Assembly: GCA_040754075.1 (NCBI GenBank)
Contig: JBFMDH010000001.1
Span: forward strand, 166,262-230,261
DNA from: Acidobacteriota bacterium
Lineage (GTDB): Bacteria > Acidobacteriota > Blastocatellia > UBA7656
Length of the DNA stretch: 64,000 nucleotides
Reading direction: 5' to 3'
In this document: positions 1-64,000 of the stretch, piece after piece
How the letters are laid out: every line of letters starts with the position of its first letter
Position numbering within the stretch: the stretch's first letter is position 1
The notes under the pieces: model-generated
Told to the model about the DNA's origin: nothing
The model's input: only the letters and a program-made list of their open reading frames with translations
The model's database searches: none
Program-made: the position numbers and the translations under genes

Positions 1-251
1 CGCGCATCGCCGGTTGTCGGGCGTGTAACGGGTGGAGGAGTTGGGGGGGGCAGAGGTTTCTCGGTATTCACAGGCGGTTCAGGGTCGCGTGAACGATTGG
101 GAGCAATGCGGGTTCGCGAATTGTTACGACCCGATTGCGCCAAAACCAACCCGCAAAACAGCGCGAGTGATAAAACAACACCTGTATAAGATTTTAATAG
201 CTTCTTCATTTTTACCTGCTCATTTGAGATTCAAGTTTTACAGCAATGGAA

Positions 252-1652
252 CTAGGATTCAAAAACTGTTGTGTCGAGTTCACTGAAAAAAACCTCGTGC
301 AATTTAGAAATGACCATTTCGACATCGCTTGCAGCCATCACGATGTTCATCATAATCGGCGATGAACCGTGCAATATCGCATTGACTGTGACGGCTTCCA
401 ATGCTTTAAAGACGCGACCGGCAAGCGTTGCATCTTCGTTAAGCTCGGTGCCAACCAGAGAAATAATCGCTTTGTCATGTTCAATGGTCGCGTTGGTGAA
501 TTTAGAAATTTCCGCGAGCAAGTCACGTTCGGTCGTTTCATCCATCGCCACGCTATCGACCGCAAAAGCCATATTCAATCCCGACACCGCTGTGATGAGC
601 GGCGCGACGCGGTGTTTAATCATTTCGTTGATGATGGTTTTTAGTGAATCTTCCGGCAAAAAGCTTTGTTCCTCTTCGCCGATGGTTTCAATGGTCGCGT
701 TAATCACCGTAATCGGGCGTTTATAGGCGATTGATTTAATCGCATTGGCGCAGCGTTGAACGCGCTCGGTGATTGCGGTGCCCGTCGCTTCAGGCGCTTT
801 GGAATTGTAAATATGCACCGGAATATTTTTTCGCGCCGCCGGGTGAATGGCTTTCGGATGCAAGACCTTGGCGCCGAAATAGGTGAGCGCCGCGGCTTCG
901 GTAAACGAACAGGTCTTGACGGTTTTTGCGCCTTTATAAATGCGCGGGTCGCAAGTCATCAGCCCCGAAACATCTTTCCAGATTTGAATATCATCGGCAT
1001 TCATTGCCGCGCCGATGATCGCTGCGGTGTAATCCGAGCCTTCAAATCCGAGGGTTGTGGTCGCGCCCTCGCGGGTTGAGCCGATGAAACCTTGGATCAC
1101 GGCTACCGTGTTGTCTTCCGCGAGCGGCACAATCACTTGCTGCAAATTGGCGTTAGTGATTTCAAAAATCGGTGATGCGCCGCCAAATCGTTCATCGGTT
1201 TTGATGAGTTCGCGGGCATCGAGAAGTCTGGTCTTTAACCCGCGTTCGGCAAAGGCATCGGCGACGATTGCCGACGACAGCAATTCACCATAGGCGAGAA
1301 TTTTATCCAGACCGCGCGGCGGCACTTCGCCTAAAATCGCTAACCCTTCAAGCAGTTTTTTCAACTCGGCGAAATATTTTTCGATTAAATCAAACGCGCT
1401 CCATTGAGTTTTAATCAACTGGCGCGCTTCGCTGGCGTGTCGCGCTTTCAAATCGGCAACGATGGCGAGAGTGGTTTTGGCATCACCCGCCGCCGAGGCT
1501 TTTGCCGCTTGCAGAAGTTTGCGCGTCGTCTTGCCCATTGCCGAAACCACGACCGTCGGGCGAAGCGCCACCCGCGCTTTAACAATCTCTGCGACTCGTT
1601 CGATGCAGGCGGCATCTTCCACAGAAGTGCCGCCAAATTTCATTACTATCAT
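252..1652 (-). CDS. lysC: aspartate kinase
   Basis: 466 aa ORF. N-terminus MIVMKFGGTSVEDAACIERV is the classic aspartokinase KFGGTS motif. C-terminal ACT-like region. Adjacent to asd. Confidence 0.93.
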   Translation of the reverse strand: MIVMKFGGTSVEDAACIERVAEIVKARVALRPTVVVSAMGKTTRKLLQAAKASAAGDAKTTLAIVADLKARHASEARQLIKTQWSAFDLIEKYFAELKKLLEGLAILGEVPPRGLDKILAYGELLSSAIVADAFAERGLKTRLLDARELIKTDERFGGASPIFEITNANLQQVIVPLAEDNTVAVIQGFIGSTREGATTTLGFEGSDYTAAIIGAAMNADDIQIWKDVSGLMTCDPRIYKGAKTVKTCSFTEAAALTYFGAKVLHPKAIHPAARKNIPVHIYNSKAPEATGTAITERVQRCANAIKSIAYKRPITVINATIETIGEEEQSFLPEDSLKTIINEMIKHRVAPLITAVSGLNMAFAVDSVAMDETTERDLLAEISKFTNATIEHDKAIISLVGTELNEDATLAGRVFKALEAVTVNAILHGSSPIMMNIVMAASDVEMVISKLHEVFFSELDTTVFES

Positions 1653-1657
1653 AGATT

Positions 1658-1691
1658 CAGTAGGCAGCCGGCAGTAGGCAGCAGGCAGTAG
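1658..1691. repeat. heptamer tandem array (AGTAGGC-type), left arm of the inverted pair flanking the four-helix-bundle gene
   Basis: cagtaggcagccggcagtaggcagcaggcagtag. Reverse complement of 2123-2152 matches about 26 of 30 positions by eye. Confidence 0.8.
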
Positions 1692-1728
1692 ACAATTTCA
1701 TTTTTGAGTTTATTGTTTCTTACCATTT

Positions 1729-2088
1729 CTACCTTTGAAGAGAATTAGAAAGCCCGTTAATTGAACGACCAATTTCTGATGTAAGCACGATTATGTTTTG
1801 TGAAGCCTGTGGCGGCAAATAACCGAGCCTTTCAGCTATCAGTATTTGCGTTTCGACTTCGCGCAGAGAACCATAAGCGATGGAGAGAAAGTGTGCAAAC
1901 TCTCCAGCAGACTTGCGTCCTTGCCCCTCCGCAATATTAGACGGAATAGATATGGCTGCTCTGCGAAGTTGGCTAGTTAATCCATAAATCTCTTCTTTGG
2001 GAAAATTCTTCGTCTCAGAATAAACTGCTTCAACTAAATCCATAGCTTTTTGCCAGACTATTAAATCTCTGTAATTCTGACTTGCCAT
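1729..2088 (-). CDS. four-helix-bundle protein (23S rRNA intervening-sequence protein family, TIGR02436-like)
   Basis: 119 aa. YRDLIVWQKAMDLVEAVY...LTSQLRRAAISIPSNIAEGQGR is the characteristic family signature. Confidence 0.85.
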   Translation of the reverse strand: MASQNYRDLIVWQKAMDLVEAVYSETKNFPKEEIYGLTSQLRRAAISIPSNIAEGQGRKSAGEFAHFLSIAYGSLREVETQILIAERLGYLPPQASQNIIVLTSEIGRSINGLSNSLQR

Positions 2089-2122
2089 ATTGATTGAAAG
2101 TTTTAATAAACCAAAAATAAAA

Positions 2123-2152
2123 CTGCCTACTGCTTACTGCCTACTGCCTACT
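2123..2152. repeat. heptamer tandem array (CTGCCTA-type), right arm; overlaps the asd stop codon
   Basis: ctgcctactgcttactgcctactgcctact. 7 nt period. Inverted relative to 1658-1691. Confidence 0.8.
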
Positions 2153-3203
2153 AATCCAGCATTCCCTGAGCTTTCATAATTTCCGCATTGAGGATTGCCG
2201 CGCCGGCCGCGCCGCGAACCGTATTATGCGACAAAACGACGAAACGAATATCGAACACCGGGCAAGTGCGAATGCGTCCGACAACGGCGCTCATGCCGTT
2301 GCCTGCGTCGCGGTCAAAGCGTGGTTGCGGGCGGTCGCGCTCGCTGGTGACGATAACCGGTTGGGCGGGCGCAAACGGCAATTTCAACTCCTGTGGCAAC
2401 GAACGGAAATTGGCAAGAACCTCTGCGACCTCGTCGGGGGTGGCTTTCTTTTCGAGTTCAACGGAAACGCATTCCATATGCCCGTCTTCAACGAAGACGC
2501 GATTGGTATGGGCGCTGATTTTGCAATCGGCAAAACGAATTTTATCGCCATCAAACGTGCCCATGATTTTCAACGGTTCGGTTTCGACTTTGTCTTCTTC
2601 GCCGCCGATAAACGGAATCACATTGCCGAGCATATCGATTGCCGAAAGTCCCGGATAGCCCGCGCCCGAAACCGCCTGCATCGTCGAAACGATCAAGCGG
2701 TTGACGCCGAACGCCTGATGTAGCGGCGCAATCGCCATCACCAAGCCGATGGTCGAGCAGTTCGGATTGGTGACGATTGCGCCGTTCCAGCCGCGCCGTT
2801 CTCGTTGGGTTTTAATTAAGCTGAGATGTTGGTGATTGACTTCGGGTACAAGCAAAGGCACGTCTTCATCCATGCGATGATTTTTTGAATTGCTCAAGAC
2901 GATGTAACCGGCGCGCGCGAACGCCTCTTCGACTTCGCCTGCAACCGAAGCGTCGAGTCCCGAAAAGACGACTTTGCAATTGAGGTTGGGTTCACAAGAT
3001 TTTACTTCTTTGTCTTTCAGCGCATCGGGGATGGGCGAATATTGTCGCCACAGGGTCGCGTCTTTGTAAGCTTTGCCCGCCGAACGGTCAGAGGCGGCGA
3101 GTTCCGCAGTTTCAAACCACGGATGATTTTCCAGTAATTTGACGAATTTCTGTCCGACCGCTCCGGTCGCGCCCAATATGCCTACAGGAATTTTGTTACT
3201 CAT
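2151..3203 (-). CDS. asd: aspartate-semialdehyde dehydrogenase
   Basis: 350 aa. N-terminal GILGATGAVGQ Rossmann motif, internal NPNCSTIGL active-site Cys region, SGAGYPG. Confidence 0.93.
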   Translation of the reverse strand: MSNKIPVGILGATGAVGQKFVKLLENHPWFETAELAASDRSAGKAYKDATLWRQYSPIPDALKDKEVKSCEPNLNCKVVFSGLDASVAGEVEEAFARAGYIVLSNSKNHRMDEDVPLLVPEVNHQHLSLIKTQRERRGWNGAIVTNPNCSTIGLVMAIAPLHQAFGVNRLIVSTMQAVSGAGYPGLSAIDMLGNVIPFIGGEEDKVETEPLKIMGTFDGDKIRFADCKISAHTNRVFVEDGHMECVSVELEKKATPDEVAEVLANFRSLPQELKLPFAPAQPVIVTSERDRPQPRFDRDAGNGMSAVVGRIRTCPVFDIRFVVLSHNTVRGAAGAAILNAEIMKAQGMLD

Positions 3204-3565
3204 AGATTCTCTCTTTATAAAGTGGTTGATGATTAAAGCTGCATTTAGATGCCGCCATCGAACCGGATGAAATGAAAATTAAGTGAATAAGCTTAGCGGT
3301 GATGTGTTGGCTCTGACAACTGACAATAGCGGTCAGAGCTATCGTTTGCAGGTTTTGGAAAAGCGTTTGGCAGACAGCGAGGAGGTTTTTGCTGTTTGAC
3401 TGAAATTTAATTTTCTTAATTCACCAGTTAAATTCATAACCTTTCCAAAACGCATTTCACTGAAGTCGCCGGATTATAGCCGATAATAAGCGGATTTTGA
3501 AAGCAAACTTCTGAATTTTTGCTTGTCACGCAATAAAAAATCGCAGCAGGTTTAATCGCCCGGCG

Positions 3566-4447
3566 TTATTGTTTGCGAATTTTGGCAAGGTGTTTCAAAA
3601 ACGTTTCAGCGTCTTTGGCTTTAAGCGCCAGCGCAAAAAGTTTTTCGAGCAAGGCGGCATCGTTGATAGTTGCGATTTTTGTTTCGATGTCGAGACCGGG
3701 AAATTTCTGCTCTACGAGCATCAGTAACGCTTTGGCAATGCCTTCGCGCTCGCCGATTTGTTCGCCTTCTTCAAGCACCATCTGATAGAAACTCGATTCT
3801 TTTAATTCTTGTAAGGGAATCATACCTTTCTCCAAAATCATTTCCAGCAAGCGGACTCGATTATAACGCAACCCGCCCGGCATAAGAAAGTGTACGCCTA
3901 AATCGCGTTGCTTCTGTTTGTCTTTCACAGCGCGGAGGAGTTTAGCGCCGACTCTTAAATCCTCCGCGTCGCCTTTCATCAGCGGAATGAACGGCAAAAT
4001 CCCTTCACGTTTGAGCGCCAGGAAATCTCTCGCTGAACACTCCCAGATTTTAGTCAGGCGAAATGATGATTCGATTTTAAGCGAACCGGCGCGAATAATG
4101 CCTGAATGTGGAACCGTTTTTGGTAAACCGCGTTTCGTTGGTAACAGAATATTGCTGTAAACCGGTAAGCGATATTTCATCCATAAACGCGCGTCATAAT
4201 CTGGCATTCGCTCAAGCAACTCGGCTTTCCATTCAATCTAGGCTTCAGGGTGTACAATGATCTCTTTACCTCCGCGTCGCACCAAATAAACCTGATCAGT
4301 GAGTAAAGTCGAAACACTCAATTCAAGCGGCAACGGTTCAATCTCTGCCCGTTCACCGGGTTTCAAGTAACCAAGAAGAATTAAAAGCGATTCGGCATCC
4401 TGTTCAGCAAAATATTTGAATGCCTGATCATAAGGTTTCGTGCTCAA
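3566..4447 (-). pseudogene. Rpn-family PD-(D/E)XK nuclease / putative transposase with DUF4351-like C-terminus, copy 1 (in-frame TAG, TTG start)
   Basis: ORFs 4238-4447 and 3566-4219 are in the same frame, separated by one TAG at 4238-4240 (...VHPEA*IEWKAELLERMPDYDARLW). The intact-looking paralogue at 13718-14302 reads VHPEAQTQWNDDVLTRMPEYDARLW at the same place. Confidence 0.7.
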
Positions 4448-5448
4448 GAGGATGCCAGCACAGTTTTTAATTTTTTGACCATCTCAACATAAATATCAAC
4501 CGCCTCAATCACATCTTTTTTGGCAATCTTTTCGCCTGCGGTGTGAGCATCGAGAATCGAACCGGGTCCATATAACAATGGCTTGCCCCAGTTGGTCAGC
4601 GCCGGAATGTCTGTGGTAAATGACACGACGGTTGTGTCATAGCCTTCGAGTTTTTCCATAAACACCGGCTCACATTGAAAACCGTATTCAATGGTGGCGC
4701 GGTGGTCGTTGATTCGTTCAATCAGTTTTCTCAATTCGCCGGTTTCCGTAACCACGCGAAACATGAGTTCAGCTTGCGCCGTTGGCGGAATCACGTTTGC
4801 CGCCACCCCGCCCGACATTAGTCCGATGTTCATGGTGGTTTCTCCGAGCGTTTCATTTTTCGGAAGTTCGGCACGGCGAAAATCGTTGAGAATATCCAAT
4901 AATTTTTCAATCGCCGATTCGCCCAGGTGCGGATAAGCCGAATGCGCCGCGCGACCCGAAGCCTTCAAAATGGCTCTCAGCGCCCCTTTCGAGCCGAGCG
5001 CCAGTTTCGATTCCGTCGGTTCGCCGTTAATCAGATAGTGGCAATGGTTCGGCAAATGGTTTGCCACTTTTGCGCCGATGCTGCCGTTTTCTTCGCCAAC
5101 CAGTAACAACATACCGAAATCGCTGACGCCTTCTGCAATCAGGCGCTCGCTGGCTTTAATCATCGAAGTCATCAAGCCTTTGGTATCGCAAGCGCCGCGC
5201 CCGTAAATGAACCGGTCATCTTCGCTGAGTTCAACATAAGGCGGCACGGTATCCGTGTGTGTCGAAAGCACCACGTCCGGTTCGCCGCGTTTGGCGTAAA
5301 GGTTCGGGCGATTGGTTTCGGCTTCCTGTAATTCGATGGAAAAGCCTATGCCTTCGAGATAGTTTGCCAGAAAATCAACCAACGTTTTTTCATTGCCGCT
5401 GATGGATTCGATGTTAATAAGTTGTCGGGTTAAATCGAGTGTGTCCAT
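4444..5448 (-). CDS. M20 family metallohydrolase (ArgE/DapE-like deacylase)
   Basis: Motifs HTDTVP, GRGACDTKG, VGEENGS. The likely true start is the internal ATG at 5448 (MDTLDLTRQLINIESISGNE). The longer track ORF adds 54 unconvincing residues. Confidence 0.8.
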   Translation of the reverse strand: MDTLDLTRQLINIESISGNEKTLVDFLANYLEGIGFSIELQEAETNRPNLYAKRGEPDVVLSTHTDTVPPYVELSEDDRFIYGRGACDTKGLMTSMIKASERLIAEGVSDFGMLLLVGEENGSIGAKVANHLPNHCHYLINGEPTESKLALGSKGALRAILKASGRAAHSAYPHLGESAIEKLLDILNDFRRAELPKNETLGETTMNIGLMSGGVAANVIPPTAQAELMFRVVTETGELRKLIERINDHRATIEYGFQCEPVFMEKLEGYDTTVVSFTTDIPALTNWGKPLLYGPGSILDAHTAGEKIAKKDVIEAVDIYVEMVKKLKTVLASS

Positions 5449-5678
5449 AAGTGAGGTTGTATGATTGCCTGCCCGGTGAACCGTGGTCAAGGATAAGCGC
5501 GATGATTTTCTGACAGCAGGTTTTGATTTAGAGAAGTGGATGAAATGGGCTAATGGAAAACGATTGGTATAGATTTCAATGTGGGCTTCCGCTGGGAAAT
5601 CAACCTTCACGATCAGCCCGGTCTTTTTCCATCAAACCGATTGATAATCAAACCGATTGTAAAGATTTTGCCGATAAA

Positions 5679-7232
5679 TCATTTTTCGTCACTTTGATTT
5701 TGTTCTTCTTCGGCTGAAATCAAACGTAGAACCGTCGTTTTATCGTCTTTATAAACCACTTTAAAAATCCGGCTGCGTTCGGTGATGTCGAGAAACTCTC
5801 GATGTTGATTATCGGTGAACACATATTCGGCTCCGAACCGTTCGCGAATCAAAATCGCCGCGTCGCTTCGACGACCAAGCGTGATGTCGGCGTAAAGATG
5901 CCATAACTCGCGGTCTTGGTCATAAAGATAAGTCGGGTCGAGTCCGGCAGTGTAGGCGTTATTCGGGCTGAAGTAAAAGAGCATCGGGAAATCATCCCAA
6001 TCAGTGTTAAAGACCAGCGTTCCGGGGGACGTGTTTTCCGCGAGCCATTTGCCTGCGCCTTCGTAAGCAAACGGGTCGGCTTCGCTGCTCACATCTTTGC
6101 AGGCTTGTGCGACGTTGATCATCATCGTCGCAAGCAAGGCAATAGCGAGAATGATTGAAACACTGATGGCGATAATCGAATCGCGGGTTCGCGTAAGCCA
6201 TGGGTGATTCAATTGCGGTTTGATGGTGAATGCGCCGAAGAGAATTGCAAACGGCGGAAAGTATTCGATGAACCGCCGCGATTTGAAAACCATGAGCATC
6301 AGCACAATGGCGATGAATAAAAAAAACAGCGGTTTCATATCTTCTGCGCGTTTGCGAAAGTCGAAGGCAATGAGCGCAGCGATGAAAATGATAAACGCGA
6401 GCGCGCTGCTGCCAATGAGCACCCACGAATCATAGGGATACCATTCGACGCCGACGTCGACCGTGTAATTTGCGGTCACTTTCATCAACAGGTGTTCGTA
6501 AAACAGTTTGAGATTGGTGGGGAAATAAGGGTTGATGATTAACCCGGCGATGATGCCGACGGTTGATGCCAGCACCGGACGAAAATCGAATTCACGCCTT
6601 GTTAAGTAAACGCAGGTTGAATAGCCAAGCGCCATCACCAGGGTGAGCGGGAATAGACTGTAAGCCCACACGAAAATGAAGGCGAGACACGCAAGCCACA
6701 AATTCTTGCGTTCCAAAATCAAGTGCGCGCCGATGCCCATCAAAATAATCGAGAGCGCGGGGGCGCGCGTCATGCTCAGGCGATAGAGAAAGGGTTCGGA
6801 ACTGGCGATGAGCGGCAACAGCCAGAGCCAGCGATAGGGGATGCGATACGCGACCAGCAAACCAAAAAGTGAAGTGAGCGCCAGGCTGGAAAAGGCTACA
6901 GCAGCCAGTTTCGCGCCAACGCGCAAATCTCCTAAGGTGAATGGCGAAAGCAACAGGTGATAAAGATAGTGATGGTCAACGTACTCATTTTCGTTGAGCG
7001 TCGTAAGCGGCAAGGCTTTGAATGATGGAAGGGCAGGGAAGGACTCTCTGAGCATCCGGCTCCAGCGAATGTGATAATAGCCGTCGTTATCGAGAATGGC
7101 TTTGCCGGAAAATTGAATCAACGCCATCACCGCCGAAATGACCAGAAAAGCGATGGCAATTTCTAACGCTGCAATTTTTCGCGAAGGCGCGAGCGTCTGA
7201 ACGGAAAGATTTTCTGTGAGCAATTCTTCCAA
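5679..7232 (-). CDS. polytopic membrane protein, possible GT-C-type (ArnT/PMT-like) glycosyltransferase
   Basis: 517 aa with many hydrophobic segments. First loop LDNDGYYHIRWSRML resembles the acidic-aromatic first-loop motif of GT-C enzymes. Assignment is tentative. Confidence 0.4.
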   Translation of the reverse strand: MEELLTENLSVQTLAPSRKIAALEIAIAFLVISAVMALIQFSGKAILDNDGYYHIRWSRMLRESFPALPSFKALPLTTLNENEYVDHHYLYHLLLSPFTLGDLRVGAKLAAVAFSSLALTSLFGLLVAYRIPYRWLWLLPLIASSEPFLYRLSMTRAPALSIILMGIGAHLILERKNLWLACLAFIFVWAYSLFPLTLVMALGYSTCVYLTRREFDFRPVLASTVGIIAGLIINPYFPTNLKLFYEHLLMKVTANYTVDVGVEWYPYDSWVLIGSSALAFIIFIAALIAFDFRKRAEDMKPLFFLFIAIVLMLMVFKSRRFIEYFPPFAILFGAFTIKPQLNHPWLTRTRDSIIAISVSIILAIALLATMMINVAQACKDVSSEADPFAYEGAGKWLAENTSPGTLVFNTDWDDFPMLFYFSPNNAYTAGLDPTYLYDQDRELWHLYADITLGRRSDAAILIRERFGAEYVFTDNQHREFLDITERSRIFKVVYKDDKTTVLRLISAEEEQNQSDEK

Positions 7233-7250
7233 AGCATTTTATTTGAACAA

Positions 7251-9587
7251 CTACTTCGCTTTTGCGACGGCTTGGGCGAGATGGGCTTTGACGGTTTCAA
7301 GTTGCGCAATGAATTGATTCGCCTGTTCGGTGCCGACGTCGCGGAGTTCTTTTTCAATGGCGTTGATGCGGTCGGTTAAAGTTTTGGCTTCGCGGGCGAC
7401 GGCGTTTTTGGAAAGGGATTTGTAAAATCCATCTTCGATACGACCGGCAAAAGTATCGACTTCGGCTCTGAGGTCGGCAACCAACGCGGCAAAAGTTGCG
7501 CGTTGCAAACGCATCAAGCGCTCTTCGCGTTCCTGCAAGGCTGCGGTTCGTTCGCCGAGTTCTTCGGTGCGGGCTTCGACCTGACGGGCGCGACGGTCTA
7601 ACTCTTTTTCCAAAGCTTCGGTGCGGGTCTCTGAACGCGATGCCTGTTCGGAGGCTTGCCCGGCTTGCTCTGCCGCGCGCGCCGCGCGGGTTTCCACATC
7701 GCCGAGTTTTGCGCCCAATTGTTTTTGCAATTCATCGGCTTTTTGATTGGTCGCTTCGACTGCGCCGAGTGCCTGACCTGCGCGAGCATCGGCAGATGAC
7801 GCGCGACCCTCAGCGGCAGCGGCGCGTGAATCCACCTGTGCGACTTGATTGGGCAACTGTGTCGTCGTCTGTTCGAGTTGCGACGACAGCCCCTTGAGCG
7901 CAGTGATTTCGCGGTTTTGCGTCATCAGGGTTTGATAGTGCTCTTTGAATCGTTTGTTGGTGGTGTATTCGTTTTCATCGAAGGCTTCATCAAGTTCGGC
8001 GATTTCATTAATGGCAGATGCTTCACTTTGCGGCAGGCGATTAACGGTTACGGCAGCGGTGCGACGATCAATAGTGGCTGCATTCTGAGGCGCGTCCGGA
8101 CGATTATCTGCCGAGCCGTTAAACAACAAATGGCTGCGCATCAAAGCCACCTGCGAAGGGGCGTTGAGTTTTCCGTTATGCCAAGCCAGCGCATAAACCA
8201 GCGCCCAGAATACGAAGACCACAATACCGGTTAGAATCACCAGCGCCATAAATGAGCGATGGGCTTTTTCCATCAAGGTGAACGGCTCATCGAAATAAGG
8301 CGTCGAGACAATTTCGCGGCGTTCGGGAAAATCGAAATAGCGTTCTTTCAATTTTTCAAAAACGCTTTTGTCCGGCGGTGCGGGCGTATACACCGGCTGC
8401 CCGTACTCTTGATTGGGATATTCCGAAGAAAATTCCGCAGGCGGAATGATTTCAACTTCCTGAACCGGTTTAGCGCGACGTGTGCGCCCGGTGGCGCTTT
8501 CAAAAACCGACAGCACGGGACCAATCAGGTAGTAGATTAAAAACAGCAGGGCATAAATTCCCAAATTGACCAATCCCCATTTGCGCATCGACCGATTCAC
8601 ATCGCCCAGGTAAGCGCGATAAATGTGTTCATCACGTTCACGCAAGAAAGGTTCGACTTGCCAGATGCCAAGCTCCGGTGTGGGCGTAGCAATAACGCGG
8701 GCTTCCTGTTCAATGCGGTCTTCGGAATAGATGCGATTGCGGTCAAGGTAATAAGTCAGCCAGTCGCGAAAGCCATCAGGGTCTTGCCCGCCGTTGACAT
8801 ATTCATCAACGACCTGCAAGCCGTTGCGCCAGGCGGCGTCGCTCGCGCTCAGTTTGGAAGTAATCCAGCGACCGGGACCGTTGCGCAGATAGGTTTCATA
8901 ATCGCCTTGAAATTTGGCATCGGAAAACAGCCAGTTGTTTTTGACAGCTTCACGATAAGCTTGCTCGGTTGTCCCTTGATTTTTAGCAAACAGGAAAAGC
9001 GATGATTTAACGGATACGGGATTTTTTTCTTTAACGTCGTATTTGAAAATAAAGATTGTCCAGCCAATTGAAAGCGCAAGAATGAAAATCGAGATCGGCA
9101 CGGTTTTGCGCCACGACCGAAAAAAACGACCGCTGAAAATGGCAGCAATGCTGAGCATCGGGGCGGCAAAGAAAAATAGAAAAACGAAAAGGTATAGAGA
9201 GACCGGCTCTTCGTGCGGCAAGGTTTTCGGCCACCAGCCGGGCGTTGGCGCGTACCTGGCAAAAAGCCAGGTTGCCAGCAAACAGATCAACAGAATGAGT
9301 TGTTGAAAGCCAACCAGCATCAAAAAGAGCGCCAGGCGTGCCCCCCACTTTGACGATGCCATGCGCCGCCAGAAGGTGCGCGTCAAGCGTTCATCAATTT
9401 CCTGTTTCAGTGCGGTGAGGTCTTCATCGGTGGCTTCGAGTTTGGTGTCGCCAAGTTCTTCTCTGAGGCGTGTCAGTTTATTGAGCGCCGCAAATTTTGC
9501 AAATGGTGAAAGGCTGCGCTCTTTATTGTCGAGCGCGACTAAATATTCGCGAATAATATCCGTATCCCTTGTGATAATGGTTTCCAT
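7251..9587 (-). CDS. large membrane protein with long C-terminal coiled-coil, function unknown
   Basis: 778 aa. Several TM segments in the first ~470 aa. The C-terminal ~250 aa is A/E/R/Q-rich with heptad-like repeats (ETRAARAAEQAGQASEQASRSETRTEALEKELDRRARQVEARTEELGERTAALQEREERL). Confidence 0.55.
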   Translation of the reverse strand: METIITRDTDIIREYLVALDNKERSLSPFAKFAALNKLTRLREELGDTKLEATDEDLTALKQEIDERLTRTFWRRMASSKWGARLALFLMLVGFQQLILLICLLATWLFARYAPTPGWWPKTLPHEEPVSLYLFVFLFFFAAPMLSIAAIFSGRFFRSWRKTVPISIFILALSIGWTIFIFKYDVKEKNPVSVKSSLFLFAKNQGTTEQAYREAVKNNWLFSDAKFQGDYETYLRNGPGRWITSKLSASDAAWRNGLQVVDEYVNGGQDPDGFRDWLTYYLDRNRIYSEDRIEQEARVIATPTPELGIWQVEPFLRERDEHIYRAYLGDVNRSMRKWGLVNLGIYALLFLIYYLIGPVLSVFESATGRTRRAKPVQEVEIIPPAEFSSEYPNQEYGQPVYTPAPPDKSVFEKLKERYFDFPERREIVSTPYFDEPFTLMEKAHRSFMALVILTGIVVFVFWALVYALAWHNGKLNAPSQVALMRSHLLFNGSADNRPDAPQNAATIDRRTAAVTVNRLPQSEASAINEIAELDEAFDENEYTTNKRFKEHYQTLMTQNREITALKGLSSQLEQTTTQLPNQVAQVDSRAAAAEGRASSADARAGQALGAVEATNQKADELQKQLGAKLGDVETRAARAAEQAGQASEQASRSETRTEALEKELDRRARQVEARTEELGERTAALQEREERLMRLQRATFAALVADLRAEVDTFAGRIEDGFYKSLSKNAVAREAKTLTDRINAIEKELRDVGTEQANQFIAQLETVKAHLAQAVAKAK

Positions 9588-9613
9588 ATGGTGATTAATA
9601 GTTCTTAGTTTAT

Positions 9614-9670
9614 AGCCCGTAGTCCGTAAGATGAAAAACGCTACGGGCTACGAACTACTGACTATGGACG
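9614..9670. repeat. short-period repeat hairpin directly downstream of the stop of the 9672-10478 gene
   Basis: agcccgtagtccgtaag ... gctacgggctacgaactactgactatggacg. agcccgtag pairs with ctacgggct. The right arm shows 7 nt periodicity (ctacggg ctacgaa ctactga ctatgga). The 15-mer agcccgtagtccgta recurs at 39651. Confidence 0.7.
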
Positions 9671-9671
9671 T

Positions 9672-10478
9672 TTAGTTCTTTAAATTTTGCTCCGCTTTCA
9701 ATTCTGCGCCATCAATTGCATCCAGATAGACCGTCCAGGATGGCGCATCGCCCAAAAGGATTTCCCAGGCGAGATGAATTTCCAGAGAATCCTTTTTAGC
9801 AACCGGCAATATAACCAATCCTTTGACGTGAACGTCTTTTAGATCATTAATGCGAAGTTGCTGGTCGTTGCCTGCCGCGTCCTTGTATGTGAACGTGCGA
9901 TTGACCAGTCGTTGTGCGGCTTCCTGGCGGTTAATCGTCGGGCTAAAGGGCAATTCGACAACCGGAATGAAACGGTCATCAAGTTGCAGCAAACGTCCGT
10001 CGTTATTGATAACCAGAGTGATTTCTCCGTATCCACCGGCGACCGGAAACGGAAAATCCGCCTGCTTGTAAGTCAAGCGATGGATGCCACCGGTATTATC
10101 GTTTTTGGTCAATGAGACCGTACCAGGTTGTGCACTTAACAACTCGCGCCATCGGTCAATAAAGCGCTTTGCCGCTTCACGAACCGGAACCGTTGTATCG
10201 CCCGTAAGCGGCGCATCGATGATTTTGATACCGCTTTCGATACCCGCAAGCGAGCGCGGCGTGTGGGTGATGGCATAAAATTGCGCCTCAGTCTCTTTCA
10301 AGTTGTACAATTCCAGCAACCGCCGCCACTCGCGTTCGGCTTGGACGAGACGTTGCGGAGAATCTTTAACGATTGCCGGATAATTTTTGGGCTTCGCACT
10401 CTTTGTTGTTTGAGCTGAAATGCTGCACCCTAACGCGCAAACAATTAAAATGGCGAGCAACGAACGAGATAAAATCAT
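9672..10478 (-). CDS. hypothetical lipoprotein / secreted protein
   Basis: Start chosen at the internal ATG giving MILSRSLLAILIVCALGCSISAQ (signal peptide with lipobox-like ALGC). No recognisable catalytic motif. Confidence 0.5.
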   Translation of the reverse strand: MILSRSLLAILIVCALGCSISAQTTKSAKPKNYPAIVKDSPQRLVQAEREWRRLLELYNLKETEAQFYAITHTPRSLAGIESGIKIIDAPLTGDTTVPVREAAKRFIDRWRELLSAQPGTVSLTKNDNTGGIHRLTYKQADFPFPVAGGYGEITLVINNDGRLLQLDDRFIPVVELPFSPTINRQEAAQRLVNRTFTYKDAAGNDQQLRINDLKDVHVKGLVILPVAKKDSLEIHLAWEILLGDAPSWTVYLDAIDGAELKAEQNLKN

Positions 10479-10884
10479 AATGAAATTACGCCCACACCGG
10501 GTGGGGATGTATAGCCGGGTGTACAACAGAAAAATCAAAAAAACAATTATTCATAATCATGGTGGGAAGTGGCAAGTGATGAAGCTAAATGTTGGTGAGC
10601 AAAATGCGCTGAAACGATTTATTTCAACGGGCGCTGAACCGGTTATTGGTAAAAAGCCGTTCTAATTCTCAATTCGGACAGCATCCCTTGAACTTTCGGG
10701 TGAACGCTATTTGCTCTCTCTCCGCCCAATCCGAGGATAAATTTTAACCTGTCGTTTACGGGCGCTTTAGATTTCGAGAGAAGACCAGAGGCTTTAAGCA
10801 GAGCGCAAGTTCTGCGTTGACCTGAGCGAATGGCAAAGCAACTTCTCAGTAACGGTTTGCGATTTGACATCGTTTCTTTTCAGT

Positions 10885-10913
10885 TTGACAATAAATTATG
10901 CGCAAAATAATAT
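10885..10913 (+). promoter_or_regulatory. sigma70-like promoter upstream of nuoA
   Basis: TTGACA (10885-10890), 17 nt spacer, TAATAT (10908-10913), about 48 nt upstream of the nuoA ATG. Confidence 0.5.
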
Positions 10914-10960
10914 GAGTGCGCTTTTAGTCACAATTCCAAATCAAAATTAAGGTTGAGCAA

Positions 10961-11377
10961 ATGACAAACGTAATCGGTTTATTGCTCCAGACACAAACAC
11001 CAACCTCTTCAACCAAAGCGCCGATTTATGGCTATATTCCCATTATTATCTTTTTCCTGATTGCCGCCTTGTTGCCGGTGGTGTTGCTTTTCGTCTCCAG
11101 ACTTCTGCATCGACGGGTCTTCGAGCGCCAGAAACTGATGCCCTATGAATGCGGCATTGACCCGATTGGCGATGCCCGTGACCGGTTTTCAGTGCGCTTT
11201 TATATCGTCGCTATGCTGTTTCTGGTCTTCGACGTCGAAGTGGTTTTTCTGTTTCCCTGGGCGGTCATTTACGACAAGCTGGCGCTTTTCGGGTTGATTG
11301 AAATGCTCATCTTTATCGGCATTCTGGTTATCGGTTATTATTATGCCTGGCGCAAGGGCGCACTCGAATGGGCGTAA
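10961..11377 (+). CDS. nuoA: NADH-quinone oxidoreductase subunit A
   Basis: 138 aa with 3 TM segments. YECGIDPIGDARDRFSVRFYIVAMLFLVFDVEVVFLFPWAV is the NuoA/ND3 signature. Confidence 0.93.
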   Translation: MTNVIGLLLQTQTPTSSTKAPIYGYIPIIIFFLIAALLPVVLLFVSRLLHRRVFERQKLMPYECGIDPIGDARDRFSVRFYIVAMLFLVFDVEVVFLFPWAVIYDKLALFGLIEMLIFIGILVIGYYYAWRKGALEWA

Positions 11378-11380
11378 ATA

Positions 11381-11549
11381 AATTGCGGATTGCGGATTGC
11401 CTGGATTTATAACTGGTTTTCACTTTCATGCCTAGATCACGGTTGCGCAGTAATAATGAAAGCCAGGAAAAAGAAATTGATTGATCTGCACACATCAAGC
11501 AAAGCAGAGATTTGAAAAAAGACAATCCGCATTTCGCAATCCGCAATTG
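11381..11549. repeat. inverted (ATTGCGG)n arrays enclosing a ~120 bp non-coding segment in the nuoA-nuoB spacer
   Basis: Left arm aattgcggattgcggattgcc (11381-11401). Right arm caatccgcatttcgcaatccgcaattg (11523-11549). Same repeat unit as 27362-27390 and 28280-28327. Confidence 0.8.
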
Positions 11550-11559
11550 AAAGGGTTTT

Positions 11560-12102
11560 ATGGCAAAAGAAGAAATTGTTGAATCTTCGAGCGGGATTAT
11601 TACTTCAACCGTTGATGCGGTGTTTAATTGGGCGCGCGCCTCGGCGCTCTGGCCGATGACCTTTGGGCTTGCCTGTTGCGCCATTGAGATGATGGCGACC
11701 GGCGCTTCACGTTTCGATTTAGACCGATTCGGAGCAGGGGTATTTCGTCCGAGTCCGCGTCAATCCGATTTGATGATTGTCGCAGGAACGCCGACACTCA
11801 AAATGGCACCGGTCATCAAGCGCGTCTGGGATCAGATGCCGGAACCGAAATGGTGCATTGCGATGGGCGCTTGTGCATCGACGGGCGGGCCGTTTCCGAC
11901 CTATTCGACCTTGCAAGGCGTTGACCGCATCGTTCCCGTCGATGTCTACATTCCGGGTTGTCCGCCGCGCCCCGAAGCTTTGATTTACGGCTTGATGCGT
12001 TTGCAGGACAAAATCATGCAGGAGCATCCGACGCGTTACGTTTTCTTTCAGGGCGATGTCAGCGAGGAAGAGGTCGAGGGCGCGGAAGCGGTGACCGCTT
12101 AA
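11560..12102 (+). CDS. nuoB: NADH-quinone oxidoreductase subunit B
   Basis: 180 aa. [26 protein letters not shown] and IPGCPPRPE are the N2 Fe-S cluster cysteine motifs. Confidence 0.95.
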
Positions 12103-12124
12103 CCAATTCGCAAATGAAAAGCTG

Positions 12125-12154
12125 GCGCAGGGGCTTGGTTCTCTGCGCTTTTTT
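12125..12154 (+). terminator. rho-independent terminator-like hairpin after nuoB
   Basis: gcgcagggg-cttggt-tctctgcgc stem (about 8-9 bp including G-U pairs) followed by tttttt. Lies 13 nt before the next start codon. Confidence 0.55.
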
Positions 12155-12166
12155 ATTGGGTAGAAG

Positions 12167-13306
12167 ATGAGCGACACAACCGCACTCGAAAAAAAAATAA
12201 TCGAACGCATCAACCGCGACGGCGCAATGAGCTTTCGCGATTTTATGCAACTGGCGCTTTATGATGCGGAACTTGGCTATTACAACACCGAGCGGTTGAA
12301 GATTGGCGCAACCGGTGATTATTACACCTCAAGCAATGTCCACCCGGCATTCGGCGCAATCCTCGCGCAAGTCTTCGTTCGGTTGTGGAAAGACCTCAGT
12401 AGTGACAACCCTGAAAATGCGAACAGCGAATATCTTGAGAGCGATACTGCCTCACCCTTGAACCTCGTTGAAATGGGCGCGGGAACCGGGCAACTGGCAT
12501 TCGATGTTTTAAGCGCCTTGCGTGATGAACACGCCGAAGGGTTTGCGCGCGCGAATTACACGATTATTGAACAAAGTCCGGTGATGCGCGCCAGACAACA
12601 GGAAAAGTTGAATGATTTCAGCGAGCGGGTTTGCTGGCAAACCTTTGCCGCGTTAAAGCCGACCGCCGGAATTTTCTTTTCCAATGAACTGGTTGATGCG
12701 ATGCCTGTGCATCGCTTGCGCTTTACCGGCGAAACCGTCGAAGAACTTTATGTAATCGTAGTTGACGAATCGCATCACCAACGTCTCGCCGTTGTCTGGG
12801 GCGCGCTTTCAAAACCGCAACTGGTTGAATATCTCAAACGTTCGCAGGCGAAATTTTTTCAAGGGCAAATGATCGAAGTCAATCTCGATGCCATTCACTG
12901 GTTGTGGGAAGTTTCCCGCGTGATGGAAAAAGGTTTTTTAGTGACCCTTGATTACGGCGACCTCGCGCCGCATCTCTATTCGGTTGAACGCCTGGAAGGC
13001 ACGCTCAGATGTTTTTACCGGCACACCTTGCGCGATAATCCGCTGGAACGTATTGGTGAACAAGACCTCACTGCCAGCGTCAATTTTTCGGCGCTGATTG
13101 ATTACGGGAAAGATTTCGGATTTGAACAGGTGAGTTACGAACGACAGACCAATTTTCTCTTTCGCAATGGGTTGATTGAACGCATCGCGGCAATGGAAAC
13201 GGGCGACACGATTGATGATTTACAGAAACGCCTGGCGATAAAAAATCTCTTTGTGCCCGGCGGCGTGAGCGATAATTTCCGCGTACTGGTTCAACGGAAA
13301 CCTTAG
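12167..13306 (+). CDS. SAM-dependent methyltransferase, MidA/NDUFAF7 (DUF185) family
   Basis: 379 aa. MSFRDFMQLALYDAELGYYN N-terminal family motif. VEMGAGTGQLAFDVL SAM-binding motif I. ELVDAMPVH. Confidence 0.8.
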   Translation: MSDTTALEKKIIERINRDGAMSFRDFMQLALYDAELGYYNTERLKIGATGDYYTSSNVHPAFGAILAQVFVRLWKDLSSDNPENANSEYLESDTASPLNLVEMGAGTGQLAFDVLSALRDEHAEGFARANYTIIEQSPVMRARQQEKLNDFSERVCWQTFAALKPTAGIFFSNELVDAMPVHRLRFTGETVEELYVIVVDESHHQRLAVVWGALSKPQLVEYLKRSQAKFFQGQMIEVNLDAIHWLWEVSRVMEKGFLVTLDYGDLAPHLYSVERLEGTLRCFYRHTLRDNPLERIGEQDLTASVNFSALIDYGKDFGFEQVSYERQTNFLFRNGLIERIAAMETGDTIDDLQKRLAIKNLFVPGGVSDNFRVLVQRKP

Positions 13307-13336
13307 GCGCTGGCAATTTGCCAGTTGCTGAAGGGT

Positions 13337-14302
13337 TTATTGACTTCGGGTTTTCTTTTTTCGTTCGGCAGCCGACGTTCGTTTATTTTTGCTGAGAATT
13401 TCAGAAAGTCGCTTTTTCAGCACGTCGGCGCTTGGCATATCCAGTAACTCTACGCACAGTTGTTGAAGCAGGGCGGCATTTTGAATGCGTTTGATTTCGG
13501 CTGAAACATTGAGATTGGGAAAACGTTTGGCGACCATCATCGTGAGCGATTCAGCCGCACCTTTAATTTCGCCTCGTCGTTCGCCTTTCTTTTCACCTCG
13601 TTTTTCGCCTTTCCTTTCACCTTCCTGCAACACCAGTTGATAGAAACTCGATTCTTTTAATTGTTCAATGGGAATCATACCTTTCTCCACAATCAACGCT
13701 AACAGGTCTTCACGATTCTAGCGCAACCCGCCAAGCATCAAAAAGTGTACGCCTAAATCACCTTTTAGCCGTTCATCTTTCACGCCGCGCAAAGCTTTTG
13801 CAGCAGCCTGTAATTCTTTCTCTCCGCCTTTCATTAGAGGAATAAAGGGCAATAAATTTTGGCGTGGCATTGCCAGTACGCGATGCGCAGGAATTTCCCA
13901 CAATTTCACCAATTTGAAGGCAGATTTGATTTCCAACACACCTGCCTGAATCCTTCCTGAGTCGGGCAAATAACCGGGCAGACCTTTTGGCGTCAGCATT
14001 AACACATAACTGAAAATTGGCAGACGATATTTCATCCACAATCGCGCATCATATTCGGGCATTCGCGTCAATACATCATCATTCCATTGCGTCTGGGCTT
14101 CCGGGTGAACAATAAATTTGCCTTTCGCATTCGTCACGCGATAGGTCTGGTCGGTTAAAATCGTTGAAGCGCTTAACTCCAGCGGCAATTTTTCAATCAC
14201 CGCCCTTTCATTTGCCTTGAGATGTCCGAGCAAAATTAACAGCGATTTTGCATCTTGTTCCGCCAAATATTTAAATGCCTGGTCGTAAGGTTTGCTGCTC
14301 AT
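13337..14302 (-). pseudogene. Rpn-family PD-(D/E)XK nuclease / putative transposase with DUF4351-like C-terminus, copy 2 (in-frame TAG)
   Basis: ORFs 13718-14302 and 13337-13696 share a frame and are separated by a single TAG at 13718-13720 (GVHFLMLGGLR*NREDLLALIVEKGMIP). Copy 1 has Tyr at that position (GGLRYNRVRLLEMILEKGMIP). Confidence 0.7.
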
Positions 14303-14311
14303 CGAAATCCT

Positions 14312-15838
14312 TTATGCGCGGTTGCGAACATATAACTCCGTCAAATGGTTTAACCGGTTGCTCAAGTGTTCATTCAAGGCATTGGCTTTATAACGCCATT
14401 GCCAGTTGCCCTGCTGACTGGCGGGCAGATTCATTCGCGCTTCGGAACCCAGTCCCAGAATATCCTGCATCGGAATAATTGCCGTATCGGCAACCGACGC
14501 AAGTACGGCGCGAATGAAATCCCAGTGAATCGCTTTGCCGCGAGTGTTCAAATAATCCATACAGAATCGCTTTTCGGCGGCGATCTGTTCGGCGCTGCGG
14601 GTTGAACCTTCACCCGCCTTGCTGTTAAACCAACCGACCGCCGTGTCATTGTCATGGGTTCCCGTATAAGCGACCGAATGCGGAATATAATTGTGCGGCA
14701 AATCGATGTTGGCGCGGTCGCGAAAGGCGAATTGAAAAATCCGCATACCAGGAAAACCGAAACCGTCGCGCAAGGCTTCAACATCGGGCGTTATCACGCC
14801 TAAATCTTCGGCGATGATCGGGAGTTCACCCAGCATTTCATTTAATCTCGTGAACAACGCTTTGCCGGGAACTTCGACCCAGCGCCCGTTCTTGGCGGTC
14901 TTATCGCGCGCCGGAACTTCCCAGGTCGCGCAGAAGCCGCGAAAATGGTCTATGCGAACGATGTCAACCGTGTTGAATGTCGCCTGCAATCGCTCAATCC
15001 ACCACTGGAATTTTGTCGCCTGCATCTTCTCCCAGTTGTAAATCGGATTGCCCCAGAGTTGCCCGGTCTTGCTGAAATAATCGGGCGGCACGCCGGCGAC
15101 CACCAAAGGTCTGCCCTTGGCGTCGAGTTTGAACAACTCAGGATTAGTCCACACATCTGCGGAATCATAAGCGATAAAAATCGGCACATCGCCGATGATT
15201 TTGATGCCTTTGTCATGACAATAATTTTTGAGCGCCCGCCACTCCTTGAAAAACAGAAATTGAAAAAAGCGATGGGCTTCGATTTTATCGTGTAATTTCT
15301 CGCGCGCCTCATTGATGGCTTTGGCGTCGCGCAAAGCGTATTGCGGTTTCCACTTATTCCAGGCGACGCCTTTATGCTGGTCTTTCAGGGCGCGAAACAA
15401 TGCATAATCATCAAGCCAGGGGGCGGCTTCCTGTCTGAACGCCAGAAAGGCTGCGCGCAGGTCGGTGTCGGTTGATTTTTTGAAATTGCTGTAGGCTCGC
15501 TCAAGTAATCCCATTTTGTAAGGAATCACCCAGCCGAAATCGATTTTTTCAACGGGGAATTTCGGCACGCCGCGCAAATCCTGCTTATCGAGCAAGCCTT
15601 CGGCGACGAGTTGTTCAGGGCTAACCAGCAAGGGATTTCCGGCAAAAGCGGAAAAACATTGATAAGGCGAGTCGCCATAACCTGTGGGTCCCAGCGGTAA
15701 AACTTGCCAGAGGCTTTGTTCGCTTGCCGCAAGAAAATCGATAAAACGATAGGCTTCGTCGCCTAAATCGCCAATGCCGAAACGGTTCGGTAAAGATGTC
15801 GGATGAAGTAAAATGCCACTGAGTCTAGGAAAACGCAT
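14312..15838 (-). CDS. malQ: 4-alpha-glucanotransferase (GH77 amylomaltase)
   Basis: 508 aa. GILLHPTSLPNRFGIGDLG...WQVLPLGPTGYGDSPYQCFSAFAGNPLL and the RIDHFRGF catalytic region. Confidence 0.93.
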   Translation of the reverse strand: MRFPRLSGILLHPTSLPNRFGIGDLGDEAYRFIDFLAASEQSLWQVLPLGPTGYGDSPYQCFSAFAGNPLLVSPEQLVAEGLLDKQDLRGVPKFPVEKIDFGWVIPYKMGLLERAYSNFKKSTDTDLRAAFLAFRQEAAPWLDDYALFRALKDQHKGVAWNKWKPQYALRDAKAINEAREKLHDKIEAHRFFQFLFFKEWRALKNYCHDKGIKIIGDVPIFIAYDSADVWTNPELFKLDAKGRPLVVAGVPPDYFSKTGQLWGNPIYNWEKMQATKFQWWIERLQATFNTVDIVRIDHFRGFCATWEVPARDKTAKNGRWVEVPGKALFTRLNEMLGELPIIAEDLGVITPDVEALRDGFGFPGMRIFQFAFRDRANIDLPHNYIPHSVAYTGTHDNDTAVGWFNSKAGEGSTRSAEQIAAEKRFCMDYLNTRGKAIHWDFIRAVLASVADTAIIPMQDILGLGSEARMNLPASQQGNWQWRYKANALNEHLSNRLNHLTELYVRNRA

Positions 15839-16081
15839 GAGTCCCTCTTATTGAATGAATTTGAAATGCGGCGCGATTATACAATCGGCAAATTTGGTTT
15901 GACAAAAGCGCCGTTGGGAAAGATGAAAATAAAAAGTTGGGAAGCAATTTTGCGCGCGATTAAACCGATAAATGCCAGGTGAACATTACCTTCGCGTCAG
16001 CAGGTGGATTCGCTTATCGTCAACGCGGCGCAAATATGATAAGTTGAGGCTGTTTGATGGCTTTCGTTTTTGAGAATTGAA

Positions 16082-16939
16082 ATGATAAATCCGGTAATCA
16101 AAAAAGCGCTGTTGTTATTTGCCCTGGTTCTGTCGGTTGCCGCTGCGAATTTCGCGCAAATCTCGAAGTTGCAATTTCCCCAGTCGAGTGGATATGTCAA
16201 TGATTTTGCCAATAAACTCAATCCGCAAACCCGGCAATCGCTTGAAAACCTGCTCACCAATTTTCGCAATCGAGCAAATATCGAAATCACTGTAGTGACC
16301 ATTCCCTTCGAGCAGATGAACGATTATCCGATTGAAGATTACACGCTCGAACTCGGCAGACGTTGGGGCGTCGGCAAGGCGTCCAACGAACCGGCGGCAG
16401 TGTTGTTGGTTGCCATCAAAGAAAAAGGCAGCGATGGCATGTATCATGGCGGCACGCGGCTTGAAATCAGCCGCCATCTTGAAGGCGATGTGCCCGACGG
16501 GCTTGCCGGTGAATTGATTCGGCGAATGCGTGTCGATTTTCAAAAAGGCAATTTTGACGGCGCATTAAATACCGGCGTGCAAACCATCCTTGCAACCATT
16601 GCCGAAAAACGCGGCATTTCGATGGAAGGCATCGACACCAACGCGGTCTATCGCCCACGAACGCGGCGACCATCAACCGGCATTTCACCCTCGACCATCA
16701 TCTTTATGATAATCGTCTTTTTTGTGGTGATGGCGATTTTGAGCCGCTTCGGGCGCGGGGGTGGCGGCGGTGGCGGTTACCGGCGTCGCGGTTCGGATTG
16801 GTGGGTCGGTCCGGTCATCTGGAGCGGCGGCGGGTCAGGCTGGGGTGGTTCCGGCAGTTCCAGCGATTCAGGCGGCGGTTGGGGCGGATTTGGCGGCGGC
16901 GGCGATTTCGGCGGCGGCGGCGCAAGCGATAGTTGGTAA
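16082..16939 (+). CDS. TPM-domain protein (YgcG-like) with TM segment and Gly-rich tail
   Basis: Signal peptide MINPVIKKALLLFALVLSVAAANFAQ. YVNDFANKLNPQTRQSLENLL is a typical TPM start. C-terminal TM segment, then GGGGGGGYRRRGSDWW...GGGWGGFGGGGDFGGGGASDSW. Confidence 0.8.
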   Translation: MINPVIKKALLLFALVLSVAAANFAQISKLQFPQSSGYVNDFANKLNPQTRQSLENLLTNFRNRANIEITVVTIPFEQMNDYPIEDYTLELGRRWGVGKASNEPAAVLLVAIKEKGSDGMYHGGTRLEISRHLEGDVPDGLAGELIRRMRVDFQKGNFDGALNTGVQTILATIAEKRGISMEGIDTNAVYRPRTRRPSTGISPSTIIFMIIVFFVVMAILSRFGRGGGGGGGYRRRGSDWWVGPVIWSGGGSGWGGSGSSSDSGGGWGGFGGGGDFGGGGASDSW

Positions 16940-17027
16940 ATGATGAAGGTTGCATGGGAAAGGGCGCGCAGCAATTGTCATTTTGAAAATAAATCGTATT
17001 GAATGATTTGAGAGGAGGGCATAAACC

Positions 17028-17738
17028 TTGGCTGATGAACTTTCGGAATTTGTCGATAAATTGGTAACCGCTCACGGCGGCAATTTGAAATCCATTGTGC
17101 TTTACGGCAAAGCCGTCGAGGGCGGGCAATTGGATGACGACGAGCGTAAAAAAGTTTTAGTCGTGCTTGAGGAAATTACTACTGAAGAGTTGAAAGCCGC
17201 GCACGAGGTTGCCGAATGGTGGCGCGAAGTCGGCAACCCTTTGCCCATCTATTTCACCGGGCAGGAAATTCGCGAATCATCCGATGTTTTTCCGATTGAA
17301 TTCATCGGGATGAGCCGCGTGCGCCACGTCGTATACGGGCAAGACCCGTTTGATGATTTGCAGATTCACACACACAATTTGCGTCATCAACTCGAATATG
17401 AATTGCGCGGTAAATTGATTCGCCTGCGTTCGCTCTATTTTCCCGCATCAAAAAATCCCAATCGCCTGACGGCGTTGATGGTCGATTCTCTGGAAAGCTT
17501 TGTCGAGCTATTCAAACACGTTTTGGAGATTTGCGGAATAGATGCGCCTATAGAGAAAAACGAAGTCTTACTAAAAATTGCCGATGCCTTGCATCTCGAT
17601 AAGCGCATCTTTGCGCGCATTGCCCAGTATAAAAAAGATGATGAGGTGTGGTTGGAATCGGAAACCAACGAAACCTTTTCGGCTTACCTGCGACTCATCG
17701 AACAGGTGATTCACGCCGTAGATAAACAGGCAAAATAG
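17028..17738 (+). CDS. hypothetical protein, possibly a nucleotidyltransferase-fold protein
   Basis: 236 aa. TTG start 8 nt after agaggaggg (Shine-Dalgarno). N-terminal LKSIVLYGKAVEG resembles a degenerate minimal-NTase G(S/K)x motif. Weak assignment. Confidence 0.3.
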   Translation: MADELSEFVDKLVTAHGGNLKSIVLYGKAVEGGQLDDDERKKVLVVLEEITTEELKAAHEVAEWWREVGNPLPIYFTGQEIRESSDVFPIEFIGMSRVRHVVYGQDPFDDLQIHTHNLRHQLEYELRGKLIRLRSLYFPASKNPNRLTALMVDSLESFVELFKHVLEICGIDAPIEKNEVLLKIADALHLDKRIFARIAQYKKDDEVWLESETNETFSAYLRLIEQVIHAVDKQAK

Positions 17739-17779
17739 AACGGCAAGGCAATGAATTTGTCTGTGATTGACCGGAGGCT

Positions 17780-18631
17780 TTAAGTCAATTTCACTTCTTC
17801 GAGTCCTTTGTCCGAGAGATAAAGTTTTTCGAGTTTTCCGGTCACGTATTCAAAGGCTTCATCAACCGAATCGGTTTTGAAGAAAATGTCGAGGTCTTGC
17901 GGGCTGACGACCCCCCATTTCACCAGCGCGTCAAAATTAATCACTTCATCCCAGAAGGTTTTGCCGAATAATAACACCGGCATGGTTTTGCCGGGCTTTT
18001 TGGTTTGTATCAAGGTGAGCACTTCAAAGAGTTCATCCATCGTGCCGAAACCGCCAGGAAAGGCAATCAAGGCTTTCGCCGGGTAAACGAACCAGAATTT
18101 GCGCATGAAAAAATAGTGAAAGTTGAAAACCAACTCACGCGAAACGTATTTATTCACATCCTGTTCGTGCGGCAATTCGATATTCAAGCCGATGGTTTTG
18201 CCGCGCGCCAGTGAAGCGCCGCGATTGGCGGCTTCCATCATGCCGCCCGACCCACCCGAACAGATAATGAAGTGATGTTGTCCGGTTAAACTTTTAGACC
18301 ATTCGGTGATGCGTCGCGCCAGGTCAACCGCATCCTGATAGTAACGCGACAGGTGAACGAGTTGCTCGGCTTTGGCAATCCGGTCTTGATATTCAGGCGA
18401 ATCGTCGTTTTGTTTTTGCAGTTCTGCAAGACGCGCCTCGGCGATGTCAGGCGCGACCGAACGCGCTGAGCCGAAAAAGACGATGGTGTCGCGCAGGTTG
18501 AAGCGGCGCAAACGGGCGCGCGGTTCCAGATACTCCGAAAGAATTCGCAAGGCTCGGGCTTCCGAGCTTTTCAAAAAATCGTCATTCAAATATGCCAGCG
18601 GCGGCATTTTGTCATTCAGCAAATCCGTCAT
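17780..18631 (-). CDS. LOG family protein (TIGR00730 Rossmann-fold nucleotide-binding; nucleoside 5'-monophosphate phosphoribohydrolase-like)
   Basis: 283 aa. PGGFGTMDELFE and SGGSGGMMEAANRGA are the LOG family signatures. Confidence 0.85.
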   Translation of the reverse strand: MTDLLNDKMPPLAYLNDDFLKSSEARALRILSEYLEPRARLRRFNLRDTIVFFGSARSVAPDIAEARLAELQKQNDDSPEYQDRIAKAEQLVHLSRYYQDAVDLARRITEWSKSLTGQHHFIICSGGSGGMMEAANRGASLARGKTIGLNIELPHEQDVNKYVSRELVFNFHYFFMRKFWFVYPAKALIAFPGGFGTMDELFEVLTLIQTKKPGKTMPVLLFGKTFWDEVINFDALVKWGVVSPQDLDIFFKTDSVDEAFEYVTGKLEKLYLSDKGLEEVKLT

Positions 18632-18647
18632 AGCCTACCTTTATTGG

Positions 18648-19370
18648 TTAAGATGAAAGCGTAAAAATTTCGTGCAGTAAATTCCAGGCTAAATATAAAC
18701 CGAAACCGATGCTAAAGAGTCCCGCCACGATGCGAATCGCGCGATTAAACGACGCGAATTTTTCTGCGGTGGCAACAAACGGCAAACCAATCATGGCGCT
18801 CATCAGCAGCATGCCGCCAACCGAACCGATGCCAAATATCGCGATGTAAGCCAAACCGAGCGCCACAGTTGGGACTGTGGTCAAGGCAATCAACATTAAC
18901 GCCGCGCTGCCTGCAAAACCGTGAACCATCCCGACCAGAAAGGGTTTGCGACCGATGCGTATGAGATGATGCTGATGATTGTGCTGGTTCTGCAAATGGA
19001 TGTGAACGTGTGAATGTTCGCCTTCGCTGTTGTGCTCGTGGATGTGGGAGTGAATGCTCACTGCCTGATTGCGAAAAGCCTGCCAGACGGCAAGCCCGCC
19101 AAGCGCAATTAACATCAACGCCACGGGCATTTCCATCCACGGTTCGATATGTTTCGGAATCGAAATTTTCAGCAACAAAACCACGATGCCAACGCCAAGC
19201 AGAGATGCCGTGTGACCAAGCCCCCAGAAGGTGCCAATCAGCGACGAGCGCCAGAGGCTTTTATGTTCGCTGACGATGGTTGAAACGGCGACCAGATGGT
19301 CTGCATCCAGGGCGTGCCGCAGCCCGTAAATAAATCCCAGGGATAATATGGCAATAACACTTTCATTCAT
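18648..19370 (-). CDS. NiCoT-like nickel/cobalt transporter family membrane protein with His-rich loop
   Basis: 240 aa. GLRHALDADHLVAV matches the NiCoT RHA(x)DADHI signature. Central loop HSHIHEHNSEGEHSHVHIHLQNQHNHQHH. Confidence 0.6.
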   Translation of the reverse strand: MNESVIAILSLGFIYGLRHALDADHLVAVSTIVSEHKSLWRSSLIGTFWGLGHTASLLGVGIVVLLLKISIPKHIEPWMEMPVALMLIALGGLAVWQAFRNQAVSIHSHIHEHNSEGEHSHVHIHLQNQHNHQHHLIRIGRKPFLVGMVHGFAGSAALMLIALTTVPTVALGLAYIAIFGIGSVGGMLLMSAMIGLPFVATAEKFASFNRAIRIVAGLFSIGFGLYLAWNLLHEIFTLSS

Positions 19371-19565
19371 TGATTCTGCTCCAGACAGAGAGTGTAACAG
19401 GATGAAGTTTTTTGTAAATCTCTTCTACGGTAAATCGCTCAGGAAAGATTTGTGAATAAAGGAATGGCTGAATTTTAAAGCAACTTTTTTAGCGCCAGAT
19501 GTCGTTGGATGAGCGGCGTGCCATATCAAAATGTCGCTCACCCAACGGAGATTGATTCACCGGAT

Positions 19566-20582
19566 TTAAGTGAAAGTGATGGGGAAAGGCATAAAGCACA
19601 GGAAAAAAACGATCAAAGCGATTGCCGCTAATATCTTTCTGCCTCTTCCCAACGGCTCTTCAACGGCAAGCGGCGGATGCCCGACTTTTAACAGGAACAG
19701 TAATACGAACGTCCACAAAAACCAGATGGGCGATTGATAGAGCGCATACGAAAGCACGGCGAGTGTCGCTACCGCCAGGACTACGCCTGTCGAGACCCAT
19801 TTGTGAATGCGCCGACCGAATACCGCGTACAAGACATGCCCGCCATCAAGTTGACCGACCGGGAAGAGATTTAATGCCGTAACCAGCAACGCGCCCCAGG
19901 TTGCCCAGTAGACAGGGTTCCAGTGAATCCATTCCGGGAGTCCGAAAATTTTATTGATCAGGATAAACAATACCGGGTCGTGAAATTGCATTCCGCCTGA
20001 GCCGATGGGGGTTGCCGCCTTTGCAAAAAACAATCCGATAAACGATGCCGGTAAAGCGAAAGCAAATCCGGCGAGCGGTCCGGCGATGCCAATATCAAAA
20101 AGCGCGCGGCGTGTGCGAATCGGTTCTTTGATTTTAATCACTGCGCCGAAGGTGCCAAACAGCGTAATCACCGGTGGCGCGGGAAGAAAAAACGGCAAAG
20201 TGGCGCGAATGCCATAATAACGACAGGCGAAATAGTGCCCGAGTTCGTGCGCCCCTAAAATCGTCAGCAAGGTGAAGGTGAAAACCAATCCGCTGATTAA
20301 GGGTTCGTAATTTCCGGCTTGGGTTGCGTGAATGACGGCAGTGACGGGCGCAAACAAAGCTCTGATGATGGAATCAGTTTGCTCGTCGATGCTGACCACC
20401 ATCGCCGCGCCGGTAATCATCGTCGTAATGATCGTGAAGAAGAGTAAAACGATATGAAGGAAAATGCGGCTTGGCGCTAGTTCTTCGGAGCGCTCCAGCG
20501 CGTAACGTTCATCACGTTGGGCGCGTTCAAGCTCAGGAAACAGATAAGGCTGATTGGTGCTTTCCACAAAAACAGGATACAA
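19566..20582 (-). CDS. site-2 protease family (M50) membrane metalloprotease
   Basis: 338 aa, polytopic. HELGHYFACRYYG (HExxH) and downstream LFPVGQLDGGH (NxxPxxxLDG-like) motifs. Confidence 0.85.
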   Translation of the reverse strand: MYPVFVESTNQPYLFPELERAQRDERYALERSEELAPSRIFLHIVLLFFTIITTMITGAAMVVSIDEQTDSIIRALFAPVTAVIHATQAGNYEPLISGLVFTFTLLTILGAHELGHYFACRYYGIRATLPFFLPAPPVITLFGTFGAVIKIKEPIRTRRALFDIGIAGPLAGFAFALPASFIGLFFAKAATPIGSGGMQFHDPVLFILINKIFGLPEWIHWNPVYWATWGALLVTALNLFPVGQLDGGHVLYAVFGRRIHKWVSTGVVLAVATLAVLSYALYQSPIWFLWTFVLLFLLKVGHPPLAVEEPLGRGRKILAAIALIVFFLCFMPFPITFT

Positions 20583-20614
20583 CTTTGGGATAGTTTGCTG
20601 TCAACAGCAGCGAG

Positions 20615-20649
20615 AAGGATGTTAGATGGTTGCATCACCTAACATCCTT
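20615..20649. other. 11 bp perfect hairpin between the HU/IHF gene and the M50 protease gene
   Basis: aaggatgttag (20615-20625) pairs with ctaacatcctt (20639-20649), 13 nt loop. No clear U-tract, so its role as a terminator is uncertain. Confidence 0.4.
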
Positions 20650-20657
20650 TAGGAAAT

Positions 20658-20921
20658 TCAGGATTGAAGTTCTTTGCCCGGTTTAAAGCGAATGGTTTTT
20701 CCCGGCGGAATATCTGTAACTTCGCCGGTGCGAGGATTACGACCGACGCCGCGTTTGCGTGGTTTGACAACGAACACCCCGAACCCGCGCAGTTCAATTC
20801 GCTCCCCTCTTTGCAAAGCATTTTTCATCGCTTCAAAAAGCGCTTCGACGGCAACTTCAGCTTTAATTTTTGGAACTCCGGTTTTGTCAGAAACTTCATT
20901 TACGATATCGAGCTTAATCAC
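20658..20921 (-). CDS. HU/IHF family DNA-binding protein
   Basis: 87 aa. RGFGVFVVKPRKRGVGRNPRTGEVTDIPPGKTIRFKPGKEL is the beta-arm signature (RNPxTGE). Confidence 0.9.
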   Translation of the reverse strand: MIKLDIVNEVSDKTGVPKIKAEVAVEALFEAMKNALQRGERIELRGFGVFVVKPRKRGVGRNPRTGEVTDIPPGKTIRFKPGKELQS

Positions 20922-20983
20922 GGTTAGCCTCCGTTTGACTTCGATTTAATAATTACTGAAAGCCATGATTGATGAAGGCTTGC

Positions 20984-21013
20984 ATTATAGGAACCGCTTT
21001 TAACGACTGTCAA
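20984..21013 (-). promoter_or_regulatory. sigma70-like promoter for the HU/IHF gene
   Basis: On the minus strand: TTGACA (complement of 21008-21013), 18 nt spacer, TATAAT (complement of 20984-20989), about 60 nt upstream of the start at 20921. Confidence 0.5.
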
Positions 21014-21266
21014 GAAAGTAAAAAAAAACTGCTGCAATCAGATTTGTTGAATCTGTAAGATGACTTTTTCGCTGAGTGAAAGCCGGATTCCTGAATGACA
21101 AATAAGCCTTTTCAGATGAGGCAAACTGGACGGAGCGGGTTTCGCAAATTTATCCGTCTTATCTGTTCCACCCGCTCAATCAATAAGTTTTACCTCTCGG
21201 TATTGAGTGATTGAATTTTTTGGTAGTGATTAATGGTAAACCTGCGCTCGACTGTAGAGAGAATTT

Positions 21267-21707
21267 TTAAACATCGGGGTCGGCGTTGCTCGCCTGTGCG
21301 CCGCCTTTATCTGCCCCGTGAATTTGCCGCGATTCATCGACATAGAATGAACGCTTGCCGGTCACGCCGTAACGTTCGGGAATCGCTGTCGCTTCAAAAC
21401 CGCCCGGACGCACGCGCACTTCAAAGCGATACCCGGTGAGTTTGCCGCGCGCGGGGTCGCTCATTGCCCCGCTTGCAATCAAGGTTTCAAGCGTCGCAAA
21501 CTGTCCGTCACCATTCAGCGCATAAGCCATTTCAGCCGTGACAATCGAACGCAAACGGGCAAGGGCAGCCGTTTCGTTAGCCGCAATCACCTGCGGCACT
21601 TGTTCGGGTCGATTGGTGTTTTTTGCATCGCTGCCAAAATTTTTTATCAGGCTGTCACATCCGGTTAAACTTAAAGCGAGCATCGCTATCAACAAGAATT
21701 TTTTCAT
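21267..21707 (-). CDS. hypothetical lipoprotein
   Basis: Start chosen at the internal ATG giving MKKFLLIAMLALSLTGCDS (lipobox LTGC). The central segment AALARLRSIVTAEMAYA resembles pilin-like acidobacterial proteins, but function is unknown. Confidence 0.5.
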   Translation of the reverse strand: MKKFLLIAMLALSLTGCDSLIKNFGSDAKNTNRPEQVPQVIAANETAALARLRSIVTAEMAYALNGDGQFATLETLIASGAMSDPARGKLTGYRFEVRVRPGGFEATAIPERYGVTGKRSFYVDESRQIHGADKGGAQASNADPDV

Positions 21708-21938
21708 CGGGGAGTCCTCAATCAGTTCGGATTTAAAACCGCAGGGGCAGCCGTCAATTTGCCAACATACTATTTTGAAAACCGGAATGCCGCAATACTT
21801 ATTCAATGGCATCCCTGACCGGATAAGCTAAATTTTTCTGTCAATCGCTTGACTAAAGCTGTAGACATAATTAGACCTGAATCTTGAATTGTCCCGGAAT
21901 GAAATCGCAAAACCGCCACGCGACAAAGGAGACTACGG

Positions 21939-22847
21939 ATGAAAGTTTTGATGACCGGGGTGACCGGGCTAATCGGCAAAGCGTTATGCGAGCGGCTCAA
22001 AAGTGAAGGGCATATCATCGTTGGACTTTCGCGTTCGCCGCAAAAGGTCAAAGGTTTAGCGGTTGATGAAATGCACGCCTGGGACACGCTTTCCTGCCCG
22101 CCGCCTGATGCTGCACTCGATGGCATTGATGCCGTGATTCACCTCGCGGGTGAACCGATTGCCGAAGGACGATGGACGGATGCAAAGAAAAAACGCATAC
22201 GCGATTCGCGTCTGGTCAGCACCAGAAATTTAGTTGAAGGGATGCGCGCGGCGTCCTCAAAACCGAGCGTTTTTTTGTGCAGTTCAGCAGTCGGCATTTA
22301 CGGTGACCGGGGCGATGAAGAGCTTGACGAACGCGCCCAAGCCGGTTCGGGATTTCTCGAAGACCTTTGCAAAGCCTGGGAAGCCGAAGCCGGACGCGCC
22401 AGAGAACTCGGCATTCGCGTCGTTGAAGTTCGCACGGGCGTGGTCTTAGCGACCGAAAGCGGCGCGCTTGCCAAGATGCTTCCGGCATTCAAGATGGGAG
22501 TTGCCGGCAGGCTCGGCAACGGGCGTCAATGGTTCCCGTGGATTCATCTTGATGACATCGTCGGATTGTATATTTTTGCGCTCAATACGCCGACGCTCAA
22601 TGAACCGATAAACGGCGTCGCGCCCGAATCAGTGACTAACGCGGAATTTACCAAACAACTTGGCAAAGCTTTACATCGTCCCGCCTTCATCCCGGTTCCG
22701 GCATTGGGGTTGAAGTTACTGTTTGGCGAAATGGCAGCCGTGTTAGTCGCCAGTCAACGGGCGATTCCGAAAACCGCGCTTGCCGCAGGCTACAAATTCA
22801 AATACGCCAGCCTTGCGCCTGCGCTTCAAAATTTAGTCGGGAAATGA
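21939..22847 (+). CDS. TIGR01777 (YfcH-like) NAD-dependent epimerase/dehydratase family protein
   Basis: 302 aa. MKVLMTGVTGLIGKAL Rossmann motif. C-terminal DUF1731-like GYKFKY. Confidence 0.8.
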   Translation: MKVLMTGVTGLIGKALCERLKSEGHIIVGLSRSPQKVKGLAVDEMHAWDTLSCPPPDAALDGIDAVIHLAGEPIAEGRWTDAKKKRIRDSRLVSTRNLVEGMRAASSKPSVFLCSSAVGIYGDRGDEELDERAQAGSGFLEDLCKAWEAEAGRARELGIRVVEVRTGVVLATESGALAKMLPAFKMGVAGRLGNGRQWFPWIHLDDIVGLYIFALNTPTLNEPINGVAPESVTNAEFTKQLGKALHRPAFIPVPALGLKLLFGEMAAVLVASQRAIPKTALAAGYKFKYASLAPALQNLVGK

Positions 22848-22942
22848 GACCGAAGGTTTATTGAATCTGTATTCGTTGTGTATGGATTTTGCCGCCATTT
22901 GGAATTTCCCCGCCTGGCGGCTCAATGGTTGACGGTGGAATG

Positions 22943-24232
22943 TCAAGGCGTACCCGAAGGCTTGTCGAATTTACTTTTCATCAATTCCCCTGCGCGGTCA
23001 TTGGAAATCGTAATGTTGGCTTCGACACGATTGCCGCTGCTTGAAGCTTTCAATTTTCCTAAAACCTCTTTGATGTCAGGGCTGACGTTTTTCCCGAAAT
23101 TGCGAATGCCCCAGACCAGTGTGTTTAATAATGCAACCTGATTTTTCGCTTCATCAGCAGACGGCGCGAAGGCAAAGATGGAAAGTTTGGCAATCTCTTT
23201 GGTCAAGGTGAGTTCAATCGAACAGGACGAAAGAATATGCAGCGGCCCAAGCGCGTGGGATTCGCCCAGTAAAAACAGCACTTTTTTTGCCTGCACATCG
23301 ACGTAATTATTGCCCGACGATTTGCTGACCGCGATGTTTGAAATGGAACCGTCTTTTTCAATCTTGAAGGTTAGCCGCAAATATAAATTGGTCGAATCCA
23401 CGTTGATGAACCCGACTTTATTCATTGCATAGATTTGCCCCAAGACCTCTTTGATTGGCGCTTCGTTGATTTCGCCGAATTTGGGCTTTTCATCGGTTTT
23501 CTGGTCATCAGTTTTAGCCTGTTCACCTGCTGCGGCTTTGTCTTTGGCTTCCTGTTCGGCTTTGGCAAGCTCAGCCTGCTTTTCTTCTTGGGCTTTCTTG
23601 CGCGCCTCTTCACGACGCCGGCGCTCTTCTTCCTCGCGACGACGGCGTTCTTCCTCTTCACGACGCTTGCGGTCACGCTCGCGTATTTCATCAAGCGACA
23701 TGGTGTTTTCAAGCGATTGTCTGGGAAGTTTCAACCGCGGCGGCAGCACCGCGACCAGTTTTTCATCATACTGGCGATAGGCTTTGTTTACCACGCGCAT
23801 ATTTTTGTACGGCGCAATAATCGACATCACTAGAACGTAGCCGAGATAAATGATGGCTACGGAATGCACGACGGTTGAAAGCACCAGCAGTTTTTTCAAC
23901 GGGCGACGTTTGACGGGTTTATCTATGAGCGCCACATCTGTAGTAAATGCTGCGACTTTATCTGCGGGTTTATAAATGTAGCCGAGATTGATGACATCCA
24001 AACTGAAGGCGCTTTTGAGGAATTGAATCGGGTGTTTGAAAACGTCGAGAACACGTTGAACGAAACTGCGCGGCAACCAGAGTTCAGGTCTATCCGGGAG
24101 AAAAACCGCTTTCAAATAAGCCGGGAGATTTTGCGCCTCTTTGGACAGGTTGCCAAATTCACGCGCCAGTCGCTTGAGGAGCATTTCGCGTTCAAGCATT
24201 GAAAAGATTTTTTCTTCTTGAATATGTTGCAT
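22943..24232 (-). CDS. membrane protein with TonB C-terminal-like domain and highly charged ER-repeat linker
   Basis: 429 aa, one TM segment. RKRREEEERRRREEEERRRREEARKKAQEEKQ linker. LTFKIEKDGSISNIAVSKSSGNNYVDVQAKKVL resembles a TonB_C domain, followed by an extra ~100 aa. Confidence 0.45.
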   Translation of the reverse strand: MQHIQEEKIFSMLEREMLLKRLAREFGNLSKEAQNLPAYLKAVFLPDRPELWLPRSFVQRVLDVFKHPIQFLKSAFSLDVINLGYIYKPADKVAAFTTDVALIDKPVKRRPLKKLLVLSTVVHSVAIIYLGYVLVMSIIAPYKNMRVVNKAYRQYDEKLVAVLPPRLKLPRQSLENTMSLDEIRERDRKRREEEERRRREEEERRRREEARKKAQEEKQAELAKAEQEAKDKAAAGEQAKTDDQKTDEKPKFGEINEAPIKEVLGQIYAMNKVGFINVDSTNLYLRLTFKIEKDGSISNIAVSKSSGNNYVDVQAKKVLFLLGESHALGPLHILSSCSIELTLTKEIAKLSIFAFAPSADEAKNQVALLNTLVWGIRNFGKNVSPDIKEVLGKLKASSSGNRVEANITISNDRAGELMKSKFDKPSGTP

Positions 24233-24429
24233 ATACTGCCCGCTCGCTTTCGACCAGCAGTTTCTAATTTAGAAGTCTAACAACTGTGGCCGGTTTTTGT
24301 CACTCTCCACCTGTTACTCCGCTTATTGAACGCCTTCCAGGTAACAACAGTTCATCTTTAGTTGCTCAGCGCAAGAGACGCAAACGGGCTGTCAGTTTAT
24401 CTCTAATGGGTTGGTGCAGTTTAGCGCAT

Positions 24430-25305
24430 TTAAACGGCGAGAGCCATACCTAATGAATCGGTTATTTCCCAGGCGGAATCATCATGCAGGACGCGCGAGA
24501 CGAGCGCCGTGTGGACGCCATGCCCGGTGCGTTCGGCTTCAACGTGTCCGAGCACAGGCATACCGAATAGAGCGAGGTCGCCCATGATGTCTAAAATTTT
24601 ATGACGCACAAATTCGTCGGCAAAGCGCAAACCTTCCGAATTCATCACGCCGCCTTCGGGTGTGAGCACTACGGCGTTTTCCAATCCGCCGCCGCGAATC
24701 AACCCGGCATCGCGCAGGGCTTCGACTTCGGCGAGAAATCCGAAAGTGCGGGCGGCGGCAATCTCTCTGGCGAAATGACCGTTGACCACTTCCAGAGTGC
24801 GGCGTTGGGTGCCGACCATCGCATGGGGGAATTCAATTAGACAGGAGATGGAAAATTGATTGGCAGGGCTGATGCTCATGCAACGATTGGCGTCGTGAAC
24901 TTCGACGCGCTTGAGGATACGAAGAAACTGGCGCGGCGCTTCAAGTGTCGCCGTGCCTGCCTGTTCAATCAGTTCAATGAACGGTTCGGCGCTGCCATCA
25001 AGAATCGGCACTTCCAGGGAATCGAGTTCAATAATGCAGTTATCGATATGCGAACCGGAAAGCGCCGACAGCAGATGTTCGACAGTGGCAATCATGACGC
25101 CCTGTTTCATTAAGGTCGTGGCATAACTCACACGCGCCACATATTGCGGCGCGGCTTGAATTTCAAAGTTGTTCAAATCGGTGCGGCGAAAAACAAAACC
25201 CGTGTAGGCGGGAGCGGGTTTTAATGTGAGATTAACTTTTTCACCGGTGTGCAATCCGTGTCCGCTAATTGAAACTGCACTCGCAAGCGTCGTTTGATGA
25301 ATCAA
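24430..25305 (-). CDS. lpxC: UDP-3-O-acyl-N-acetylglucosamine deacetylase
   Basis: IHQTTLASAVSISGHGLHTGEKVNLTLKPA, ATVEHLLSAL, HKILDIMGDLAL. Start set to the TTG at 25305 preceded by agagg. The longer track ORF adds a non-homologous N-terminus. Confidence 0.88.
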   Translation of the reverse strand: MIHQTTLASAVSISGHGLHTGEKVNLTLKPAPAYTGFVFRRTDLNNFEIQAAPQYVARVSYATTLMKQGVMIATVEHLLSALSGSHIDNCIIELDSLEVPILDGSAEPFIELIEQAGTATLEAPRQFLRILKRVEVHDANRCMSISPANQFSISCLIEFPHAMVGTQRRTLEVVNGHFAREIAAARTFGFLAEVEALRDAGLIRGGGLENAVVLTPEGGVMNSEGLRFADEFVRHKILDIMGDLALFGMPVLGHVEAERTGHGVHTALVSRVLHDDSAWEITDSLGMALAV

Positions 25306-25488
25306 ATCAGTGCCTCTTGAAATTAAATTTACCTGCAAATATAGAGCAACGATAAGGCAACCATTGTACCAGTTAAAAAAGCAGTGATGCCTGCGGAAAA
25401 ATAAGGACTTAATCACAGATGAGAGAGTTCGACTGTTGCAATAAAGCAACAACCGTGTGGTGAGCAGACACAAAAGGATTCGGAGGTA

Positions 25489-25537
25489 TTTTAACTTTTA
25501 ACTTTTGTCTTTTTAATTTTGCCTTTTAACTTTTCAT
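25489..25537. repeat. (TTTTAAC)-type heptamer array abutting the stop codon of the M20 peptidase gene
   Basis: ttttaac ttttaac ttttgtc tttttaa ttttgcc ttttaac ttttcat. Strict 7 nt phasing. A shorter related run lies at 49055-49091. Confidence 0.75.
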
Positions 25538-26950
25538 TCATTTCGCGCCTGCGACATCAACGACTGCGCGCCAGATAAATTCGACGAATTTGCCTAAGCC
25601 GTCGATAGATAAACGTTCATCGTTGCCATGAACATTTGTCGGGAAGCGGTCATTAACGACGCTGCCGAGTCCGTAAGCCTGCACCCCTTTGGCGCGCAGT
25701 TGCGCCGAATCGGTCGCGCCTGTAAGCATACTCGGAAGCGTCACTGCGGTTGGAAACATTTTCTGTTGTGCGCGTTCGAGGGCTTGAAACATTTCTGTCG
25801 TAACCCCTGATGGCGCGGGCGCGGGTCTTCCGCGTCCTGACGGCGCAACCACTTCAACTGTCGAGTCGTCAATCAGCTTTTTCAAACTTTCCACCAGTGC
25901 GGGAATGTTTTCGTCGGGAACCGCGCGCACATCGAGGGTCGCTTCGGCATCGCCCGGTATCACGTTTGAACGAAAGCCGCCTTTAATAATCGTCGGCACA
26001 ATCGAGGTGCGAATCATCGAATAATATTGCGGATATTTAGCCCAGAGCTTTTCCTGTACTTTCGGGTCTTCAAGGTGCGTAAACAGATAAGCATCTTCGG
26101 GCGAACTGATTTTTGCGAGACGTTTAAAAAATTCGCGAGTGGTTTCATTGAGTCGCATAGGCACGAGCCAGTTGCCGACTTTAGCGACTGCCGCCGCGAG
26201 ATGGGTAATCGCATTATCCATTCGCGGCACCGACCCATGTCCGCTCGTTCCTCGCCCAATGAGCCGCATCCCACGCGGGACTTTTTCAGTGGTTGCAACA
26301 TTGACGCTGATGACTTTGTCACCGACCTCACGAATGCCGCCGCCTTCGTTCAAGGCAAACTCGCATTCGATTTTGTCCCAATGTTCATTAACCATATAAT
26401 CAATGCCGACGCGGGTCGTGCCTTCTTCACCGGCTTCAGCAAGAAAAATCACATCGCGGTCAAGCGGCATCTTCATTCGATGAAGCATCAGAAAAACTTC
26501 AAGACAAGCGATGGTCATGCCTTTGTCGTCGGATGCGCCGCGCCCGTAAATAAAACCGTCTTTGATAACCCCGCCAAACGGATCAACCGTCCATTTATCG
26601 CGTTCAACGCCGACCACATCAATATGCCCCATCAATAGAAGCGGGCGCTTTTTGCCGTTGCCTTTGAGTCGCGCCACAATATTGCCGCGCCCTTTTTCAA
26701 GTTCAAAAATTTCCGAAGCGATGCCTTCACGGTCGAATATGGCTTTCAGGTACTCAGCGCCTTTGGTTTCATTGCCCGGCGGATTGCTGGTATCAACTTT
26801 GACGAAACCCGCGAGCATCTGCACCGCTTCATCCCGCGCCTTGTTGAAGTCGGGCGCGGTGGTTTTTTGCAATGCAGAGGCGAGTGCGGATGAAGCGATG
26901 AGCAGAAAAACGGTTGCCGTGGCAACGACCAACTGAAAGCGTGAACGCAT
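25538..26950 (-). CDS. secreted M20/M25/M40 family peptidase
   Basis: 470 aa with a signal peptide. MGHIDVV, GRGASDDKG, AEAGEEG metal-ligand motifs. Confidence 0.85.
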   Translation of the reverse strand: MRSRFQLVVATATVFLLIASSALASALQKTTAPDFNKARDEAVQMLAGFVKVDTSNPPGNETKGAEYLKAIFDREGIASEIFELEKGRGNIVARLKGNGKKRPLLLMGHIDVVGVERDKWTVDPFGGVIKDGFIYGRGASDDKGMTIACLEVFLMLHRMKMPLDRDVIFLAEAGEEGTTRVGIDYMVNEHWDKIECEFALNEGGGIREVGDKVISVNVATTEKVPRGMRLIGRGTSGHGSVPRMDNAITHLAAAVAKVGNWLVPMRLNETTREFFKRLAKISSPEDAYLFTHLEDPKVQEKLWAKYPQYYSMIRTSIVPTIIKGGFRSNVIPGDAEATLDVRAVPDENIPALVESLKKLIDDSTVEVVAPSGRGRPAPAPSGVTTEMFQALERAQQKMFPTAVTLPSMLTGATDSAQLRAKGVQAYGLGSVVNDRFPTNVHGNDERLSIDGLGKFVEFIWRAVVDVAGAK

Positions 26951-27361
26951 AATTTCTCCTTAAATAAATGGGATGAACACAAGCCAATTCCGAATCGGTC
27001 AAAAGAAGATAATTCGCCGATACAAAAAGGTCAAAGTGATGTGAGGTTTTCGCGGCATAAAATAAAAATGATTTAAAATGCCTGTAATAATTGAGGTTTT
27101 GCTGCCGAGTAAAAATGGCACACTCGTTGCTCTGGTTGAGTACGGAAGCTTGAGGCACTTGTTAAGGTGCTTTCTTACGGAGCCATCATGCGGAACCGGT
27201 GTTTGCACGAATGATTCGCACATTGCTCATCGCAATCGCGGCAGGAACCTCACCTCTTTGCGCGGATGAACAATAGTGCAACGTCTGTTGCAAAACCTAA
27301 CGAAGAAGAACCCTCTCTACTCTTTTAAGTTCCGGTACGACGCATGATGGCGCCGCTTTCT

Positions 27362-27390
27362 CAATTGCGGATTGCGGATTGCGGATTGCC
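27362..27390. repeat. (ATTGCGG)4 heptamer array, left arm flanking the GIY-YIG cassette
   Basis: caattgcggattgcggattgcggattgcc. Near-perfect inverted match to 28280-28313. Confidence 0.85.
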
Positions 27391-27492
27391 GCTGCCAACT
27401 CATTCACCTTCACTTAAATATTTAACCCCGACAACCAAACATAGACTTGCCATCGCTAACGCTAAATTTAGTGACTAAAGGTGCAAGATATT

Positions 27493-28116
27493 CTACGCTT
27501 CAAAAAGTTCAGGTAACCCATATAAAAGAACTGTAGAGGTACTATTAACTAAAAACGGTTTCTCTTCGATCCAACGAGGAGCAAGAGCCATACCTTTATC
27601 TGGAATGGTACTAATAGGTTCTTCTGCTGAATAAAGTAAATTCATAATGGCTGCTTCTATTCTTGCAAGACTTCTACGTTCAGTGTTCAAAGGAGCAAGA
27701 AATATCCGAAAAGCAGAAAGCAAAGATTCTATTGGAAGTTCCAGTTCTTGATAACGAGAGTGAAACAATTGCTTCATTTCAGGAGTATTCGTAGACTTGC
27801 CCATCCACATACCATGCCAAAGTTCAACCCTCTTACCATTTTGCAAACTCTCAGGATCAAAAATTGTATAGGTTCCTTTTCTATAAGTGGCTATGTGTTC
27901 TTTAAGTCGCTTTTTAAAGGGTCTTGTAGTCCAGCCAGCCATATAGATTAAATACCCATTATTGTGTTCAACAGTAAAAAGATAAATTCCTGATTGCTCA
28001 ACTACTGGAGATTTTAAAAACAACTCTCCTTCACAACCTTGTAAAACTAGCGGACCTTTCCATGAAAGTAAGTAACTATCATGATCAGTATCATTGAGCA
28101 TAATTTTATTTGCCAC
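27493..28116 (-). CDS. GIY-YIG nuclease-domain protein, otherwise uncharacterised
   Basis: 207 aa. SGIYLFTVEHNNGYLIYMAGWTTRPFKKRLKEH fits GIY-(x9-11)-YxG-x-T-x(5-6)-R-x3-H, as in I-TevI and UvrC N-domains. The gene is visibly AT-richer than its flanks (by eye). Confidence 0.55.
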   Translation of the reverse strand: MANKIMLNDTDHDSYLLSWKGPLVLQGCEGELFLKSPVVEQSGIYLFTVEHNNGYLIYMAGWTTRPFKKRLKEHIATYRKGTYTIFDPESLQNGKRVELWHGMWMGKSTNTPEMKQLFHSRYQELELPIESLLSAFRIFLAPLNTERRSLARIEAAIMNLLYSAEEPISTIPDKGMALAPRWIEEKPFLVNSTSTVLLYGLPELFEA

Positions 28117-28175
28117 CTATCGACACAAAGCCGCCGAACTTCTATTTGAGAGCGGCTTACAAAATAATTCGCTGA

Positions 28176-28239
28176 GGTTGAGCAAGCGGTCTTTGACTAC
28201 GTCGTTATGACTTACTTGGTTGAGCAATCGGTCTTTGAC
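28176..28239. repeat. two direct copies of a 22-mer (ggttgagcaaNcggtctttgac), 42 bp apart
   Basis: 28176-28197 ggttgagcaagcggtctttgac and 28218-28239 ggttgagcaatcggtctttgac. The reverse complement recurs twice at 61083-61129. Confidence 0.75.
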
Positions 28240-28279
28240 CGCGTAAGGAATCGCAATCAAAGACCACTTGTGCGGCGCT

Positions 28280-28327
28280 CAATCCGCAATCCGCATTTCG
28301 CAATCCGCAATTGGAAAATCCGCAATT
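28280..28327. repeat. (CCGCAAT)n heptamer array, right arm; overlaps the serS stop codon
   Basis: caatccgcaatccgcatttcgcaatccgcaattggaaaatccgcaatt. Confidence 0.85.
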
Positions 28328-29609
28328 ATTTGATGATTTCCAATCCATCCAGATAAGGGCGCAGGGCTTCGGGTACAGCAACAGAGCCATCCGCCTGTTG
28401 ATAGTTTTCTAAAATTGCTAACCACGTTCGACCGATTGCCAAGCCCGAACCGTTCAAGGTATGCGCGAATTCCGGTTTGGCATTCGGTTCACGACGAAAG
28501 CGAATCTGCGCGCGGCGGGCTTGAAAGGCTTCGCAATTCGAGCACGAAGAGATTTCGCGGAAGGTTCCCTGACTCGGCAACCAGACTTCGATGTCATAAG
28601 TTTTTGCTGCCGAAAATCCCATATCGCCGGTCGATAGCACAATCGTGCGATATGGCAAACCTAATGCTTCAAGAATCGCTTCGGCGTTGCGCGTCAACTG
28701 TTCGAGTTCTTCGTAAGACTCTTCGGGTTTGGTGATTTTGACGAGTTCGACTTTATCGAATTGGTGCTGGCGAATTAAGCCTTTGGTGTCTTTGCCGTAG
28801 CTTCCGGCTTCCGAACGAAAGCATGGCGTATAGGCGGTCATTTTAATTGGCAAATTCGCGCCGTCCAAAATTTCATCGGCATAAATATTGGTCACCGGGA
28901 CTTCGGCAGTGGGAATCAAATAAAAATTCCGGTCGTCGGTGAGTTTGAATAAATCGCCTTCAAATTTGGGTAATTGCCCGGTGCCAAACAAGCTGTTGGC
29001 ATTGACAATGAACGGTGGCAAGACTTCCGTGTAGCCATGTTTTTTAGTGTGAAAATCCAGGCAGAAATTAATCAAGGCGCGTTCGAGTCGCGCGCCAAGT
29101 CCGGTGAGGATGGCAAAACGCGCGCCGGTGATTTTCGCGGCGCGTTCAAAATCGACGATACCAAGCCGCACGCCAAGGTCTGCGTGATCTAATGGTGTGA
29201 AGCCGAATTGGCGCGGTTCGCCCCAACGTTTGATTTCTTGATTTGCCGATTCATCTACGCCTACCGGAACGCTGTCGTGCGGCAGGTTGGGCACGTTGAC
29301 CAGTAAAGTTCTTAGCCCTTCTTCAACGTGTGTGACTTCGCTTTCGGTTGCGGTGATCTGTTCGACCAGTTCGCGAACCGCAGCGCGACGGGCTTCGGCT
29401 TCTTCCTTTTGCCCGGCTTTCATCATCTTGCCGATTTCCTGGCTTTCGCGATTGCGCGTCGCGTTTAAATCATCGCGTTTAGTAACTAACTGGCGGCGAC
29501 GCAAGTCGAGTTCATTAAATTCACTCAGCGCATCAAGCGGAAAATTGCGCGCTTCGAGTTTCTGTTTGACCAGTTCAAAATTATTGCGAACGTAAATGAC
29601 ATCAAGCAT
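28326..29609 (-). CDS. serS: serine--tRNA ligase
   Basis: 427 aa. N-terminal coiled-coil [23 protein letters not shown]. Class II motifs [25 protein letters not shown]. Confidence 0.95.
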
Positions 29610-29738
29610 CAGTAGCCTCTTTCAGGGAAAAGATAAAACGATAAAGTAAGACAGGGCGTAAAGGGGTGTCAAATTGCGGTACGTCACAATTGCTTATGAT
29701 GTTGCGCGAGTTTGCCGCCAGTCGTTAGGATAGTCGGG

Positions 29739-30626
29739 ATGATTGAACAGGCACAACTGTCGAACGAAGAAAGTTTTTCTCTTTCAAACGAAGAAGCATT
29801 TTCGCTGCGTCAACGCGACATCGAAACAGCGGATGGCATCGCGCGCATTGCCTATATCGTTTGTGAACCAATGGAAGAAGCCGGTTTTTTGAACGCTTTC
29901 AGCACCCGGCTTGGCGGCGTGAGTTCGCTTCCTGCAAATGCCCTCAACCTGACGAACTTTAAAGGCGACACGCCGGAAAACGTCAAAGAGAATCGCCATC
30001 GATTTCTTGAAGCCATCGGCGCAGAGGGGATGCCCGTCATCACCATGCGACAGACCCACTCGACTGAAAGAGGCTTCATTGATTCGGCAGATGAAGCCTT
30101 AAAAGAGCCGCCGGGTTGTGATGCGCTGGTGTCGAAACTGAAAAACGTTTTGCTTGCCGTGCAAACCGCCGACTGTGCGCCGGTGTTGATTGCCGATACG
30201 AAATCGAAGGCGATGGCGGCGATTCACGCCGGTTGGCGTGGCACCGCGGGGCGCATCGTCGAACGCGCGGTTGCCGATTTGATGCGCCTCGGCGTAAACC
30301 CGCGTGATTGCATCGCGGCGATTGGTCCGTGCGCCTCGGCAGAGTTTTATGAAGTCGGCGCAGAGGTCATCGACCGTTATAAAAAAGAGTTCGGCTACTG
30401 GAAAGAATTGCTGGTGAATTTCAAAGCGGATGGCAAATGCCATTTGGATGTTCGCGCCGCCAATGTTCAACAATTGAAATTCTGCGGCTTTGATGAAGAA
30501 CAAATTTTCGTTGCCCCCTTTTGCACGATGGCGAGAAACGACCTGTTCTTCTCTTATCGTTTGGAAGCGGGTGGTGAACCGATGAAGGTCGGCAGATTAC
30601 TTTCGGTGATTGGCAGAGCGAAATAA
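29739..30626 (+). CDS. pgeF: peptidoglycan editing factor PgeF / YfiH (DUF152 laccase-domain protein)
   Basis: QTHSTE, TADCAPVL, HAGWRG motifs. Start chosen at the first ATG (29739). Also contains a small internal duplication SNEESFSLSNEEAFSL. Confidence 0.85.
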   Translation: MIEQAQLSNEESFSLSNEEAFSLRQRDIETADGIARIAYIVCEPMEEAGFLNAFSTRLGGVSSLPANALNLTNFKGDTPENVKENRHRFLEAIGAEGMPVITMRQTHSTERGFIDSADEALKEPPGCDALVSKLKNVLLAVQTADCAPVLIADTKSKAMAAIHAGWRGTAGRIVERAVADLMRLGVNPRDCIAAIGPCASAEFYEVGAEVIDRYKKEFGYWKELLVNFKADGKCHLDVRAANVQQLKFCGFDEEQIFVAPFCTMARNDLFFSYRLEAGGEPMKVGRLLSVIGRAK

Positions 30627-30730
30627 AAGCAAATTATTCGTCATCGGTATTAAATTCTTGCGGCGGATGTAGATTTGCTGCAATCAGCAACCTGCGTAGA
30701 TTTATTACTTCTTCTCGATTCAACCGCAAT

Positions 30731-31077
30731 TCATTTATTGTTGCTCTTCCCGTAGCCGTCAATCCGATAAGTAATGTCGAATCCATTCCATGCAAAATGT
30801 TTCTTCCATTTTTGTTTTCTGGGATTATATAGTGGCACTACTTTCCCTGTTTGGAAGTCATAGCCGCCAATTTTGGCATGTTTATAGCCGTTACATCCTT
30901 GGCAAGCAAAGGCAAGATTAGCCAAAACGGTTTTGCCGCCCTGTTGTCGAGGTTTGATATGCTCAACGGCAAAAGAAGATAGTGAGTAATTGGCAGGGCT
31001 GTAACAATACTCACAATACTTTTTGCTCGTTTTTCTACGAACCGTTTTTGCTGAACTGTGACGCGCTTTTCAGACAT
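30731..31077 (-). pseudogene. HNH endonuclease, frameshifted
   Basis: Frame a: MSEKRVTVQQKRFVEKRAK. After the A-run near 31020-31024 the homologous reading continues in another frame: YCEYCYSPANYSLSSFAVEHIKPRQQGGKTVLANLAFACQGCNGYKH (HNH CxxC...H...N...CxxCN). The track shows it as two overlapping ORFs. Confidence 0.7.
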
Positions 31078-31471
31078 AAGCCGGAGGTCTAATGCCCAGA
31101 CTATCCATCAACTCATCCACTGAAACCTGACGAATTTGAGCAAGTTTTATTAAGGCTTCGAGACGGCGCACGTTTAATTGCTCTTGCTCTTTAACTAATG
31201 GTAACAACTCCTGATACTCTTTTTCAGTGATGGTCTCTTCTTGTAGTTTACTGTACAGTTTGTTGTACCGCCGCTGTTTATCTTTTGGGAATGCCTCTTT
31301 TATTTTGAGCAATAGTGCAGATTCGCGTTTTGACGGGCGCGGAGCTTTGCGGCGTGCCTGAACTTTCAAAACCTCTCCGGCAAATTTATCCAACTCTTGA
31401 GTGCTCAATTGCTCCACGGCTTGCAAAAGCTCGTCTGCGGAAAGTTTCGCTTGCACTTGAATGACTGGCAT
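31070..31471 (-). CDS. hypothetical protein, partner of the HNH gene
   Basis: Start chosen at the ATG at 31471 (MPVIQVQAKLSADELLQAVEQLS) preceded by ggagaacc. Overlaps the HNH start by 8 nt. Helical, charged, no recognised domain. Confidence 0.45.
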   Translation of the reverse strand: MPVIQVQAKLSADELLQAVEQLSTQELDKFAGEVLKVQARRKAPRPSKRESALLLKIKEAFPKDKQRRYNKLYSKLQEETITEKEYQELLPLVKEQEQLNVRRLEALIKLAQIRQVSVDELMDSLGIRPPAYV

Positions 31472-31484
31472 TGGTTCTCCTAAG

Positions 31485-32543
31485 CTAAGCGCCTTCTTTT
31501 TTGGCAAAGTAACCGCGACGATGACGCACGGTTAAATCTTTGCGATTTTTGACGCGCACAACAATCGTGCGAAATGACCCGTCCTGGGCTTCGTTCGATG
31601 ATTGATAGGTCAGGATATTATGCGAACGCAGGTCTTCATCAATCTGTGCGTAGGCTTCATCCAAATCCTTTTCACTGCGCGGCACGAATGAACGCCCGCC
31701 GGTCTCGCTGGCAATCTTCTTCAAATCACCCGAAGCAATGCCCGTCGAGCCGCTGATGCCGATGGTGTAGATGATCACTTCATGTCGCCAGGCTTTTTCG
31801 ATGGCTTCGCGCATTTTGATGTGGCTGTCGGTATCCTGCCCGTCGGTGAGCAAAATAATTACGCGGCGTCCGGCTTCACCGCTGAGCAATTCGCCTGAGG
31901 TTGAATAAATCGCATCGTACATCGCCGTCGCGCCGATGTGTGAACCGCCGTTGATCGGTGGCGTGCCTCTGCCGCTTGGGATTGCCGATGGCGCAACCGG
32001 TATGCGAACGTCATCAAGCGCGCGTTCCAGTTTCTGCATATTTGAAGTCAGGTCTTGCACCAGTTCGGATTCATGTTGAAAAGTCACCACGGCGGCTAAA
32101 TCTTTTTTCGGGCGCAAAATTCTCTCAAAGAATTTTTTCCCCGCAGAAATTTGAATCGGCAAAGTAAATTCCTGGCTGCCTGAAATATCAATCAACATGG
32201 CGATGGTGAGCGCTGCATCGGTTTGCCGGTCAAACGATTCAACCTGTTGCGGCTTGCCGTCTTCGAGGATTTCGAGGTCTTCTTTTTTCAAATCGTTGAC
32301 ATAGCGATTCGATTTTTCCGTAACCGTAAACGGCACGGTAACCAGTTGGGTGCCGAGTTTGATTATCTGACCGTCGTCCTCATCATCCGATTTTTTATTT
32401 TTATCGTCAGCTTTTTGGTTTTTATTTTCCTGATTTTTTTTCTCGGATTGTGGATTGAAATTGGCGCTGGTAATGGACAGCGATGAAAACAGCACTGCCA
32501 CAAATAACACTCCTGCAATGACTAAAAACTTCTGATACTTCAT
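31485..32543 (-). CDS. secreted VWA-domain protein (acidobacterial VWFA-related family, TIGR03436-like), paralogue 1
   Basis: 352 aa with signal peptide. IAMLIDISGSQ (MIDAS DxSxS). ILLTDGQDTDS. C-terminal HRRGYFA. Confidence 0.85.
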   Translation of the reverse strand: MKYQKFLVIAGVLFVAVLFSSLSITSANFNPQSEKKNQENKNQKADDKNKKSDDEDDGQIIKLGTQLVTVPFTVTEKSNRYVNDLKKEDLEILEDGKPQQVESFDRQTDAALTIAMLIDISGSQEFTLPIQISAGKKFFERILRPKKDLAAVVTFQHESELVQDLTSNMQKLERALDDVRIPVAPSAIPSGRGTPPINGGSHIGATAMYDAIYSTSGELLSGEAGRRVIILLTDGQDTDSHIKMREAIEKAWRHEVIIYTIGISGSTGIASGDLKKIASETGGRSFVPRSEKDLDEAYAQIDEDLRSHNILTYQSSNEAQDGSFRTIVVRVKNRKDLTVRHRRGYFAKKEGA

Positions 32544-33619
32544 TTCTTTTCATCTCTCGGCGCGTAATAGCCGCGACGATGCACCAAACGAACATCGTCA
32601 CGATTATTCACACGAACTTCTATGCGACGAAAACTGCCGTCGCGGTTGGGGTTGGATGGCGTGTAAGCCACCAGGTATTGGCTGCGCATTTCGTTTTCGA
32701 TTTGCCGAAAATCTTCCATTAAATCATCCGCGCCCTGCGGAAAATAGGCGCGTCCGCCAGTCTCTTCCGATAACCGTTTCAAGACATCTTCGCGCACCCC
32801 TTCAAAGCGGAAACGGTCGCCGATGCCGATGGAATAGATCACCACCCCGGCTTTCCAGGCGCGGTCAATGGCATCGTCGAGTTTGCGATTGCTGGCATTA
32901 TCAACGCCGTCTGTAAGCAAGATAATCGCGCGGCGCACGATGGAATCATCTGTGGTGCGCGCGCGATATTCATCACGCGCCAGAATTTCATCGGCGGTCA
33001 CATAAATCGCATCATAGAGCGCAGTCGCCTGTCTGCGAGTTGAGGCATTATTGAACCGGCGCGAGTATTGAATTTCATCCAAAGCGCGTTGCAAAGATTC
33101 CACACGCGAAGAAAGCCCCTGCACCAGATCGACGTCATCCTGAAAGGTGAGAATCGCCGCAGAGTCTTTGCCCTGGCGAATAATCGAGCGCAAAAACTCG
33201 CTCGCCGCCGTCTTTTCTTTCGGGAAAGTGTATTCCTGACTGCCCGACAAATCCATCAGGATGGCGATGTTGATTGGCAGCGTCGATTCGCGTTTGAATG
33301 CGAAAAGGGTTTGCGGTTTGCCGTCTTCAAAAATCGTGACCTCTTCTTGTTTAAGGTCGCTCACGATGCGATTGTTTTTATCGACGGCGCTGAAAAAAAG
33401 ATTGACCAGGTCGGCTCCGAGTTTCACCACTTCATCACTCGTAGGGATTTCTTCGGGCTTCGCGTCGGTTTTTTGCGGCGGTTGAGTGGCAGGTTTATTT
33501 TTCTGCGCATCCGCCGCAGAAGATTTCGGCGCAGGCTTGGTTGGTGATTTTTGCCCCTGAGCCAATAAAGCAGGTGCGATGACGGCAACTAATACGATGA
33601 CAGCGATTGATTTTTTCAT
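32540..33619 (-). CDS. secreted VWA-domain protein (TIGR03436-like), paralogue 2
   Basis: 359 aa with signal peptide. IAILMDLSGSQ. ILLTDGVDNAS. C-terminal HRRGYYA. 4 nt overlap with paralogue 1. Confidence 0.85.
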   Translation of the reverse strand: MKKSIAVIVLVAVIAPALLAQGQKSPTKPAPKSSAADAQKNKPATQPPQKTDAKPEEIPTSDEVVKLGADLVNLFFSAVDKNNRIVSDLKQEEVTIFEDGKPQTLFAFKRESTLPINIAILMDLSGSQEYTFPKEKTAASEFLRSIIRQGKDSAAILTFQDDVDLVQGLSSRVESLQRALDEIQYSRRFNNASTRRQATALYDAIYVTADEILARDEYRARTTDDSIVRRAIILLTDGVDNASNRKLDDAIDRAWKAGVVIYSIGIGDRFRFEGVREDVLKRLSEETGGRAYFPQGADDLMEDFRQIENEMRSQYLVAYTPSNPNRDGSFRRIEVRVNNRDDVRLVHRRGYYAPRDEKK

Positions 33620-33641
33620 CCTTTAAAAACCTCAACTCCGG

Positions 33642-33719
33642 TTATTGGTCACTGGTCATTGGTCATTTGTAGAAGGCTTGACAAATCACTAATGACAAAG
33701 GACAACTGACGAATGACTA
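33642..33719. repeat. inverted (TTGGTCA)-type heptamer arrays; overlaps the stop codon of VWA paralogue 3
   Basis: ttattggtcactggtcattggtcatttg ... caaatcactaatgacaaaggacaactgacgaatgacta. Confidence 0.75.
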
Positions 33720-34661
33720 ATAAACATACCCCTGCTTGTGATAAAGGTCGCCCTCAGCATTGAGGAGCTTGACTTTGATTTTGCGTTCTTTGCCGGTTTT
33801 ATCCTGATTGCTCGGCGTGTAATAGACCACATATTCGCGGCGCAAATCTTCTGCGACTTCGGTAAACGAACGGAATAATTCAGCCTTTTGCGAGGGCAGG
33901 AAGACCTGTCCGCCGGTGGCTTCGCAAAGCATTTCCAATTCTTTATCGGGGTCTGCTGCCACTGTGCCCGCGCCGGTGCCGGTGAAATTTTTGGTGCTGA
34001 TTCCGAAAATCGTCACATCAAAACGTTGAGCGATTTCAATGGCATCTTTCAAGCTTTTATCGCTTGCGGTATCTTCGCCATCCGAAAGAATCACCAGAAT
34101 TCGCCGCGCTTCGCTATCGGGAACCGTCGCCATTTTCTCTTCAATGACCCGATAGACGCCGTCAAACAGTTTAGTGTAGCCGCTGGCTTTCAACTGTTTA
34201 ATGGCTTTGGAAATCTGCTCCAGCGAAGCCGTGAAATCCTGATGCAATTCGACATCGGAATCGAAACTGGCGACCAGAACTCTATCCTTTCGACGATAAG
34301 AAGTAACCGTAGCTGCGAAATCATCGGCGGCTTCTTTTTCAACCGGCAGTTTGAGTTTTACGCTGTTGCTGGTGTCGATCAAAATTCCGACATTGAGCGG
34401 CAATTCGCTGGGCGATACGAATTTGTTAATCGCCTGCTTTTTACCATCTTCGTAAATTTCAAAATTCGATTGCGCCAATCCGCCCAGGAATTTGGCTTTG
34501 CGTTTTACAGTAATCGGCAGACGCACTTCGGTAATGCCGATACCGATTTGTTTGTCATCATTTTTCTTGTCCTGGGTTGGTGGCTTTTGTGAAAAAGCCA
34601 AAGCATTGGTTAAAGCAACGAAAAAGGTGACGAGAAGTGAGATTACAATGGCGCGTTTCAT
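33717..34661 (-). CDS. secreted VWA-domain protein (TIGR03436-like), paralogue 3
   Basis: Start at the internal ATG (MKRAIVISLLVTFFVALTNALAFSQ). VGILIDTSNS. VILSDGEDTAS. C-terminal HKQGYVY. Confidence 0.8.
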   Translation of the reverse strand: MKRAIVISLLVTFFVALTNALAFSQKPPTQDKKNDDKQIGIGITEVRLPITVKRKAKFLGGLAQSNFEIYEDGKKQAINKFVSPSELPLNVGILIDTSNSVKLKLPVEKEAADDFAATVTSYRRKDRVLVASFDSDVELHQDFTASLEQISKAIKQLKASGYTKLFDGVYRVIEEKMATVPDSEARRILVILSDGEDTASDKSLKDAIEIAQRFDVTIFGISTKNFTGTGAGTVAADPDKELEMLCEATGGQVFLPSQKAELFRSFTEVAEDLRREYVVYYTPSNQDKTGKERKIKVKLLNAEGDLYHKQGYVY

Positions 34662-34850
34662 AAGTTTTTGGTTTAAGAGAAGCCTCCGGGTTACTCGTAT
34701 CTGATGCACGGAAATTTAATGCAAGATGCTCAAGTAAGAAAAAATTATAGTTTGCCGGTTTGGAAAGTGACAAGCGGGAGAATCGTTCAGCAGATTTGGG
34801 GTATATCAGTCATCGACGAAAAATCAATGTGCTTCTTATTAATGGACATT

Positions 34851-34974
34851 CCCAGCGGATGCGGCGGATTGCGCGGATGAAGACGGATTTTTAAAGCGGA
34901 TGATGATTATCGGTCAAATTTCAGTGATTCAAGCAATCTGCGCCTAGCCGCCGCATCCGCTCAATCCGCTGGGG
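34851..34974. repeat. ~125 bp element bounded by 17 nt terminal inverted repeats (CCCAGCGGATGCGGCGG / CCGCCGCATCCGCT..GGG), MITE/REP-like
   Basis: 34851-34867 cccagcggatgcggcgg. 34948-34974 ccgccgcatccgct[caatccgct]gggg. The same 17-mer occurs at 48927-48943. Confidence 0.65.
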
Positions 34975-35147
34975 AATTCAAATTGAAATAAGAAATCTCA
35001 AGGGCTTCCAGCAGAAAACTTCAAACCCAGCTATTGGATCTTCGCATACACCTTTAACCTTACAATTTTCTTGCGGCGGTTGTGGGTTCGGACAGTTGTT
35101 TGCGTGTGACGAAAAGCGTGTGCTAGCATCCACGTCTTAGGAGTTAT

Positions 35148-36422
35148 ATGACAGTACAATCCAGTCCTATTGAAAAGACCAATCTTGCAAACGGTCTTAC
35201 CATCATCACCGAAAAAATGGCTCACGTTCGTTCCGCTTCCGTAGGCATATGGGTGCGCTCAGGGTCGCGCCACGAACAAGCGGAACTCAATGGCATTTCA
35301 CATTTCATCGAACATGCCTTATTTAAAGGCACCCAGAAAAGAAATTCGCGGCAGATTGCCGTTGAAGGCGATGCCATCGGCGGCAATGTCGATGCCTTCA
35401 CCAGCCGCGAAGTCGCCTGTTATCACTTTCGCGCTTTGGACGCGCATGTTCCGCGCGCCTTCGATTTGCTCGCCGATTTAGTGACCGCGCCGTTATTTGC
35501 AAATGAAGAACTCGACCGCGAACGCAAAGTCGTGCTCGAAGAAATCAACATGGTCGAAGACACGCCCGATGACCTGGTGCACGAAGTCTTCAATGCCAAC
35601 TTCTGGCCTAACCATCCGTTGGGTCGCTCTATCTTAGGAACCTCGGATACGCTGGCGACCTTTGATCACACTCGCGTGATGGAACATTTCAAACGCGTCT
35701 ACATCCCGCGCAATCTGGTTGTCGCGGGCGCAGGCAATATCGAACATCAAGAGTTTGTCGAAATGGTTGCCGGTTATTTCAACGATTTGCCGGATACGAC
35801 GGTTGAATTGAATAAAACCTCGCCAACCGTTGCCTGGCCGCGCATCACCATTAATAAAGAGCTGGAACAAGCGCATCTCGTGCTAGGCACCAGTTGCCCG
35901 TCGCTACTTCACCAAGACCGTTATGGCGTCAACATCCTTGCAGTGATTTTGGGCGGCGGCATGAGTTCGCGGCTTTTTCAAAGTATTCGCGAAGAGCATG
36001 GGCTTGCCTATTCGGTTTTCGCGGGTGTCAGTTCTTACACGGATGCCGGTTGCCTGTCGATGTACGCGGCGACTTCGCCTGAGCGGATGAGTAAAGCGAT
36101 TCGTTTGAGTATCGAAGAGTTCAGAAAATGCAAAGTCGAAGCGGTTTCCGAAGATGAGTTGCAACGCGCCAAAGACCAGTTGAAAGTTTCCATTATGCTC
36201 AGCCTGGAATCCTGTTCGGCGCGCATGAGCAACCTGGCGCGACAGGAGATTTTTTACGGCAAACAATTTTCGCTTGATGAAATTTTGCAACGCATTGAAA
36301 AAGTTACTGCCGATGATGTGCAACGCATCGCCAATCAGGTTTTCAACGGAAATGGTCTGGCGATGACCGCCATCGGGCAACTCGAAGATTTTGAAATCGC
36401 AGAAGACATGCTTACGGTTTAG
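35148..36422 (+). CDS. M16 family (pitrilysin/insulinase-like) zinc peptidase
   Basis: 424 aa. GISHFIEHALFKGT (inverted zincin HxxEH). Confidence 0.88.
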   Translation: MTVQSSPIEKTNLANGLTIITEKMAHVRSASVGIWVRSGSRHEQAELNGISHFIEHALFKGTQKRNSRQIAVEGDAIGGNVDAFTSREVACYHFRALDAHVPRAFDLLADLVTAPLFANEELDRERKVVLEEINMVEDTPDDLVHEVFNANFWPNHPLGRSILGTSDTLATFDHTRVMEHFKRVYIPRNLVVAGAGNIEHQEFVEMVAGYFNDLPDTTVELNKTSPTVAWPRITINKELEQAHLVLGTSCPSLLHQDRYGVNILAVILGGGMSSRLFQSIREEHGLAYSVFAGVSSYTDAGCLSMYAATSPERMSKAIRLSIEEFRKCKVEAVSEDELQRAKDQLKVSIMLSLESCSARMSNLARQEIFYGKQFSLDEILQRIEKVTADDVQRIANQVFNGNGLAMTAIGQLEDFEIAEDMLTV

Positions 36423-36429
36423 TTCTCAG

Positions 36430-36501
36430 GTAATGAGTGATGAGTGATGAGTGATGAGTTTAATACTCCCCGCTCATTACTCATTACTCATTACTCATCA
36501 C
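36430..36501 (+). repeat. inverted heptamer arrays forming a long hairpin favoured on the plus-strand RNA
   Basis: gtaatgagtgatgagtgatgagtgatgag (36430-36458), 14 nt loop, ctcattactcattactcattactcatcac (36473-36501). About 25 of 29 Watson-Crick pairs plus three G-U pairs that would be C-A mismatches on the opposite strand. Confidence 0.75.
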
Positions 36502-36509
36502 CTTAAAAG

Positions 36510-37304
36510 ATGAGAGTCATCATTCTTGGCAGCGGCAGTTCCGGTAACGCGCTTTACATTGAAGCGGGCGAAACCCGCGCGCTCGTTGACGTCGGACTCT
36601 CTGCCAAGGAGACGGCGCGACGCCTCACCGAAACGGGCATTGACCCGACACGCATCAACGCCATCGTCGTTACCCACGAACACGCCGACCACATCAAAGG
36701 CGTGCGGGTGTTTTCCAAAACCGCCAGCGCGCCGGTCTTCATTTCCGAAGAGACGCGAATGATGAGCAATTTTGGTGGCAAATCCGAAGATATACGTTGG
36801 GGACAGGTCATTACTTCAAGCGAGCCTTTTCAAATCGGTAGCCTCGATTTTCACCCGTTCACGATTCCCCACGACGGCATTGATACCTTTGCTTACACGG
36901 TTGAATCGGCGGGCGTGAAAATTGGCATCGTCACAGACCTTGGGTATATCACGCAACTGGTAGCGCAAAAACTGCTCGGTTGCAAAATGATTGTCATTGA
37001 ATCCAATCACGACCGCGATATGCTGAAAGTCGGTCCTTACCCCTGGCATTTGAAACAACGCATAGCCAGTAAAACCGGGCACCTGTCGAACGATGAAACC
37101 TCAAGATGGTTGAAAGAAGATTTCGACGGCGAGGCGGAATATATTGTGCTTGCACATCTATCGAAGCAGTGCAATCACCCGGAGCTTGCGAGACTAGCGG
37201 CATTGCAATCGCTTGGCGAACGCGGCTCACTATTTTTTCAAGACGCCGAACGCCGCGTCAAAGTCGCTGCCCAAGACCACGCGAGCGAGTGGTTTGAATT
37301 TTGA
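36510..37304 (+). CDS. MBL-fold metallo-hydrolase
   Basis: 264 aa. VVTHEHADH (HxHxDH). Confidence 0.85.
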   Translation: MRVIILGSGSSGNALYIEAGETRALVDVGLSAKETARRLTETGIDPTRINAIVVTHEHADHIKGVRVFSKTASAPVFISEETRMMSNFGGKSEDIRWGQVITSSEPFQIGSLDFHPFTIPHDGIDTFAYTVESAGVKIGIVTDLGYITQLVAQKLLGCKMIVIESNHDRDMLKVGPYPWHLKQRIASKTGHLSNDETSRWLKEDFDGEAEYIVLAHLSKQCNHPELARLAALQSLGERGSLFFQDAERRVKVAAQDHASEWFEF

Positions 37305-37528
37305 AATTACTTCGGCACATTTCTGCGGTTGTGATATGCGCGCTGATTGCAGCAGGATTTGTGGTTATTGGTGATTGGCTATACCCCGTTCAAACACTGG
37401 CGCAGCAATTGATTTCCGAAAGTTTTGAAACCGTAGGTGTTCTGGAACGATTTCGATATTTGTGGGGCGCAGTCTTCGCGGCTCTTTGCTTTATTTATTT
37501 TTTCTGGAATCAAAGGTGTAATGTTTGA
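37301..37528 (+). CDS. small hypothetical membrane protein
   Basis: 75 aa with two hydrophobic segments. TTG start overlapping the upstream stop. No homology recognised. Confidence 0.3.
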   Translation: MKLLRHISAVVICALIAAGFVVIGDWLYPVQTLAQQLISESFETVGVLERFRYLWGAVFAALCFIYFFWNQRCNV

Positions 37529-37584
37529 ATAGAAAAACGATTTAAAACTGGCACATGCAAAGAAGAAATTGGGAGAGCGGTTTT

Positions 37585-37941
37585 ATGGAGTATTCGGTCA
37601 TCGTTGAAAATCATAATGGCGTTTGGCGGGCGGTGATTCCGGCGCTTTCTGACCTCTCGGCAGAAGGCGCGTCGGAAGCAGAAGCGGTTGACCGAGCCAA
37701 ACAAGCGGCAGAGAAGTTTCTCGCCTCAGTGAAGATCAAAACGATTGCAGTTAATGTATCCAAGGACGCAGAACCAAGACCGGATAGCCCCCAAGCGTGG
37801 CTACGGGATGCCGGAGCATTTGTTGGCGATGAAGCAGCCATGCTGCAACACATAGAAGAAATTTACGCGGAAAGACAAAGACAGCAAAAAGAGGCGGAGT
37901 TAGAAGAGACACTAACGGGAACGGATAAACCGGCAGCATGA
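37585..37941 (+). CDS. HicB-like (UPF0150) antitoxin-type protein
   Basis: MEYSVIVENHNGVWRAVIPALSDLSAEGASEAEAVDRAKQAAEKFL is a typical HicB N-domain pattern. ATG at 37585 preceded by gggagag. 4 nt ATGA overlap with the PIN gene. Confidence 0.65.
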   Translation: MEYSVIVENHNGVWRAVIPALSDLSAEGASEAEAVDRAKQAAEKFLASVKIKTIAVNVSKDAEPRPDSPQAWLRDAGAFVGDEAAMLQHIEEIYAERQRQQKEAELEETLTGTDKPAA

Positions 37942-38360
37942 AAATCTATGTTTTAGACACAGATATTTGCGGTTTTGTGCAAAGTTCTCACTCGAATACG
38001 CTTCAACAACTGATGTCACTTCCCGCAGAGGCTGTAGTGGTTACCACAATTATTACTTTCGGAGAAGACTTGAGCGGTTGGCTTCCCGCTTGTCGCCATG
38101 CCAAAGATGGCATAACCCGCAGCAAAGCTTTTGCGCGATTACAGAACGGTTTGAAATTTTACTTGAAGCGTCGCTGCTTACCTTTCGATGATGCGGCGGT
38201 GGTTATTTTTGACAAACTGAAATCGCTTAAACTACATATTGGAAATAATGATTTGAGCATTGCAGCCATTACCCTGGCGGTCGGTGGCATTCTCGTAACT
38301 CGCAATGCCAAAGATTTCCAACGCATCCCTGATTTACCATTGGAAGATTGGACAGTATGA
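37938..38360 (+). CDS. vapC: PIN-domain toxin (VapC family)
   Basis: 140 aa. MKIYVLDTDI (first acidic residue), internal GNNDLSIAA and VTRNAKDF are typical VapC motifs. Confidence 0.8.
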   Translation: MKIYVLDTDICGFVQSSHSNTLQQLMSLPAEAVVVTTIITFGEDLSGWLPACRHAKDGITRSKAFARLQNGLKFYLKRRCLPFDDAAVVIFDKLKSLKLHIGNNDLSIAAITLAVGGILVTRNAKDFQRIPDLPLEDWTV

Positions 38361-39652
38361 TTTCACGATATACACGCCCGCAAATGGGCGCGATTTGGAC
38401 AGAACAGAATCGCTTTCAAAAATGGCTCGATGTGGAAATCGCCGTCTGCGAAGTTCACGCAGAGATGGGCACGATTCCCGAAGCTGCCGTCGCCGAAATC
38501 AAACAGAAAGCGGCTTTTTCGGTTGAGCGTATCAAGGAAATTGAAACCCTCACACGCCACGATGTCATCGCGTTTACCACTGCGCTTGCTGAAAACATCG
38601 GCGAAACTTCACGCTTTGTGCATTACGGACTCACTTCATCGGATGTTGTGGATACGGCAAATGCGCTGCTGCTGCGTGATGCCGCAAAACTCATCCTTGA
38701 TGATTTAGCTCAACTCGGTGAAGCGTTGCGCCGTCGCGCCTTTGAACACAAAGACACCGTGATGATTGGTCGCACGCATGGCATGCACGCGGAACCGACG
38801 ACGTTTGGTTTAGTGCTGGCGCTCTACTTTGCCGACAATCAACGCAACCTCGAACGCCTGCGGCGGGCATTGGAAACCATCAGCTACGGGAAAATATCGG
38901 GCGCGGTCGGCACCTTCGCCAATCTCGACCCCGAAGTTGAAGAGCGCGTCTGCCAGAAACTCGGACTAAATTTCGCGCCGATTTCCACGCAGGTGATTCA
39001 ACGCGACCGCTACGCCGAATTTCTTTCAACGCTTGCCATCATTGCCGCATCAATCGAAAAAATCGCACTGGAAATCCGCCACCTGCAACGCACCGAAGTT
39101 CGCGAAGCGCAGGAGCCATTTTCAAAAGGGCAAAAAGGTTCATCGGCAATGCCGCATAAACGCAACCCGGTGACCTGCGAACAACTCTGCGGCTTATCAA
39201 GAGTGGTTCGCGCCAATGCCGGTGCGGGATTCGAGAATGTCGCGCTGTGGCACGAACGCGATATTTCGCATTCATCGGTCGAGCGCGTGATTCTCGCCGA
39301 TTCATCCATTCTGGTCGATTATATGCTCGCGAAAGCTCATTGGTTGATTGATGGGCTGGTGGTTTTCGATAAGCGTATGCGTTATAACTTTGAATCGCTC
39401 GGCGGCGTGACTGCAAGCGGGCAAATTTTATTGGAACTCACCCGCAAAGGCGTTTCGCGCGAAGATGCTTATGCGATTGTGCAACCGCTGGCGATGCGCG
39501 TCTGGGATGAAGGCGCGAAATTCAATGAACTGGTTTTACAAGATGAGCGTGTGACCGCGAAACTCACACGCGAAGAAATCGAAGCCGTTTTTGATGTCCA
39601 ACATCAATTGCGGAATGTGGAAAAAATTTTTACAAGAGTTTTTTGTCAGTAG
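38357..39652 (+). CDS. purB: adenylosuccinate lyase
   Basis: MISRYTRPQMGAIWTEQNRFQKWLDVE. SSAMPHKRNP signature loop. Start ATG at 38357 overlaps the vapC stop (ATGA). Confidence 0.95.
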   Translation: MISRYTRPQMGAIWTEQNRFQKWLDVEIAVCEVHAEMGTIPEAAVAEIKQKAAFSVERIKEIETLTRHDVIAFTTALAENIGETSRFVHYGLTSSDVVDTANALLLRDAAKLILDDLAQLGEALRRRAFEHKDTVMIGRTHGMHAEPTTFGLVLALYFADNQRNLERLRRALETISYGKISGAVGTFANLDPEVEERVCQKLGLNFAPISTQVIQRDRYAEFLSTLAIIAASIEKIALEIRHLQRTEVREAQEPFSKGQKGSSAMPHKRNPVTCEQLCGLSRVVRANAGAGFENVALWHERDISHSSVERVILADSSILVDYMLAKAHWLIDGLVVFDKRMRYNFESLGGVTASGQILLELTRKGVSREDAYAIVQPLAMRVWDEGAKFNELVLQDERVTAKLTREEIEAVFDVQHQLRNVEKIFTRVFCQ

Positions 39653-39657
39653 CCCGT

Positions 39658-39685
39658 AGTCCGTAGTTGTTTTCAACTAAGGACT
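39658..39685 (+). terminator. 12 bp stem / tttt-loop hairpin right after the purB stop
   Basis: agtccgtagttg-tttt-caactaaggact (11 of 12 pairs). No downstream U-tract, so it may act in processing or stability rather than termination. Confidence 0.4.
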
Positions 39686-39713
39686 CCAGACTCCAGACTC
39701 CAGACTCCAGACT
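39682..39713. repeat. (GACTCCA)4 heptamer array between purB and purS
   Basis: gactccagactccagactccagactccagac. Confidence 0.8.
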
Positions 39714-39722
39714 TCTTGAGAT

Positions 39723-39968
39723 ATGAAAGCAAAAATCTACGTCACCTTGAAACCATCCGTGCTTGACCCGCAGGGCAAAGCGATTCATCACGCCGTTGAA
39801 ACCATCGGCTATTCGGGTATTGCCGATGTTCGACAGGGCAAATATTTTGAAATCACGCTCGATGGCGGGTTGTCTTCCGACGAAGCGCGCGCCCAGATTG
39901 AGCGGATAGCGAAAGATGTGTTGTCGAATCCGGTTATCGAAGATTATCGAGTTGAGTTGGAAACTTAA
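39723..39968 (+). CDS. purS: phosphoribosylformylglycinamidine synthase subunit PurS
   Basis: 81 aa. MKAKIYVTLKPSVLDPQGKAIHHA... is a typical PurS sequence. Confidence 0.92.
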   Translation: MKAKIYVTLKPSVLDPQGKAIHHAVETIGYSGIADVRQGKYFEITLDGGLSSDEARAQIERIAKDVLSNPVIEDYRVELET

Positions 39969-40119
39969 ACATAAGTTTGAGACAATAGCCCTTACCGAAT
40001 CTCGTAAACCGAACGGTAAATCTGAACCGTTTAGAATTTGAGGTCTGAAAGACCTTTAGCCTTCGCGGTCAACCATACTGCGTCTAAACGAATAAAATTT
40101 TTCGGAAGAGGAAGAACGA

Positions 40120-40827
40120 ATGAAATTCGGCGTTGTCGTGTTTCCGGGTTCCAATTGCGACCACGATACCTACCACGTAATCAGCAAAGTCATCGGTCAA
40201 CCGGTCAATTTCATCTGGCATAAAGAAAATTCCATCGGCGAATATGATGCGATCATTCTGCCCGGCGGATTTTCCTATGGCGATTATTTGCGCACCGGCG
40301 CGATTGCCCGTTTCAGTCCGGTGATGGGCGCGGTGAAAGCGTTCGCTGCACAGGGCGGCATCGTGATGGGCATTTGCAATGGCTTTCAGATTCTCTGCGA
40401 AGCCGGGTTACTCCCCGGCGCGTTGATGCGCAATGCCAATCTGAAATTTATTTGCGAACACATCAATATGCGGGTTGAAACGACTGATACACCGTACACG
40501 GCGCTTTGTCAGAAAGGGCAGGTGCTGTCGGTTCCCATCGCGCACGGCGACGGCAATTATTTTTGCGACGCGGCGACTTTGGAAGAACTGAGGCGCGAAA
40601 ACCGCATCATCTTTCGTTATTCGGACGCTAACGGCAATCTCACCGCCGAATCAAATGTGAACGGCTCGCTTGAAAGCATCGCCGGCATCTGCAACCGCGA
40701 ACGTAACGTGCTTGGGTTGATGCCGCACCCCGAACGCGCCAGCGAAGAGATATTAGGCAGCAACGACGGTCGCATCATTTTCCGTTCGCTGGCATACACG
40801 CTTGCCGAACTGGCGAAAGCATCGTAA
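40120..40827 (+). CDS. purQ: phosphoribosylformylglycinamidine synthase subunit PurQ (glutaminase)
   Basis: 235 aa. [25 protein letters not shown] (nucleophile Cys), MPHPER. Confidence 0.95.
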
Positions 40828-40840
40828 AAATAAAGCGATT

Positions 40841-41125
40841 ATGGCAAAAGTTACAGTTAAGGTTAAAAAAGGGAGTGGAACGCAGCCAAGAAAAAAGATA
40901 AGGGAACTTGGCGAACAATTGGATTTGAATGAGAGCCTTAATTCATTGGTTGCTGCCATGCACGACTTTGAAGCCAAATACGGTATGAGTACCCTTGAAT
41001 TTTATGTCCGTTTTGTCGCTGGTAAAATGGGTGACAGCCGTGATTTCATCAAATGGGCAGGTAGTTTTGACCTTTACCAAAATTTATTAAACACACATTT
41101 TCATCAAAATAGTAAAGCAGTTTAA
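40841..41125 (+). CDS. hypothetical small protein, putative antitoxin-like partner of the DUF6516-like gene
   Basis: 94 aa from the ATG at 40841 (MAKVTVKVKKGSG...YGMSTLEFYVRFVAGKMGDSRDFIKWAGSFDLY). Inserted between purQ and purL. Confidence 0.4.
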   Translation: MAKVTVKVKKGSGTQPRKKIRELGEQLDLNESLNSLVAAMHDFEAKYGMSTLEFYVRFVAGKMGDSRDFIKWAGSFDLYQNLLNTHFHQNSKAV

Positions 41126-41209
41126 CCAGATAAAACTCGTTGCTGATGCTTCTCTTGACACTGACCATACACTACTTGCGCAACACACTTGATTAGGAAG
41201 TGAAGAGAG

Positions 41210-41632
41210 ATGAGAAGCATTCTCCAATATTTTGACCGCATTTCAGACATCATAGAATACAGCGAAGCAGAACTTGCTGAAATTGAATTTGAGCAAATCG
41301 ACTCAATTAGCGGAATGATCGATGGGGTCTTGTACTTTCACGACCATTCCCGGTTGGAGTTTACAGAAATCGTTACCATCCAAAAATCGTATGCACATAA
41401 CCGGTTATATCGCTATCAATACATTCAAGCCGAAGAAGCGATTTTTCGATACGACAATGCGCCACATCATCCGGATTTAGTAAACTTTCCGCATCATAAG
41501 CATATAGGTCGAAAAAAGGTTTCATCAACTGAGCCAACTTTGGCGCAAGTTTTAGATGAAATTTCCAAATGGATTAAAGATTCAGCCTTCCCTTTAAAGA
41601 AAGCACGCAAACAGCCACGAACTGGAAAATAA
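41210..41632 (+). CDS. DUF6516-like protein (TumE-type toxin family, tentative)
   Basis: 140 aa. FRYDNAPHHPDLVNFPHHKH motif as I recall it for DUF6516/TumE. Assignment is from memory, not a search. Confidence 0.45.
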   Translation: MRSILQYFDRISDIIEYSEAELAEIEFEQIDSISGMIDGVLYFHDHSRLEFTEIVTIQKSYAHNRLYRYQYIQAEEAIFRYDNAPHHPDLVNFPHHKHIGRKKVSSTEPTLAQVLDEISKWIKDSAFPLKKARKQPRTGK

Positions 41633-41740
41633 ATGAGACTACGAGCGCCTCTAATCCCTCTCGCCTTGATAAAGCCGCGCCTCGTCGGGTAGCATAACGC
41701 TTACCAATTCCACCCTGGAAAGATTTTACGACACACCATT

Positions 41741-44029
41741 ATGAACGAACCGAATATAACCCCTGAACTTATTCATTCCCACGGTATCACTGACGAAGAA
41801 TACGAGCGCATCAAAACGCTTTTGGGGCGCGAACCGAATTTTACCGAACTCGGCATCTTCTCGGTGATGTGGTCGGAACATTGTTCTTATAAATCTTCGC
41901 GGGTTCATCTGAAACGTCTGCCCACCGAAGGCGAATGCGTATTACAAGGACCGGGCGAAAATGCCGGTATCGTTGACATCGGCGGCAATCTGGCTGCCGC
42001 CTTCAAAATCGAATCGCACAACCATCCGTCATTCATTGAACCCTATCAAGGCGCAGCCACAGGCGTCGGCGGCATTCTGCGCGATGTCTTCACGATGGGC
42101 GCGCGACCCGTCGCCGCAATGAACTCTCTGCATTTCGGGCAACTCAACGCTACAGCAGGGGCAAGCGAAGAAGAGCGAAAAACCATTGCGCGCAATCGTT
42201 CGATTCTTTCAGGCGTGGTCAAAGGCATAGGCGATTACGGCAACGCCTTCGGAGTGCCGACCATCGGCGGCGAAGTGCGCTTTGCCGATTGTTATTCGCG
42301 AAATCCGCTTGTCAATGCCTTCACGCTCGGCATCGTCGCGCACGATAAAATTTTTTACGGCACCGCCTCAGGCGTCGGCAATCCCGTCATCTATGTTGGC
42401 GCAAAGACCGGACGCGACGGCATACACGGCGCGACCATGGCTTCGGAAGAATTCGATGAAGCATCGGAAGCCAAACGCCCGACCGTGCAGGTCGGCGACC
42501 CCTTCTTAGAAAAACTGCTGCTGGAAGCCTGCCTTGAAGCCATGCGCGCAGGCGCTATCGTCGGCATACAGGATATGGGCGCGGCGGGACTCACGAGTTC
42601 ATCCTGCGAAATGGGCGCGCGTTCGGGAACCGGCGTCGAAATCGATGTTGACCTGGTGCCGCAACGCGAAACCGGAATGACGGCTTACGAGATGATGCTT
42701 TCGGAATCGCAGGAACGCATGCTGATTGTCGCTAAGTCAGGTCACGAACGCGCCGTCATCGAAATTTTCAAGAAGTGGGAACTCGATGCGGTGGTCATCG
42801 GTCGCGTCACCGACGATCAGATGCTCAGGGTCAAACAGGGCGGCAAAGTGGTTGCCGAAATTCCCAACACCGCGCTCACGGACGAAGCGCCGAAATATAA
42901 CCGACCGATTAAAAAGCCCGATTTTACAGGCGAAATCCCTAGTGTCGAACAAGTCGAAAAGACAGCGGCGGAACTCGATGCCACATTTATGAAAATCATC
43001 GCCTCGCCAAACATCGCTTCAAAAGAGTGGGTCTATCATCAGTACGACCACATGGTTCGCACCAACACTGTGGTGATGCCGGGTTCGGATGCGGCGGTCA
43101 TTCGCGTGAAAGAAAAACGCTGCGGTCTGGCGATGACGTTGGATTCCAATGCGCGTTATTGCGAAGCCGACCCGCGCGAAGGCGCAAAACTCGTGATTGC
43201 CGAAGCCTGTCGCAATCTGGTGGCAAGCGGCGCAAGACCTCTGGCGCTGACCAATTGTTTGAACTTCGCGTCGCCTGAACGCCCGGAAGTGATGTGGCAA
43301 TTTTCCGAAACCATAGACGGAATGCGCGAAGCCTGCGAAGCATTCAATACACCTGTGACCGGCGGCAATGTCAGTTTTTATAATGAAACCGAAGGGCGCG
43401 GCATACATCCAACGCCGGTTATCGGCATGGTTGGCAAAGTTTATGATTTGAAGCAGGTCACGCAGCAATGGTTCAAAGCCGAAGACCGCGCGATTATTCT
43501 ATTTGGCAAAACCGAAAACGATTTGGGCGTCAGTGAATATGCGCTTGCTACACGCGGCAAAGCCGATGGCGCGGTGCCAAAAATCGATTTGCAGTTGGAA
43601 AAACGTTTGCAGGATGCCTGTTTTAAAGCCATCACCGAAGGTTTGGTCGAATCGGCGCATGACCCTTCGGATGGCGGACTTGCGGTGGCGCTTGCCGAGA
43701 GTTGTTTTTCAAGTTACCGGCGCGATGCTATTGGGTGCGAAGTCAACCTTGAAGGCGAACTCTCGCAGGCGGCGTTATTATTTGCCGAAACGCCGTCGCG
43801 CATGGTGCTGGCTGTTGCCGCCGAAAATGTCGAGAAAGTATTGGAAATCGCCCGCGAATACGCTATCGAAGCCACGATCATCGGACGCGCCACCGGCAAA
43901 GCGTTAAAAATTTCCGTCAAGGGTGAACCCATCATCAACCGCAAAGTCTCCGAAGTTGAAGCCATCTGGCGCAATGTCTTGCCGCAAGTGTTAGAGACCG
44001 CTTCGATGATTGCCGCCGAACAACGATGA
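41741..44029 (+). CDS. purL: phosphoribosylformylglycinamidine synthase subunit PurL
   Basis: 762 aa. [37 protein letters not shown]. Confidence 0.96.
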
Positions 44030-44124
44030 TTGATATGAAGCGTAGGTAAAACCTCGACTCAAAGTAATAATTTTTCAGCAAGAGACGTTGCCTGAAAGCC
44101 TGAGCAATATGCCGGATTTTAACC

Positions 44125-45075
44125 ATGCAGAATGTTAAGCCGAAATTTTCTGTGAAGTATTGGCGATACGCAATCATCGTTTTATCGGGTTTGAGTTCGC
44201 TGGTGTATGTCTATCCGTTTCGGCAAAACGCCCAGTCAAGCATTGAATACAATCCGGCGGTTCAACTCACTACGCTGGAAAATCGAACCATCAATGAAAG
44301 CAGCGGTATTGCGGCATCACATCGCAACCCGGGAATTCTGTGGACGCATAACGATAGCGGCGATGATGCGTTCGTTTATGCCTTCGATAAAAGCGGAAAA
44401 AATCGCGGGGTTTTCAAAATCACCGATGCCAAAGCGATTGATTGGGAAGACCTCGCCAGTTGGAAAGACCCGAAATCCGGCAAGGCATACCTGTACCTTG
44501 GCGACATCGGCAATAATGCAAAAAAACGCCCGTTTTTAACCATCTATCGCGTCGAAGAACCGAAAATCAGCGAAAGGGATTCAGCTAGCAGCAGACAAAA
44601 TCCCATTCCCACAGCCAAAGCCCAAGCCATCAACCTCAAATACCCGGATGGGAATTTCGACGCCGAAACCTTGATGGTGCATCCGGCGACCGGCGATTTG
44701 TACATCATCACTAAAATAATGGGCGCAGCGGCAAAGGTCTTTAAACTTAAAGCGCCGTTTATGCAGAAAGAAGCGACCCTTGTGCAGGTCGGTGAAGTGC
44801 AGGTTCAAAATCCGATGAAAGGATTTTTTACCGGCGGCGATATTGCGCCTGATGGTCGCCGCGTCGCATTGTGCGATTATCTGAGCGGGTTTGAACTCTC
44901 TTTGCCCGATACAAAAGGCATTGAGTTTGACGAAATCTGGAAACAACCGGTGAAGCTTATTAACCTCGGCGCGCGCAAACAGGGCGAAGCGATTTGTTAT
45001 AGCGCGGATGGCAAATCACTCTTGGCAACCAGTGAAGGCGCGCCTTGCCCGTTGATTGAGATTACGCGCAAATAA
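44125..45075 (+). CDS. hypothetical secreted protein (possible beta-propeller)
   Basis: 316 aa. N-terminal hydrophobic segment YAIIVLSGLSSLVYVY. NESSGIAASHRNPGILWTHNDSGD. No confident family call. Confidence 0.4.
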   Translation: MQNVKPKFSVKYWRYAIIVLSGLSSLVYVYPFRQNAQSSIEYNPAVQLTTLENRTINESSGIAASHRNPGILWTHNDSGDDAFVYAFDKSGKNRGVFKITDAKAIDWEDLASWKDPKSGKAYLYLGDIGNNAKKRPFLTIYRVEEPKISERDSASSRQNPIPTAKAQAINLKYPDGNFDAETLMVHPATGDLYIITKIMGAAAKVFKLKAPFMQKEATLVQVGEVQVQNPMKGFFTGGDIAPDGRRVALCDYLSGFELSLPDTKGIEFDEIWKQPVKLINLGARKQGEAICYSADGKSLLATSEGAPCPLIEITRK

Positions 45076-45103
45076 TTATCAAGATATTAAACCATTCATT
45101 TTT

Positions 45104-45610
45104 ATGACCCTCATACGCAAAGAGCAACCCCAAGACCTTGCCGCTATTTATCAAGTCGTCGAACAGGCGTTCGGGCAAGCCGATGAAGCGAAACTGGTTG
45201 ACCGCTTGCGCGCAAACGGCAAAGCGGTGGTTTCATTGGTTGCCATCAAAGACCGGCGCGTCGTCGGGCATATTCTGTTTAGCGAGGTGACATTCGCTTC
45301 GGCTCTGTGTGATGTGAAAGCCATCGGGCTTGCGCCAATGGCGGTGTTGCCTCAGTTGCAGAATCAAGGCATTGGCTCGCAGTTGGTTAAAGCCGGACTT
45401 GATGAATGCCGCGAGCTTGGTTACGAAGTCGTAGTGGTGCTCGGTCATGCGAAATACTATCCGCGATTCGGGTTTGTGCCTTCGGTGCAATACCACATCA
45501 AAAGCCAATACGCCGTGCCGGATGACCATTTTCTGGTGATGGAACTTCGCCAAGGCGCGCTCAACAAGTGTTCGGGCATTGTGGGCTATCAGCCGGAATT
45601 TAATGAGTGA
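45104..45610 (+). CDS. GNAT family N-acetyltransferase
   Basis: Start at the ATG at 45104. VLPQLQNQGIGSQLVKAGL (acetyl-CoA Q/RxxGxG/A motif) and YYPRFGF tail, typical of YhbS-like GNATs. Confidence 0.8.
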   Translation: MTLIRKEQPQDLAAIYQVVEQAFGQADEAKLVDRLRANGKAVVSLVAIKDRRVVGHILFSEVTFASALCDVKAIGLAPMAVLPQLQNQGIGSQLVKAGLDECRELGYEVVVVLGHAKYYPRFGFVPSVQYHIKSQYAVPDDHFLVMELRQGALNKCSGIVGYQPEFNE

Positions 45611-45806
45611 TAGGGAAGCCCATCGCTAATAATTTCCGTTCAAGCAAAACTCCTATTGCGGCAGCAAACCGGTTGATTTCGTTTGACTAACCTCGACCTT
45701 TGTATGTTCGCCTTTTTCGTTGGTAATGACGCGGCAAAACGATTGCGCGTTGAAATCGGATGAAGCAGAATGGTTGTGTCATCTCTTGAGCAATAGAAGG
45801 AAAACC

Positions 45807-46064
45807 ATGACGCACAAAGTTTCTATAGAGCTACCGGATTCGGCGTTCGCGGCGTTGCGGAAATCGCCCGATGAATTTGTCCGTGAAATGCGACTTGCGG
45901 CAGTCGTCAAATGGTATGAACTCGGCGAACTATCGCAAAGCAAAGCCGCCGAAATTGTCGGGTTGAGTCGCGCCGAATTTATCAATGTGTTGTCACGTTT
46001 TCGCGTCTCGCCGTTGCAATACACAGCGGAAGAATTACAAGAGGAATTAGCCGGTGAAGATTGA
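45807..46064 (+). CDS. UPF0175 family antitoxin-like protein
   Basis: 85 aa. LRLAAVVKWYELGELSQSKAAEIVGLSRAEFINVLSRFRVSP is typical of UPF0175. Overlaps the downstream gene by 11 nt. Confidence 0.7.
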   Translation: MTHKVSIELPDSAFAALRKSPDEFVREMRLAAVVKWYELGELSQSKAAEIVGLSRAEFINVLSRFRVSPLQYTAEELQEELAGED

Positions 46065-46542
46065 GAGCGTCGTCATAAATGCCTCGCTCTTGATCGTGCT
46101 GTTCAAAAGCGGAATGGGAGATTTGCTGCCGCAACTTTTCAGGGAAATTTATATTCCCGAAGCCGTATGGCAGGAAATCATCGCAGGCGGCGCACAGGAT
46201 ACTGCCGCGCAAAATTTATCTTCCGCGACCTGGGCGCAGCGCGTTACGGTTTCCGTGACCAACCCAATTATCACAGCTTGGAATTTAGGAGCAGGCGAAT
46301 CAGAAGTCTTGAGTTATGCTCTTGAAAACCCCGGTTATCGCGCAATGGTTGATGACGCGGCAGCGCGCGCTTGCGCGAAAACTTTAAACATACCGACGCT
46401 TGGCACAGGCGGCGCAATCGTGTTGGCGAAAAACCGCAACTTGATTGATTCCGTTACTCAAGCATTAGAGGCTTTGCAAAACTCAGGATTATGGCTATCT
46501 GAAAACATTATTCGATTGCTCAAGCAACAAGCCGACGAATAA
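46054..46542 (+). CDS. DUF3368-type PIN-like nucleic-acid-binding protein
   Basis: 162 aa. Pattern VINASLLI...LGAGESEV...DDAAAR...LNIPTLGTGG. Canonical partner of UPF0175. Confidence 0.65.
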   Translation: MKIESVVINASLLIVLFKSGMGDLLPQLFREIYIPEAVWQEIIAGGAQDTAAQNLSSATWAQRVTVSVTNPIITAWNLGAGESEVLSYALENPGYRAMVDDAAARACAKTLNIPTLGTGGAIVLAKNRNLIDSVTQALEALQNSGLWLSENIIRLLKQQADE

Positions 46543-46652
46543 CACTTCTATGCTGCGAAAAAACGACAAGGGTTATTGAACAACCGAACCTTTGAAGTTG
46601 AGGCTATACAGTTGATTGCTTGCCAAACTATGTACTAAGAGGCGCAAGTTCA

Positions 46653-47528
46653 ATGAACCGGAAAAAGTTTTTCATACTGGTTGCCGTGTTTTTCACATTA
46701 GGGCTAGCGACCTTTACCGCAGCTTCCTATTTTTTCGCCATGCAGTTCATCTCTCCGGCAAATTGCGCCATCGGCGATGCGCCGCAGGAATTTGCGTTTC
46801 CGATTAAAAACGTATCCTTTACCACCGAGGACGGACTCGCGATTCGCGGCTGGTATGCGCCCGATGAAAAAACGCGCACGGCAATCATTCTGTTGCACGG
46901 GCACAGAGGCAATCGCTGGCAGATGTATGACACCGCGAAGATGCTCAGGCGCGCTGGCTACGGCGTGTTGCTCTATGATGCGCGCGCTACCGGTGAAAGC
47001 GAAGGCAAGGCGATTTCCATCGGTTACTTTGAAACCAAAGATTTAATCGCTGCGGTTCGCTTCTTGCGCGAACAGGGAGTTGAGCGCATCGCCTGTCTTG
47101 GTCAATCACAAGGCGGCGCAACCATTCTGATGGCTGCGGCAAAACTTGACGGTGTAAAATGCGTCATCGCGCAAAGCTCTTATGACACTATCTGCCGGGC
47201 GATTGACCGCCGCTATCGTGAGTATCTGCACATTCCGGGCTGGCTTGGCGGCTCACTCATGAAATTTTTTGCCGAACAAAAACTCGGTATCAGCGCCGAG
47301 CAAATCAGTCCGCTTCGCGAAATCAAGAATCTGCCTTGCCCGGTGTTGATTATCGCGGGAGAAAACGATACCAAAACCTGGGCGAAGGATACGCGGGAAC
47401 TATTCGAGGCGGCAAATGCGCCGAAAGATTTGTGGATGATGGAGGGTGCGGGGCACGAAGACCTCTATGCGTTAAGACCACAGGAATATGAAAAACGGGT
47501 TCTGGAATTTTTGAAAAAGTATTTGTAA
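46653..47528 (+). CDS. alpha/beta hydrolase
   Basis: N-terminal TM/signal segment. LLHGHRGN, nucleophile elbow LGQSQGG, C-terminal GAGHEDL. Confidence 0.8.
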   Translation: MNRKKFFILVAVFFTLGLATFTAASYFFAMQFISPANCAIGDAPQEFAFPIKNVSFTTEDGLAIRGWYAPDEKTRTAIILLHGHRGNRWQMYDTAKMLRRAGYGVLLYDARATGESEGKAISIGYFETKDLIAAVRFLREQGVERIACLGQSQGGATILMAAAKLDGVKCVIAQSSYDTICRAIDRRYREYLHIPGWLGGSLMKFFAEQKLGISAEQISPLREIKNLPCPVLIIAGENDTKTWAKDTRELFEAANAPKDLWMMEGAGHEDLYALRPQEYEKRVLEFLKKYL

Positions 47529-47615
47529 ACGCGCGGTAAATACCCGTCGCTTTCATTCAACACATTCCCTTGCCTCTGATACAATCCTTCGGACAACACC
47601 AGCAAGGAGATTCGC

Positions 47616-48728
47616 ATGAGTAGAGCAAACGGGGCGACTGCTGCGGGTACGCAAAAGTATGTCGAGCGAATGAATGGAACGGCTGCCACCAACCATTTTC
47701 GCAGGCAACAGAATTTGTGCCTGTCTTCCATAGGGCTTGGCACCTATCTCGGTCACTGGGATGACGCAACCGACAAAATGTATGTTGAATCGATCAAACG
47801 CGCCATCGAACTCGGTTGCAATGTGATTGATTCGGCAATCAACTATCGCTTTCAACGCAGCGAACGGGCGATTGGCGCGGCGCTCAAACAGTTATTCGAT
47901 GCGGGCAAAGCCTCGCGGGATGAAATCATTATTGCCACCAAAGGCGGCTATTTTCCTTTCGACGGAGAGCCGCCAACGGATGCTCGCGGCTGGATTATGG
48001 AAAACCTCATCAATACCGGGGCGGCGCAGGTTTCCGACATTGTCGCGGGCAGCCATTGTATGTCGCCAAGCTATCTGGAAAATCAACTCTCGCAGAGTTT
48101 GAAAAACCTCGGTCTTGAAACCATTGATGTTTATTACATTCATAATCCCGAAACCCAGCTTGACGGCGTAAGCCGCAATGAATTTTTAAATCGCCTTCGC
48201 GCCGCTTTTGAATTTCTCGAACAGGCTGTAAGCGATGGTCGGATTCAATTTTATGGCGTGGCGACGTGGAACGGGTTTCGCCAACCGCAACAGGCGCGCG
48301 GCTATCTTTCGCTTGCTGAACTTGTGGAAATCGCCGAAGACCTTGCCGGTGAGGCGCACCATTTTCGGGTCATTCAATTGCCGCACAACTTAGCGATGCC
48401 CGAAGCCTTGACCGCAGATAATCAACCACTTGATGGTGAAACCGTGCCCCCATTGATTGCCGCAGAAAAACTTGGACTAACGGTGATGTGCAGCGCCTCG
48501 ATGATGCAATCGCGGCTTGCGCAAGGTTTGCCGCCGTTTGTTGCCGAGGCGTTTGACAATTTACACACGGACGCGCAACGCGCCATTCAATTCGTGCGTT
48601 CGACGCCCGGGGTGACGACGGCTTTGATTGGTATGAGCCAACGGTCGCACGTTGAAGAAAATTTGATGGTAGCAAAAATGCCACCTGCGCCGATTGAAGA
48701 TTTTATGAAACTCTTTTCGGGGAATTAA
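47616..48728 (+). CDS. aldo/keto reductase
   Basis: 370 aa. GCNVIDSAINYRFQRSERAIG, IDVYYIHNP. AAGGAG Shine-Dalgarno 7 nt upstream. Confidence 0.85.
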   Translation: MSRANGATAAGTQKYVERMNGTAATNHFRRQQNLCLSSIGLGTYLGHWDDATDKMYVESIKRAIELGCNVIDSAINYRFQRSERAIGAALKQLFDAGKASRDEIIIATKGGYFPFDGEPPTDARGWIMENLINTGAAQVSDIVAGSHCMSPSYLENQLSQSLKNLGLETIDVYYIHNPETQLDGVSRNEFLNRLRAAFEFLEQAVSDGRIQFYGVATWNGFRQPQQARGYLSLAELVEIAEDLAGEAHHFRVIQLPHNLAMPEALTADNQPLDGETVPPLIAAEKLGLTVMCSASMMQSRLAQGLPPFVAEAFDNLHTDAQRAIQFVRSTPGVTTALIGMSQRSHVEENLMVAKMPPAPIEDFMKLFSGN

Positions 48729-48815
48729 TCTCCGGTTGAGTTTGATAGAACCGGCATATGCATTTTTAAAGGTCTAAGGGAACGCTATCGGGCATTGGTT
48801 TGAATGCTGATTTTT

Positions 48816-48943
48816 CAGCGGACATGGCAGATGCAGCGGATTTGCTGGATTGCCTGAATCCTTGAAATTTAAATTTGACGGATGAAAATAACCATACGCT
48901 TAAAAATCTGTCATCATCCGCAGTATCCGCCGCATCCGCTGGG
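48816..48943. repeat. second copy of the GCGGAT-rich inverted-repeat element, upstream of the AAA+ cluster
   Basis: Left arm cagcggacatggcagatgcagcggatttgctggattgcc (degenerate). Right arm ends in ccgccgcatccgctggg (48927-48943), identical to the reverse complement of 34851-34867. Confidence 0.6.
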
Positions 48944-49091
48944 AAGCTGACCTTGATAGCCGGCAGATTGATTTTTCGTATGCACATTACCGGGAAAAGA
49001 TTTTTGTAGCGAGCATTGACGATGAAATAACTTCACGAGGACTGATTAGCGCAGCACTTACTTTCTATTTTTAACTTTTAATTTTTCATTT

Positions 49092-52000
49092 ATGCCGGAA
49101 TATTCCTTTCGTCTGACAATTATTTTTCAGACTTTTGAAAATGACACTGAGCTTGCCGAAGCTCTTTTTTTTCCCGAAATCTCCCGATTTGGCGATAAAG
49201 CGAAAAAATTAGAGAACGCGGTTAAGGAAAATGTCGTGCGCCTTGTCGAAGAAGACGATGCGCTCGCGCTCTATCGTCGTCACTTTACGAGCGAGCCTGA
49301 ACTTGGTGAAGCGCGCGTCACCGTCAATCCGCCACCGAAATCCATCGCCTGGCAAAAGCCGATTGATCTTACTTTTCAAATCCTGCTCTTTACGCATGGC
49401 GAAGACCTGTACATCGCTCACCTTCCACAACTTGGTATCGAAATCATTGGCAGAAACCGGGAAGAACTTGAAGAGAAAATTCCCGCAGAAATTCACGCGC
49501 ATCTCTTACGCATCAAAAAAAATCGCTCACTTGGCGAATTGTTCTGGTTGCAACGCGCCAAAGCGATTCGCCTGGCGCGAACCACTTTTGACGCGACCAT
49601 TCGCACGCCGAAACAGATAGCCAAAAGTCAGTATGCCGCTGACGAAGAGAAAAAATCCGAGCTTGAAAAAGTGGCGACCGATTTAGTCAAAGAGCATTTA
49701 CCGGAGGCTTTTGAGATAGACGAAACCGTCACCCGCATTGCAGACGCGCTTGGCGGTCGCCATCCGCGCAGTGTTTTACTGGTCGGCAAATCGGGCGTCG
49801 GCAAAACCGCTGCGGTGTATGAACTGGTGCGCCGTCGCGCGGCGTTTCGTCTGAGTCGCACACCGTTTTACGCAACCAGCGGCTCGCGACTGGTTGCCGG
49901 CATGTCAGGTTTTGGCATGTGGCAGGAACGTTGCGGCAAAGTCTGGCGCGAGGCTGCAAAACAAAAAGCGATTCTGCATTTCGGCAATCTGCTCGAACTG
50001 ATGGAAGTTGGCAAAAGCACGGCGAACAATCAGGGTATCGCGTCATTCTTTCGCCCCTACATCAGTCGTGGCGATTTGCTCTGCATTGCCGAATGCGCGC
50101 CTGAACAATTGCCCATCATTGAACGCGAAGCGCCAAATCTGCTTGACGCTTTTTTGCAAATTAAAGTTGATGAACCGACAGTTGAACGCGGTTCGGCAAT
50201 TCTGCTGCATTATGCGATTGCGCAAAGCGGGCGCGAGTCGCCGGTTGACCTCGAAGCGATTGAAACGATTGATCGGTTGCATCGCCGCTATGCGACTTAT
50301 TCAGCCTATCCCGGTCGCCCTTTGCGGTTTTTGAAAAATTTATTGCAGGATCGCAAAGGCGGTTCCATCAATGCCGCGATGGTCACTGCGCGTTTTTCCG
50401 AAGAGACCGGTTTGCCGCTATTTTTACTGAACGATGACCTGCCGCTCGATTTAGCGGCGACGCAGAAATTTTTCAGTGAACGGGTCATCGGACAAGCGAG
50501 CGCCGTTGAGTTGGTGGTTAATTTACTGGCGACCGTCAAAGCGCGGCTCACGCGAGCCGGAAAACCGATTGCGTCGTTGATGTTCATCGGGCCCACCGGC
50601 GTTGGCAAAACCGAAATGGCAAAGGCGCTTGCCGAATTCTTATTTCAAAATCGCAATCGCCTGATTCGTTTCGATATGAGCGAATATGCCGATGTGAATT
50701 CCATCGGGCGACTGATTGGCGGCGCGTGGGGAAAAGAAGGCTTGCTTACCGCGAAGGTGCGCGAACAACCGTTTGCGGTGATTCTGCTTGATGAATTTGA
50801 GAAAGCCCATCCGTCATTTTTCGATTTGTTGTTGCAGGTTCTGGGCGAAGGTCGTTTGACCGATGCGATGGGGCGGGTTGCCGATTTTACCAACGCGGTG
50901 GTGATTATGACTTCCAATCTCGGCGCGGAAACTTATAAACGCAATGCGCTGGGGTTTCGTGACGCGACGGATGCCACTGCGCAGGCTCGCGAACATTTTA
51001 TGAAAGCGGTGCAGGCATTTGTGCGTCCCGAATTTTTCAACCGCATCGACCGTATCGTGCCGTTTACACCGCTTGATGAAGCGACCGTATTGAAAATTGC
51101 CCATCGTGAACTGCAACAGATTACGCGACGCGATGGCATTTTCTATCGCGGGGTTGAATTAAATATTACCGAGCAGGTGGCTGAGCGATTGGCGCGAATC
51201 GGCTACGATGCGCGGTATGGGGCGCGACCTCTGAAACGCGCCATCGAACGAGAATTGCTGGTGCCGATTTCCGAAGCGTTGAATTTGCAAACCCTCGATG
51301 TCGGTTTACAGGCGGAGGTGACTGTCGAAGGCGATGAATTGAGTGTAGCGGTGCGCCTTAAAACCGATGAAGCCGGGCGCGTGATTTCCAAATCGTCGAA
51401 GAGCGCGCCGTTTGCCGAACTGGTAAAACAGGCGGCGAAACTCCGCCGCGATGCGCAGAACCTGCGTGGCAGTATCTTTGTTCAGGAGATTCAAAACGAA
51501 ATATTCAACCTTGAACGACTGGCGATGCGGCTTGCGAAAAATAAAACAAAAAATAAATGGCAAGACCCGGCGCAAGCTACAAGCCTTGCGCGGTTGCCCG
51601 ATTTGAAAAATAAATTACAGGCGCTTGAGGTATTCGTCACCCAAACGGCGCAATTTGAAGACGCCGTGTTGTTCTGTTTTTACGGCAAGGAGACCGGCGA
51701 TAAAAACGGTTTGCAGGCGCAACTTGCCGGGATGCAAAAACAGTGGACGGCGCGGTTGTTGGAAATTTACGGATTGCAATTTAAAAAGCCGGATGCGGTG
51801 ACGGTGGCGCTCTATTCGGAAAATGCCAACTGGTTATTTGAACTGGCGCGTGCCTATTTTGAAATCGCGAAACAAATCATGGCGAACGTCGAGGTTGTGG
51901 AATTTGCGGTGCCGTCGCATCAGGAAAGCGAAGCGATAAAGCTTCGCGTCAAAGCCGGTGAAAAAGTTGAGGTTTTTAATTTGCTGGGGCGCGTGACCAT

Positions 52001-52394
52001 TAAACGCCAGGTGAAAAAGCCGGAGGAATTTTTATCCGCGCCGAACGCGCAAACCGTTGGTATCGTGTTGGGCATAGCGGGTGAAATGGTGTTTCCGAGA
52101 TTTGAACCCGAACATGATTTGCACGCCATGACGGTTGCCAAACAAACCCATAACTGTTTGGTACATACCAGTGAAGCGCGCCTCGAAGATTACCTGCCGG
52201 TGAAAGAATTGGATAAACGCGGCAGCATCAAGCATCAGGACGCGCGACGCCTTTATAACCGCGACGACAGCTCGGTTGAAGATTTGTCGCTTGAAGAGAA
52301 ATTTTACTTAGACCGTGATAATTTAGTTGCGGTTGTGCATCAGGCGATTGAACGCCGCTTGCTCAAAAGCGCGCAAGGATTGCTGGATGAATGA
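49092..52394 (+). CDS. atypical ClpA/ClpC-like double-AAA+ ATPase with novel N-domain and C-terminal release-factor-like module (paralogue 1)
   Basis: 1100 aa.
- NBD1: Walker A GKSGVGKT; Walker B position reads AILHFGNLLEL (no acidic pair).
- NBD2: GPTGVGKT, ILLDEFEKAH, TSNLG, GARPLKRAIEREL.
- LGF at aa 620-622, at the ClpA IGL-loop position.
- C-terminal aa ~775-1100 aligns with RF1/RF2 motifs (see findings). Confidence 0.85.
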   Translation: MPEYSFRLTIIFQTFENDTELAEALFFPEISRFGDKAKKLENAVKENVVRLVEEDDALALYRRHFTSEPELGEARVTVNPPPKSIAWQKPIDLTFQILLFTHGEDLYIAHLPQLGIEIIGRNREELEEKIPAEIHAHLLRIKKNRSLGELFWLQRAKAIRLARTTFDATIRTPKQIAKSQYAADEEKKSELEKVATDLVKEHLPEAFEIDETVTRIADALGGRHPRSVLLVGKSGVGKTAAVYELVRRRAAFRLSRTPFYATSGSRLVAGMSGFGMWQERCGKVWREAAKQKAILHFGNLLELMEVGKSTANNQGIASFFRPYISRGDLLCIAECAPEQLPIIEREAPNLLDAFLQIKVDEPTVERGSAILLHYAIAQSGRESPVDLEAIETIDRLHRRYATYSAYPGRPLRFLKNLLQDRKGGSINAAMVTARFSEETGLPLFLLNDDLPLDLAATQKFFSERVIGQASAVELVVNLLATVKARLTRAGKPIASLMFIGPTGVGKTEMAKALAEFLFQNRNRLIRFDMSEYADVNSIGRLIGGAWGKEGLLTAKVREQPFAVILLDEFEKAHPSFFDLLLQVLGEGRLTDAMGRVADFTNAVVIMTSNLGAETYKRNALGFRDATDATAQAREHFMKAVQAFVRPEFFNRIDRIVPFTPLDEATVLKIAHRELQQITRRDGIFYRGVELNITEQVAERLARIGYDARYGARPLKRAIERELLVPISEALNLQTLDVGLQAEVTVEGDELSVAVRLKTDEAGRVISKSSKSAPFAELVKQAAKLRRDAQNLRGSIFVQEIQNEIFNLERLAMRLAKNKTKNKWQDPAQATSLARLPDLKNKLQALEVFVTQTAQFEDAVLFCFYGKETGDKNGLQAQLAGMQKQWTARLLEIYGLQFKKPDAVTVALYSENANWLFELARAYFEIAKQIMANVEVVEFAVPSHQESEAIKLRVKAGEKVEVFNLLGRVTIKRQVKKPEEFLSAPNAQTVGIVLGIAGEMVFPRFEPEHDLHAMTVAKQTHNCLVHTSEARLEDYLPVKELDKRGSIKHQDARRLYNRDDSSVEDLSLEEKFYLDRDNLVAVVHQAIERRLLKSAQGLLDE

Positions 52395-52550
52395 TTGTTT
52401 GAATTAAAAAAATAAACCGCAGAGGATGCCAGGGGGTAACAGAGGAGGACAGAGAACTCGAAGTAAATTACGGTTTTTACTCTGCGTCGTTTGCGATGTC
52501 GAGAATGGGCAATTATCAATAACTCATAGTAAAAGCAATTTAAAACCGCT

Positions 52551-55500
52551 GTGAACATAACGCTTCCGATTTACATTCAAAAACCTGCGCCGCAAGACAC
52601 CTTGCCGCCGACGCATATTCTGCGCCCGCTGTTTTTCCCCTATATCGAAGTGCAGGGCGAAGACCTCAATCGCGCCGTCACCAAGCTGGCGCAAAAGATT
52701 CGCCACGAGTGTGACCGACTCGGTAAGGCGATGCGTCACGACCAACTTTCAAAATTTGGTTTCGCGCCTGACCTCGAAGACCGCTTTTTGAAACTCACGC
52801 TCGACCTCGGCAGTCGAAAAGCCGAGTGCAATTTTCTATTTGTCGTCATGCAAACGGTGGGGCGCAAAATTGCTTTTACTCCGGCGCTTGCCGATTTATG
52901 GTTTGAGATTCATCGCGGCGAAACCTTAGTCAACCGCGCCACCGAAGTTCTGTCGCATTACTTTCGCCAGAAACAGAAACGCGAAGGCAACGATGCCCTG
53001 AGACCCGAAGCCTTTTCGGTCAGCGGTAAAGCCTGGGTAACGACGCTCGACATCAGCATCAATCCACCGGCGCGCGCGCCCAAGCTTGTGCAAAATCTCT
53101 TTGCCCTGCTTGGCGAAGCGCCGCAGATGGATGGCGCGGAAGAACTCAATCGCGTCGGGCGATGCCTCGATTATCTTTACCCGGACGATTTGCAGCGGGT
53201 GATTTTTCGGGAGACGGAAACTGAAGCCTTGACCGCGATTTTGAAATCGCAGGACAAACGCCCGGTGCTGTTAATCGGCGAACGCCTGGTCGGAAAGACG
53301 GCGATCATTCACGAATATGTGCATCGCGCTGTGAGCCAACGTCACTCGAAATTCGACGCGAAAAATCAAGTGTGGTTGATTGCGCCGCAACGGTTGATTT
53401 CGGGAATGTCTTACGTCGGGCAGTGGGAAAACCGTCTGCTGGCGATTTTGAAAGTTGCGAAAAAAAAGCAACACATTCTCTACTTCGATGATTTGCTCGG
53501 ACTCTATCAAGCCGGGCAGAGCGCCAGTTCTTCTCTAAGCGTTGCCGATGTTTTAAAACCTTATGTAGAAAAACGCGAAGTGCGCATCCTTGGCGAAATC
53601 ACTCCCGAAGCCTTTCGGGTATTTCAGGAACGCGACCGCGGCTTTGCCGATTCCTTTCATCTGTTGCCGGTCAAAGAACCCGATGAAGATAAAACCTTTC
53701 GCATTCTTCTGCATTTGATGCGCGAGCTTGAGCGCAAACATCGCGCCACTTTTTCTACGGATGTTTTTCCGACAGTGATGGATGTGCAGCGACGCTACAC
53801 ACGCGATGCGGTGTTCCCCGGCAAGGCGGCGATTTTCCTGCAACAACTCGCCGTCAAATATCGCCACGAGCGCGTCACCCGCGATGAAGTATTACAGGAG
53901 TTTCACGCGAAAAGCGGTTTCAGCTTGAATTTTTTGAATGATGAAAACAAACTCACACGGCAAGAGGTAATCGAAGCGGTCGGCAATACGGTCATCGGGC
54001 AGGAGGCGGCGCTTGCTGCCTGTGCGGATGTGGTGTCGATGGCAAAGGCGCGGCTCAATGACCCAGACCGCCCGCTCGCGTCGTTTCTGTTTTTAGGACC
54101 CACAGGGGTTGGCAAAACCCAATGCGCGAAATCGCTTGCGGCATATCTGTACGGCGATGGCGATAAACTTATTCGTTTCGATATGAATGAATATTCGTCG
54201 CCCTATGCGGTGGCAAGACTGGTCGGCACATTCCATCAACCCGAAGGATTGCTCACCAGCGCCGCGCGGCGGCAACCGTTTTCGGTAGTGTTGTTTGATG
54301 AAATCGAAAAGGCGCACCCGGATGTTTTCAATCTTTTATTGCAGGTAATGGGTGACGGGCGGCTTACGGATGCGCTCGGACGAACGGTCGATTTTACCAA
54401 CGCGATGGTCATTTTAACCTCGAACCTCGGCGTCAAAGAGGCTGCGAAAAATCTGGGCTTTCATCGTGACAGAGAACGCGATGGGCAGGTTTATACGCAA
54501 GCCGCCGAGAAATTTTTCAAGCCGGAATTTTTCAATCGCCTCGACCGCATCGTGCCGTTTGCAAGGCTCGGACGCGAAGAGGTGATGCAGATTGCCGAAG
54601 GGTTGATTCAACAGGTTTTTGCGCGTGAAGGATTGGTGCGCCGCAAATGTATTTTACAGGTGGATGAACGGGCAATGGCGCGCATTGTTGAGGAAGGTTA
54701 TCACCCACAACTCGGAGCGCGCGCCCTGAAACGCCTGCTTGAACGCGAGTTGACCCAACCGGTGGCAAGACAACTTGCGACTCTTAAACCCGATGCGCCC
54801 ACGCTCATTAAAGTTTATCCGGCGGCAAGTGAGCTAAAAGTTACGGTCGATTCATTGAAAGGCGCAACGTTGAATGATGAGAGCGCAAGGTTGATTGAAG
54901 GGGTTGCGCCAAAACAGATTGTTGAGCTTGCGGAAGCCGCAGTTGACCGCATTGAATCGCAGGCGGCAAAGATGAGTCCGCAAGGGCTGATCAATCCCGA
55001 TGCCGTGGATGCTACACAACTCGCCTATTTTCAAATTCGCGAACAGGCGCGCCGGGCGCGTGAACTTTGTGAAAAGGTCGCGGCAAAAATCAAACCAACC
55101 GGAAAGCCACTGGTGTCGCGTTCACGCGGTCGCAGCATTGCGGCTTCGCAATTCACTTTGCGTCAGGTAAGCGTCGGAGATTTATGGCAACGATTGATTG
55201 AAGCGGGTGATGTGCGTCAGTTGATGCGCGAACTGCTAACCACTGCCCAACCCTATGGTGAACGCCTCGAAGATTACCTTTCAGAGTTAACGCGCGAGAC
55301 CGCCTTGCTTGAGGTGATTGCGCAAAGCAACGATGAGGTTTCAACCCATCAGGCATTGATGTTGATTCAATCGCTGGACGAAGCCTTTAAAGTCGAGCGT
55401 GAACGGCTGGCAAAAATTTATCACGAACTCTTTACCTATAAACTGGGAAGCCGCGCAGAGTTATTGACCGGCAATCAGGAGGCGGCGGCTTTGCACAGCG

Positions 55501-55877
55501 ATGCCGTGTTGATTCAAGGCGTAAATGTGTTGGCGCTGGCTAAACCCGAAACCGGCGCTCACCTGTTTTACACGGCTAAAGAACAACTCGTGCCGTTGCA
55601 AATTCACGTCTTGCCGGTAATTGACCATTCCGCAGCCGCGACGATTCGCCGGTTTGCTGAAAGTCAGAAGAGGCGATTAAGCGAGCCGGTCGATACCAAC
55701 GAAACCGATTTAAACGAGGCATCGGTTATTCGGGTTTATGAAGAGAACGGCGCGACGCTTGATTTACGCTCAGGACTGATGACGCTCAAGATGCCGACGA
55801 CGAAAGAACTGCGCGCCTTGTTACTTGCGGCTTTGCCATTGCCAATGGAGATGCAATCGGTAGTCGGTAGCCGGTAG
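52551..55877 (+). CDS. atypical ClpA/ClpC-like double-AAA+ ATPase with novel N-domain and C-terminal release-factor-like module (paralogue 2)
   Basis: 1108 aa, GTG start.
- NBD1: GERLVGKT; Walker B ILYFDDLL.
- NBD2: GPTGVGKT, VLFDEIEKAH, TSNLG, GARALKRLLEREL.
- LGF at aa 635-637.
- C-terminal aa ~785-1108 is RF-like (ETGAHLF, IRVYEENGATLDLRSG). Confidence 0.85.
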   Translation: MNITLPIYIQKPAPQDTLPPTHILRPLFFPYIEVQGEDLNRAVTKLAQKIRHECDRLGKAMRHDQLSKFGFAPDLEDRFLKLTLDLGSRKAECNFLFVVMQTVGRKIAFTPALADLWFEIHRGETLVNRATEVLSHYFRQKQKREGNDALRPEAFSVSGKAWVTTLDISINPPARAPKLVQNLFALLGEAPQMDGAEELNRVGRCLDYLYPDDLQRVIFRETETEALTAILKSQDKRPVLLIGERLVGKTAIIHEYVHRAVSQRHSKFDAKNQVWLIAPQRLISGMSYVGQWENRLLAILKVAKKKQHILYFDDLLGLYQAGQSASSSLSVADVLKPYVEKREVRILGEITPEAFRVFQERDRGFADSFHLLPVKEPDEDKTFRILLHLMRELERKHRATFSTDVFPTVMDVQRRYTRDAVFPGKAAIFLQQLAVKYRHERVTRDEVLQEFHAKSGFSLNFLNDENKLTRQEVIEAVGNTVIGQEAALAACADVVSMAKARLNDPDRPLASFLFLGPTGVGKTQCAKSLAAYLYGDGDKLIRFDMNEYSSPYAVARLVGTFHQPEGLLTSAARRQPFSVVLFDEIEKAHPDVFNLLLQVMGDGRLTDALGRTVDFTNAMVILTSNLGVKEAAKNLGFHRDRERDGQVYTQAAEKFFKPEFFNRLDRIVPFARLGREEVMQIAEGLIQQVFAREGLVRRKCILQVDERAMARIVEEGYHPQLGARALKRLLERELTQPVARQLATLKPDAPTLIKVYPAASELKVTVDSLKGATLNDESARLIEGVAPKQIVELAEAAVDRIESQAAKMSPQGLINPDAVDATQLAYFQIREQARRARELCEKVAAKIKPTGKPLVSRSRGRSIAASQFTLRQVSVGDLWQRLIEAGDVRQLMRELLTTAQPYGERLEDYLSELTRETALLEVIAQSNDEVSTHQALMLIQSLDEAFKVERERLAKIYHELFTYKLGSRAELLTGNQEAAALHSDAVLIQGVNVLALAKPETGAHLFYTAKEQLVPLQIHVLPVIDHSAAATIRRFAESQKRRLSEPVDTNETDLNEASVIRVYEENGATLDLRSGLMTLKMPTTKELRALLLAALPLPMEMQSVVGSR

Positions 55878-55885
55878 CCGGTTAT
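55858..55885. repeat. (CGGTAGC)-type heptamer array overlapping the last codons and stop of AAA+ paralogue 2
   Basis: cggtagt cggtagc cggtagc cggttat. Encodes ...SVVGSR*. Confidence 0.75.
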
Positions 55886-55941
55886 GTGTTTAGTGGTTGA
55901 ATAGAGCGAGGAAGGCTTATGATAAAAAACCGGAGGTAATT

Positions 55942-56553
55942 ATGAGGAACTTCATGTACTGCTTTTTATTTTTATCAAGCCTTTTGACCTTATTGTTGAT
56001 GGTCACGCCGACCGCGAAAGCCTGTACACGCGCCGGCCCGTTTACGTTTAATGAGTTATTCGATAATGCAGAGGTGATTGTGCGGGCTACCGCCGTTAAG
56101 TATGCAAAGGTTCCTGATAATCCGAATATGCGGACAACGGGAGAGCCGGATTCAATTATTCAATTCAAGGTTGAAGAAATACTGAGAGGCAAAAACCTCG
56201 CGAGTACCATCCTGCTCAATGGTTATTTGAGTGATAGTGATGATTACAACGAACAGCCTGTACCTTATACCTTCGTCCGTCCGAATGGTCGCGATGGAAG
56301 TTGCTTTGCGAATACCTATAAACAAGGCGGGCAATTTCTCTTGTTTTTAAAAAAAGTCGACAGTGAATATACGCCCAATATCAGCGCACTTGGCCCAACC
56401 AATGAACAATTGCGAGATGAAAACGACCCCTGGTTGAAATGGGTTAAAGAGCATTTGAAAACCGAAACGAAGCGCAAGCCGCGACTTGCGCTGAACTGGA
56501 AATCACAATTCATAATCGAACACCTCTTCGATAGGGATTGGATATTGGTTTAG
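55942..56553 (+). CDS. hypothetical secreted protein embedded in the AAA+ cluster
   Basis: ATG at 55942 preceded by ggagg. MRNFMYCFLFLSSLLTLLLMVTPTAKAC signal peptide. No recognised domain. Visibly AT-richer than the flanking AAA+ genes (by eye). Confidence 0.55.
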   Translation: MRNFMYCFLFLSSLLTLLLMVTPTAKACTRAGPFTFNELFDNAEVIVRATAVKYAKVPDNPNMRTTGEPDSIIQFKVEEILRGKNLASTILLNGYLSDSDDYNEQPVPYTFVRPNGRDGSCFANTYKQGGQFLLFLKKVDSEYTPNISALGPTNEQLRDENDPWLKWVKEHLKTETKRKPRLALNWKSQFIIEHLFDRDWILV

Positions 56554-56643
56554 CCATTCAGGGACATCAAAAAACGGGCAAGGATATTTGAGGTGTTGAG
56601 ATTGAACCTCCTTCGCCCGCTCTTATAAACGTTAAAGGAAAGA

Positions 56644-58950
56644 ATGCCGAGTTTTCGTTTTCCAATTTTAATCTGGGAAGACCACGAAGGATATTTTACC
56701 GCGTGTCCGGTCGAGGGTTTTTATAACACTTTTGCGGGAATAGGTCGCAGTGCCAGTGAAGCGGTTTTTCAATTGAAAGAATTTCTCGCTTATCACTACG
56801 AGAAAAACCCCTGGGCAGCGCCGCCCGATTTTCACGACGCCAAACTCATCGAATTTCGCGCTGATGTGCGCCCGGAATATCGCATTGAAGAAATTGTCGG
56901 CGACCGCAAACAAAAAAATATTTACCCGACCGAAGAAACCCTCGCCTTGCGTTTTGCCTGTGTACACGGCAAACAGCAAGCCGGATTGCTCATCTGTGTG
57001 CTGCCGCTTTTCGGCATACAATTTTATTACTACGATGAAAAGAAACTGAAAGAACTGGCGGTCACCTATGTGCAGGAGAGTTTCAAAGGTCTTGCCCCAC
57101 AACAACTCACAAGATTCTTACCGCCTAAAAATTATCGACTTGATGAAATCGTCATCAATGTTTCACGCAAAGAAACCAGATACGAATACCAACCCTCGCT
57201 TGACACCTTGAACGAAATTGCCGAACCCCTCGGCGACAAACGATTGCGCAGACAATTTTCCGCCGCCTGGGAGCGTGACACGGAAGTTAGAGACCTCGCC
57301 CAGCGCATCGGCAAAGAGAAAGCCAACGTCATCATCGTCGGCGACAGCGGCATCGGTAAAACCACTTTGCTGGTGAACGCGGTGCGTGAAGTTGAACAGC
57401 ATATGATTGCGGGCGATGACGAAGAAAACGCCGGGCGCAAAGCCAGACACCGATTTTATTTGACCAGCGGCGCGCGCATCATCGCAGGGATGCGCTATCT
57501 CGGTCAGTGGGAAGAGCGGGTTGAATCGCTCATTGATGAGCTTGCGGAAATCAATGGCGTGTTATGCGTCGGCAGCATTTTGGACTTAATCCTTGCAGGC
57601 GGTGAAGTGAGCGCCAGCATCGCGGCATTTTTACAGCCCTTTCTGCAACGCGGCGAATTGCAACTCGTAGGCGAAGCGACGCCCACCGAACTCGATGCCT
57701 GCCGAAGATTATTGCCGGGATTTGCCAGCCTGTTTCAAATTCTCAATCTGCAACCGTTCAATCGCGCCCAGGCGATTGCGATTTTGCAACGCGCTTCGGA
57801 AACTTATCAGCGCAATTATCGCATTGAGGCGGCAAGCATCCTGCCGGAACTCGTCTATCGTTTGTTCAATCGCTTCTCGCCTTATCAGGCATTCCCCGGA
57901 AAAGCCATTGCCTTTCTGCATTCGGCATTTGAACGCGCCGAACTTGAACATAAAACGGCAATCACCGGCGAAGACCTGATTCAAAAGTTTGTGCGGCAGA
58001 CCGGACTCCCCGAACTTTTTTTACGCGATGAATTGCCGCTCAACCAGTATGACATCGTTGAATTTTTTGAACAGCAGGTCATCGGGCAACGCGCCGCCTG
58101 TGAAGTTGCGGCAAATCTGGTGACTACATTCAAAGCCGGGTTGAACGACCCGCAACGCCCGATTGGGGTGTTGCTGTTTTGCGGGCCGACCGGGGTTGGC
58201 AAAACCCAACTCGCAAAAGCGATTTCGGAATACCTGTTCGGACAAGGCGAAGAACGCAACCGCTTAATCCGGCTCGATATGAGCGAATATGGCGATTTCG
58301 GCGCGGCAGAACGTTTGATTACCAAGCCCAATGGCGAGCCGAGCGATTTGATTCAGCGGGTACGCCAGCAACCATTCGTTGTGGTGTTGTTCGATGAAAT
58401 CGAAAAAGCCGACGTAGCGGTTTTCGATGCGTTGCTCAGTGTTTTCGATGAAGGGCGCATCACCGACCGTTACGGGCGAACCACTTCATTTCGCAGCGCC
58501 ATCATTATCGCGACGTCGAACATCGGCGCAGATAAAACCGCGAGCATCGGATTCGATGGTCACAATGTGCGCGGTTTTGCCGCGGAGGTGATGACTTTCT
58601 TTCGCCCGGAATTTTTTAATCGCCTGGATGCGGTTGTCGGTTTTCGCGCGCTCGACGAAGAAGCGATTCTCAACGTAACGCGCAAAGAATTAGCTGAGAT
58701 TGCCAAACGCGAAGGGATAAACGCCTCGAATACCAGATTAATTTGGACAGAACGATTAATTGAATATATGGCGAAAGCCGGTTATGACGCGCGATATGGC
58801 GCGCGCCCTTTGCAACGCACCATTGAACAGATGATCGTTGCGCCGCTTTCGCGATTCCTGCTTGAACACCTGATGAGCAAAGGCAAAACCATTCAAGCCG
58901 ATTTCCTCAATGGCGAAATCCGTTTTTCAACTACGGAACATACGGAATAG
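56644..58950 (+). CDS. atypical ClpA/ClpC-like double-AAA+ ATPase with novel N-domain, no C-terminal extension (paralogue 3)
   Basis: 768 aa.
- NBD1: GDSGIGKT; Walker B position reads GVLCVGSILDL.
- NBD2: GPTGVGKT, VLFDEIEKAD, TSNIG, GARPLQRTIEQ.
- IGF at aa 635-637. Confidence 0.85.
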   Translation: MPSFRFPILIWEDHEGYFTACPVEGFYNTFAGIGRSASEAVFQLKEFLAYHYEKNPWAAPPDFHDAKLIEFRADVRPEYRIEEIVGDRKQKNIYPTEETLALRFACVHGKQQAGLLICVLPLFGIQFYYYDEKKLKELAVTYVQESFKGLAPQQLTRFLPPKNYRLDEIVINVSRKETRYEYQPSLDTLNEIAEPLGDKRLRRQFSAAWERDTEVRDLAQRIGKEKANVIIVGDSGIGKTTLLVNAVREVEQHMIAGDDEENAGRKARHRFYLTSGARIIAGMRYLGQWEERVESLIDELAEINGVLCVGSILDLILAGGEVSASIAAFLQPFLQRGELQLVGEATPTELDACRRLLPGFASLFQILNLQPFNRAQAIAILQRASETYQRNYRIEAASILPELVYRLFNRFSPYQAFPGKAIAFLHSAFERAELEHKTAITGEDLIQKFVRQTGLPELFLRDELPLNQYDIVEFFEQQVIGQRAACEVAANLVTTFKAGLNDPQRPIGVLLFCGPTGVGKTQLAKAISEYLFGQGEERNRLIRLDMSEYGDFGAAERLITKPNGEPSDLIQRVRQQPFVVVLFDEIEKADVAVFDALLSVFDEGRITDRYGRTTSFRSAIIIATSNIGADKTASIGFDGHNVRGFAAEVMTFFRPEFFNRLDAVVGFRALDEEAILNVTRKELAEIAKREGINASNTRLIWTERLIEYMAKAGYDARYGARPLQRTIEQMIVAPLSRFLLEHLMSKGKTIQADFLNGEIRFSTTEHTE

Positions 58951-59094
58951 AGAGCACGGAACAACCGGAAGGATATTTATCAAATCAAGTTCCGGCACAT
59001 CTTCTTTTTAACGATTACCAGCGATGAGTAAAACAATTTCCAATCTTCATTTGATTTTTTTTCGTTTGTTCCGTTATTTCCGTTTGTTCCGTAC
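58931..59094. repeat. inverted ACGGAAC/GTTCCGT-rich short-period arrays after AAA+ paralogue 3 (overlaps its stop codon)
   Basis: ctacggaacatacggaatagagagcacggaacaaccggaagg (58931-58972) and ttcgtttgttccgttatttccgtttgttccgtac (59060-59094). The period is looser (7-10 nt). Confidence 0.65.
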
Positions 59095-59163
59095 TCCTGG
59101 TTTTAATATTTCTGTTGCAGTTTGCGTTGTGCTCATCATTGGTTTGAAGGGAAAATAGTTGCT

Positions 59164-60423
59164 ATGGATAAATTCAGAATTATCGGTGGGCGTCCGCTTG
59201 AAGGTCGCGTGGCAATCAGCGGGGCGAAAAATTCGGCGTTGCCGTGTATGGCTGCGGCTCTGCTCACGGCTGAAAATGTCACGCTTCATAATCTGCCGTA
59301 TGTGCGCGACATCATCACCATGCGGCGATTGCTCGAAGATTTAGGGTGCACGGCATTGATGCCCGAACTGCGCACCCTGAAAATCAATGCCTCAAAGGTC
59401 GAACTCTTTGAAGCGCCTTATGAACTGGTGAAAACCATGCGCGCATCGGTGCTGGCGTTGGGTCCACTGCTGGCGCGATTTGGCGAAGCGCGGGTGAGTT
59501 TGCCCGGTGGTTGCGCGATTGGACAACGCCCGATTGATTTGCATCTCGCGGGCTTTGAAAAACTCGGCGCAGTCGTATCGCTCGAAGGCGGCGACGTGGT
59601 GGCGCGCGCTGAAAGGCTTCGCGGCGCAGAAATTGATTTTGATACGGTGACCGTCACCGGCACGGAAAATTTAATGATGGCGGCGGCGCTCGCCGAAGGC
59701 GAAACCATTTTAAACAATGCAGCGCGTGAGCCTGAGATCGTTGACCTCGCGGAACTCCTGAACAAAATGGGCGCGCGTATCGAAGGCGCGGGTCGCAGTT
59801 CGATGCGCATTCAAGGCGTGAAAACTTTGGGCGGCGCGGAACACACGATTATTCCCGATAGAATCGAAGCCGGTACATTTATCGCAGCGGCGGCGATAAC
59901 CGGCGGCGAACTCGAAATCACCAACTGCAATCCGCAACACATTCACGCCGTCATCTATAAATTGCGCGATACCGGCGTCGTCATCGAAGAAACCAATGCC
60001 TTTTCGCTGAGAGTCAAAGCAGCTCAGCTTTTGCGACATTCGGATGTGACGACGCTGGCGCACCCCGGTTTTCCAACCGACATGCAGGCGCAGTACATGG
60101 CATTGATGACGCTTGCAGAAGGGACGAGTGTGATTACCGAAACCATTTTTGAAAATCGCTTTATGCATGCGTCGGAGTTACTCAGAATGGGCGCGAAGAT
60201 TAAAATCAGCGGGCGGCAGGCGATTGTCGAAGGCAACGAAAAATTGACGGGCGCGAAAATGCAGGCGTCGGATTTGCGGGCGTCGGCGTCATTGGTGATT
60301 GCCGCGCTTGCGGCAGAAGGCGAATCCATCATTGACCGCGTCTATCACATCGACCGGGGCTATGAAAAAATCGAAGAGAAATTACGCGCTGTCGGCGGAC
60401 GAATCGAACGCTTCAGGAGTTAG
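59164..60423 (+). CDS. murA: UDP-N-acetylglucosamine 1-carboxyvinyltransferase
   Basis: MDKFRIIGGRPLEGRVAISGAKNSALP. PGGCAIGQRPIDLH (active-site Cys loop). Start at the ATG at 59164. Confidence 0.95.
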   Translation: MDKFRIIGGRPLEGRVAISGAKNSALPCMAAALLTAENVTLHNLPYVRDIITMRRLLEDLGCTALMPELRTLKINASKVELFEAPYELVKTMRASVLALGPLLARFGEARVSLPGGCAIGQRPIDLHLAGFEKLGAVVSLEGGDVVARAERLRGAEIDFDTVTVTGTENLMMAAALAEGETILNNAAREPEIVDLAELLNKMGARIEGAGRSSMRIQGVKTLGGAEHTIIPDRIEAGTFIAAAAITGGELEITNCNPQHIHAVIYKLRDTGVVIEETNAFSLRVKAAQLLRHSDVTTLAHPGFPTDMQAQYMALMTLAEGTSVITETIFENRFMHASELLRMGAKIKISGRQAIVEGNEKLTGAKMQASDLRASASLVIAALAAEGESIIDRVYHIDRGYEKIEEKLRAVGGRIERFRS

Positions 60424-60429
60424 AAAAAT

Positions 60430-60545
60430 AGTCGGCAACCGGCAACAGGCGATAGGCAGTTAAAACGCCAAATAAATCCTTTTCCTTTGAAAAATCTTTA
60501 TAAACTGAATTTTTACTGTCTGCTGTCTACTGCCTACTGCCTACT
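60430..60545. repeat. inverted GGCA/CTGCCTA-type heptamer arrays after murA (same family as 1658-2152)
   Basis: agtcggcaaccggcaacaggcgataggcag (60430-60459) ... ctgtctgctgtctactgcctactgcctact (60516-60545) followed by tttgttt. ctactgcctactgcctact is identical to 2134-2152. Confidence 0.75.
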
Positions 60546-60601
60546 TTTGTTTGACTGTACAAAGGTTCGTGTTTGATAATCGTCGCGAGGGATAATTACG
60601 A

Positions 60602-60955
60602 ATGGCAGAACAAGACACTATATTTCACAAAATCATCACAGGCGATGCGCCAGCGCAAATTGTTTACGAAGACGAAGAAGTTGTCGCTTTTAAAGACGTC
60701 AATCCGCAAGCCCCCGTGCATATTATTTTGATTCCACGCAATACTGACCCGGAATCGCTCAATGATGTTTCGCGAGCTGACGAGCGAGTTTTGGGGCACT
60801 TGTTATTTGCCGCCGCCAAAGTCGCCAATAAAGAAGGTATTGCCGAAAGCGGTTATCGTGTGGTCATCAACACAGGCGCGGCTGCCGGTCAAAGCGTTGA
60901 TTATTTGCACGTTCATTTACTGGGTGGGCGCGATATGACCTGGCCTCCGGGCTAA
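60602..60955 (+). CDS. HIT family (HinT-like) nucleotide hydrolase
   Basis: 117 aa. IFHKIITGDAPAQIVYEDEEVVAFKDVNPQAPVH and the histidine triad HVHLLGG. Confidence 0.9.
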   Translation: MAEQDTIFHKIITGDAPAQIVYEDEEVVAFKDVNPQAPVHIILIPRNTDPESLNDVSRADERVLGHLLFAAAKVANKEGIAESGYRVVINTGAAAGQSVDYLHVHLLGGRDMTWPPG

Positions 60956-60979
60956 AATTTCTGCACTACAAATGCAAAT

Positions 60980-61017
60980 AAAAAAGCGGGGAATCATCAC
61001 CAGTCCCCGCTTTTTTT
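60980..61017. terminator. bidirectional rho-independent terminator between convergent HIT and M28 genes
   Basis: A-run, agcgggga (60985-60992), 11 nt loop, tccccgct (61004-61011), then ttttttt. Confidence 0.8.
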
Positions 61018-61082
61018 ATTTGTGGCGGTCGCCAAATGATTTGTTGGGTTAAACGGTCGGTTGATGCGCAACCTGTCACGCG

Positions 61083-61129
61083 GTCAAAGACCGCTTTCTC
61101 AACAATCAGTTAAAGACCGCTTTCTCAAT
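61083..61129. repeat. two direct copies of the 21-mer gt(c/t)aaagaccgctttctcaa(c/t), 26 bp apart
   Basis: 61083-61103 and 61109-61129. The reverse complement gttgagaaagcggtctttgac differs at one position from 28177-28197. Confidence 0.75.
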
Positions 61130-61148
61130 AATGAGTTTTCCGGTGGTT

Positions 61149-62840
61149 TTACAATTTGCCTGAACTACCTTTGCCGACGCGCGGCCCTTTGTTGTCACGC
61201 ATCGGAGCTTTATCGTTGTTGGCAACCATCCTGCCGATTTCATAGGCGTACTGCGCAATGTTTGCCATCTTTTCATACTCGATTTTTTCAGGCGCATCGG
61301 TATTGGCATGATAATCGGGATGCAACCCCGTAGTTAAAAAGATAATCGGCACGCCTTTTGCCGCGTAGCTGTAATGGTCGCTGCGATAATAAATCTGTTC
61401 AGGGTCAGCCGGGTCATTGAATTCATAATTCAAATTGAGCGGTTTGCTTAACGCTTTGTTGGCATCAACCGTGAGGTTGTGAAACTGCGTGCTGATGCGG
61501 TCGGAACCGACACAGTAGACCGTACTCGTTTCTTCGGATTTGTTATCGCGGTTGCGACCAATCATATCGATGTTGACCTGGGCGACGATTTTTTCAACCG
61601 GCACAGTCGGAAAATCAACATAGTAACGCGAACCCCATAAGCCTTTCTCTTCGCCACTGTGCCAAACGAAAATCACCGAGCGTTTCGGTTTCGCGGTCGT
61701 TGCAAACGCTTTGGCAACGCCGAGAATGCCGACGGTTCCCGAACCATCATCATCCGCGCCATTCCAGATGCGGTCTGCGCCAGCGCCTTCCGTAATGCGC
61801 CCCTGACCTCTGGCTAAGCGCGCGCCTTTTTCAGTCTGTTTGATTTCGGCTTCCGAATAACCGACGTGGTCATAATGCGCGCCGAAAGCCACATAGGTAT
61901 CTTTCAATTTCGCATCTGTGCCTTCGATAATGCCGACCACGTTGCGCGTGTACTGGGTGCGCACGATGCGATAATCGGCATCGAGGTTGAAGGTGAATTT
62001 GACATTTTTCAAAGTGAAACTCGGCAGCGGTTCGCCTTTTGCGGCTTTGTCTTTGAGGTCGGCATATTTCACATCTGCGGCGCTCAGTAAAAATTCATAG
62101 AACTCATCGTTTACCGAAACCGCTGGCGGGACGGGTTTATCGAGTTTTTCGGCAATCGTGAAATCCGGCGCGTCAGGATTCGCCTGGGCATTTTGCGGCG
62201 CTTGACCGCCGCCCGGAAAATTACCCTGCACGCCGATACTGGCAATCGCGCCCTGAGTGATGGCTTCGCGCGAACGCCCGAATAACACGCGCCTTGCCGA
62301 ACCGGTCATGGCTTTCGGTCCGGTTTGACTCATCCACACGGCAACTTTGCCGCGCAAATCTTTACCGGCGAAATCATTGTACGAAGTGTTCGGCGCGTTG
62401 ATGCCGTAACCGATGAATTCAATCTGGTCTGCGGTGAAGGTGCGTTTGCCACCGACATTCGCGGGAAAGTTAATGCCTTCTTTATTTTTGAAAGTGCGCG
62501 ACTCGCCGTTCACTTCAACGGTGAGGGTGGATTGGTTATCGCTTTTGACGCCGAGCACCGCGACCCGTTGATAATAAGAGCCGTTGGTGCCGCCGGGTTT
62601 GACGCCCCAGGATTTGAGTTGCCCGGCGATGTAGGCGGCAGCAATGCCGAGTCCTTCGCTGAAGGTGTTACGACCTTCGAGTTCGTCTGATGCGAGATAG
62701 CCGAGCCATTCTTTCAAATCGTCAGCTTTTACGGTGCCGCGACCATTGGCGCTATTTTTATCCGCTGCGGTTGAAAAAGCGAGCGACGAAATTAAAGCCA
62801 GTAACACGAATGTCGCCGCAAATTTATTGATGCGATTCAT
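61149..62840 (-). CDS. secreted M28 family aminopeptidase with PA domain
   Basis: 563 aa with signal peptide. GADDDGSGTVGILGVAKAF and WHSGEEKGLWGS metal-ligand motifs. Confidence 0.88.
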   Translation of the reverse strand: MNRINKFAATFVLLALISSLAFSTAADKNSANGRGTVKADDLKEWLGYLASDELEGRNTFSEGLGIAAAYIAGQLKSWGVKPGGTNGSYYQRVAVLGVKSDNQSTLTVEVNGESRTFKNKEGINFPANVGGKRTFTADQIEFIGYGINAPNTSYNDFAGKDLRGKVAVWMSQTGPKAMTGSARRVLFGRSREAITQGAIASIGVQGNFPGGGQAPQNAQANPDAPDFTIAEKLDKPVPPAVSVNDEFYEFLLSAADVKYADLKDKAAKGEPLPSFTLKNVKFTFNLDADYRIVRTQYTRNVVGIIEGTDAKLKDTYVAFGAHYDHVGYSEAEIKQTEKGARLARGQGRITEGAGADRIWNGADDDGSGTVGILGVAKAFATTAKPKRSVIFVWHSGEEKGLWGSRYYVDFPTVPVEKIVAQVNIDMIGRNRDNKSEETSTVYCVGSDRISTQFHNLTVDANKALSKPLNLNYEFNDPADPEQIYYRSDHYSYAAKGVPIIFLTTGLHPDYHANTDAPEKIEYEKMANIAQYAYEIGRMVANNDKAPMRDNKGPRVGKGSSGKL

Positions 62841-63089
62841 AGATTCTCCTTAGCAAAAAGATGCGCGATGCCAGATGATTGTCTTAGAAGATGCAAATCA
62901 GAAGACTTCAAATGATTGCCGTTACCTTCCTGATTCCTGACATCTATGCGATTACAGCCAGCTTTTAATGATTGCAGTAAACAGCTTGTACGCTGACAGA
63001 AGGCATAAGGATACAAAAAATCTTGAATGCGGCACAATCATTCGCTCGTTGAATAAACCCTGCAAGTTGGTTATGCTGCACGCCACCAA

Positions 63090-64000
63090 ATGGCACAGCA
63101 CGACGAGGAAAAATTATCCGCTGAGTTTCGCAACGCCGAAGAGCGCATCGCAGCCCGCAGCGATGTCTTCAAAAAAGAGCTTGGGCTATGGGATTTGGTG
63201 TTAACTCAGATTCTTTTCATTGTCGGACTCGGTTGGGTTGGCGCGGCGGCAAAACTCGGTCACGCCCATGTGCTGTTGTGGCTCACCGCCATTGCCCTTT
63301 TTTATATTCCTTCGGCAATCGTGGTGATTCATCTCAATAAACTGATGCCGCTGGAAGGCGGTTTATATCAGTGGGCGAAATTCGGCTTCAATGAATTCGT
63401 CGGCTTTCTGGTCGCCTGGAATCTCTGGCTCTATGTGATTTTATTGACTTCGGAAATCGGTCTGCAATTTGCCACCAATCTCTCATATGCAACCGGCGCG
63501 AAATGGATGGCGGGCAGCAAATGGTTTATTACCGCTGCCAGTATTTTCGTCATTGCGACGCTGACTTTGGTTTCAATCCTCGGACTTGGCGTCGGTAAAT
63601 GGGTGCATAATGCGGGCGGTGTGATGATGATTATTATATTTGCGGCGCTCATCGCTTTGCCGTTTTTGAATGTCGCGAAAGGGACGATTCCTGCTTATAA
63701 CCCGCTGGAAATCAGCATCCCGGCAGTGACGCTACTCAATTTAAATATTTTGGGCAAGATGGGATTTGGCGCGCTCGGCGGCTTCGAGTATATGGCGACC
63801 TTTGCGGGCGAATGTCGCGACCCGGTGCGCAGCATCAATCGTTCGGTCATCATTGCTGCGCCGATCATCGCCGTGATGTTTATTCTGGGAACGAGTTCGA
63901 TGTTGGCTTTGATTCCGATTGATGAGATTGATTTGATTGGTCCGATTCCGCAGGCATTAAGCATCGGTTTTCAACCCTTCGGCATTGCAGTGCGTGTAGT
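63090..64000 (+). CDS. APC superfamily amino acid permease (5' partial; runs off the window)
   Basis: This reading frame is not in the supplied track. It is open from the ATG at 63090 (stop at 63054 upstream) to the window end. It reads MAQHDEEKLSAEFRNAEERIAARSDVFKKELGLWDLVLTQILFIVGLGWVG...MPLEGGLYQWAKFGFNEFVGFLVAWNLW, a typical APC pattern with many TM segments. Confidence 0.75.
   Translation, partial: MAQHDEEKLSAEFRNAEERIAARSDVFKKELGLWDLVLTQILFIVGLGWVGAAAKLGHAHVLLWLTAIALFYIPSAIVVIHLNKLMPLEGGLYQWAKFGFNEFVGFLVAWNLWLYVILLTSEIGLQFATNLSYATGAKWMAGSKWFITAASIFVIATLTLVSILGLGVGKWVHNAGGVMMIIIFAALIALPFLNVAKGTIPAYNPLEISIPAVTLLNLNILGKMGFGALGGFEYMATFAGECRDPVRSINRSVIIAAPIIAVMFILGTSSMLALIPIDEIDLIGPIPQALSIGFQPFGIAVRV

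Follow-up and report, generated by a model that had tools for sequence, protein, structure and literature searches.

The 182-bp gap between nuoA and nuoB (11378-11559) of an Acidobacteriota genome is read here, with somewhat more confidence than doubt, as a heptamer foldback similar to the intervening sequences (IVSs) of 23S rRNA. On this reading it lacks an open reading frame, is co-transcribed within nuoAB mRNA, stems from an array ancestral to the clade and would be processed by RNase III. The window, i.e., the whole stretch of DNA that was analysed, is 64,000 nucleotides long. A preliminary description had reported inverted ATTGCGG arrays in this gap, and these are confirmed at 11381-11401 and 11523-11549; the interior was correctly given as 11402-11522, but the first array begins at 11381, not 11382. 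The features of the locus are as follows.

10961-11377, + strand: nuoA, NADH-quinone oxidoreductase subunit A, 138 aa (PF00507, E 1.5e-40)
11381-11401, + strand: 5′ arm, AATTGCGGATTGCGGATTGCC, or (ATTGCGG)2.7, G-rich; begins 3 nt past the nuoA stop
11402-11522: interior, non-coding, 121 bp, GC 0.364
11413-11422 / 11457-11466: nested hairpin in the interior, 10 bp
11523-11549, + strand: 3′ arm, CAATCCGCATTTCGCAATCCGCAATTG, an imperfect (CCGCAAT) array, C-rich; ends 10 nt before the nuoB ATG
11381-11548, + strand: closing helix predicted by RNA folding, ∼24 bp in total
11550-11559, + strand: residual spacer, AAAGGGTTTT; holds the likely nuoB ribosome-binding site, judged from sequence
11560-12102, + strand: nuoB, NADH-quinone oxidoreductase subunit B, 180 aa (PF01058, E 2.6e-28; TIGR01957)

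The predicted closing helix has 16 contiguous pairs (11381-11396 with 11533-11548), separated by a bulge and a small internal loop from 3 and 5 further pairs. Each arm is 20 nt long; the two are 90% complementary and lie 128 nt apart. The spacer RNA has a predicted folding energy of −53.5 kcal/mol (z = −2.9), and the DNA fold gives z = −2.7. The stem is the weakest among the foldbacks of the window and has two uncorrected mismatches. The double unit ATTGCGGATTGCGG, with one mismatch at most, is found 7 times in the 64-kb window (0.07 expected), and all seven occurrences are confined to the nuoAB spacer and to 27364-28311, where a second ATTGCGG foldback encloses a GIY-YIG gene.

The spacer element had been described as cargo-less, and this holds. 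No credible open reading frame is found in 11402-11522, and the interior (11401-11523) displays no similarity to the rest of the window or to any of the loci collected in this work (blastn, best E 0.37), nor to either of the two cargo proteins of the window (tblastn); no score below E 0.15 was obtained in these comparisons. A reading of the spacer as a remnant open reading frame was rejected, as the sole frame is an unsupported 41-aa TTG open reading frame.

The signals that surround the two genes would place the foldback inside a transcript.

10864-10913, + strand: two overlapping sigma-70-like promoter matches upstream of nuoA, from a consensus scan only
12124-12159, + strand: terminator-like hairpin (12124-12149) and T-run after nuoB, of the intrinsic type

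One further promoter match in the scanned region, at 11316-11344, is inside the nuoA coding sequence. Within the spacer (11378-11559) the consensus scan gave no promoter match and there is no intrinsic terminator-like site, the stem being followed by GAAAGGG; readings of the spacer as a promoter or as a terminator were rejected, as neither kind of match is inside. The hairpin after nuoB suggests that nuoA and nuoB form a two-gene transcription unit. With promoter-like sites only before nuoA, apart from the intragenic match, and terminator-like sites only after nuoB, the foldback should be within a bicistronic nuoAB mRNA. This arrangement is consistent with the earlier proposal of a large intercistronic hairpin that uncouples nuoA from nuoB. 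In 10800-12300, no covariance model of Rfam 15 matched at E up to 1; over the whole window, where no rRNA was found, none reached its gathering score.

The history of the junction was followed in 80 metagenomic relatives. That nuoA and nuoB usually abut or overlap, as had been stated, is borne out in those with NuoA identities up to ∼66%, where the genes mostly overlap by 4 or 10 nt; a few of these relatives, including L157, L158 and L163, carry spacers instead. At NuoA identities of 70-91%, an ATTGCGG-family array is mostly found directly after the nuoA stop. The spacers at 70-88% identity range from 6 to 163 bp, and in ∼16 of these relatives a direct array follows the stop codon, with units of ATTGCGG, ATTGCGA, ATTTCGG or ATTGCCG, sometimes mixed with ATTTTGG. 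In three of the ∼16, the array is tandemly duplicated together with the ribosome-binding site and the nuoB start. Two relatives in the same range display inverted (ATTTTGG)n/(CCAAAAT)n pairs, and five (L124, L128, L139, L142 and L146) have no array at the junction. The GGGTTT(T) found in the residual spacer at 11550-11559 constitutes the entire 6-bp spacer of the array-free L124.

The closest relatives, at 83-91% NuoA identity, have ATTTTAG units. L207 carries an inverted ATTTTAG pair with a 95-nt interior and L211 and L212 an inverted pair within a 101-bp spacer; L208 and L209 carry a direct ATTTTAG array only. Units in the inverted pairs have changed in a complementary manner (ATTGCGG/CCGCAAT, ATTTTGG/CCAAAAT, ATTTTAG/CTAAAAT), and the spacers of the window, L207, L211, L127 and L134 can be aligned in their arms only. 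An interior without similarity to other copies, in a spacer conserved as such among distant relatives, had been proposed as the mark of a native regulatory region. The interior is unique, and the spacer is conserved in kind (array, position and unit family) but not as such, given its variable length and unalignable interiors.

A rough neighbor-joining tree of NuoA and NuoB puts the window within the ATTTTAG group, with the ATTGCGG group farther off. As the nearest NuoAB relatives carry ATTTTAG, the orthology of the present arms of the window is uncertain; the ATTGCGG arms may have formed by unit turnover through the observed intermediates, or may represent a replacement from another ATTGCGG locus.

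A separate lineage displays the junction in two forms. In L157 the hairpin is built of (GGATGAA)n, with ∼24 nt in the loop and no cargo; in L158 and L163, arms of (GGGATGA)n...(TCATCCC)n surround a four-helix-bundle gene. The nuoA genes of L157 and L158/L163 are 79% identical in nucleotide sequence and the arm units are near-identical. Hairpin-only and cargo-bearing forms at the same junction are thus alternative states of one site. Since most relatives have the direct array only, nuoAB expression cannot depend on the hairpin. The locus shows a gene pair, normally overlapping and translationally coupled, that has been split and has stayed split across a clade.

The nuoAB element is one of several in the window, in which 11 tandem arrays of period 7 are found (0.23 in shuffled sequence) and none of periods 5, 6 or 8-11. 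The other foldbacks, apart from that with the GIY-YIG gene, are as follows.

1658-2154, − strand: AGGCAGT foldback with (AGGCAGT)n / (ACTGCCT)n arms, filling the asd-lysC spacer
1729-2088: four-helix-bundle gene within this foldback (PF05635 / TIGR02436, 23S rRNA IVS protein, E 1e-40)
33640-33721: GGTCATT inverted pair
36429-36502: GTGATGA inverted pair
39645-39716: GTAGTCC inverted pair
60433-60547: AGGCAGT inverted pair

These siblings have arms of 25-38 nt. The foldbacks of the window fill intercistronic gaps almost to the gene ends: relative to the upstream stop codon the 5′ arm is placed at −8 to +9 nt, and mostly 5-20 nt separate the 3′ arm from the start codon that follows. Their interiors are AT-rich: GC content is 0.364 in nuoAB, 0.386 in the four-helix-bundle interior and 0.367 in the GIY-YIG gene, compared with 0.49-0.56 in host genes. 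Sense and antisense RNA folds were compared, with G-U wobble pairs serving as a test for the transcribed strand. The 20 foldbacks between co-directional genes divide 8 versus 12 (p = 0.35); with no strand bias, there is no sign of selection on RNA rather than DNA. The foldback at 36429-36501 has a sense fold of −42.9 and an antisense fold of −31.3 kcal/mol, a difference that does not generalise.

A scan for ATTGCGGATTGCGGATTGC, with one genome per species, detected at least 120 ATTGCGG loci, in Acidobacteriota, Planctomycetota, Verrucomicrobiota, Bacteroidota, Chloroflexota, Gemmatimonadota and others. When the whole window was compared with these loci by BLAST, the arrays were the sole sequence shared. 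Adjacent (ATTGCGG)n...(CCGCAAT)n pairs number 54 among the matches listed; one, with an interior of 5,985 bp, was set aside as probably untrue. Among the 53 plausible pairs listed, 49 have interiors of 7-190 bp, and the matches listed include no pair in the reverse order closer than 234 bp. Pairs built of other units in these 1.26 Mb, to which no selection bias applies, display the same polarity: among the matches listed, 20 pairs have the G-rich arm 5′ and 3 are tied, and no true pair has it 3′, the one case of that order being a spurious pair that spans two neighbouring foldbacks. The cargo-free hairpin is thus the common form of the class and not a degenerate one.

Where cargo is present, it is often of one type. 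Genes of the PF05635 family are found in interiors of 370-470 bp in the window, L002 (Saprospiraceae), L070 (Verrucomicrobiota), L080 (Rubricoccaceae) and L158/L163; interiors of ∼330-350 bp in L035 and L069 have no clear open reading frame. One larger interior carries an APH-family gene and another a DUF2306 fragment. In 7 of 7 cases, the cargo open reading frame runs in the same direction as an adjacent host gene. For four-helix-bundle genes enclosed by inverted heptamer arrays outside rRNA, no description could be found in the searchable literature, a body that does not cover subscription journals. The G-rich-5′ rule and the exclusive 7-nt period are simple regularities, and no prior description of them could be found in that literature.

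The closest known relative of the foldbacks is the S23p-type IVS of Coxiella burnetii, Leptospira, Brucella and Xanthomonas. In C. burnetii, the 23S rRNA IVS is 428-444 nt long, has a 28-bp stem of terminal inverted repeats with 2-3 tandem heptamers (GACAGAT) whose number varies by strain, and carries an S23p (PF05635) open reading frame in sense orientation; its GC content is below that of the genome, and RNase III cuts have been mapped in the stem (PMC4990558). The foldbacks are alike in their stems of ∼20-35 bp, heptamer arrays in the arms and low-GC interior, and sibling copies of 430-500 bp have a PF05635 open reading frame in sense to the host transcript. Short IVSs with no open reading frame also exist. 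The foldbacks at 1658-2154, L158 and L163 match the Coxiella IVS point for point, save for their location in an mRNA spacer. The nuoAB element lacks two traits that define IVSs, as it lies between protein-coding cistrons rather than in helix 9, 25 or 45 of 23S rRNA and carries no S23p open reading frame; it also differs in having plain heptamer arrays for both arms. RNase III excision, demonstrated for IVSs, is a presumption for the foldbacks. The origin and function of 23S rRNA IVSs and of the large S23p/four-helix-bundle family, relatives of Avd, have been described as unclear (PMC4990558).

The proposed sequence of events begins with the origin of an ATTGCGG-type array in the ancestor of an acidobacterial clade resembling Blastocatellia, by which the overlapping nuoA and nuoB genes would have been split. 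The junction array would then have persisted while its units turned over, its inverted arm came and went and its interior varied. Replication slippage would alter the arrays, and short-patch recombination would keep them alike, both within a pair of arms and from one locus to another. In the window, the nuoAB arms may have swapped sequence with the ATTGCGG foldback 16 kb away that encloses the GIY-YIG gene. The present foldback would be transcribed in nuoAB mRNA and fold into the ∼24-bp helix, its base placed between the nuoA stop and the nuoB start. By analogy with IVS stems the helix may be cut by RNase III, or might influence RNA processing or stability in some other way. Expression of nuoA and nuoB would then proceed from separate RNA ends instead of through translational coupling, and this reading predicts a processed nuoAB mRNA. 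If the foldbacks are of the IVS kind in ordinary operons, rRNA IVSs would be only the conspicuous part of a general class, whose origin, movement and toleration come within reach of comparative genomics.

An RNase III model predicts neither the strict G-rich-5′ polarity nor the exclusive 7-nt period. These might be explained if a C-rich RNA arm, on which Rho could load before the partner arm is made, is avoided, or if G-rich repeats are written onto 3′ ends where DNA breaks.

Hairpins that lie between cistrons and are transcribed together with the genes on either side are familiar from the Correia/NEMIS elements of Neisseria and the enterobacterial ERIC and REP/BIME sequences. Some of these are RNase III substrates or mRNA stabilisers and lead to different levels of the upstream and downstream cistrons. 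Each family has one conserved sequence, interior included, and defined ends or target duplications. The foldbacks are unlike them, as they share the 7-nt unit only, with a unit of its own at each locus and unique interiors.

Among the alternatives, the one that survives best takes the foldback for a by-product without function: a heptamer array prone to slippage would have grown in an intercistronic gap that permits it, gained its inverted arm by template switching and persisted because it is neutral. The chance of this is small. The variation of the spacer among close relatives, with loss of arrays in five of them, is as expected of neutral sequence, as are the drift in copy number and units, the single arrays of mixed units, the unconserved interior and the lack of strand bias in RNA folding. 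It also favours this alternative that, among the long simple repeats of prokaryotes, heptamers have been reported to be the most frequent (Mrazek 2007, as cited in PMC4679880). Slippage in a permissive gap does not, however, account for a unit family and position that are kept at 70-90% NuoA identity, where neutral intergenic sequence should scramble, or for arm complementarity retained through unit changes. Strict polarity and recurrent four-helix-bundle cargo are likewise unexpected from slippage.

The simple repeats that this alternative calls to mind are similar to the foldbacks in part. Heptanucleotide repeats, such as the cyanobacterial STRR, long simple sequence repeats (LSSR) and the TAACTGA repeats of Beggiatoaceae, Cyanobacteria and Bacteroidetes, are tandem 7-nt units found intergenically, in many cases within a few nucleotides of a start or stop codon, with indels in 7-nt steps and a scattered phylogeny (PMC4679880). 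The foldback units are also 7-nt, tandem, intergenic and over-represented relative to chance. The repeats in those reports are direct, and paired inverted arrays, polarity and enclosed cargo are absent from the descriptions; just one inverted set stands among the 170 of the BOGUAY genome (PMC4679880).

A second alternative concerns the relation of the spacer to the other ATTGCGG foldback of the window.

27363-28327, − strand: inverted ATTGCGG arrays (27363-27391 and 28280-28327) around a 207-aa GIY-YIG gene
27493-28116, − strand: cassette gene, 207 aa, GIY-YIG fold

The cassette protein was tested for the GIY-YIG fold and motif residues, and both are present. It has an identical database entry (locus tag AB1757_00765) and belongs to a small family of 17 proteins, of which those with a named source are from Acidobacteriota/Blastocatellia. 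The cassette has serS on one side and a conserved RNA-like segment on the other.

The same arrays had been said to flank the cassette and the spacer interior, and this proved correct. The spacer 5′ arm is identical to 27371-27391 at 20 of 20 positions, terminal ATTGCC included, and the 3′ arm to 28287-28313 at 27 of 27, including two substitutions that form the odd unit CATTTCG. This two-substitution variant occurs in none of 200 other loci. Arm substitutions that are shared by the two loci and missing from 200 others point to relation by copying and not by independent slippage. Outside the arrays there is no sub-terminal or interior homology between spacer and cassette, and no target-site duplication is seen in the flanks, which read AAATA / GAAAG at the spacer and TTCTC / ATTTG at the cassette.

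From the shared arrays it had been suggested that the spacer is a remnant or empty form of the cassette. Stated more fully, the arrays would be the terminal inverted repeats of a mobile element that is complete in the GIY-YIG cassette, and the spacer would be a copy of it that is non-autonomous or has decayed. The identity of the arms, private substitutions included, is in keeping with this, and the low GC content of the interior equals that of the GIY-YIG gene. The cassette also has the look of a newcomer: the region downstream of serS in three relatives (SerS 82-88% identical) has neither arrays nor a GIY-YIG gene, and homologues of the gene have been found at six loci (L201-L206) in four distinct genomic contexts. 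None of these six is flanked by heptamer arrays, however. The unrelated contexts show that the gene is mobile; its ends are not the arrays, which are lacking elsewhere. An alignment of the two interiors, suggested as a check, showed nothing shared, ends included. The junction array is clade-wide and so predates the cassette; if anything, should copying have happened, the junction array is the older partner. Arms of this type enclose unrelated cargo, or nothing, in many phyla. Compared with a MITE, the spacer has terminal inverted repeats in common with a potential autonomous partner; interior homology, a target-site duplication and a partner gene that travels with the same ends are missing. 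The remnant reading is thus improbable, and the IVS-like foldback with an ancestral junction array remains the preferred one. Arrays that arrive with an inserted gene, as at the serS site, are not something an RNase III model predicts.

In a further, improbable reading, what functions is the direct array, G-rich and carried in the mRNA just before nuoB, which would be a platform for a translational regulator or for 30S subunits, with the inverted arm serving only as a mask. GGA recurs every 7 nt, and most relatives keep just the direct array, its sense strand always G-rich, between the nuoA stop and the nuoB ribosome-binding site. Elsewhere, single arrays between co-directional genes have a G-rich sense strand in 31 of 43 cases, a modest bias based on crude gene calls from open reading frames, in which many arrays were wrongly placed inside such frames because the units have no stop codons. 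TAACTGA arrays before start codons have been proposed as regulator sites in Beggiatoaceae (PMC4679880). Against such a platform, units vary widely by locus and some contain no GGA (ATTTTAG, GGTCATT); with this diversity there is no single binding motif. Arrays equally abut the stops of genes that have no nearby downstream cistron, and no candidate binding protein was identified.

Arrays as scars of break repair, in which both 3′ ends of a chromosomal break receive repeated additions of a G-rich heptamer before they are joined directly or around captured DNA, are very improbable: no such activity is known to us in bacteria, the arm irregularities shared by two loci of the window call for copying and not fresh synthesis, the nuoAB-junction arrays persist and drift vertically, and direct-only arrays are common. 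Of the models considered it is nevertheless the only one from which the polarity follows directly, as the G-rich strands point with their 3′ ends to the centre from either side; a single unit per locus, interiors without relation to each other and arrays that flank the new DNA at the serS site are expected from it as well. The cargo fits loosely, consisting of one nuclease and one relative of Avd, the cofactor of DGR reverse transcriptase. With equally little probability, heptamer arrays might be written de novo, in a telomere-like manner, by an unrecognised bacterial activity of which the four-helix-bundle (Avd-like) and nuclease cargo are possibly machinery parts. If true, this would explain the polarity, the period of 7, one unit per locus, the arrays at new genes and the origin of rRNA IVSs.

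No homology or mechanism is implied by a further similarity in layout, that of the heptamer foldbacks to the Foldback (FB) transposons of eukaryotes. These have long inverted arms of short tandem sub-repeats and a variable centre, and most are without coding cargo, a few having genes; they are much longer than the bacterial foldbacks and are transposase-linked.

Throughout the window and the 215 comparison loci (L001-L215), inverted pairs of heptamer arrays place the G-rich arm 5′, whichever strand is considered. Among the matches listed, the ratio of G-rich arms at the 5′ to the 3′ side is 49:0 for ATTGCGG pairs with interiors shorter than 200 bp, and 20:0 for units that lay outside the search. 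All 11 tandem arrays of the window have a period of 7; none with periods of 5, 6 or 8-11 was found in the whole window. Most heptamer units, ATTGCGG and ATTTTGG excepted, contain a stop codon, so that three copies give a stop in every frame.

One foldback differs in its pairing:

36429-36501 of the window, foldback of (GTGATGA)n versus (CTCATTA)n

Here a G stands opposite a T in every unit. The sense RNA therefore forms by far the stronger hairpin, at -42.9 kcal/mol, against -31.3 kcal/mol for the antisense RNA. Across 20 other foldbacks this difference between strands does not hold as a general pattern.

In the nuoA-nuoB spacer, which in the window carries a foldback devoid of an open reading frame, three relatives display a tandem duplication of the array, the ribosome-binding site and the first ∼15 nt of nuoB:

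L125:2939-3037, duplicated block
L131:807-911, duplicated block
L141:2942-3088, duplicated block

The start codon is mutated in the upstream copy (ACGGCAAAAGAG). These duplications look like products of unequal exchange between arrays. In the window, the region immediately downstream of nuoB is without other nuo genes; at 12103-13306 a terminator-like hairpin after nuoAB is followed by a Methyltransf_28 gene (PF02636), not by nuoC, and the same order is present in another NuoA relative (L211). PF02636 is the family of the complex I assembly factor NDUFAF7.

Other foldbacks carry a cargo gene:

1658-2154 of the window, four-helix-bundle gene (PF05635, 23S rRNA intervening sequence protein) in a foldback with inverted (AGGCAGT)n arrays
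L158:1374-1440 and L163:533-600, left heptamer array with cargo-gene start

The first of these, with arms of 31-37 nt, fills the asd-lysC spacer exactly, and its cargo gene is in the sense orientation of the operon. It shares the architecture of the 23S rRNA intervening sequence, here within an amino-acid biosynthesis operon. In the other two, both the four-helix-bundle start codon and a Shine-Dalgarno-like GAGGG are inside the left array, the start codon because the GGGATGA units contain ATG. This arrangement recalls Coxiella, where the Shine-Dalgarno sequence is in the part of the stem that RNase III removes.

Beside the GIY-YIG cassette (27363-28327) is a conserved non-coding segment of ∼220 nt, present downstream of serS in four genomes:

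27140-27360 of the window, minus strand
L213:3414-3645, L214:3459-3685 and L215:3454-3680, the segment in relatives

Its first conserved bases adjoin the left array of the cassette. A long closing stem is predicted (GCGG.GCCATCATGC / GCATGATGGC.CCGT), with compensatory changes at 7 of the 49 predicted pairs among the four genomes. Rfam contains no match to the segment, which may represent an undescribed small RNA or leader.

Upstream of the GIY-YIG gene, 28117-28279 displays two direct copies of TTGAGCAAKCGGTCTTTGAC and one inverted CAAAGACC. These repeats resemble an operator and are possibly the gene's own regulatory region. In another lineage (L204, L205), a GIY-YIG homologue is located ∼1 kb upstream of nuoA, and the 67 bp nuoA-nuoB spacer (4482-4548 in both) has a different heptamer array, GTAATTA/GTAAATA.

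Follow-up and report, generated by a model that had tools for sequence, protein, structure and literature searches.

An AT-rich nuclease gene downstream of serS

Does a foreign gene that lies between two inverted repeats travel by means of those repeats? The question is raised by a locus of a Blastocatellia-like acidobacterium in which a short, AT-rich gene, directly downstream of serS, is enclosed by inverted arrays of a heptamer (27362-28327). The window, that is, the whole stretch of DNA analyzed here, is 64,000 nucleotides (64 kb) long. The arms enclose one ORF (27493-28116, minus strand), which has as neighbors serS upstream (28326-29609, same strand) and an M20 peptidase gene. As initially annotated, it codes for 207 amino acids when read from a GTG at 28116; read from an ATG at 28101 it codes for 202, and this ATG is the likely start, judging from the homologs, which begin there. 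The GC content is 0.36 to 0.39 across the ORF versus ca. 0.50 in its flanks (0.39 for the bracketed segment versus 0.50 for the window), and the GC at third codon positions (GC3) is 0.25, compared with 0.53 in serS, 0.54 in the M20 peptidase gene, and 0.53 to 0.60 in host genes, so that the first impression of a segment richer in AT than its surroundings was correct. The dN/dS values of the gene (0.10 to 0.24) indicate purifying selection. No sigma-70-like site could be recognized upstream of the ORF, and serS is encoded on the same strand, so that read-through from serS is the most likely mode of expression.

The product is very probably a GIY-YIG enzyme and would act as a nuclease. It contains a GIY...YxG...R...H motif, and the alignment of the family profile with I-TevI by hhalign (E value of 0.003) pairs GIY with GIY (Y45/Y6), G61 with G19, R70 with R27, and H74 with H31. 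Y45, G61, and R70 are found in 96 of 96 family members and H74 and E154 in 95, while the second tyrosine (column 59) is Tyr in 58 of the 96 and Met in the window protein. E154, the conserved glutamate, is on the helix after strand 3, as placed by position in the AF2 model and not by superposition. This model (pLDDT, 88.8; pTM, 0.85) predicts one compact domain with the alpha/beta GIY-YIG fold, the core of which runs from residue ~42 to residue ~163 and carries an insertion of ~55 amino acids (roughly residues 80 to 135). The good N-terminal GIY-YIG motif claimed in the initial annotation is thus upheld by the motif itself, by the profile alignment, and by the conserved catalytic residues, but the C-terminal ~120 amino acids, described there as unassigned, belong to the same core and form no separate domain. 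Neither Pfam nor the single-domain model showed a NUMOD, HTH, or zinc-finger module. Pfam GIY-YIG (PF01541) scores 14.8 bits on the window protein (E value of 0.035), below the gathering cutoff of 22.6, and matches 10 of the 96 members at E values of ≤0.01 (best, 5e-5). Foldseek gave no significant match of the window protein in the PDB (best, UvrC, with an E value of 0.11), and searches of the ORF against NCBIfam, PHROGs, and PDB sequences and profiles returned nothing useful.

The enclosing palindrome as a host element

The distal arm of the palindrome (27362-27391) reads CAATTGCGG(ATTGCGG)2ATTGCC and is a period 7 repeat in TRF, with (ATTGCGG)x3.7 and 100% matches at 27364-27389. The proximal arm (28280-28327) is made of (CAATCCG)n, with a variant unit CATTTCG, plus AATCCGCAATT; TRF found (CAATCCG)x4.6 with 84% matches at 28280-28311, and the last 2 nt of AATCCGCAATT (28317-28327) fall within the serS stop codon (28326-28328), confirming the overlap reported before. 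The inverted (ATTGCGG)n arrays are therefore real, but not near-perfect as had been stated, the complementarity of the arms being 92% over 25 nt or 84% over 38 nt. In the predicted RNA fold, the two arrays pair around the GIY-YIG ORF. Between the proximal arm and the 5' end of the foreign unit (see below), the rest of the loop (28140-28279) contains two direct copies of GGTTGAGCAAnCGGTCTTTGAC (28176-28202 and 28218-28244) and one inverted partial copy (28252-28270). The motif AAAGACCGNTTNCTCAAC appears twice more at 61086-61129 (four matches in total versus 0.03 expected), which gives this part of the loop the appearance of repeat DNA of the host.

The pair of arrays around the ORF exemplifies a class of intercistronic heptamer palindromes that is host wide and independent of the gene. 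The window has 13 period 7 arrays, versus 0 to 3 in shuffles, and they outnumber those of periods 5, 6, 8, and 9. All of them are intergenic, tandem 7-nt units being enriched between genes, and many of the spacers between cistrons are taken up by heptamer palindromes, which keep register with stop and start codons. With up to two mismatches allowed, the double unit ATTGCGGATTGCGG is present 14 times versus 1.45 expected, a number reached by none of 100 shuffles. One palindrome of the same arm family, in the nuoA-nuoB spacer (11380-11549), is empty, with a loop of 120 bp. Its arms are identical to those at 27362-28327 over 27 and 20 nt, including the variant unit CATTTCG (the 27-nt stretch of the proximal arm corresponds to 11523-11549, and the distal arm recurs at 11380-11402), while the two loops are unrelated and have nothing in common. 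A second filled palindrome, with CAGTAGG/ACTGCCT arms, lies between asd and the aspartate kinase gene (1658-2152, minus strand). Its loop, with a GC content of 0.38, holds an AT-rich ORF (1729-2088, minus strand) of the 23S_rRNA_IVP family (PF05635; E value of 1e-40), and this arm family too has an empty copy, at 60437-60545.

The serS gene of the window is 57 to 81% identical to those of 80 fetched genomes, and none of the 80 carries the GIY-YIG gene in its serS region. The GC and GC3 values agree with the initial view of the gene as compositionally foreign. The closest relative found (L012; serS 81% identical) has orthologous degenerate arms after serS, the distal arm of the window aligning with its degenerate array, but not the gene. 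Three other loci (L014, L018, and L019) have different heptamer palindromes directly after the serS stop. Downstream of the palindrome there is a conserved noncoding block (27135-27362, minus strand), 71% identical to positions 6364 to 6606 of L012 (E value of 3e-20), in which the two halves of a long-range stem, GCCATCATGC/GCATGATGGC, are conserved apart from a few changes that affect both sides; the block may be a structured RNA. The block has no Rfam match at E values of ≤1. The Rfam searches, which gave nothing at gathering scores in the window and nothing at E values of ≤1 in 26940-28340, argue against a group I intron, a riboswitch, or a known sRNA. A further relative (L013) keeps the block but has no palindrome after serS, which suggests that palindromes come and go.

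These observations bear on the idea of a family of mobile elements that have the heptamer arrays as their terminal inverted repeats and of which 27362-28327 would be a filled member and 11380-11549 an empty, MITE-like derivative. The near-identity of filled and empty arms (27 and 20 nt, with CATTTCG in both), the existence of filled and empty copies in the ACTGCCT family as well, and the absence of a palindrome after serS in L013 all speak in its favor. Against it, homologs of the gene elsewhere are never flanked by heptamer arrays (close homologs occur in at least seven neighborhoods), the orthologous arms of L012 enclose no gene, filled and empty loops share nothing, and no target site duplication is visible. 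Besides, the nested genes, neither of which is a known transposase, are not related to each other, and the register of the palindromes with stop and start codons is that of host intercistronic elements. We therefore consider this explanation unlikely. Of the repeat-bounded mobile cassette proposed initially, what stands is a foreign gene that moves horizontally; the arrays, which exist without the gene at 11380-11549 and in L012, and are missing around its homologs, are not its ends. Repeats beside a foreign gene are not necessarily its own ends. Probably, the gene was inserted into an older host palindrome.

Among known repeats, STRR are cyanobacterial heptanucleotide tandem repeats. The TAACTGA heptanucleotide repeats have been described in Beggiatoaceae, cyanobacteria, and Bacteroidetes, where they are intergenic (PMC4679880). 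The arrays of the window resemble both in their 7-nt units, in their abundance in intergenic DNA, and in often abutting or overlapping stop or start codons, but they differ in being inverted pairs that fill whole intercistronic spacers, in having several unrelated units, in their Blastocatellia-like acidobacterial host, and in that two pairs hold a gene in the loop. A single-copy gene between inverted copies of a dispersed palindromic repeat is also reminiscent of the REP/REPIN elements and their RAYT genes. However, the protein here is a GIY-YIG enzyme and not an HUH Y1 transposase, and the association with the repeat is found in no other gene-bearing genome.

The gene family and the horizontal movement of its close homologs

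The family profile retrieved 990 representatives at E values of ≤1e-3, nearly all matched over ~190 to 200 amino acids (~990 clusters at 50% identity), and none of the family members found carries a name or a Pfam domain. They amount to ~990 clusters with a compact GIY-YIG fold and without a Pfam, NCBIfam, or PADLOC model that covers them. The close homologs are single AT-rich genes, with GC contents of 0.35 to 0.45 versus 0.52 to 0.60 in their hosts, located in at least seven unrelated neighborhoods with no shared synteny, among them single-gene insertions between housekeeping genes (next to serS, to rpoD plus a membrane protein gene, and to gatC). In more distant members, the GC content matches that of the host. 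The foreign composition, the absence from the serS regions of relatives, and the AT-rich homologs in unrelated neighborhoods indicate that the gene moves horizontally, and the recurrence of the single AT-rich gene pattern in independent assemblies makes an assembly artifact unlikely. The 64-kb window has one copy. Subclade patterns found no relative in viral contigs, from which the conserved 3' element described below is absent too, and tblastn found none in phages and plasmids. An ORF of ~175 amino acids upstream of the gene in three loci (L002, L009, and L011) was considered as a conserved partner and rejected, as it is missing elsewhere; an ORF of 173 amino acids in L003 codes for an unrelated membrane protein.

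Cassette-like ends in relatives

In four loci of relatives (L006, L127, L003, and L130), there is a conserved unit that ends in GTTRRRY/RYYYAAC-like cores. L006 and L127 are 96.7% identical over the 91 bp 3' of the stop codon, while their outer contexts are different, and the gene is flanked by inverted repeats of 13 bp in L006 (P < 0.005) and 10 bp in L127 (P = 0.02). L003 and L130 have 9-bp repeats (P = 0.09 in the former; found by eye in the latter) in a covarying version, TTGGGC/GCCCAA. Flanking inverted repeats do not characterize the family as a whole: they reach significance in L006, L127, and L095/L096 alone, and those of L003 are marginal. When the 3' and 5' ends are joined, hairpins of 78 to 95 nt with bulged bases are predicted in L130, L006, and L127 (z scores of -5.7 to -7.9), although these scores partly reflect the inverted repeat found beforehand, and the likeness to attC was judged by the cores and the predicted fold. 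The junction is GCCCAAC...G|TTGGGC in L130 (78 nt; z scores of -5.7 and -6.6) and GCCGAAC/GTTCGGC in L006 and L127 (95 nt; z scores of -6.0 to -7.9), whereas the joined hairpin of L003 is weak (-0.7 to -1.0). Folded in its native context, the L006 3' element does not stand out (z scores of -0.2 to -1.9), and strong structure appears only in the joined form. A reading of these repeats as palindromic target arms carried along by homing was dropped, given that the joined ends form one continuous hairpin.

The homology starts at G|TT in four of five loci. L003 and L130, the cores of which fit GTTRRRY/RYYYAAC exactly, both end in ...CCCACCG|TTAT and then diverge; the 3' end of the L006/L127 type (…TTGGC) lacks the expected terminal G. 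In the window, the conserved 5' element of the traveling unit is G|TTCGGCGGCTTTGTGTCGATAG (28116-28139, minus strand), which includes a GTTRRRY-like core. It aligns with the 5' flank of L127 with a z score of 3.97 (0 of 500 shuffles were as good), and the same core begins the homology in L006, L127, L003, and L130. The 3' flank of the ORF (27392-27492, minus strand) has no demonstrable attC-like element: its global alignment with the 3' elements of L006 and L127 is no better than with shuffles (z scores of 0.1 to 0.3), and the rebuilt junction folds weakly (z scores of -1.4 and +0.7 for the top and bottom strands). A decayed attC ending in GAGTTGGC beside the distal arm, noticed by eye, was dropped with the same shuffle z scores of 0.1 to 0.3. 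Because only the 5' core is kept and no attC can be demonstrated, the window copy is probably immobile now, and the interpretation of its vehicle as an integron cassette rests on the relatives. The Acidobacteriota copies, at different sites, make up a series from an intact attC-like hairpin to one that is undetectable.

An attC site was taken to be an imperfect palindrome of 57 to 141 nt that follows the ORF on its 3' side and carries RYYYAAC and GTTRRRY cores. Isolated integron cassettes (SALINs) and insertion at genomic 5'-GWT-3' sites have been described (preprint 10.1101/2022.09.11.507474). Like SALINs at such attG sites, the unit of the relatives is a promoterless single ORF plus an imperfect hairpin of 78 to 95 nt, circularly permuted, with RYYYAAC/GTTRRRY cores and G|TT boundaries, and it lies alone among housekeeping genes, co-oriented with the upstream gene. 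It differs from them in that the fetched flanks of the copies showed no integron integrase, attI, or cassette array, in that one type of 3' end is atypical, and in that the window copy has lost the hairpin. Judged from these sequence features, an integron-type vehicle has about even chances, with an integrase as the presumed agent.

Another recombinase or transposase acting in trans might instead recognize the short inverted ends, in which case the unit would be a small nonautonomous cassette of an undescribed kind. In four loci, the changes in the homologous inverted repeats of 9 to 13 bp match between the two sides, which would fit such an enzyme, as would the absence of an integrase or array nearby and the poor fit of the L006/L127 3' end to G|TT. 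Nevertheless, only after joining do the two ends both adjoin the inner hairpin, a circular permutation typical of integron cassettes, the L003 and L130 cores conform exactly to the consensus, and no target duplication was seen, all of which makes this alternative rather improbable.

We assign an equally low probability to a free-standing homing-type endonuclease, which would cut gene-less sites, possibly the empty palindromes of its own arm family, the gene being copied during break repair with its flanks as homology. Among the GIY-YIG enzymes are the Seg endonucleases of T4, which are free-standing and the genes of which, like those found here, lie between genes and are present sporadically (PMC2988022). 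Single-gene insertions between conserved housekeeping genes, presence or absence at the serS site, and the near-identical arms at 11380 and 27362, which would supply the homology, agree with this scenario. Unlike the seg products, the protein is one compact domain without a DNA-binding (NUMOD-type) module, and the family has no link to phages, being absent from the phage and viral collections. Furthermore, the number of different insertion sites (at least seven) speaks against site-specific homing, the 64 kb contain one copy while the matching empty palindrome is unoccupied, and the conserved flanks resemble a split hairpin and not the halves of a target.

Finally, a normal, resident gene of the host, such as one for a repair nuclease, that has an odd composition, is not mobile, and lies only coincidentally next to the arrays would explain the purifying selection and the distant members that match the GC content of their hosts, but is very improbable in view of a GC3 of 0.25 versus 0.53 to 0.60 in neighboring genes, the absence from the serS region of all fetched relatives, and close homologs without any synteny.

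In the reading that we prefer, that of an integron-type cassette, a lineage with inverted-heptamer palindromes in many spacers between codirectional genes would have received a foreign single-gene insert of ~0.7 kb in the loop of a preexisting palindrome that begins at the serS stop codon. The vehicle, as it appears in close relatives, would be an ORF without a promoter and, behind it, an imperfect attC-like hairpin, the closing stem of which is split between the ends of the unit, and an integrase acting in trans could have placed this isolated, SALIN-like cassette at a secondary G|TT site. Taken as a whole, an orphan integron-type cassette that codes for a restriction- or defense-like nuclease, sits in a host palindrome, and is expressed by read-through from serS is a reading for and against which the odds are evenly balanced. 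Provided that these units are integron cassettes, they offer environmental cases of a phenomenon described recently, the spread of cassettes beyond integrons.

Possible role and fate of the nested genes

The 47 neighboring ORFs at 15 loci include toxin-antitoxin and defense genes, such as PIN (four), HTH_3 (four), HigB, AbiEii/AbiEi, AAA_21/AAA_15 (PtuA-like), N6_N4 methyltransferase, HNH, PDDEXK_4, and SLFN_AlbA_2. Since the family is common beside such genes, it is a candidate single-gene restriction or defense enzyme. On this guilt by association, restriction-like or defensive cleavage of DNA seems the likeliest role, but we propose it tentatively and at somewhat less than even odds. PADLOC models gave no match with the window protein; among the 96 members, 9 weakly match the candidate PDC-S14 (best E value, 2.8e-5) and 3 match UzuA.

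It is also conceivable, though quite unlikely, that the heptamer palindromes are safe harbors within operons, repeatedly colonized by small selfish genes such as the GIY-YIG cassette and the 23S_rRNA_IVP gene. The stem of the arrays would be cut in the polycistronic RNA, for instance by RNase III, and the insert excised in the manner of a 23S rRNA intervening sequence. If so, the expression of the host genes would be spared and the guest would obtain its own mRNA. The resemblance to those intervening sequences lies in a long stem that surrounds a small ORF within a transcribed unit of the host, and in the second nested gene of the window, itself a member of the 23S_rRNA_IVP family; the host unit here, however, is an mRNA spacer and not rRNA. 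In a stronger variant, the GIY-YIG enzyme may cut the empty palindromes of its own arm family, so that the gene spreads by repair. Within 64 kb, there are at least two palindrome loops with a guest gene, which makes the tolerance of operons to insertions testable.

PD-T4-3 is a single-gene, 5hmC-specific GIY-YIG nuclease. Neither it nor the GIY-YIG restriction enzymes R.Eco29kI and R.Hpy188I has a detectable sequence relationship to the window ORF, and two features set the window family apart, the insertion (~residues 80 to 135) and the conserved strands at the N and C termini. In contrast to type II restriction-modification systems, the window copy has no adjacent methyltransferase. At one surveyed locus elsewhere, the N6_N4 methyltransferase gene lies ~1.5 kb from the family gene.

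A foreign GIY-YIG gene in a host palindrome

Downstream of serS, a foreign gene for a GIY-YIG nuclease is lodged in the loop of a host palindrome made of two inverted heptamer arrays (arms). Every kind of component in this arrangement is known; the novelty lies in the protein family, in the paired heptamer palindromes between cistrons of an acidobacterium, and in guest genes nested inside the loops. The arms consist of (ATTGCGG)x3.7 at 27364-27389 and (CAATCCG)x4.6 at 28280-28311, the latter followed by AATCCGCAATT at 28317-28327, which shares two bases with the serS stop codon. They are complementary at 92% over 25 nt, or 84% over 38 nt, and the window has 14 copies of the double heptamer where 1.45 would be expected. 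The sole ORF between them (27493-28116, minus strand, like serS) probably starts at the ATG at 28101, judging from its homologues, giving a protein of 202 aa. GC across the ORF is 0.36-0.39 versus about 0.50 in the surroundings, and its GC3 is 0.25, compared with 0.53 for serS and 0.54 for the M20 peptidase gene. These coordinates and compositions bear out the initial annotation of an AT-rich segment with one ORF bracketed by inverted heptamer arrays.

No sigma-70-like promoter was found upstream of the ORF, and therefore its expression likely comes from serS read-through. In the predicted RNA fold, the two arrays pair around the ORF in both the minimum-energy and centroid structures (z -2.66). 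The motif AAAGACCGNTTNCTCAAC forms tandem pairs at two intergenic places (4 matches versus 0.03 expected), one within the palindrome loop upstream of the ORF (28177-28236) and the other after a terminator in the spacer between a HIT-family gene and an M28 peptidase gene (61086-61129).

Heptamer arrays as a host feature

The window contains 13 period-7 arrays, compared with 0-3 in shuffled sequences, at nine loci (seven inverted pairs and two single arrays). Most are inverted pairs that occupy the whole spacer separating two co-directional genes. Their proximal arm starts from 5 nt before to 13 nt past the stop codon of the upstream gene, and their distal arm ends 5-20 nt ahead of the next start. 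Arrays at 11380, 25489, 33640, 36430, 39645, 55853, and 60437 comprise at least six unrelated heptamer units, and that at 36430-36498 forms a perfect 27-bp hairpin (z -8.6). Heptamer arrays are also frequent in loci of several other Acidobacteriota, one of which (L014) has 9 in 11 kb.

The arm family of the serS palindrome recurs in the nuoA-nuoB spacer (11380-11549) around a gene-free loop of 120 bp. Both palindromes have the variant unit CATTTCG within arms that are identical across 27 and 20 nt; their loops are unrelated. In the relative L012, whose serS is 81% identical, two degenerate arrays follow the serS stop, ATTGYGG-like first and CAATCCG-like second, separated by a loop of ~110 bp; beyond them lies a conserved non-coding block. 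The match between L012 and the window (71% identity, E 3e-20) begins within the distal arm, and this locus is an approximate empty site. Three other serS relatives (L014, L018, and L019) have heptamer palindromes of different units immediately 3' of the serS stop, and no heptamer arrays were found around homologues of the gene at other loci. Because of the empty nuo copy, the gene-free arms of L012, the other serS palindromes, and the array-free homologues, we conclude that the arrays belong to the host and are separate from the GIY-YIG gene, contrary to the initial proposal that they bound the cassette.

A second palindrome is also filled. In the asd-aspartate kinase spacer, inverted arrays at 1658-1691 and 2122-2152 (CAGTAGG/ACTGCCT arms), the proximal one overlapping the asd stop codon, surround 430 bp with a GC of 0.38, in which the sole ORF (1729-2088, minus strand, the host strand) is 23S_rRNA_IVP/bAvd-like (E 1e-40). 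The same heptamer unit is found gene-free at 60437-60545. Guest genes thus occupy two palindromes among the nine array loci; the loops are either favoured lodging sites or places where insertions are tolerated.

In three Pyrinomonadaceae-like relatives (L017, L020, and L021), the position after serS holds a small two-gene module instead; insertions thus recur in the serS 3' region. By eye, this module resembles an AbrB/MazE-MazF toxin-antitoxin pair. The serS-downstream palindrome of L014 is itself a palindrome nested within a palindrome, its 207-bp loop (6361-6567) containing two GC-rich perfect hairpins, e.g., AGCCCCGTTAGGGGCGACAC…GTGTCGCCCCTAACGGGGCT.

The conserved block 3' of serS (window 27135-27362, L012 6388-6615, and ~3190-3392 in the relative L013) had no Rfam match and could be a structured RNA of ~200 nt not yet described. 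It is 71% identical between the window and L012, with a long-range stem GCCATCATGC / GCATGATGGC that is retained in both, with a few two-sided changes; a candidate alternative complementary pair in L013, GGCCACCGTACA / TGTACGGTGGCC, was seen by eye only.

Mobility of the gene

Close homologues of the gene (58-82% identity) are found in unrelated neighbourhoods: serS/M20 peptidase in the window, nanE-ROK in L001, a 175-aa ORF/hydrolase in L002, L009, and L011, rpoD plus a membrane protein/PIG-L in L003-L005, gatC in L006-L008, and the additional short contigs L127, L128, L129, and L130. The gene has a GC of 0.35-0.45 within GC-rich hosts (0.52-0.60), the AT-rich patch being essentially the gene alone, and it was found at none of the 80 serS loci retrieved from other species. 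This marks it as a foreign gene that moves, and the initial proposal of a compositionally foreign, mobile cassette is thus partly supported, though not as regards the arrays as bounds of the unit. In L129, the host DNA is AT-rich as well (GC 0.38), which may hint at the type of donor; in distant members (≤50% identity), GC matches that of their hosts (0.36-0.72).

Two homologous loci, L006 and L127, have in common the 91 bp 3' of the stop (96.7% identity) and an upstream element, while their outer contexts differ. Inverted repeats flank the gene in L006 (TTGTTCGGCGACT / AGTCGCCGAACAA, 13 bp, p<0.005), L127 (10 bp, p 0.02), L003 (GTGTTGGGC / GCCCAACAC, p 0.09), and L130 (GTTGGGCGC / GCGCCCAAC, read by eye), in two versions whose differences are matched on both sides. 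Homology between loci starts at G↓TT(C/G)GGC in four out of five, and L003 and L130 have a common end, CCCACCG↓TTAT, beyond which they diverge. GTTGGGC and GCCCAAC are exact matches to GTTRRRY/RYYYAAC, the consensus of integron cores. When the 3' end of the unit is joined to its 5' end, the two form a single long imperfect hairpin interrupted by bulges and an internal loop, with z scores (top/bottom strand) of -5.7/-6.6 in L130 (78 nt), -6.0/-6.6 in L006 (95 nt), -7.0/-7.9 in L127 (95 nt), and -0.7/-1.0 in L003 (102 nt).

A promoterless ORF with a hairpin site behind it, circularly permuted in this way, is the layout of an integron gene cassette, and from its sequence the unit in the relatives resembles an orphan cassette of integron type. 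Integrase-less single cassettes (SALINs), and their insertion into genomes at 5'-GWT-3' sites, have been described in a preprint (10.1101/2022.09.11.507474). Neither an integrase nor a cassette array was seen near any copy of the gene, and the 3' end of the L006/L127 unit is atypical. Only part of the unit is kept in the window, where the 5' element matches L127 (z 3.97) and the 3' flank is unalignable with the hairpin of the relatives (z 0.1-0.3).

The protein family and its possible function

The window protein scores 14.8 bits with the Pfam GIY-YIG model, under the cut-off of 22.6, and sequence searches of NCBIfam, PHROGs, and PDB returned nothing useful. Its assignment to GIY-YIG in the initial annotation is nevertheless upheld by structure, alignment, and catalytic residues. 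The AlphaFold2 model, with 15 homologues as input, is confident (pLDDT 88.8, pTM 0.85); the top Foldseek ranks, UvrC and PD-T4-3, were both non-significant. A profile of 96 family members matched the I-TevI catalytic domain (E 0.003), pairing GIY with GIY, G61 with G19, R70 with R27, and H74 with H31. Y45, G61, and R70 are invariant among the 96 members, with H74 and E154 each conserved in 95. The standout deviation lies in the YIG motif, where Met takes the place of the second Tyr in the window protein; 58/96 members have Tyr there. Based on the model and residue conservation, the predicted GIY-YIG core spans residues ~42-163 with an insertion of ~55 aa, and family-specific conserved strands lie at both ends; the C-terminal 120 aa, previously left unassigned, do not form a separate domain.

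A profile search (E≤1e-3) retrieved 990 representatives of 50% identity clusters, nearly all aligned across ~190-200 aa. Annotation is lacking across this large family: members with a name are all called hypothetical, and precomputed Pfam domains are absent throughout. Compared with its relatives, the window gene has a dN/dS of 0.10-0.24.

The family has no conserved partner gene, and searches of phage, plasmid, and viral collections found no relatives. Of the 47 ORFs neighbouring the gene at 15 loci, about one-third are of toxin-antitoxin or defence types, including PIN x4, HTH_3 x4, HigB, AbiEii/AbiEi, a PtuA-like ATPase (AAA_21/AAA_15), an N6_N4 methyltransferase, HNH, PDDEXK_4, and SLFN_AlbA_2. 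PADLOC gave only weak matches, to the candidate PDC-S14, in 9/96 members. GIY-YIG restriction enzymes have a core with insertions (PMC1564403), an architecture like that of the window protein. Homing enzymes have separate DNA-binding modules, which the architecture of the window protein does not match. Our best guess, a tentative one, is that the cassette carries a restriction-like or defence nuclease as its cargo; a self-mobilising homing enzyme seems less likely.

In L128, a small AT-rich ORF (92-394; …GKIYVGKD…YFGS…), without a recorded Pfam match and by eye like a minimal GIY-YIG domain, ends 6 nt before the homologue start. An ORF of 175-180 aa without a Pfam match (MKKVFIGGSRR…GDANGADKAVQ…) precedes the homologue in the related loci L002 (4083-4945), L009 (85-612), and L011 (137-679); in L002 a 112-aa ORF stands in front of it, and the two may be an unrelated conflict-type gene pair. 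In the window, an AT-rich patch at 30634-31507 (GC ~0.42), without flanking heptamer arrays, holds a 145-aa ORF with no Pfam match and overlapping short ORFs that by eye resemble a frameshifted HNH endonuclease.

Follow-up and report, generated by a model that had tools for sequence, protein, structure and literature searches.

Hairpins built from tandem heptamers have been known between the cistrons of cyanobacterial operons since 1990, and no function has been assigned to them. In heterocystous cyanobacteria, these repeats, the STRRs, were reportedly also found by Vioque (1997) within the gene for RNase P RNA. The REP/BIME elements of enterobacteria are imperfect palindromes that lie past stop codons in operons and act as 3' mRNA stabilizers, setting the relative expression of the cistrons. 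REPs share one genome-wide consensus, are spread by a RAYT transposase, have no 7-nt periodicity, and have much shorter stems than those described here. Long near-perfect helices are the type of substrate that RNase III cuts. In Nostocales, STRR hairpins of 7-bp repeats are found between hupS and hupL, and a role in transcript stability or translational coupling was proposed for them (PMC2670836). Over-represented intergenic heptamer repeats have also been described, with the units GGGAATC in Xanthomonas, GGGGAYT in Nostoc, and TAACTGA in Beggiatoaceae (PMC4692102; PMC4679880). The 23S IVS of Coxiella burnetii, 428 nt in length, is closed by a terminal stem of 28 bp and contains an S23p ORF together with three GACAGAT heptamers in tandem, whose number varies among strains; it is excised by RNase III, with a cut at the start of the first heptamer repeat (PMC4990558).

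We found a hairpin of this kind in a Blastocatellia-like Acidobacteriota host, within the 64-kb stretch of DNA that we analyzed (the window). It lies between a gene for an M16-family peptidase and a gene for an MBL-fold hydrolase and is a known type of element in a new phylum, an STRR-like design in a soil acidobacterium. Full-text searches returned no published description of heptamer hairpins in Acidobacteria and none of a general association of S23p/PF05635 with heptamers beyond Coxiella, an absence of matches that is no proof of novelty. The features of the locus are as follows.

35148-36422, plus strand: upstream gene, M16-family peptidase (ORF list; Pfam Peptidase_M16 and Peptidase_M16_C, E values of 5e-43 and 6e-40)
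36420-36422, plus strand: TAG stop codon of the M16 gene, with 5 nt between the stop and the stem base
36428-36458, plus strand: 5' arm, G-rich, AGGTAATGAGTGATGAGTGATGAGTGATGAG, one GTAATGA and three GTGATGA units plus flanking bases (sequence, Tandem Repeats Finder, RNAfold, and symmetric-score stem scan)
36459-36472, plus strand: loop, TTTAATACTCCCCG, 14 nt, of which RNAfold pairs one further base at either end and leaves 12 nt unpaired
36473-36503, plus strand: 3' arm, C-rich, CTCATTACTCATTACTCATTACTCATCACCT, three TCATTAC units and then one TCATCAC unit (sequence, Tandem Repeats Finder, RNAfold, and stem scan)
36510-37304, plus strand: downstream gene, MBL-fold hydrolase (ORF list; Pfam Lactamase_B_2 and Lactamase_B)

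The hairpin fills the 87-nt spacer between the two genes, and 6 nt separate the stem from the MBL ATG at 36510. Tandem Repeats Finder identified a perfect period-7 array in each arm, with 3.9 copies of ATGAGTG at 36433-36459 and 3.7 copies of CTCATTA at 36473-36498 (100% matches in both). When we folded the whole 87-nt spacer with RNAfold, the plus-strand RNA formed 4 + 27 = 31 pairs with a single A·C 1x1 loop, and its three G·U pairs were all inside the 27-bp run. The minimum free energy (MFE) was -46.0 kcal/mol (z = -11.7), a stability that none of 200 shuffles reached. The minus-strand RNA had an MFE of -36.7 kcal/mol (z = -6.9) and three C·A 1x1 loops. The original prediction, made from the sequence, held that the heptamer arms pair over about 29 nt, that three of the four mismatches are G opposite T, and that the flanking genes encode an M16 peptidase and an MBL hydrolase. 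We found a 31-bp helix (RNAfold and Tandem Repeats Finder), three G·T and one A·C mismatch, and Pfam matches to both families, in agreement with all three statements. The hairpin had also been said to end 8 nt before the MBL ATG; it is indeed close, at 6 nt, the earlier arm having been drawn slightly shorter.

The 5' arm consists of one GTAATGA followed by three GTGATGA units, and the 3' arm, read as its reverse complement, of one GTGATGA followed by three GTAATGA units. It follows that the four non-Watson-Crick sites all share a single position within the unit. The four mismatches are one or two events copied by array homogenization, not four independent events. We searched the 64 kb for the arm pattern with up to two mismatches and recovered this locus and one chance match only.

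Like the STRR between hupS and hupL of Nostoc and Anabaena, the M16-MBL hairpin is made of inverted tandem 7-bp arrays in an intercistronic position that is conserved across species. The two differ in host, heterocystous cyanobacteria in one case and Blastocatellia-like Acidobacteriota in the other, and in their units; STRRs use a few genome-wide units, whereas GTGATGA/GTAATGA is specific to this locus. Unlike the STRR, the M16-MBL stem occupies the whole spacer from stop to start. We take GTGATGA not to be a rotation of the STRR1-3 units, so that the hairpin is STRR-like and not an STRR sensu stricto. A different array in the window (33640-33667) has the unit GGTCATT, which is a rotation of STRR2, TTGGTCA.

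The 23S IVSs of Coxiella and Leptospira resemble the heptamer stems described here in their long terminal inverted-repeat stem, the heptamers in the stem region, and an optional PF05635 ORF, and they are regarded as selfish insertions that are removed or tolerated at the RNA level. The M16-MBL hairpin has the stem expected of an IVS, with inverted repeats of at least about 20 bp and heptamers. Unlike an IVS, it lies in an mRNA spacer and not in helix 25 or 45 of 23S rRNA, and its 14-nt loop has no ORF; cleavage by RNase III would here be likely by analogy. REP/BIME elements occur as many copies of one consensus, whereas the M16-MBL hairpin has no second arm copy in 64 kb. The intergenic heptamer simple-sequence repeats share with the arrays described here a period of 7, a bias toward intergenic DNA, fast change of length and sequence among close relatives at conserved positions, and occasional inverted pairs. 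Unlike the M16-MBL hairpin, with its inverted pairing and locus-specific unit, they consist for the most part of direct arrays in which a single unit is used genome-wide; two of them are G-quadruplex prone.

The closest relatives of the MBL protein were from Blastocatellia/Acidobacteria metagenome-assembled genomes (74-88% identity). We compared the M16-MBL junctions of genomes L001 to L004 and of metagenomic loci L081, L083, and L084. Because arrays of differing unit and length are not reliably alignable, we folded each sequence separately instead of scoring covariation in an alignment. We found a strongly folding heptamer hairpin at 8/8 readable orthologous junctions (z = -5 to -11), over a range of MBL identity of 67-88%. 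In the relatives, the stem base lies 0-11 nt past the stop codon and 0-7 nt ahead of the start codon, except in L001, where it lies 23 nt ahead of the start because a second array follows. Loop length at these junctions varies between 12 and about 180 nt. The repeat units fall into three groups: ATGAGTG (window), ATGAATG (L083), and ATGAAGT/ATGAACG (L001); GGACTAA (L002), GGACTAC (L081), and GGACTGA (L003, which also has a GCGATGA unit); and CAGTGGC/T (L004 and L084). This pattern would fit a single inherited hairpin whose unit drifted and was then re-homogenized in both arms. In the Vicinamibacteria outgroup contig L005, which we judged by inspection, the M16 and MBL genes are also neighbors but lie about 7 nt apart, and there is no hairpin between them; this indicates that the hairpin is an insertion into an ancestrally short spacer. 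The position has long been retained while the sequence turned over completely, and this is one of three features that make the question of function testable.

We then asked how common such hairpins are. The window has about eleven heptamer-array loci. In a strand-symmetric stem scan, the Acidobacteriota loci (250 kb) yielded 17 hairpins with period-7 arms, and the other loci that the same searches had retrieved (2.04 Mb) yielded 7, which makes such hairpins about 20-fold denser in the former. Period 7 was essentially the only enriched period, accounting for 17/18 periodic hairpins. When we sorted the spacers of the window and of 14 Acidobacteriota loci by gene orientation, 31/166 of the co-directional ones held a heptamer hairpin, compared with 2/29 of the convergent and 0/31 of the divergent ones (Fisher p = 0.0025). 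Both of the hairpins in convergent spacers sit just past a gene for a PF05635 23S-rRNA-IVS protein (IVP). The stem mostly starts between -7 and +19 nt relative to the upstream stop codon. Junctions in the window with such hairpins include nuoA-nuoB, asd-aspartokinase, and one beside serS. The spacer 9588-9671 has a degenerate example.

9594-9665, minus strand: degenerate heptamer hairpin between two minus-strand genes (-27.8 kcal/mol, z = -5.6)

About half of the heptamer arrays in the window do not fold. The spacers 39653-39722, 25474-25537, 33620-33730, and 60470-60601 had z values of -1.1 to +1.6, no better than shuffles, and pairing is therefore unnecessary for array growth. At purB-purS, a hairpin that is kept in relatives has decayed in the window.

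These data bear on the possibility that the hairpins are a functionless and harmless by-product of DNA replication. According to this model, slippage creates and lengthens heptamer microsatellites in the noncoding spacers of the lineage, and intramolecular template switching (quasipalindrome correction) both produces inverted copies and maintains their complementarity. Heptamers are the commonest long simple-sequence repeat in many bacteria and have been ascribed to polymerase slippage (PMC4679880; PMC4692102). Consistently with this, the arms are internally homogenized with periodic mismatches, the units turn over fast between relatives, and several arrays in the window are unpaired or decayed. 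The weak or absent strand bias described below points in the same direction. The model does not account for a strongly folding hairpin at 8/8 orthologous junctions despite complete unit turnover, for the preference for co-directional over divergent spacers, or for the tight placement at stop codons. We also found that the 5' arm has more G than C in 29/32 heptamer hairpins, which undirected slippage does not predict. We regard a neutral origin as a doubtful explanation, though the strongest of those that compete with the one we favor.

The original prediction took three of the four mismatches, which are G-U in the plus-strand RNA and C-A in the minus-strand RNA, as an argument that the element is selected as an RNA structure and not as a DNA cruciform or protein-binding site. 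Folding both strands, a comparison that it had proposed, gave unequal energies, 9.3 kcal/mol in favor of the plus strand. We found the same asymmetry with DNA parameters (-20.8 kcal/mol for the plus strand and -17.9 kcal/mol for the minus strand), and so it marks the better-folding strand rather than action as RNA or DNA. At the eight orthologous M16-MBL spacers, the difference between sense and antisense MFE was -9.3, +1.5, -18.4, -3.0, +10.5, -3.0, -5.9, and +8.0 kcal/mol, which divides them 5:3 between sense and antisense as the better-folding strand.

We extended the strand test to 34 nonidentical heptamer hairpins with an assignable direction of transcription, from the window and 18 related loci. 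There were 44 G·U and 26 A·C mismatch cells (p = 0.04), a count that is inflated by orthologues and periodic copies; a single locus contributes 9 of the cells, and two loci in the window contribute 3-4 apiece. With one sign per hairpin, 15 were of the G·U type and 8 of the A·C type (p = 0.21). For the arms alone, ΔΔG was negative in 22 hairpins and positive in 12 (median of -1.5 kcal/mol); the Wilcoxon p value of 0.043 counts orthologues separately and is likewise inflated. In this underpowered sample, the strand bias over heptamer hairpins is at most a weak trend toward G·U, and a bias of that sign would also arise with no selection if C were deaminated to T on the non-template strand during transcription. 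An RNA helix of this kind can accommodate G·U pairs, but they are poor evidence for it. With periodic copies, a DNA asymmetry of the same sign, orthologues at 5:3, and a sign test at 15:8, the argument for selection as RNA was too weak. That the element acts in the plus-strand mRNA is still plausible, on the strength of the placement data and not of the G·U argument that was offered for it. We also considered whether a G-rich arm in first position could orient the hairpins relative to transcription, and we dropped this test because a perfect inverted repeat is the same on both strands and the polarity is strand symmetric.

Another possibility was that the hairpin is a terminator, an attenuator, or a translational repressor that stops RNA polymerase past the M16 gene or masks the ribosome-binding region of the MBL gene. 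In favor of this, the helix, at -46 kcal/mol, is highly stable, and 6 nt separate its end from the ATG, which puts its 3' arm inside a ribosome footprint; in one cyanobacterial case, STRR hairpins were proposed to make the polymerase pause or terminate (PMC2670836). Against this, the stem is followed by no U-tract on either strand (the tail is CUUAAAAG), and the promoter and terminator scan made no call of either kind at the hairpin. The same window has a canonical bidirectional stem-plus-U terminator at 60980-61016, which indicates that the heptamer hairpins are a different thing. Hairpins of identical type also lie in nuoA-nuoB and asd-aspartokinase, where termination would be costly. The original prediction raised occlusion of the MBL ribosome-binding site as well. 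As stated, this lacks support; the 6 nt between stem and ATG hold no Shine-Dalgarno-like motif to mask, and the motif is uncommon in the window, at 18/57 crude gene starts. We consider this group of explanations very unlikely. No Rfam family, rRNA included, matched the window at the gathering threshold; below it, both strands matched miRNA precursors, which are generic long hairpins, and nothing else. In genome annotation, such hairpins should be taken neither for terminators nor for riboswitch-like regulators.

The explanation that we favor, with about even confidence, is that the hairpin is an ORF-less STRR/IVS-like heptamer stem-loop of a lineage-wide class, cotranscribed with its neighbors and probably either an RNase III substrate or an insertion that preserves coupling. 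Direct support covers its structure, family, placement, retention, and cargo link; the mechanistic steps are those that we infer. A heptamer element would have come to sit in the ancestrally very short spacer of a conserved M16-MBL pair and would have been kept there through about 30% protein divergence. Its 7-nt unit would turn over by replication slippage that homogenizes each arm, with the arms staying complementary. The hairpin would be cotranscribed with the M16 and MBL genes, and the 31-bp helix would form in the mRNA. The base of the helix would then bring the M16 stop (5 nt away) and the MBL start (6 nt away) side by side, so that the 76-nt insertion is looped out, the cistrons are effectively adjacent, and coupling is preserved; for this reason the insertion would be tolerated or even put to use. 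Alternatively or in addition, RNase III would cut the helix, as is likely by analogy with the IVS, and leave the two cistrons as segments with their own stabilities. Several points count against this explanation: the complementarity of the arms could be maintained by DNA template switching without selection, the strand trend is weak, about half of the arrays in the window fail to fold, and homologues of the 207-aa ORF described below have no heptamer arms.

The other two features that make the question testable are that, inside operons, the stem strictly spans the distance from stop to start, and that the same stems recur in physical linkage with the gene family of the 23S IVSs that are excised by RNase III. 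Three elements in the window have arms of this kind and longer loops.

1658-2152, minus strand: IVP-bearing element between asd and aspartokinase, with inverted (GGCAGTA)n arrays at 1658-1706 and 2112-2152
11381-11548, plus strand: (ATTGCGG)n/(CAATCCG)n stem that fills the nuoA-nuoB spacer, with a 128-nt noncoding loop
27357-28318, minus strand: stem beside serS with an 896-nt loop that encloses an AT-rich 207-aa ORF (27493-28116) of unassigned family

The ORF at 1729-2088 inside the first element is AT rich and encodes a PF05635 23S-rRNA-IVS protein (TIGR02436 four-helix bundle; E values of 1e-40 and 6e-39). The element thus has IVS-type cargo, and its loop between the paired arms is 405 nt long, compared with 428 nt for the Coxiella IVS. 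The asd-IVP-ask cassette is also present in relatives (L161, L163, and L165). IVP homologues with 68-81% identity were found at this junction and at further sites: a second site in L161, L167, L168/L171, L170, L175, which is a Phycisphaerae BREX locus, and L185. Inverted heptamer arrays, mostly with the unit GGCAGTR, were present at 7/7 PF05635 sites, counting the window and 6 further independent metagenomic sites.

We also examined plasmids of cultured bacteria and found inverted heptamer arrays around a PF05635 gene in 6/8 (Nostoc edaphicum, Anabaena sp. 90, Calothrix brevissima, Nostoc punctiforme, Geminocystis, and Riemerella), although the downstream array of the Nostoc punctiforme plasmid is short. 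On the cyanobacterial plasmids, then, arrays of the same type flank S23p four-helix-bundle genes. The other two plasmids differ, with direct heptamer arrays in Pseudanabaena and direct 8-mers in Gemmatirosa. In four other phyla too, the heptamer stem accompanied PF05635 at almost all of the sites that we looked at.

The arms of the nuoA-nuoB and serS elements are near identical, including the irregular unit CATTTCG, and their loops are unrelated. The arms are not the ends of an element that belongs to the 207-aa ORF; we ruled this out because its homologues in L172 and L174 have no heptamer arms. Two copies with near-identical arms and unrelated loops of 128 and 896 nt are what would be expected if the inverted arrays were the ends of, or a landing pad for, a mobile or recombining element that is read as a one-strand DNA hairpin, like integron attC sites or IS200/IS605 ends. 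Such an element would have its cargo in the loop, and the M16-MBL copy would be an empty site. The loops are AT rich and foreign looking, and IVP genes recur within the same GGCAGTR arms at many junctions that are unrelated to one another. Single-stranded DNA energies show the strand asymmetry just as well, and the G-rich-first polarity is consistent with inherited, defined ends. However, no transposase or recombinase lies beside any copy that we saw, the units vary by locus and do not follow a common consensus, and the GTGATGA arms are not repeated elsewhere in the window. The M16-MBL copy is vertically retained and not recently inserted, and an origin of this kind would be compatible with an RNA-level effect after insertion. 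We think it unlikely that a single-stranded DNA element accounts for the hairpin.

If ORF-less hairpins had descended from cargo-bearing elements, remnants of the cargo might be found in their loops. A tblastn search with 120 IVP proteins found no IVP remnants in these loops, including the 14-nt M16-MBL loop; the only matches were translated heptamer arrays at the N termini of over-called IVP ORFs. Such a descent is therefore conjectural.

More broadly, heptamer stems may mark one widespread and hitherto unrecognized class of IVS-type selfish stem-loops, made up of PF05635 (S23p/bAvd-like) cassettes and ORF-less derivatives. Its members would settle where looping-out of a helix does no harm, in intercistronic spacers past stop codons and at the tips of helices in structured RNAs (23S rRNA, for example), and RNase III would handle them at the RNA level. 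This would unite STRRs, 23S IVSs, and the acidobacterial hairpins and would give S23p a role in making or maintaining the arrays. We offer this proposal tentatively, as one that is possible but more probably wrong than right. If the link is real, it provides a mechanism to test, either RNase III processing or a looping-out that preserves coupling, and one explanation for three repeat phenomena that were described separately. We consider the cross-phylum link between heptamer stems and PF05635 to be of more interest than the M16-MBL hairpin itself. The cargo was oriented in the same direction as the upstream gene at 13/14 independent sites. We also found a compensatory change from U-A to C-G between L161 and L163 in the nonrepeat inner stem of the asd-IVP-ask element.

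In the window, an AT-rich gene for a 23S rRNA intervening-sequence protein (IVP; PF05635) occupies the loop that a heptamer-array stem closes, and we refer to the gene and its enclosing stem as the IVP cassette.

1658-2152, minus strand, IVP cassette (ORF 1729-2088)

We found that this cassette is inserted between asd and aspartokinase and that the same cassette occupies this junction in relatives (comparison loci L161 and L163-L166). Among the loci examined, tandem heptamer arrays flank PF05635 genes in Acidobacteriota, Planctomycetota, Cyanobacteria, and Bacteroidota. These arrays are mostly inverted, with GGCAGTR as a frequent unit, and the neighboring genes are housekeeping or defense genes, as in cas6-IVP-cas4 and brxC-IVP-pglX. 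There were two exceptions: the heptamer arrays are direct in Pseudanabaena, and the gene in Gemmatirosa (Gemmatimonadota) has direct 8-mers. Our literature search found no published description of an association between PF05635 genes and tandem heptamer arrays.

PF05635 genes with arrays in the comparison loci
L161, 12369-12864
L167, 9934-10467
L168, 9960-10479
L170, 9962-10393
L171, 9960-10409
L175, 2964-3434
L185, 9845-10441
L186-L193, PF05635 genes on plasmids, array context examined

We also observed that the database ORFs of some IVP homologues (P0118, P0063, and P0050) begin within the upstream heptamer array. The 7-residue peptide repeats at their N termini are thus an artifact of the ORF call; in one over-extended ORF, (GAGTGGA)n is read as three copies of EWRVESG.

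A second stem, built of (ATTGCGG)n, occurs twice in the window.

11381-11548, (ATTGCGG)n stem with a 128-nt noncoding loop, between nuoA and nuoB
27357-28318, (ATTGCGG)n stem with an 896-nt loop (37-39% GC) containing a 207-aa ORF

Both copies have the irregular unit CATTTCG and an outer AATTG boundary, and their loops are unrelated to each other. The 207-aa ORF matched no Pfam or NCBIfam family and has only 31 homologues.

Some arrays in the window are unpaired. The purB-purS spacer (39645-39713) contains adjoining arrays of (GTCCGTA)x3.3 and perfect (GACTCCA)x4.6, which are mutually noncomplementary, and it did not fold better than shuffled sequences (z, -1.1). At the same junction, relatives keep a true hairpin.

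purB-purS hairpins in relatives
L001, 13328-13397
L002, 13250-13326
L082, 2193-2271
L083, 12239-12344

The window hairpin appears to have decayed or to have had one arm replaced. Four further arrays are solitary.

Heptamer arrays in the window without an inverted partner
25489-25534, unit TTTTAAC
49067-49091, unit ATTTTTA
55853-55882, unit CGGTAGC, overlapping a ClpB-like ORF at its 3' end
60512-60545, ACTGCCT-like unit

The array at 60512-60545 shares its unit with the IVP cassette and could be what is left of such a cassette.

The window also contains a canonical terminator between convergent genes.

60980-61016, bidirectional intrinsic terminator, perfect 13-bp GC-rich stem

This stem has an A-run on one side and a T-run on the other (AAAAAAGCGGGGA...TCCCCGCTTTTTT). 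Therefore, the organism uses ordinary terminators.

We found that G exceeds C in the 5' arm of 29 of the 32 heptamer hairpins that the window and the Acidobacteriota loci contain. An inverted repeat is the same whichever strand is read, so having the G-rich arm first is an intrinsic polarity on either strand rather than an orientation relative to genes.

Heptamer-array hairpins occur sporadically in other phyla, in Clostridia metagenome-assembled genomes (MAGs), including L020 and L056, and in Desulfatirhabdium.

L019, 18837-19061, Clostridia MAG
L032, 14283-14511, Clostridia MAG
L006, 3962-4083, Desulfatirhabdium

Their units are GAGTGAA/GAGTTCA and GGTTCTT, and the L019 and L032 loops share the conserved segment GGATTGCCACGGCCTTCGGC.TCGCAATGAC.

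In the relative L002, the spacer between the M16 peptidase and MBL hydrolase genes (9652-10000) is 349 nt long, and its heptamer stem has a 180-nt loop. In addition to this stem, the spacer has further strong hairpins that are not built of heptamers. Similar 23- to 28-bp inverted repeats recur elsewhere in L002 (10809-10914, 14575-14674, and 14887-15190), a pattern suggestive of another family of dispersed palindromes.

Follow-up and report, generated by a model that had tools for sequence, protein, structure and literature searches.

The window, a 64,000-nucleotide stretch of an Acidobacteriota genome, contains three co-directional genes (here A, B and C) whose positions are given in Table 1 together with those of the domains of their products and of their neighbors. 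The three open reading frames of the preliminary description of this DNA were recovered with exactly matching positions, all on the + strand, and its assignment of the flanking genes was likewise confirmed for the aldo/keto reductase, the proposed murA being a MurA-like gene of the EPSP_synthase family. The tandem arrangement described there held for the direction of the genes but not for their contiguity, since ORF X separates B from C. For ORF X no match was obtained with Pfam, NCBIfam, or PADLOC, a homolog was missing from all 80 related loci inspected (80/80), and the B-C gap in most loci of relatives ranged from -199 to +167 nt; although situated within the operon, ORF X thus probably does not belong to the system. 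Besides ORF X, the features that go beyond the preliminary description are the candidate ClpP-docking loop, the deletion in the D2 pore loop, and the release-factor homology.

Table 1. Genes of the A-B-C locus, their neighbors, and domains of their products, with positions in the window
Feature	Residues	Position	Strand	Characteristics
Aldo/keto reductase gene		47616-48728		Flanks the trio
Gene A		49092-52394	+	1100 aa; two HicB-like N-domains (predicted), D1, D2, release-factor (RF)-like C-terminal module
A N-terminal region	1-215	49092-49736	+	Two predicted tandem HicB-N-like domains, beta-beta-beta-alpha units, replacing Clp_N
A D1 module	216-460	49737-50471	+	Walker A GKSGVGKT at 232-239 intact
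A D2 module and D2-small	461-745	50472-51326	+	GPTGVGKT, LLDEFEKA, TSN, NR Arg finger, GAR
A L-G-F tripeptide	620-622	50949-50957	+	Candidate ClpP-docking loop in D2
A C-terminal module	775-1100	51414-52391	+	Class-I release-factor-like; RF domains 1, 2, 4; no GGQ domain 3
Gene B		52551-55877	+	1108 aa, GTG start; divergent N-domain, D1, D2, C-terminal extension
B C-terminal extension	755-1108	54813-55874	+	Aligned to the A module by hhalign
ORF X		55897-56553	+	218 aa; between B and C; N-terminus hydrophobic, signal-peptide-like
Gene C		56644-58950	+	768 aa; HicB-like N-domain (predicted), D1, D2; ends after D2-small
MurA-like gene		59122-60423		EPSP_synthase family; flanks the trio

The products of A, B, and C are divergent double-AAA+ class-I Hsp100-like proteins. 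Pfam models AAA_2 (E-values of 1e-37 to 1e-47) and ClpB_D2-small (1e-13 to 1e-16) matched each of them, D1 aligned to the D1 of ClpA and ClpB, and all of the motifs that had been quoted for a class-I Hsp100 core were found, namely the D1 Walker A (GKSGVGKT, GERLVGKT, and GDSGIGKT in A, B, and C, respectively), a second D1 motif (YPGRPLRFL, FPGKAAIFL, and FPGKAIAFL in the same order), the D2 motifs GPTGVGKT, LLDEFEKA or LFDEIEKA, and TSNLG or TSNIG, and the D2 GAR motif (GARPLKR, GARALKR, and GARPLQR). Clp_N was, as reported earlier, without a Pfam match in A, B, and C, and no Pfam match of any kind was returned for residues 1-200 or 750-1100. The reported lack of an M-domain was also borne out, ClpA being aligned as a single stretch (ClpA 205-728) and ClpB as two stretches that left ClpB residues ~399-512 without a counterpart. 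The trio hereby resembles ClpA/ClpC, which also have two AAA+ modules with AAA_2 and D2-small and no long ClpB-type M-domain. Its position outside the named Hsp100 families was upheld by the NCBIfam models, as A, B, and C scored far under every curated cutoff for ClpA (286-373 bits vs. a cutoff of 993 for TIGR02639; 192-284 vs. 1350 for NF008263), ClpB (323-378 vs. 1232, TIGR03346), ClpV/TssH (229-276 vs. 885), ClpK (241-310 vs. 1900), and ClpG (225-296 vs. 1900). No account of such a trio was present in the literature searched, and it apparently represents an undescribed set of Clp/Hsp100 unfolding machines.

The order A-B-C was retained in 35 of the 52 species genomes that could be assessed (Acidobacteriota, Planctomycetota, and Verrucomicrobiota), with adjacent genes often overlapping by 4 nt in the loci of relatives. 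Each of the 31 A, 31 B, and 31 C orthologs matched its own window paralog best, and core identity was 54-60% inside an ortholog group vs. 36-37% across groups. The trio is an ancient conserved operon and not a recent duplication. Since A occurred alone in 11/52 genomes, B and C are not obligatory, and since no other conserved neighbor of the operon was found in related loci, the module is self-contained. The adjoining of three co-directional paralogs would also fit simple redundancy, with an ordinary ClpA/ClpC gene recently triplicated in place and without meaning as a system. We regard this as extremely improbable because the window paralogs are merely 30% (A-B) to 35% (A-C) identical, conserved D1 signatures and C-terminal states differ from one paralog to the next, none reaches a curated Clp family cutoff, and the clean separation of A, B, and C orthologs with an order shared by three phyla contradicts it. 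The condition set earlier for rejecting a conserved system, a lack of co-location of the three genes in related genomes, was thus not borne out, and the earlier view that the trio is more than simple redundancy was retained; ClpA/ClpC differ from this arrangement of three obligate-looking paralogs in a single operon.

In place of the Clp_N of ClpA/ClpC, the N-terminal region of ~215 aa common to A, B, and C is predicted to consist of two tandem HicB-like domains. By hhalign the C region matched that of A with 96.6% probability (E-value 6e-10, 198 columns) and the more divergent B region with 82% (1e-5, 186 columns). Sequence identity to the N-terminal domain of the HicB antitoxin was only 11-13%; the DNA-binding C-terminal domain of HicB is not found in the trio, where AAA+ modules come next instead, and the likeness to HicAB is one of predicted fold alone, with no conserved HicA-like neighbor and none adjacent. 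HicB-like folds are typical of toxin-antitoxin modules, and PADLOC returned partial matches to DolB (Dodola) and PDC-M37B (E-values of 1e-19 to 1e-33), as might be expected if the trio were an anti-phage or conflict system, with the release-factor-like domain as sensor of perturbed translation and the AAA+ proteins as effector. These matches were, however, limited to ~130-160 residues of the generic AAA_2 core, no DolA-like partner, toxin, nuclease, or other conserved neighbor was detected, the wider flanks contain housekeeping genes (purL, murA, HIT, peptidases), and orthology and gene order are conserved over phyla rather than patchy, so that we consider such a role very unlikely. Membership in the Dodola (DolA/DolB) or PDC-M37 systems was rejected, there being no full-length DolB match and no DolA partner.

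The canonical D1 Walker B (hhhhDE) is missing in all three proteins and replaced by a variant conserved within each ortholog group: HFGNL in A, where GN replaces DE and the pore loop reads AGMSGFGMW, LYFDDL in B, and LCVGSI in C of the window, with EN instead of GS in most C orthologs. The first description of NBD1 as differently degenerate in each paralog accordingly applies to the D1 Walker B (GN, DD, and EN), whereas Walker A is intact in all. Judged by these motifs, the D1 modules probably bind ATP without hydrolyzing it. Walker A, Walker B, sensor 1, Arg finger, and sensor 2 of D2 are conserved in A, B, and C, and the D2 modules are catalytically complete as far as this motif set predicts. 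Relative to ClpB, the D2 pore loop lacks 5 residues and with them the canonical GYVG Tyr, an aromatic residue being present in about half of the A and B orthologs and never in C, and ordinary processive threading into ClpP is therefore disfavored. Both the degenerate D1 Walker B and the short, Tyr-less D2 pore loop set the trio apart from ClpA/ClpC. The differently degenerate D1 sites, the operon order, and the 4-nt overlaps with the translational coupling they imply suggest a hetero-oligomeric A/B/C ring. Pex1/Pex6 is a hetero-hexameric double-ring AAA+ complex of paralogous subunits in which the D2 ring is active and the D1 ring, with its degenerate Walker B, is not; it belongs to another AAA+ clade, is eukaryotic, and has no protease partner, and its likeness to the putative hetero-oligomer of the trio is one of analogy only.

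The D2 loops of A, B, and C (L-G-F, L-G-F, and I-G-F, respectively) all conform at the sequence level to the [ILV]-G-[FL] pattern of ClpA/ClpC. In the alignment with the best PDB match, the ClpB-ClpA chimera 5ofo, they fall on the ClpA IGL loop, and this ClpP-binding chimera outscored wild-type ClpB. Within variable surroundings the Gly of h-G-F was invariant (A 57/57, B 31/31, C 31/31), and the Phe was present in 55/57 A-type orthologs. LGF-type loops are an accepted marker of ClpP partnership (PMC10149685), and the h-G-F loop is hence a candidate ClpP-docking site of the ClpA/ClpC type.

The ~320-aa C-terminal extension previously noted on two of the three proteins is present in A and B, and C has none. 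The C-terminus of A is a class-I release-factor (RF1/RF2) module from which the catalytic domain 3 has been deleted, a homology that was supported by three independent methods. A profile of 57 sequences matched RF2 (E-value 8e-7), the best 20 PDB matches all being RF2, and all 40 Foldseek matches with E-values of at most 1e-3 were release factors (40/40), followed by a cliff. The structural model (pLDDT 92) showed the whole three-domain RF scaffold, and with domain 1 (the helical bundle) and the domain 2/4 superdomain the module has the class-I RF fold. RF1 aligned over residues 159-200 and 276-349; residues ~200-276 were unmatched and GGQ was not conserved at any position of A, B, or C, hence domain 3 is absent from the A module, and the Pfam RF-1 domain (GGQ domain 3) also gave no match. 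Using retention in at least 80% of the 57 A orthologs as threshold, the RF core motifs were preserved at Y922 (RF "rMY"), E1007-G1009-H1011 ("E.G.H"), R1052-R1053-Y1055 ("IRTYN," beside the switch loop), and D1064 ("TDHR"). The positions aligned to the codon-reading tripeptide (PxT or SPF) were variable across the A family, and the helix-alpha5 Glu occurred in about three quarters of the orthologs, with H in a planctomycete subgroup; as the codon-reading elements are not conserved, any binding would lack stop-codon specificity and might even have a target other than the ribosome. RF1/RF2 are free-standing, whereas this module is part of an AAA+ unfoldase, and without the GGQ domain no peptidyl-tRNA hydrolysis is predicted. 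The pattern opposite to that of the A module is seen in PrfH, which has GGQ but no domain 1, and in ArfB, which consists of the GGQ domain only. The extension of B gave no match in the PDB sequence search and aligned to the A module by hhalign (82% probability, E-value 1e-5) over only 38 columns spanning the G..A...E.G.H motif; it is probably a degenerate relative of that module. ClpA/ClpC have no counterpart of this ~330-aa module. The non-canonical ends that first drew attention to the trio are thus real, with predicted HicB-like domains at the N-terminus and the GGQ-less release-factor module at the C-terminus of A.

We propose, with a probability of roughly 0.4, that the trio is a specialized Clp/Hsp100 unfoldase made of three paralogous subunits, ClpP-coupled and probably hetero-oligomeric, and that a catalytically inactive mimic of a release factor guides it to the A site of the ribosome. 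The subunits would assemble into a ring, probably of mixed A/B/C composition and of A only in lineages that have A alone, which would dock on ClpP via the h-G-F loops. The mimic would bring the ring to the A site or decoding center of vacant or stalled ribosomes. Being unable to hydrolyze peptidyl-tRNA, it would serve for recognition alone, and the D2 motor would then extract and degrade a protein bound to the ribosome, which could be a trapped factor, a nascent chain, or a ribosomal protein. We infer the link of the A module to the ribosome from its homology and predicted fold. Against the proposal stand the unconserved codon-reading elements, the D2 pore loop without its canonical Tyr, the genomes that have A alone, the short profile match of the B extension, and the place of the module, which follows D2-small and so lies on the side of the ring facing ClpP, a long way from where substrates enter at the N-terminal side.

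The same machine may instead use the module off the ribosome, as a regulatory or oligomerization arm that replaces the M-domain or as a platform for a non-ribosomal partner, such as a usual protein ligand of release factors or an RNA resembling tRNA; the complex would in that case be a specialized stress protease or disaggregase. The unconserved stop-codon-reading positions argue for this, as do the degenerate version in B and its lack in C, the resemblance of the long helical bundle of RF domain 1 to a coiled-coil M-domain in proteins that have none, and the attachment of the module at the D2 periphery. Retention of the entire three-domain scaffold in a high-confidence model and of RF core motifs beside the switch loop over three phyla exceeds the needs of a spacer arm, however, and no partner gene is conserved beside the operon, and we consider this option possible but somewhat unlikely. 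Release-factor homology, a D1 that is non-hydrolytic by its degenerate Walker B, and a short D2 pore loop better suited to remodeling than to processive translocation would also be compatible with a ClpP-independent ribosome remodeler, in which the mimic sits in the A site and the ATP-driven ring splits, clears, or silences ribosomes or strips a factor without degradation. The (near-)invariance of h-G-F in A, B, and C at the exact position of the ClpA IGL loop is hard to explain without ClpP, which makes this improbable.

With respect to the proposed ribosome-directed, ClpP-coupled unfoldase, the broader claim that in at least three phyla a hetero-hexameric Hsp100 coupled to ClpP is a ribosome-directed protease, whose dead RF mimic enters the A site so that a ribosome-bound protein is destroyed, is more tentative and in our judgment doubtful. 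If true, bacteria would have a so far unknown branch of ribosome quality control or turnover, convergent in its logic with eukaryotic Vms1-Cdc48. The Vms1-Cdc48 link operates in eukaryotic ribosome-associated quality control (PMC6514570). Like A, Vms1-Cdc48/p97 combines a release-factor-fold protein with a double-ring AAA+ unfoldase, but this is a functional analogy only, and the two arrangements are not homologous. The fold of Vms1 is that of archaeo-eukaryotic eRF1, it has catalytic activity, and its binding to Cdc48 is non-covalent, whereas the RF module of A is of bacterial type, catalytically dead, and joined covalently to an Hsp100. A protein 100% identical to the product of gene A was found in an Acidobacteriota MAG, where it is named only "AAA family ATPase."

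The window carries three neighbouring, co-directional double-AAA+ Hsp100-like genes, hereafter A, B and C, whose coordinates as determined by ORF calling match those of the preliminary description exactly and whose products contain every motif quoted there. Their designation as a tandem trio stands with regard to direction and adjacency, but B and C are separated by an additional ORF (ORF X). ORF X gave no match in Pfam, NCBIfam or PADLOC, and the 80 related loci from the genome scan were all without a homologue; it is present in the window only and was apparently inserted into the operon in this lineage. The trio is located between an aldo/keto reductase gene and a murA-like gene, as had been stated. 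The genes flanking the operon are housekeeping genes (upstream of A: purL-like, GNAT, the UPF0175/DUF3368 pair, alpha/beta hydrolase, and aldo/keto reductase; downstream of C: MurA-like, HIT, and M28 peptidase), and the UPF0175/DUF3368 pair looks like a toxin-antitoxin-type module. The Rfam scan of the window found no RNA family, and scans for promoters and terminators gave no more signals than expected from shuffled sequence.

Positions of the operon genes and of further features in the window
Feature	Position	Strand	Size	Remarks
A	49092-52394	+	1100 aa	ORF call
B	52551-55877	+	1108 aa	ORF call; GTG start
C	56644-58950	+	768 aa	ORF call
ORF X	55897-56553	+	218 aa	Between B and C; hydrophobic, signal-peptide-like N-terminus, likely true start MRNFMYCFLFLSS...
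UPF0175 + DUF3368 pair	45720-46542	+	114 aa and 162 aa	11-nt overlap; ~2.5 kb upstream of A
316-aa ORF	44125-45075	+	316 aa	Between purL-like gene and GNAT acetyltransferase gene; no Pfam match

The Pfam search assigned only AAA_2 (E 1e-37 to 1e-47, second ATPase module) and ClpB_D2-small to the three proteins. Clp_N, listed as missing in the preliminary description, gave no match, and the M-domain is absent as well: ClpA aligned as a single stretch, and ClpB residues ~399-512 were left without a match. The curated cutoffs of the NCBIfam equivalog models for ClpB, ClpA, ClpV, ClpK, and ClpG (885-1900 bits) were not reached by any of the three proteins, whose scores were 190-380 bits, in agreement with the earlier statement that this organisation was not recognised from these families. 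A defence system was considered as an alternative and rejected as poorly supported, the PADLOC matches to DolB and PDC-M37B being confined to the generic AAA_2 core. At 45-50%, amino acid identity of the second AAA+ module (D2) between A, B and C is about as high as that to the D2 of E. coli ClpB (44-48%), and their putative monophyly rests on shared derived characters, namely the HicB-like N-terminal domain, the GMxxxGxW loop of the first AAA+ module (D1), a 5-residue deletion in D2, and a candidate ClpP-docking tripeptide (h-G-F) in D2.

Single-sequence searches of Pfam, NCBIfam and PADLOC returned nothing for residues 1-200 or for the ~350-residue C-terminal extensions (tails) of A and B, and both regions were brought to light only by family profiles and structure prediction. 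Residues 1-215 of A form two beta-beta-beta-alpha units in an AF2 model based on a 28-sequence alignment (pLDDT 85). Using profile-profile comparison, the N-terminal regions of C (96.6%, E 6e-10, 198 columns) and B (82%, E 1e-5, 186 columns) proved homologous to that of A and are hence common to all three proteins, as initially proposed; the N-terminal profile found nothing beyond a chance match (E 0.37) among PDB sequences. The C-terminal extension had been ascribed to two of the three proteins, and C indeed ends after D2-small.

The tail of A is a release factor (RF) without the catalytic domain. Its 25-sequence profile matched Thermus RF2 at E 2.5e-4 and its 57-sequence profile matched RF2 at E 8e-7, with the 20 best PDB matches all being RF2, while all 40 Foldseek matches of the tail model at E<=1e-3 were RF1, RF2 or mitochondrial RFs (next match at E 1e-2). 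The C-terminal half of the profile matched RF1 in two pieces (159-200 and 276-349). RF domain 3, which bears the GGQ motif, is missing from the tail, where a short linker takes its place, and no conserved GGQ was found throughout A, B and C. The tail is thus homologous to RF1/RF2 but fails their defining GGQ test; it is the opposite of PrfH, which has kept GGQ and is missing domain 1, and of ArfB, which consists of the GGQ domain only. The residues shared by at least 80% of 57 A orthologues fall on the RF core motifs (Y922 in rMY; E1007, G1009, and H1011 in E.G.H; R1052, R1053, and Y1055 in IRTYN; D1064 in TDHR) and also include R785, R786, N802, and E856 in tail domain 1. The PxT/SPF-equivalent positions are variable, and the Glu of helix alpha5 is found in about three quarters of the orthologues, with His in one planctomycete subgroup. 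This combination of conserved core motifs and variable codon-reading positions shows that the RF scaffold has been preserved and that stop-codon specificity probably has not; stop-codon-specific recognition by the tail was rejected because the PxT/SPF-equivalent positions vary. Whatever its function, the GGQ-less module represents a release factor dissected by nature in an unusual way and, with the decoding and stalk-binding parts retained and the catalytic insert gone, is informative on release-factor evolution. The tail of B matched that of A only over 38 columns around G..A...E.G.H (hhalign 82%, E 1e-5), and its profile found no match among PDB sequences; judged by this one short match it is probably a degenerate copy of the RF-like module.

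Walker A of D1 is intact in A, B and C. Walker B is degenerate and reads H-[LF]-G-N-L in the A orthologues, including those without B and C (singletons), Y-F-D-D-L in the B orthologues, and C-V-E-N-L in the C orthologues, with G-S in the window copy. The differing degeneracy of this module in each paralogue, noted previously, resides in Walker B, which varies by paralogue and is conserved within each. Since the role of the Walker B Glu is established, D1 probably binds ATP without hydrolysing it. The D1 pore loop retains the conserved aromatic residue (A, GMSG[FY]GMW; B, GMS[YF]VGQW; C, GMxYLGQW). D2 has the full set of motifs in all three proteins (GPTGVGKT, DE[FI]EKA, TSN, NR Arg finger, and GAR); its pore loop is 5 residues shorter than that of ClpB, is devoid of the YVGYE segment, and has kept an aromatic residue in only about half of the orthologues of A and B; those of C have none. 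The h-G-F tripeptide is positioned ~10 residues past sensor 1 within variable flanks and aligns to the IGL ClpP-docking loop of ClpA; its Gly is invariant (A 57/57, B 31/31, C 31/31) and its Phe is present in 55/57 A, 21/31 B (a further 7 have Leu), and 30/31 C orthologues. The best PDB match was 5ofo, an engineered ClpP-binding ClpB/ClpA chimera, ranking above wild-type ClpB. Such docking loops are the accepted marker of ClpP partnership (PMC10149685).

An Acidobacteriota MAG encodes an 'AAA family ATPase' that is 100% identical to the A protein, and at least 120 full-length orthologues (~1100 aa, 45-73% identity) were found among the matches listed, named either 'AAA family ATPase' or, as mislabels, ClpA/ClpC. 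At E<=1e-3 the A tail profile matched ~765 clusters, each represented by one sequence at 50% identity; the homologous region was C-terminal in every match listed, most proteins being ~1040-1170 aa long, and the shorter ones look like fragments. A scan with the D1 alignment using one genome per species confirmed ~250 of 185,579 species genomes, and ORFs were called in all loci and scored with the N-domain, D1 and tail profiles. Among the 52 loci with enough downstream sequence, A-B-C was found in the same order and sizes (~1100, ~1100, and ~760 aa) in 35, A with one paralogue in 6 (some cut by contig ends), and A alone in 11, the singletons being A-type. Many loci have 4-nt overlaps at the gene junctions, as in translationally coupled genes. 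All orthologues (31/31 each for A, B and C) best matched their own window paralogue, and core identity was 54-60% within and 36-37% (maximum 42%) between the groups. From this clean orthology and the conserved gene order it follows that the triplication predates the split of the carrier lineages; the trio is a conserved system, as had been surmised, and not a recent local duplication, and plain redundancy of the paralogues is contradicted.

Beyond the observed domain identities, motif states and operon conservation, we infer a ribosome-targeted, ClpP-coupled unfoldase, a tentative reading to which we assign a probability of about 0.4. A, B and C would form a ring, probably mixed and consisting of A only where B and C are missing, that docks on ClpP via the h-G-F loops. 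The RF-like module would bring this ring to the A site or the decoding centre of the ribosome and would serve as a recognition device only, because it is unable to release peptides, and the D2 motor would extract and then degrade a ribosome-bound protein. The core may work as in ClpA/ClpC-ClpP, from which A, B and C differ by the missing Clp_N, scores below the curated cutoffs, and the degenerate D1 Walker B. Points against this mechanism are the non-canonical D2 pore loop and the location of the RF-like module, which lies on the side of the ring nearest to ClpP, and a ClpP-independent ribosome remodeller is a rival to be weighed against the near-invariant h-G-F loops. Further points against it are the loss of codon-reading residues and the existence of A-only genomes; as another rival, the RF scaffold may have been put to non-ribosomal, regulatory or partner-binding use despite its conserved core motifs. 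The preliminary observation is confirmed and its interpretation supported, and the finding has become more specific than first stated, because an identity that leads to the ribosome can be given to the ends then termed unknown.

Bacterial Clp unfoldases are known to select their substrates by Clp_N, zinc-finger or adaptor domains, and ribosome rescue and quality control in bacteria are known to proceed by tmRNA/SmpB, ArfA, ArfB, PrfH/RtcB, and RqcH. A full-text literature search, of incomplete coverage so that an earlier description is possible, found no account of a Clp/AAA+ protein fused to a bacterial release-factor scaffold, and no such fusion is described in the survey of release-factor evolution by Burroughs and Aravind (PMC6514570) or in a recent paper cataloguing new classes of Clp proteins (PMC10149685). 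We regard A, B and C as a Clp/Hsp100 unfoldase that is conserved as a set of three paralogues and has a putative targeting module for which the literature searched offers no precedent. If the RF-like module binds ribosomes, this would be a new and directly testable route aiming proteolysis at the translation machinery, active in abundant and poorly studied soil and water phyla; whatever its function, the conserved trio, in which the D1 ring is predicted to be dead and the D2 ring active, would be a rare bacterial hetero-oligomeric Hsp100.

No further gene was found to be conserved beside the operon. All-against-all clustering of flanking ORFs revealed lineage-level synteny only (at most 11 loci), and neither the singleton loci nor the others showed a conserved small ORF upstream. 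A ~700-aa neighbour in 6 loci was rejected as a partner, being a Ser/Thr kinase clustered via its kinase domain. A and B are 2.3-2.7 kb apart in some Gemmataceae-type loci (including L054), and the A-B gap contains a ~620-640 aa Ser/Thr protein kinase gene in loci L074 (4315-6171) and L076 (6680-8596); in L004 the singleton A is preceded upstream by a kinase that also has PatA_N and DnaJ domains. The kinase genes near the operon were grouped by kinase domain only, and any functional link to the operon is putative.

The best 80 of the ~250 genomes belong to Acidobacteriota (Blastocatellia, Pyrinomonadaceae), Planctomycetota (Gemmataceae, Pirellulales, Tepidisphaerales, Phycisphaerales), and Verrucomicrobiota; all 80 are metagenome-assembled and none is a cultured isolate, which would limit experimental access unless the remaining ~170 include isolates. 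In one Pyrinomonadaceae MAG (L046, 2549-6389) the A gene is broken up, its three ORFs being 645, 315, and 318 aa long, and C is fragmented as well, which could be due to pseudogenisation or assembly frameshifts. Seven operon-bearing TPA MAGs (L012, L014, L017, L025, L041, L043, and L076) carry the labels 'uncultured Clostridia', 'Heliobacteriaceae' or 'Alcaligenaceae'; the D1 of their A genes is 57-67% identical to the window copy, in the range of Acidobacteriota/Planctomycetota loci, and these labels look unreliable. D1 identity to the window copy is higher in Planctomycetota (L028-L042, 56-61%) than in Pyrinomonadaceae (L049-L067, 52-55%), although the latter belong to the same class as the closest relatives of the window; this could reflect inter-phylum transfer or rate variation.
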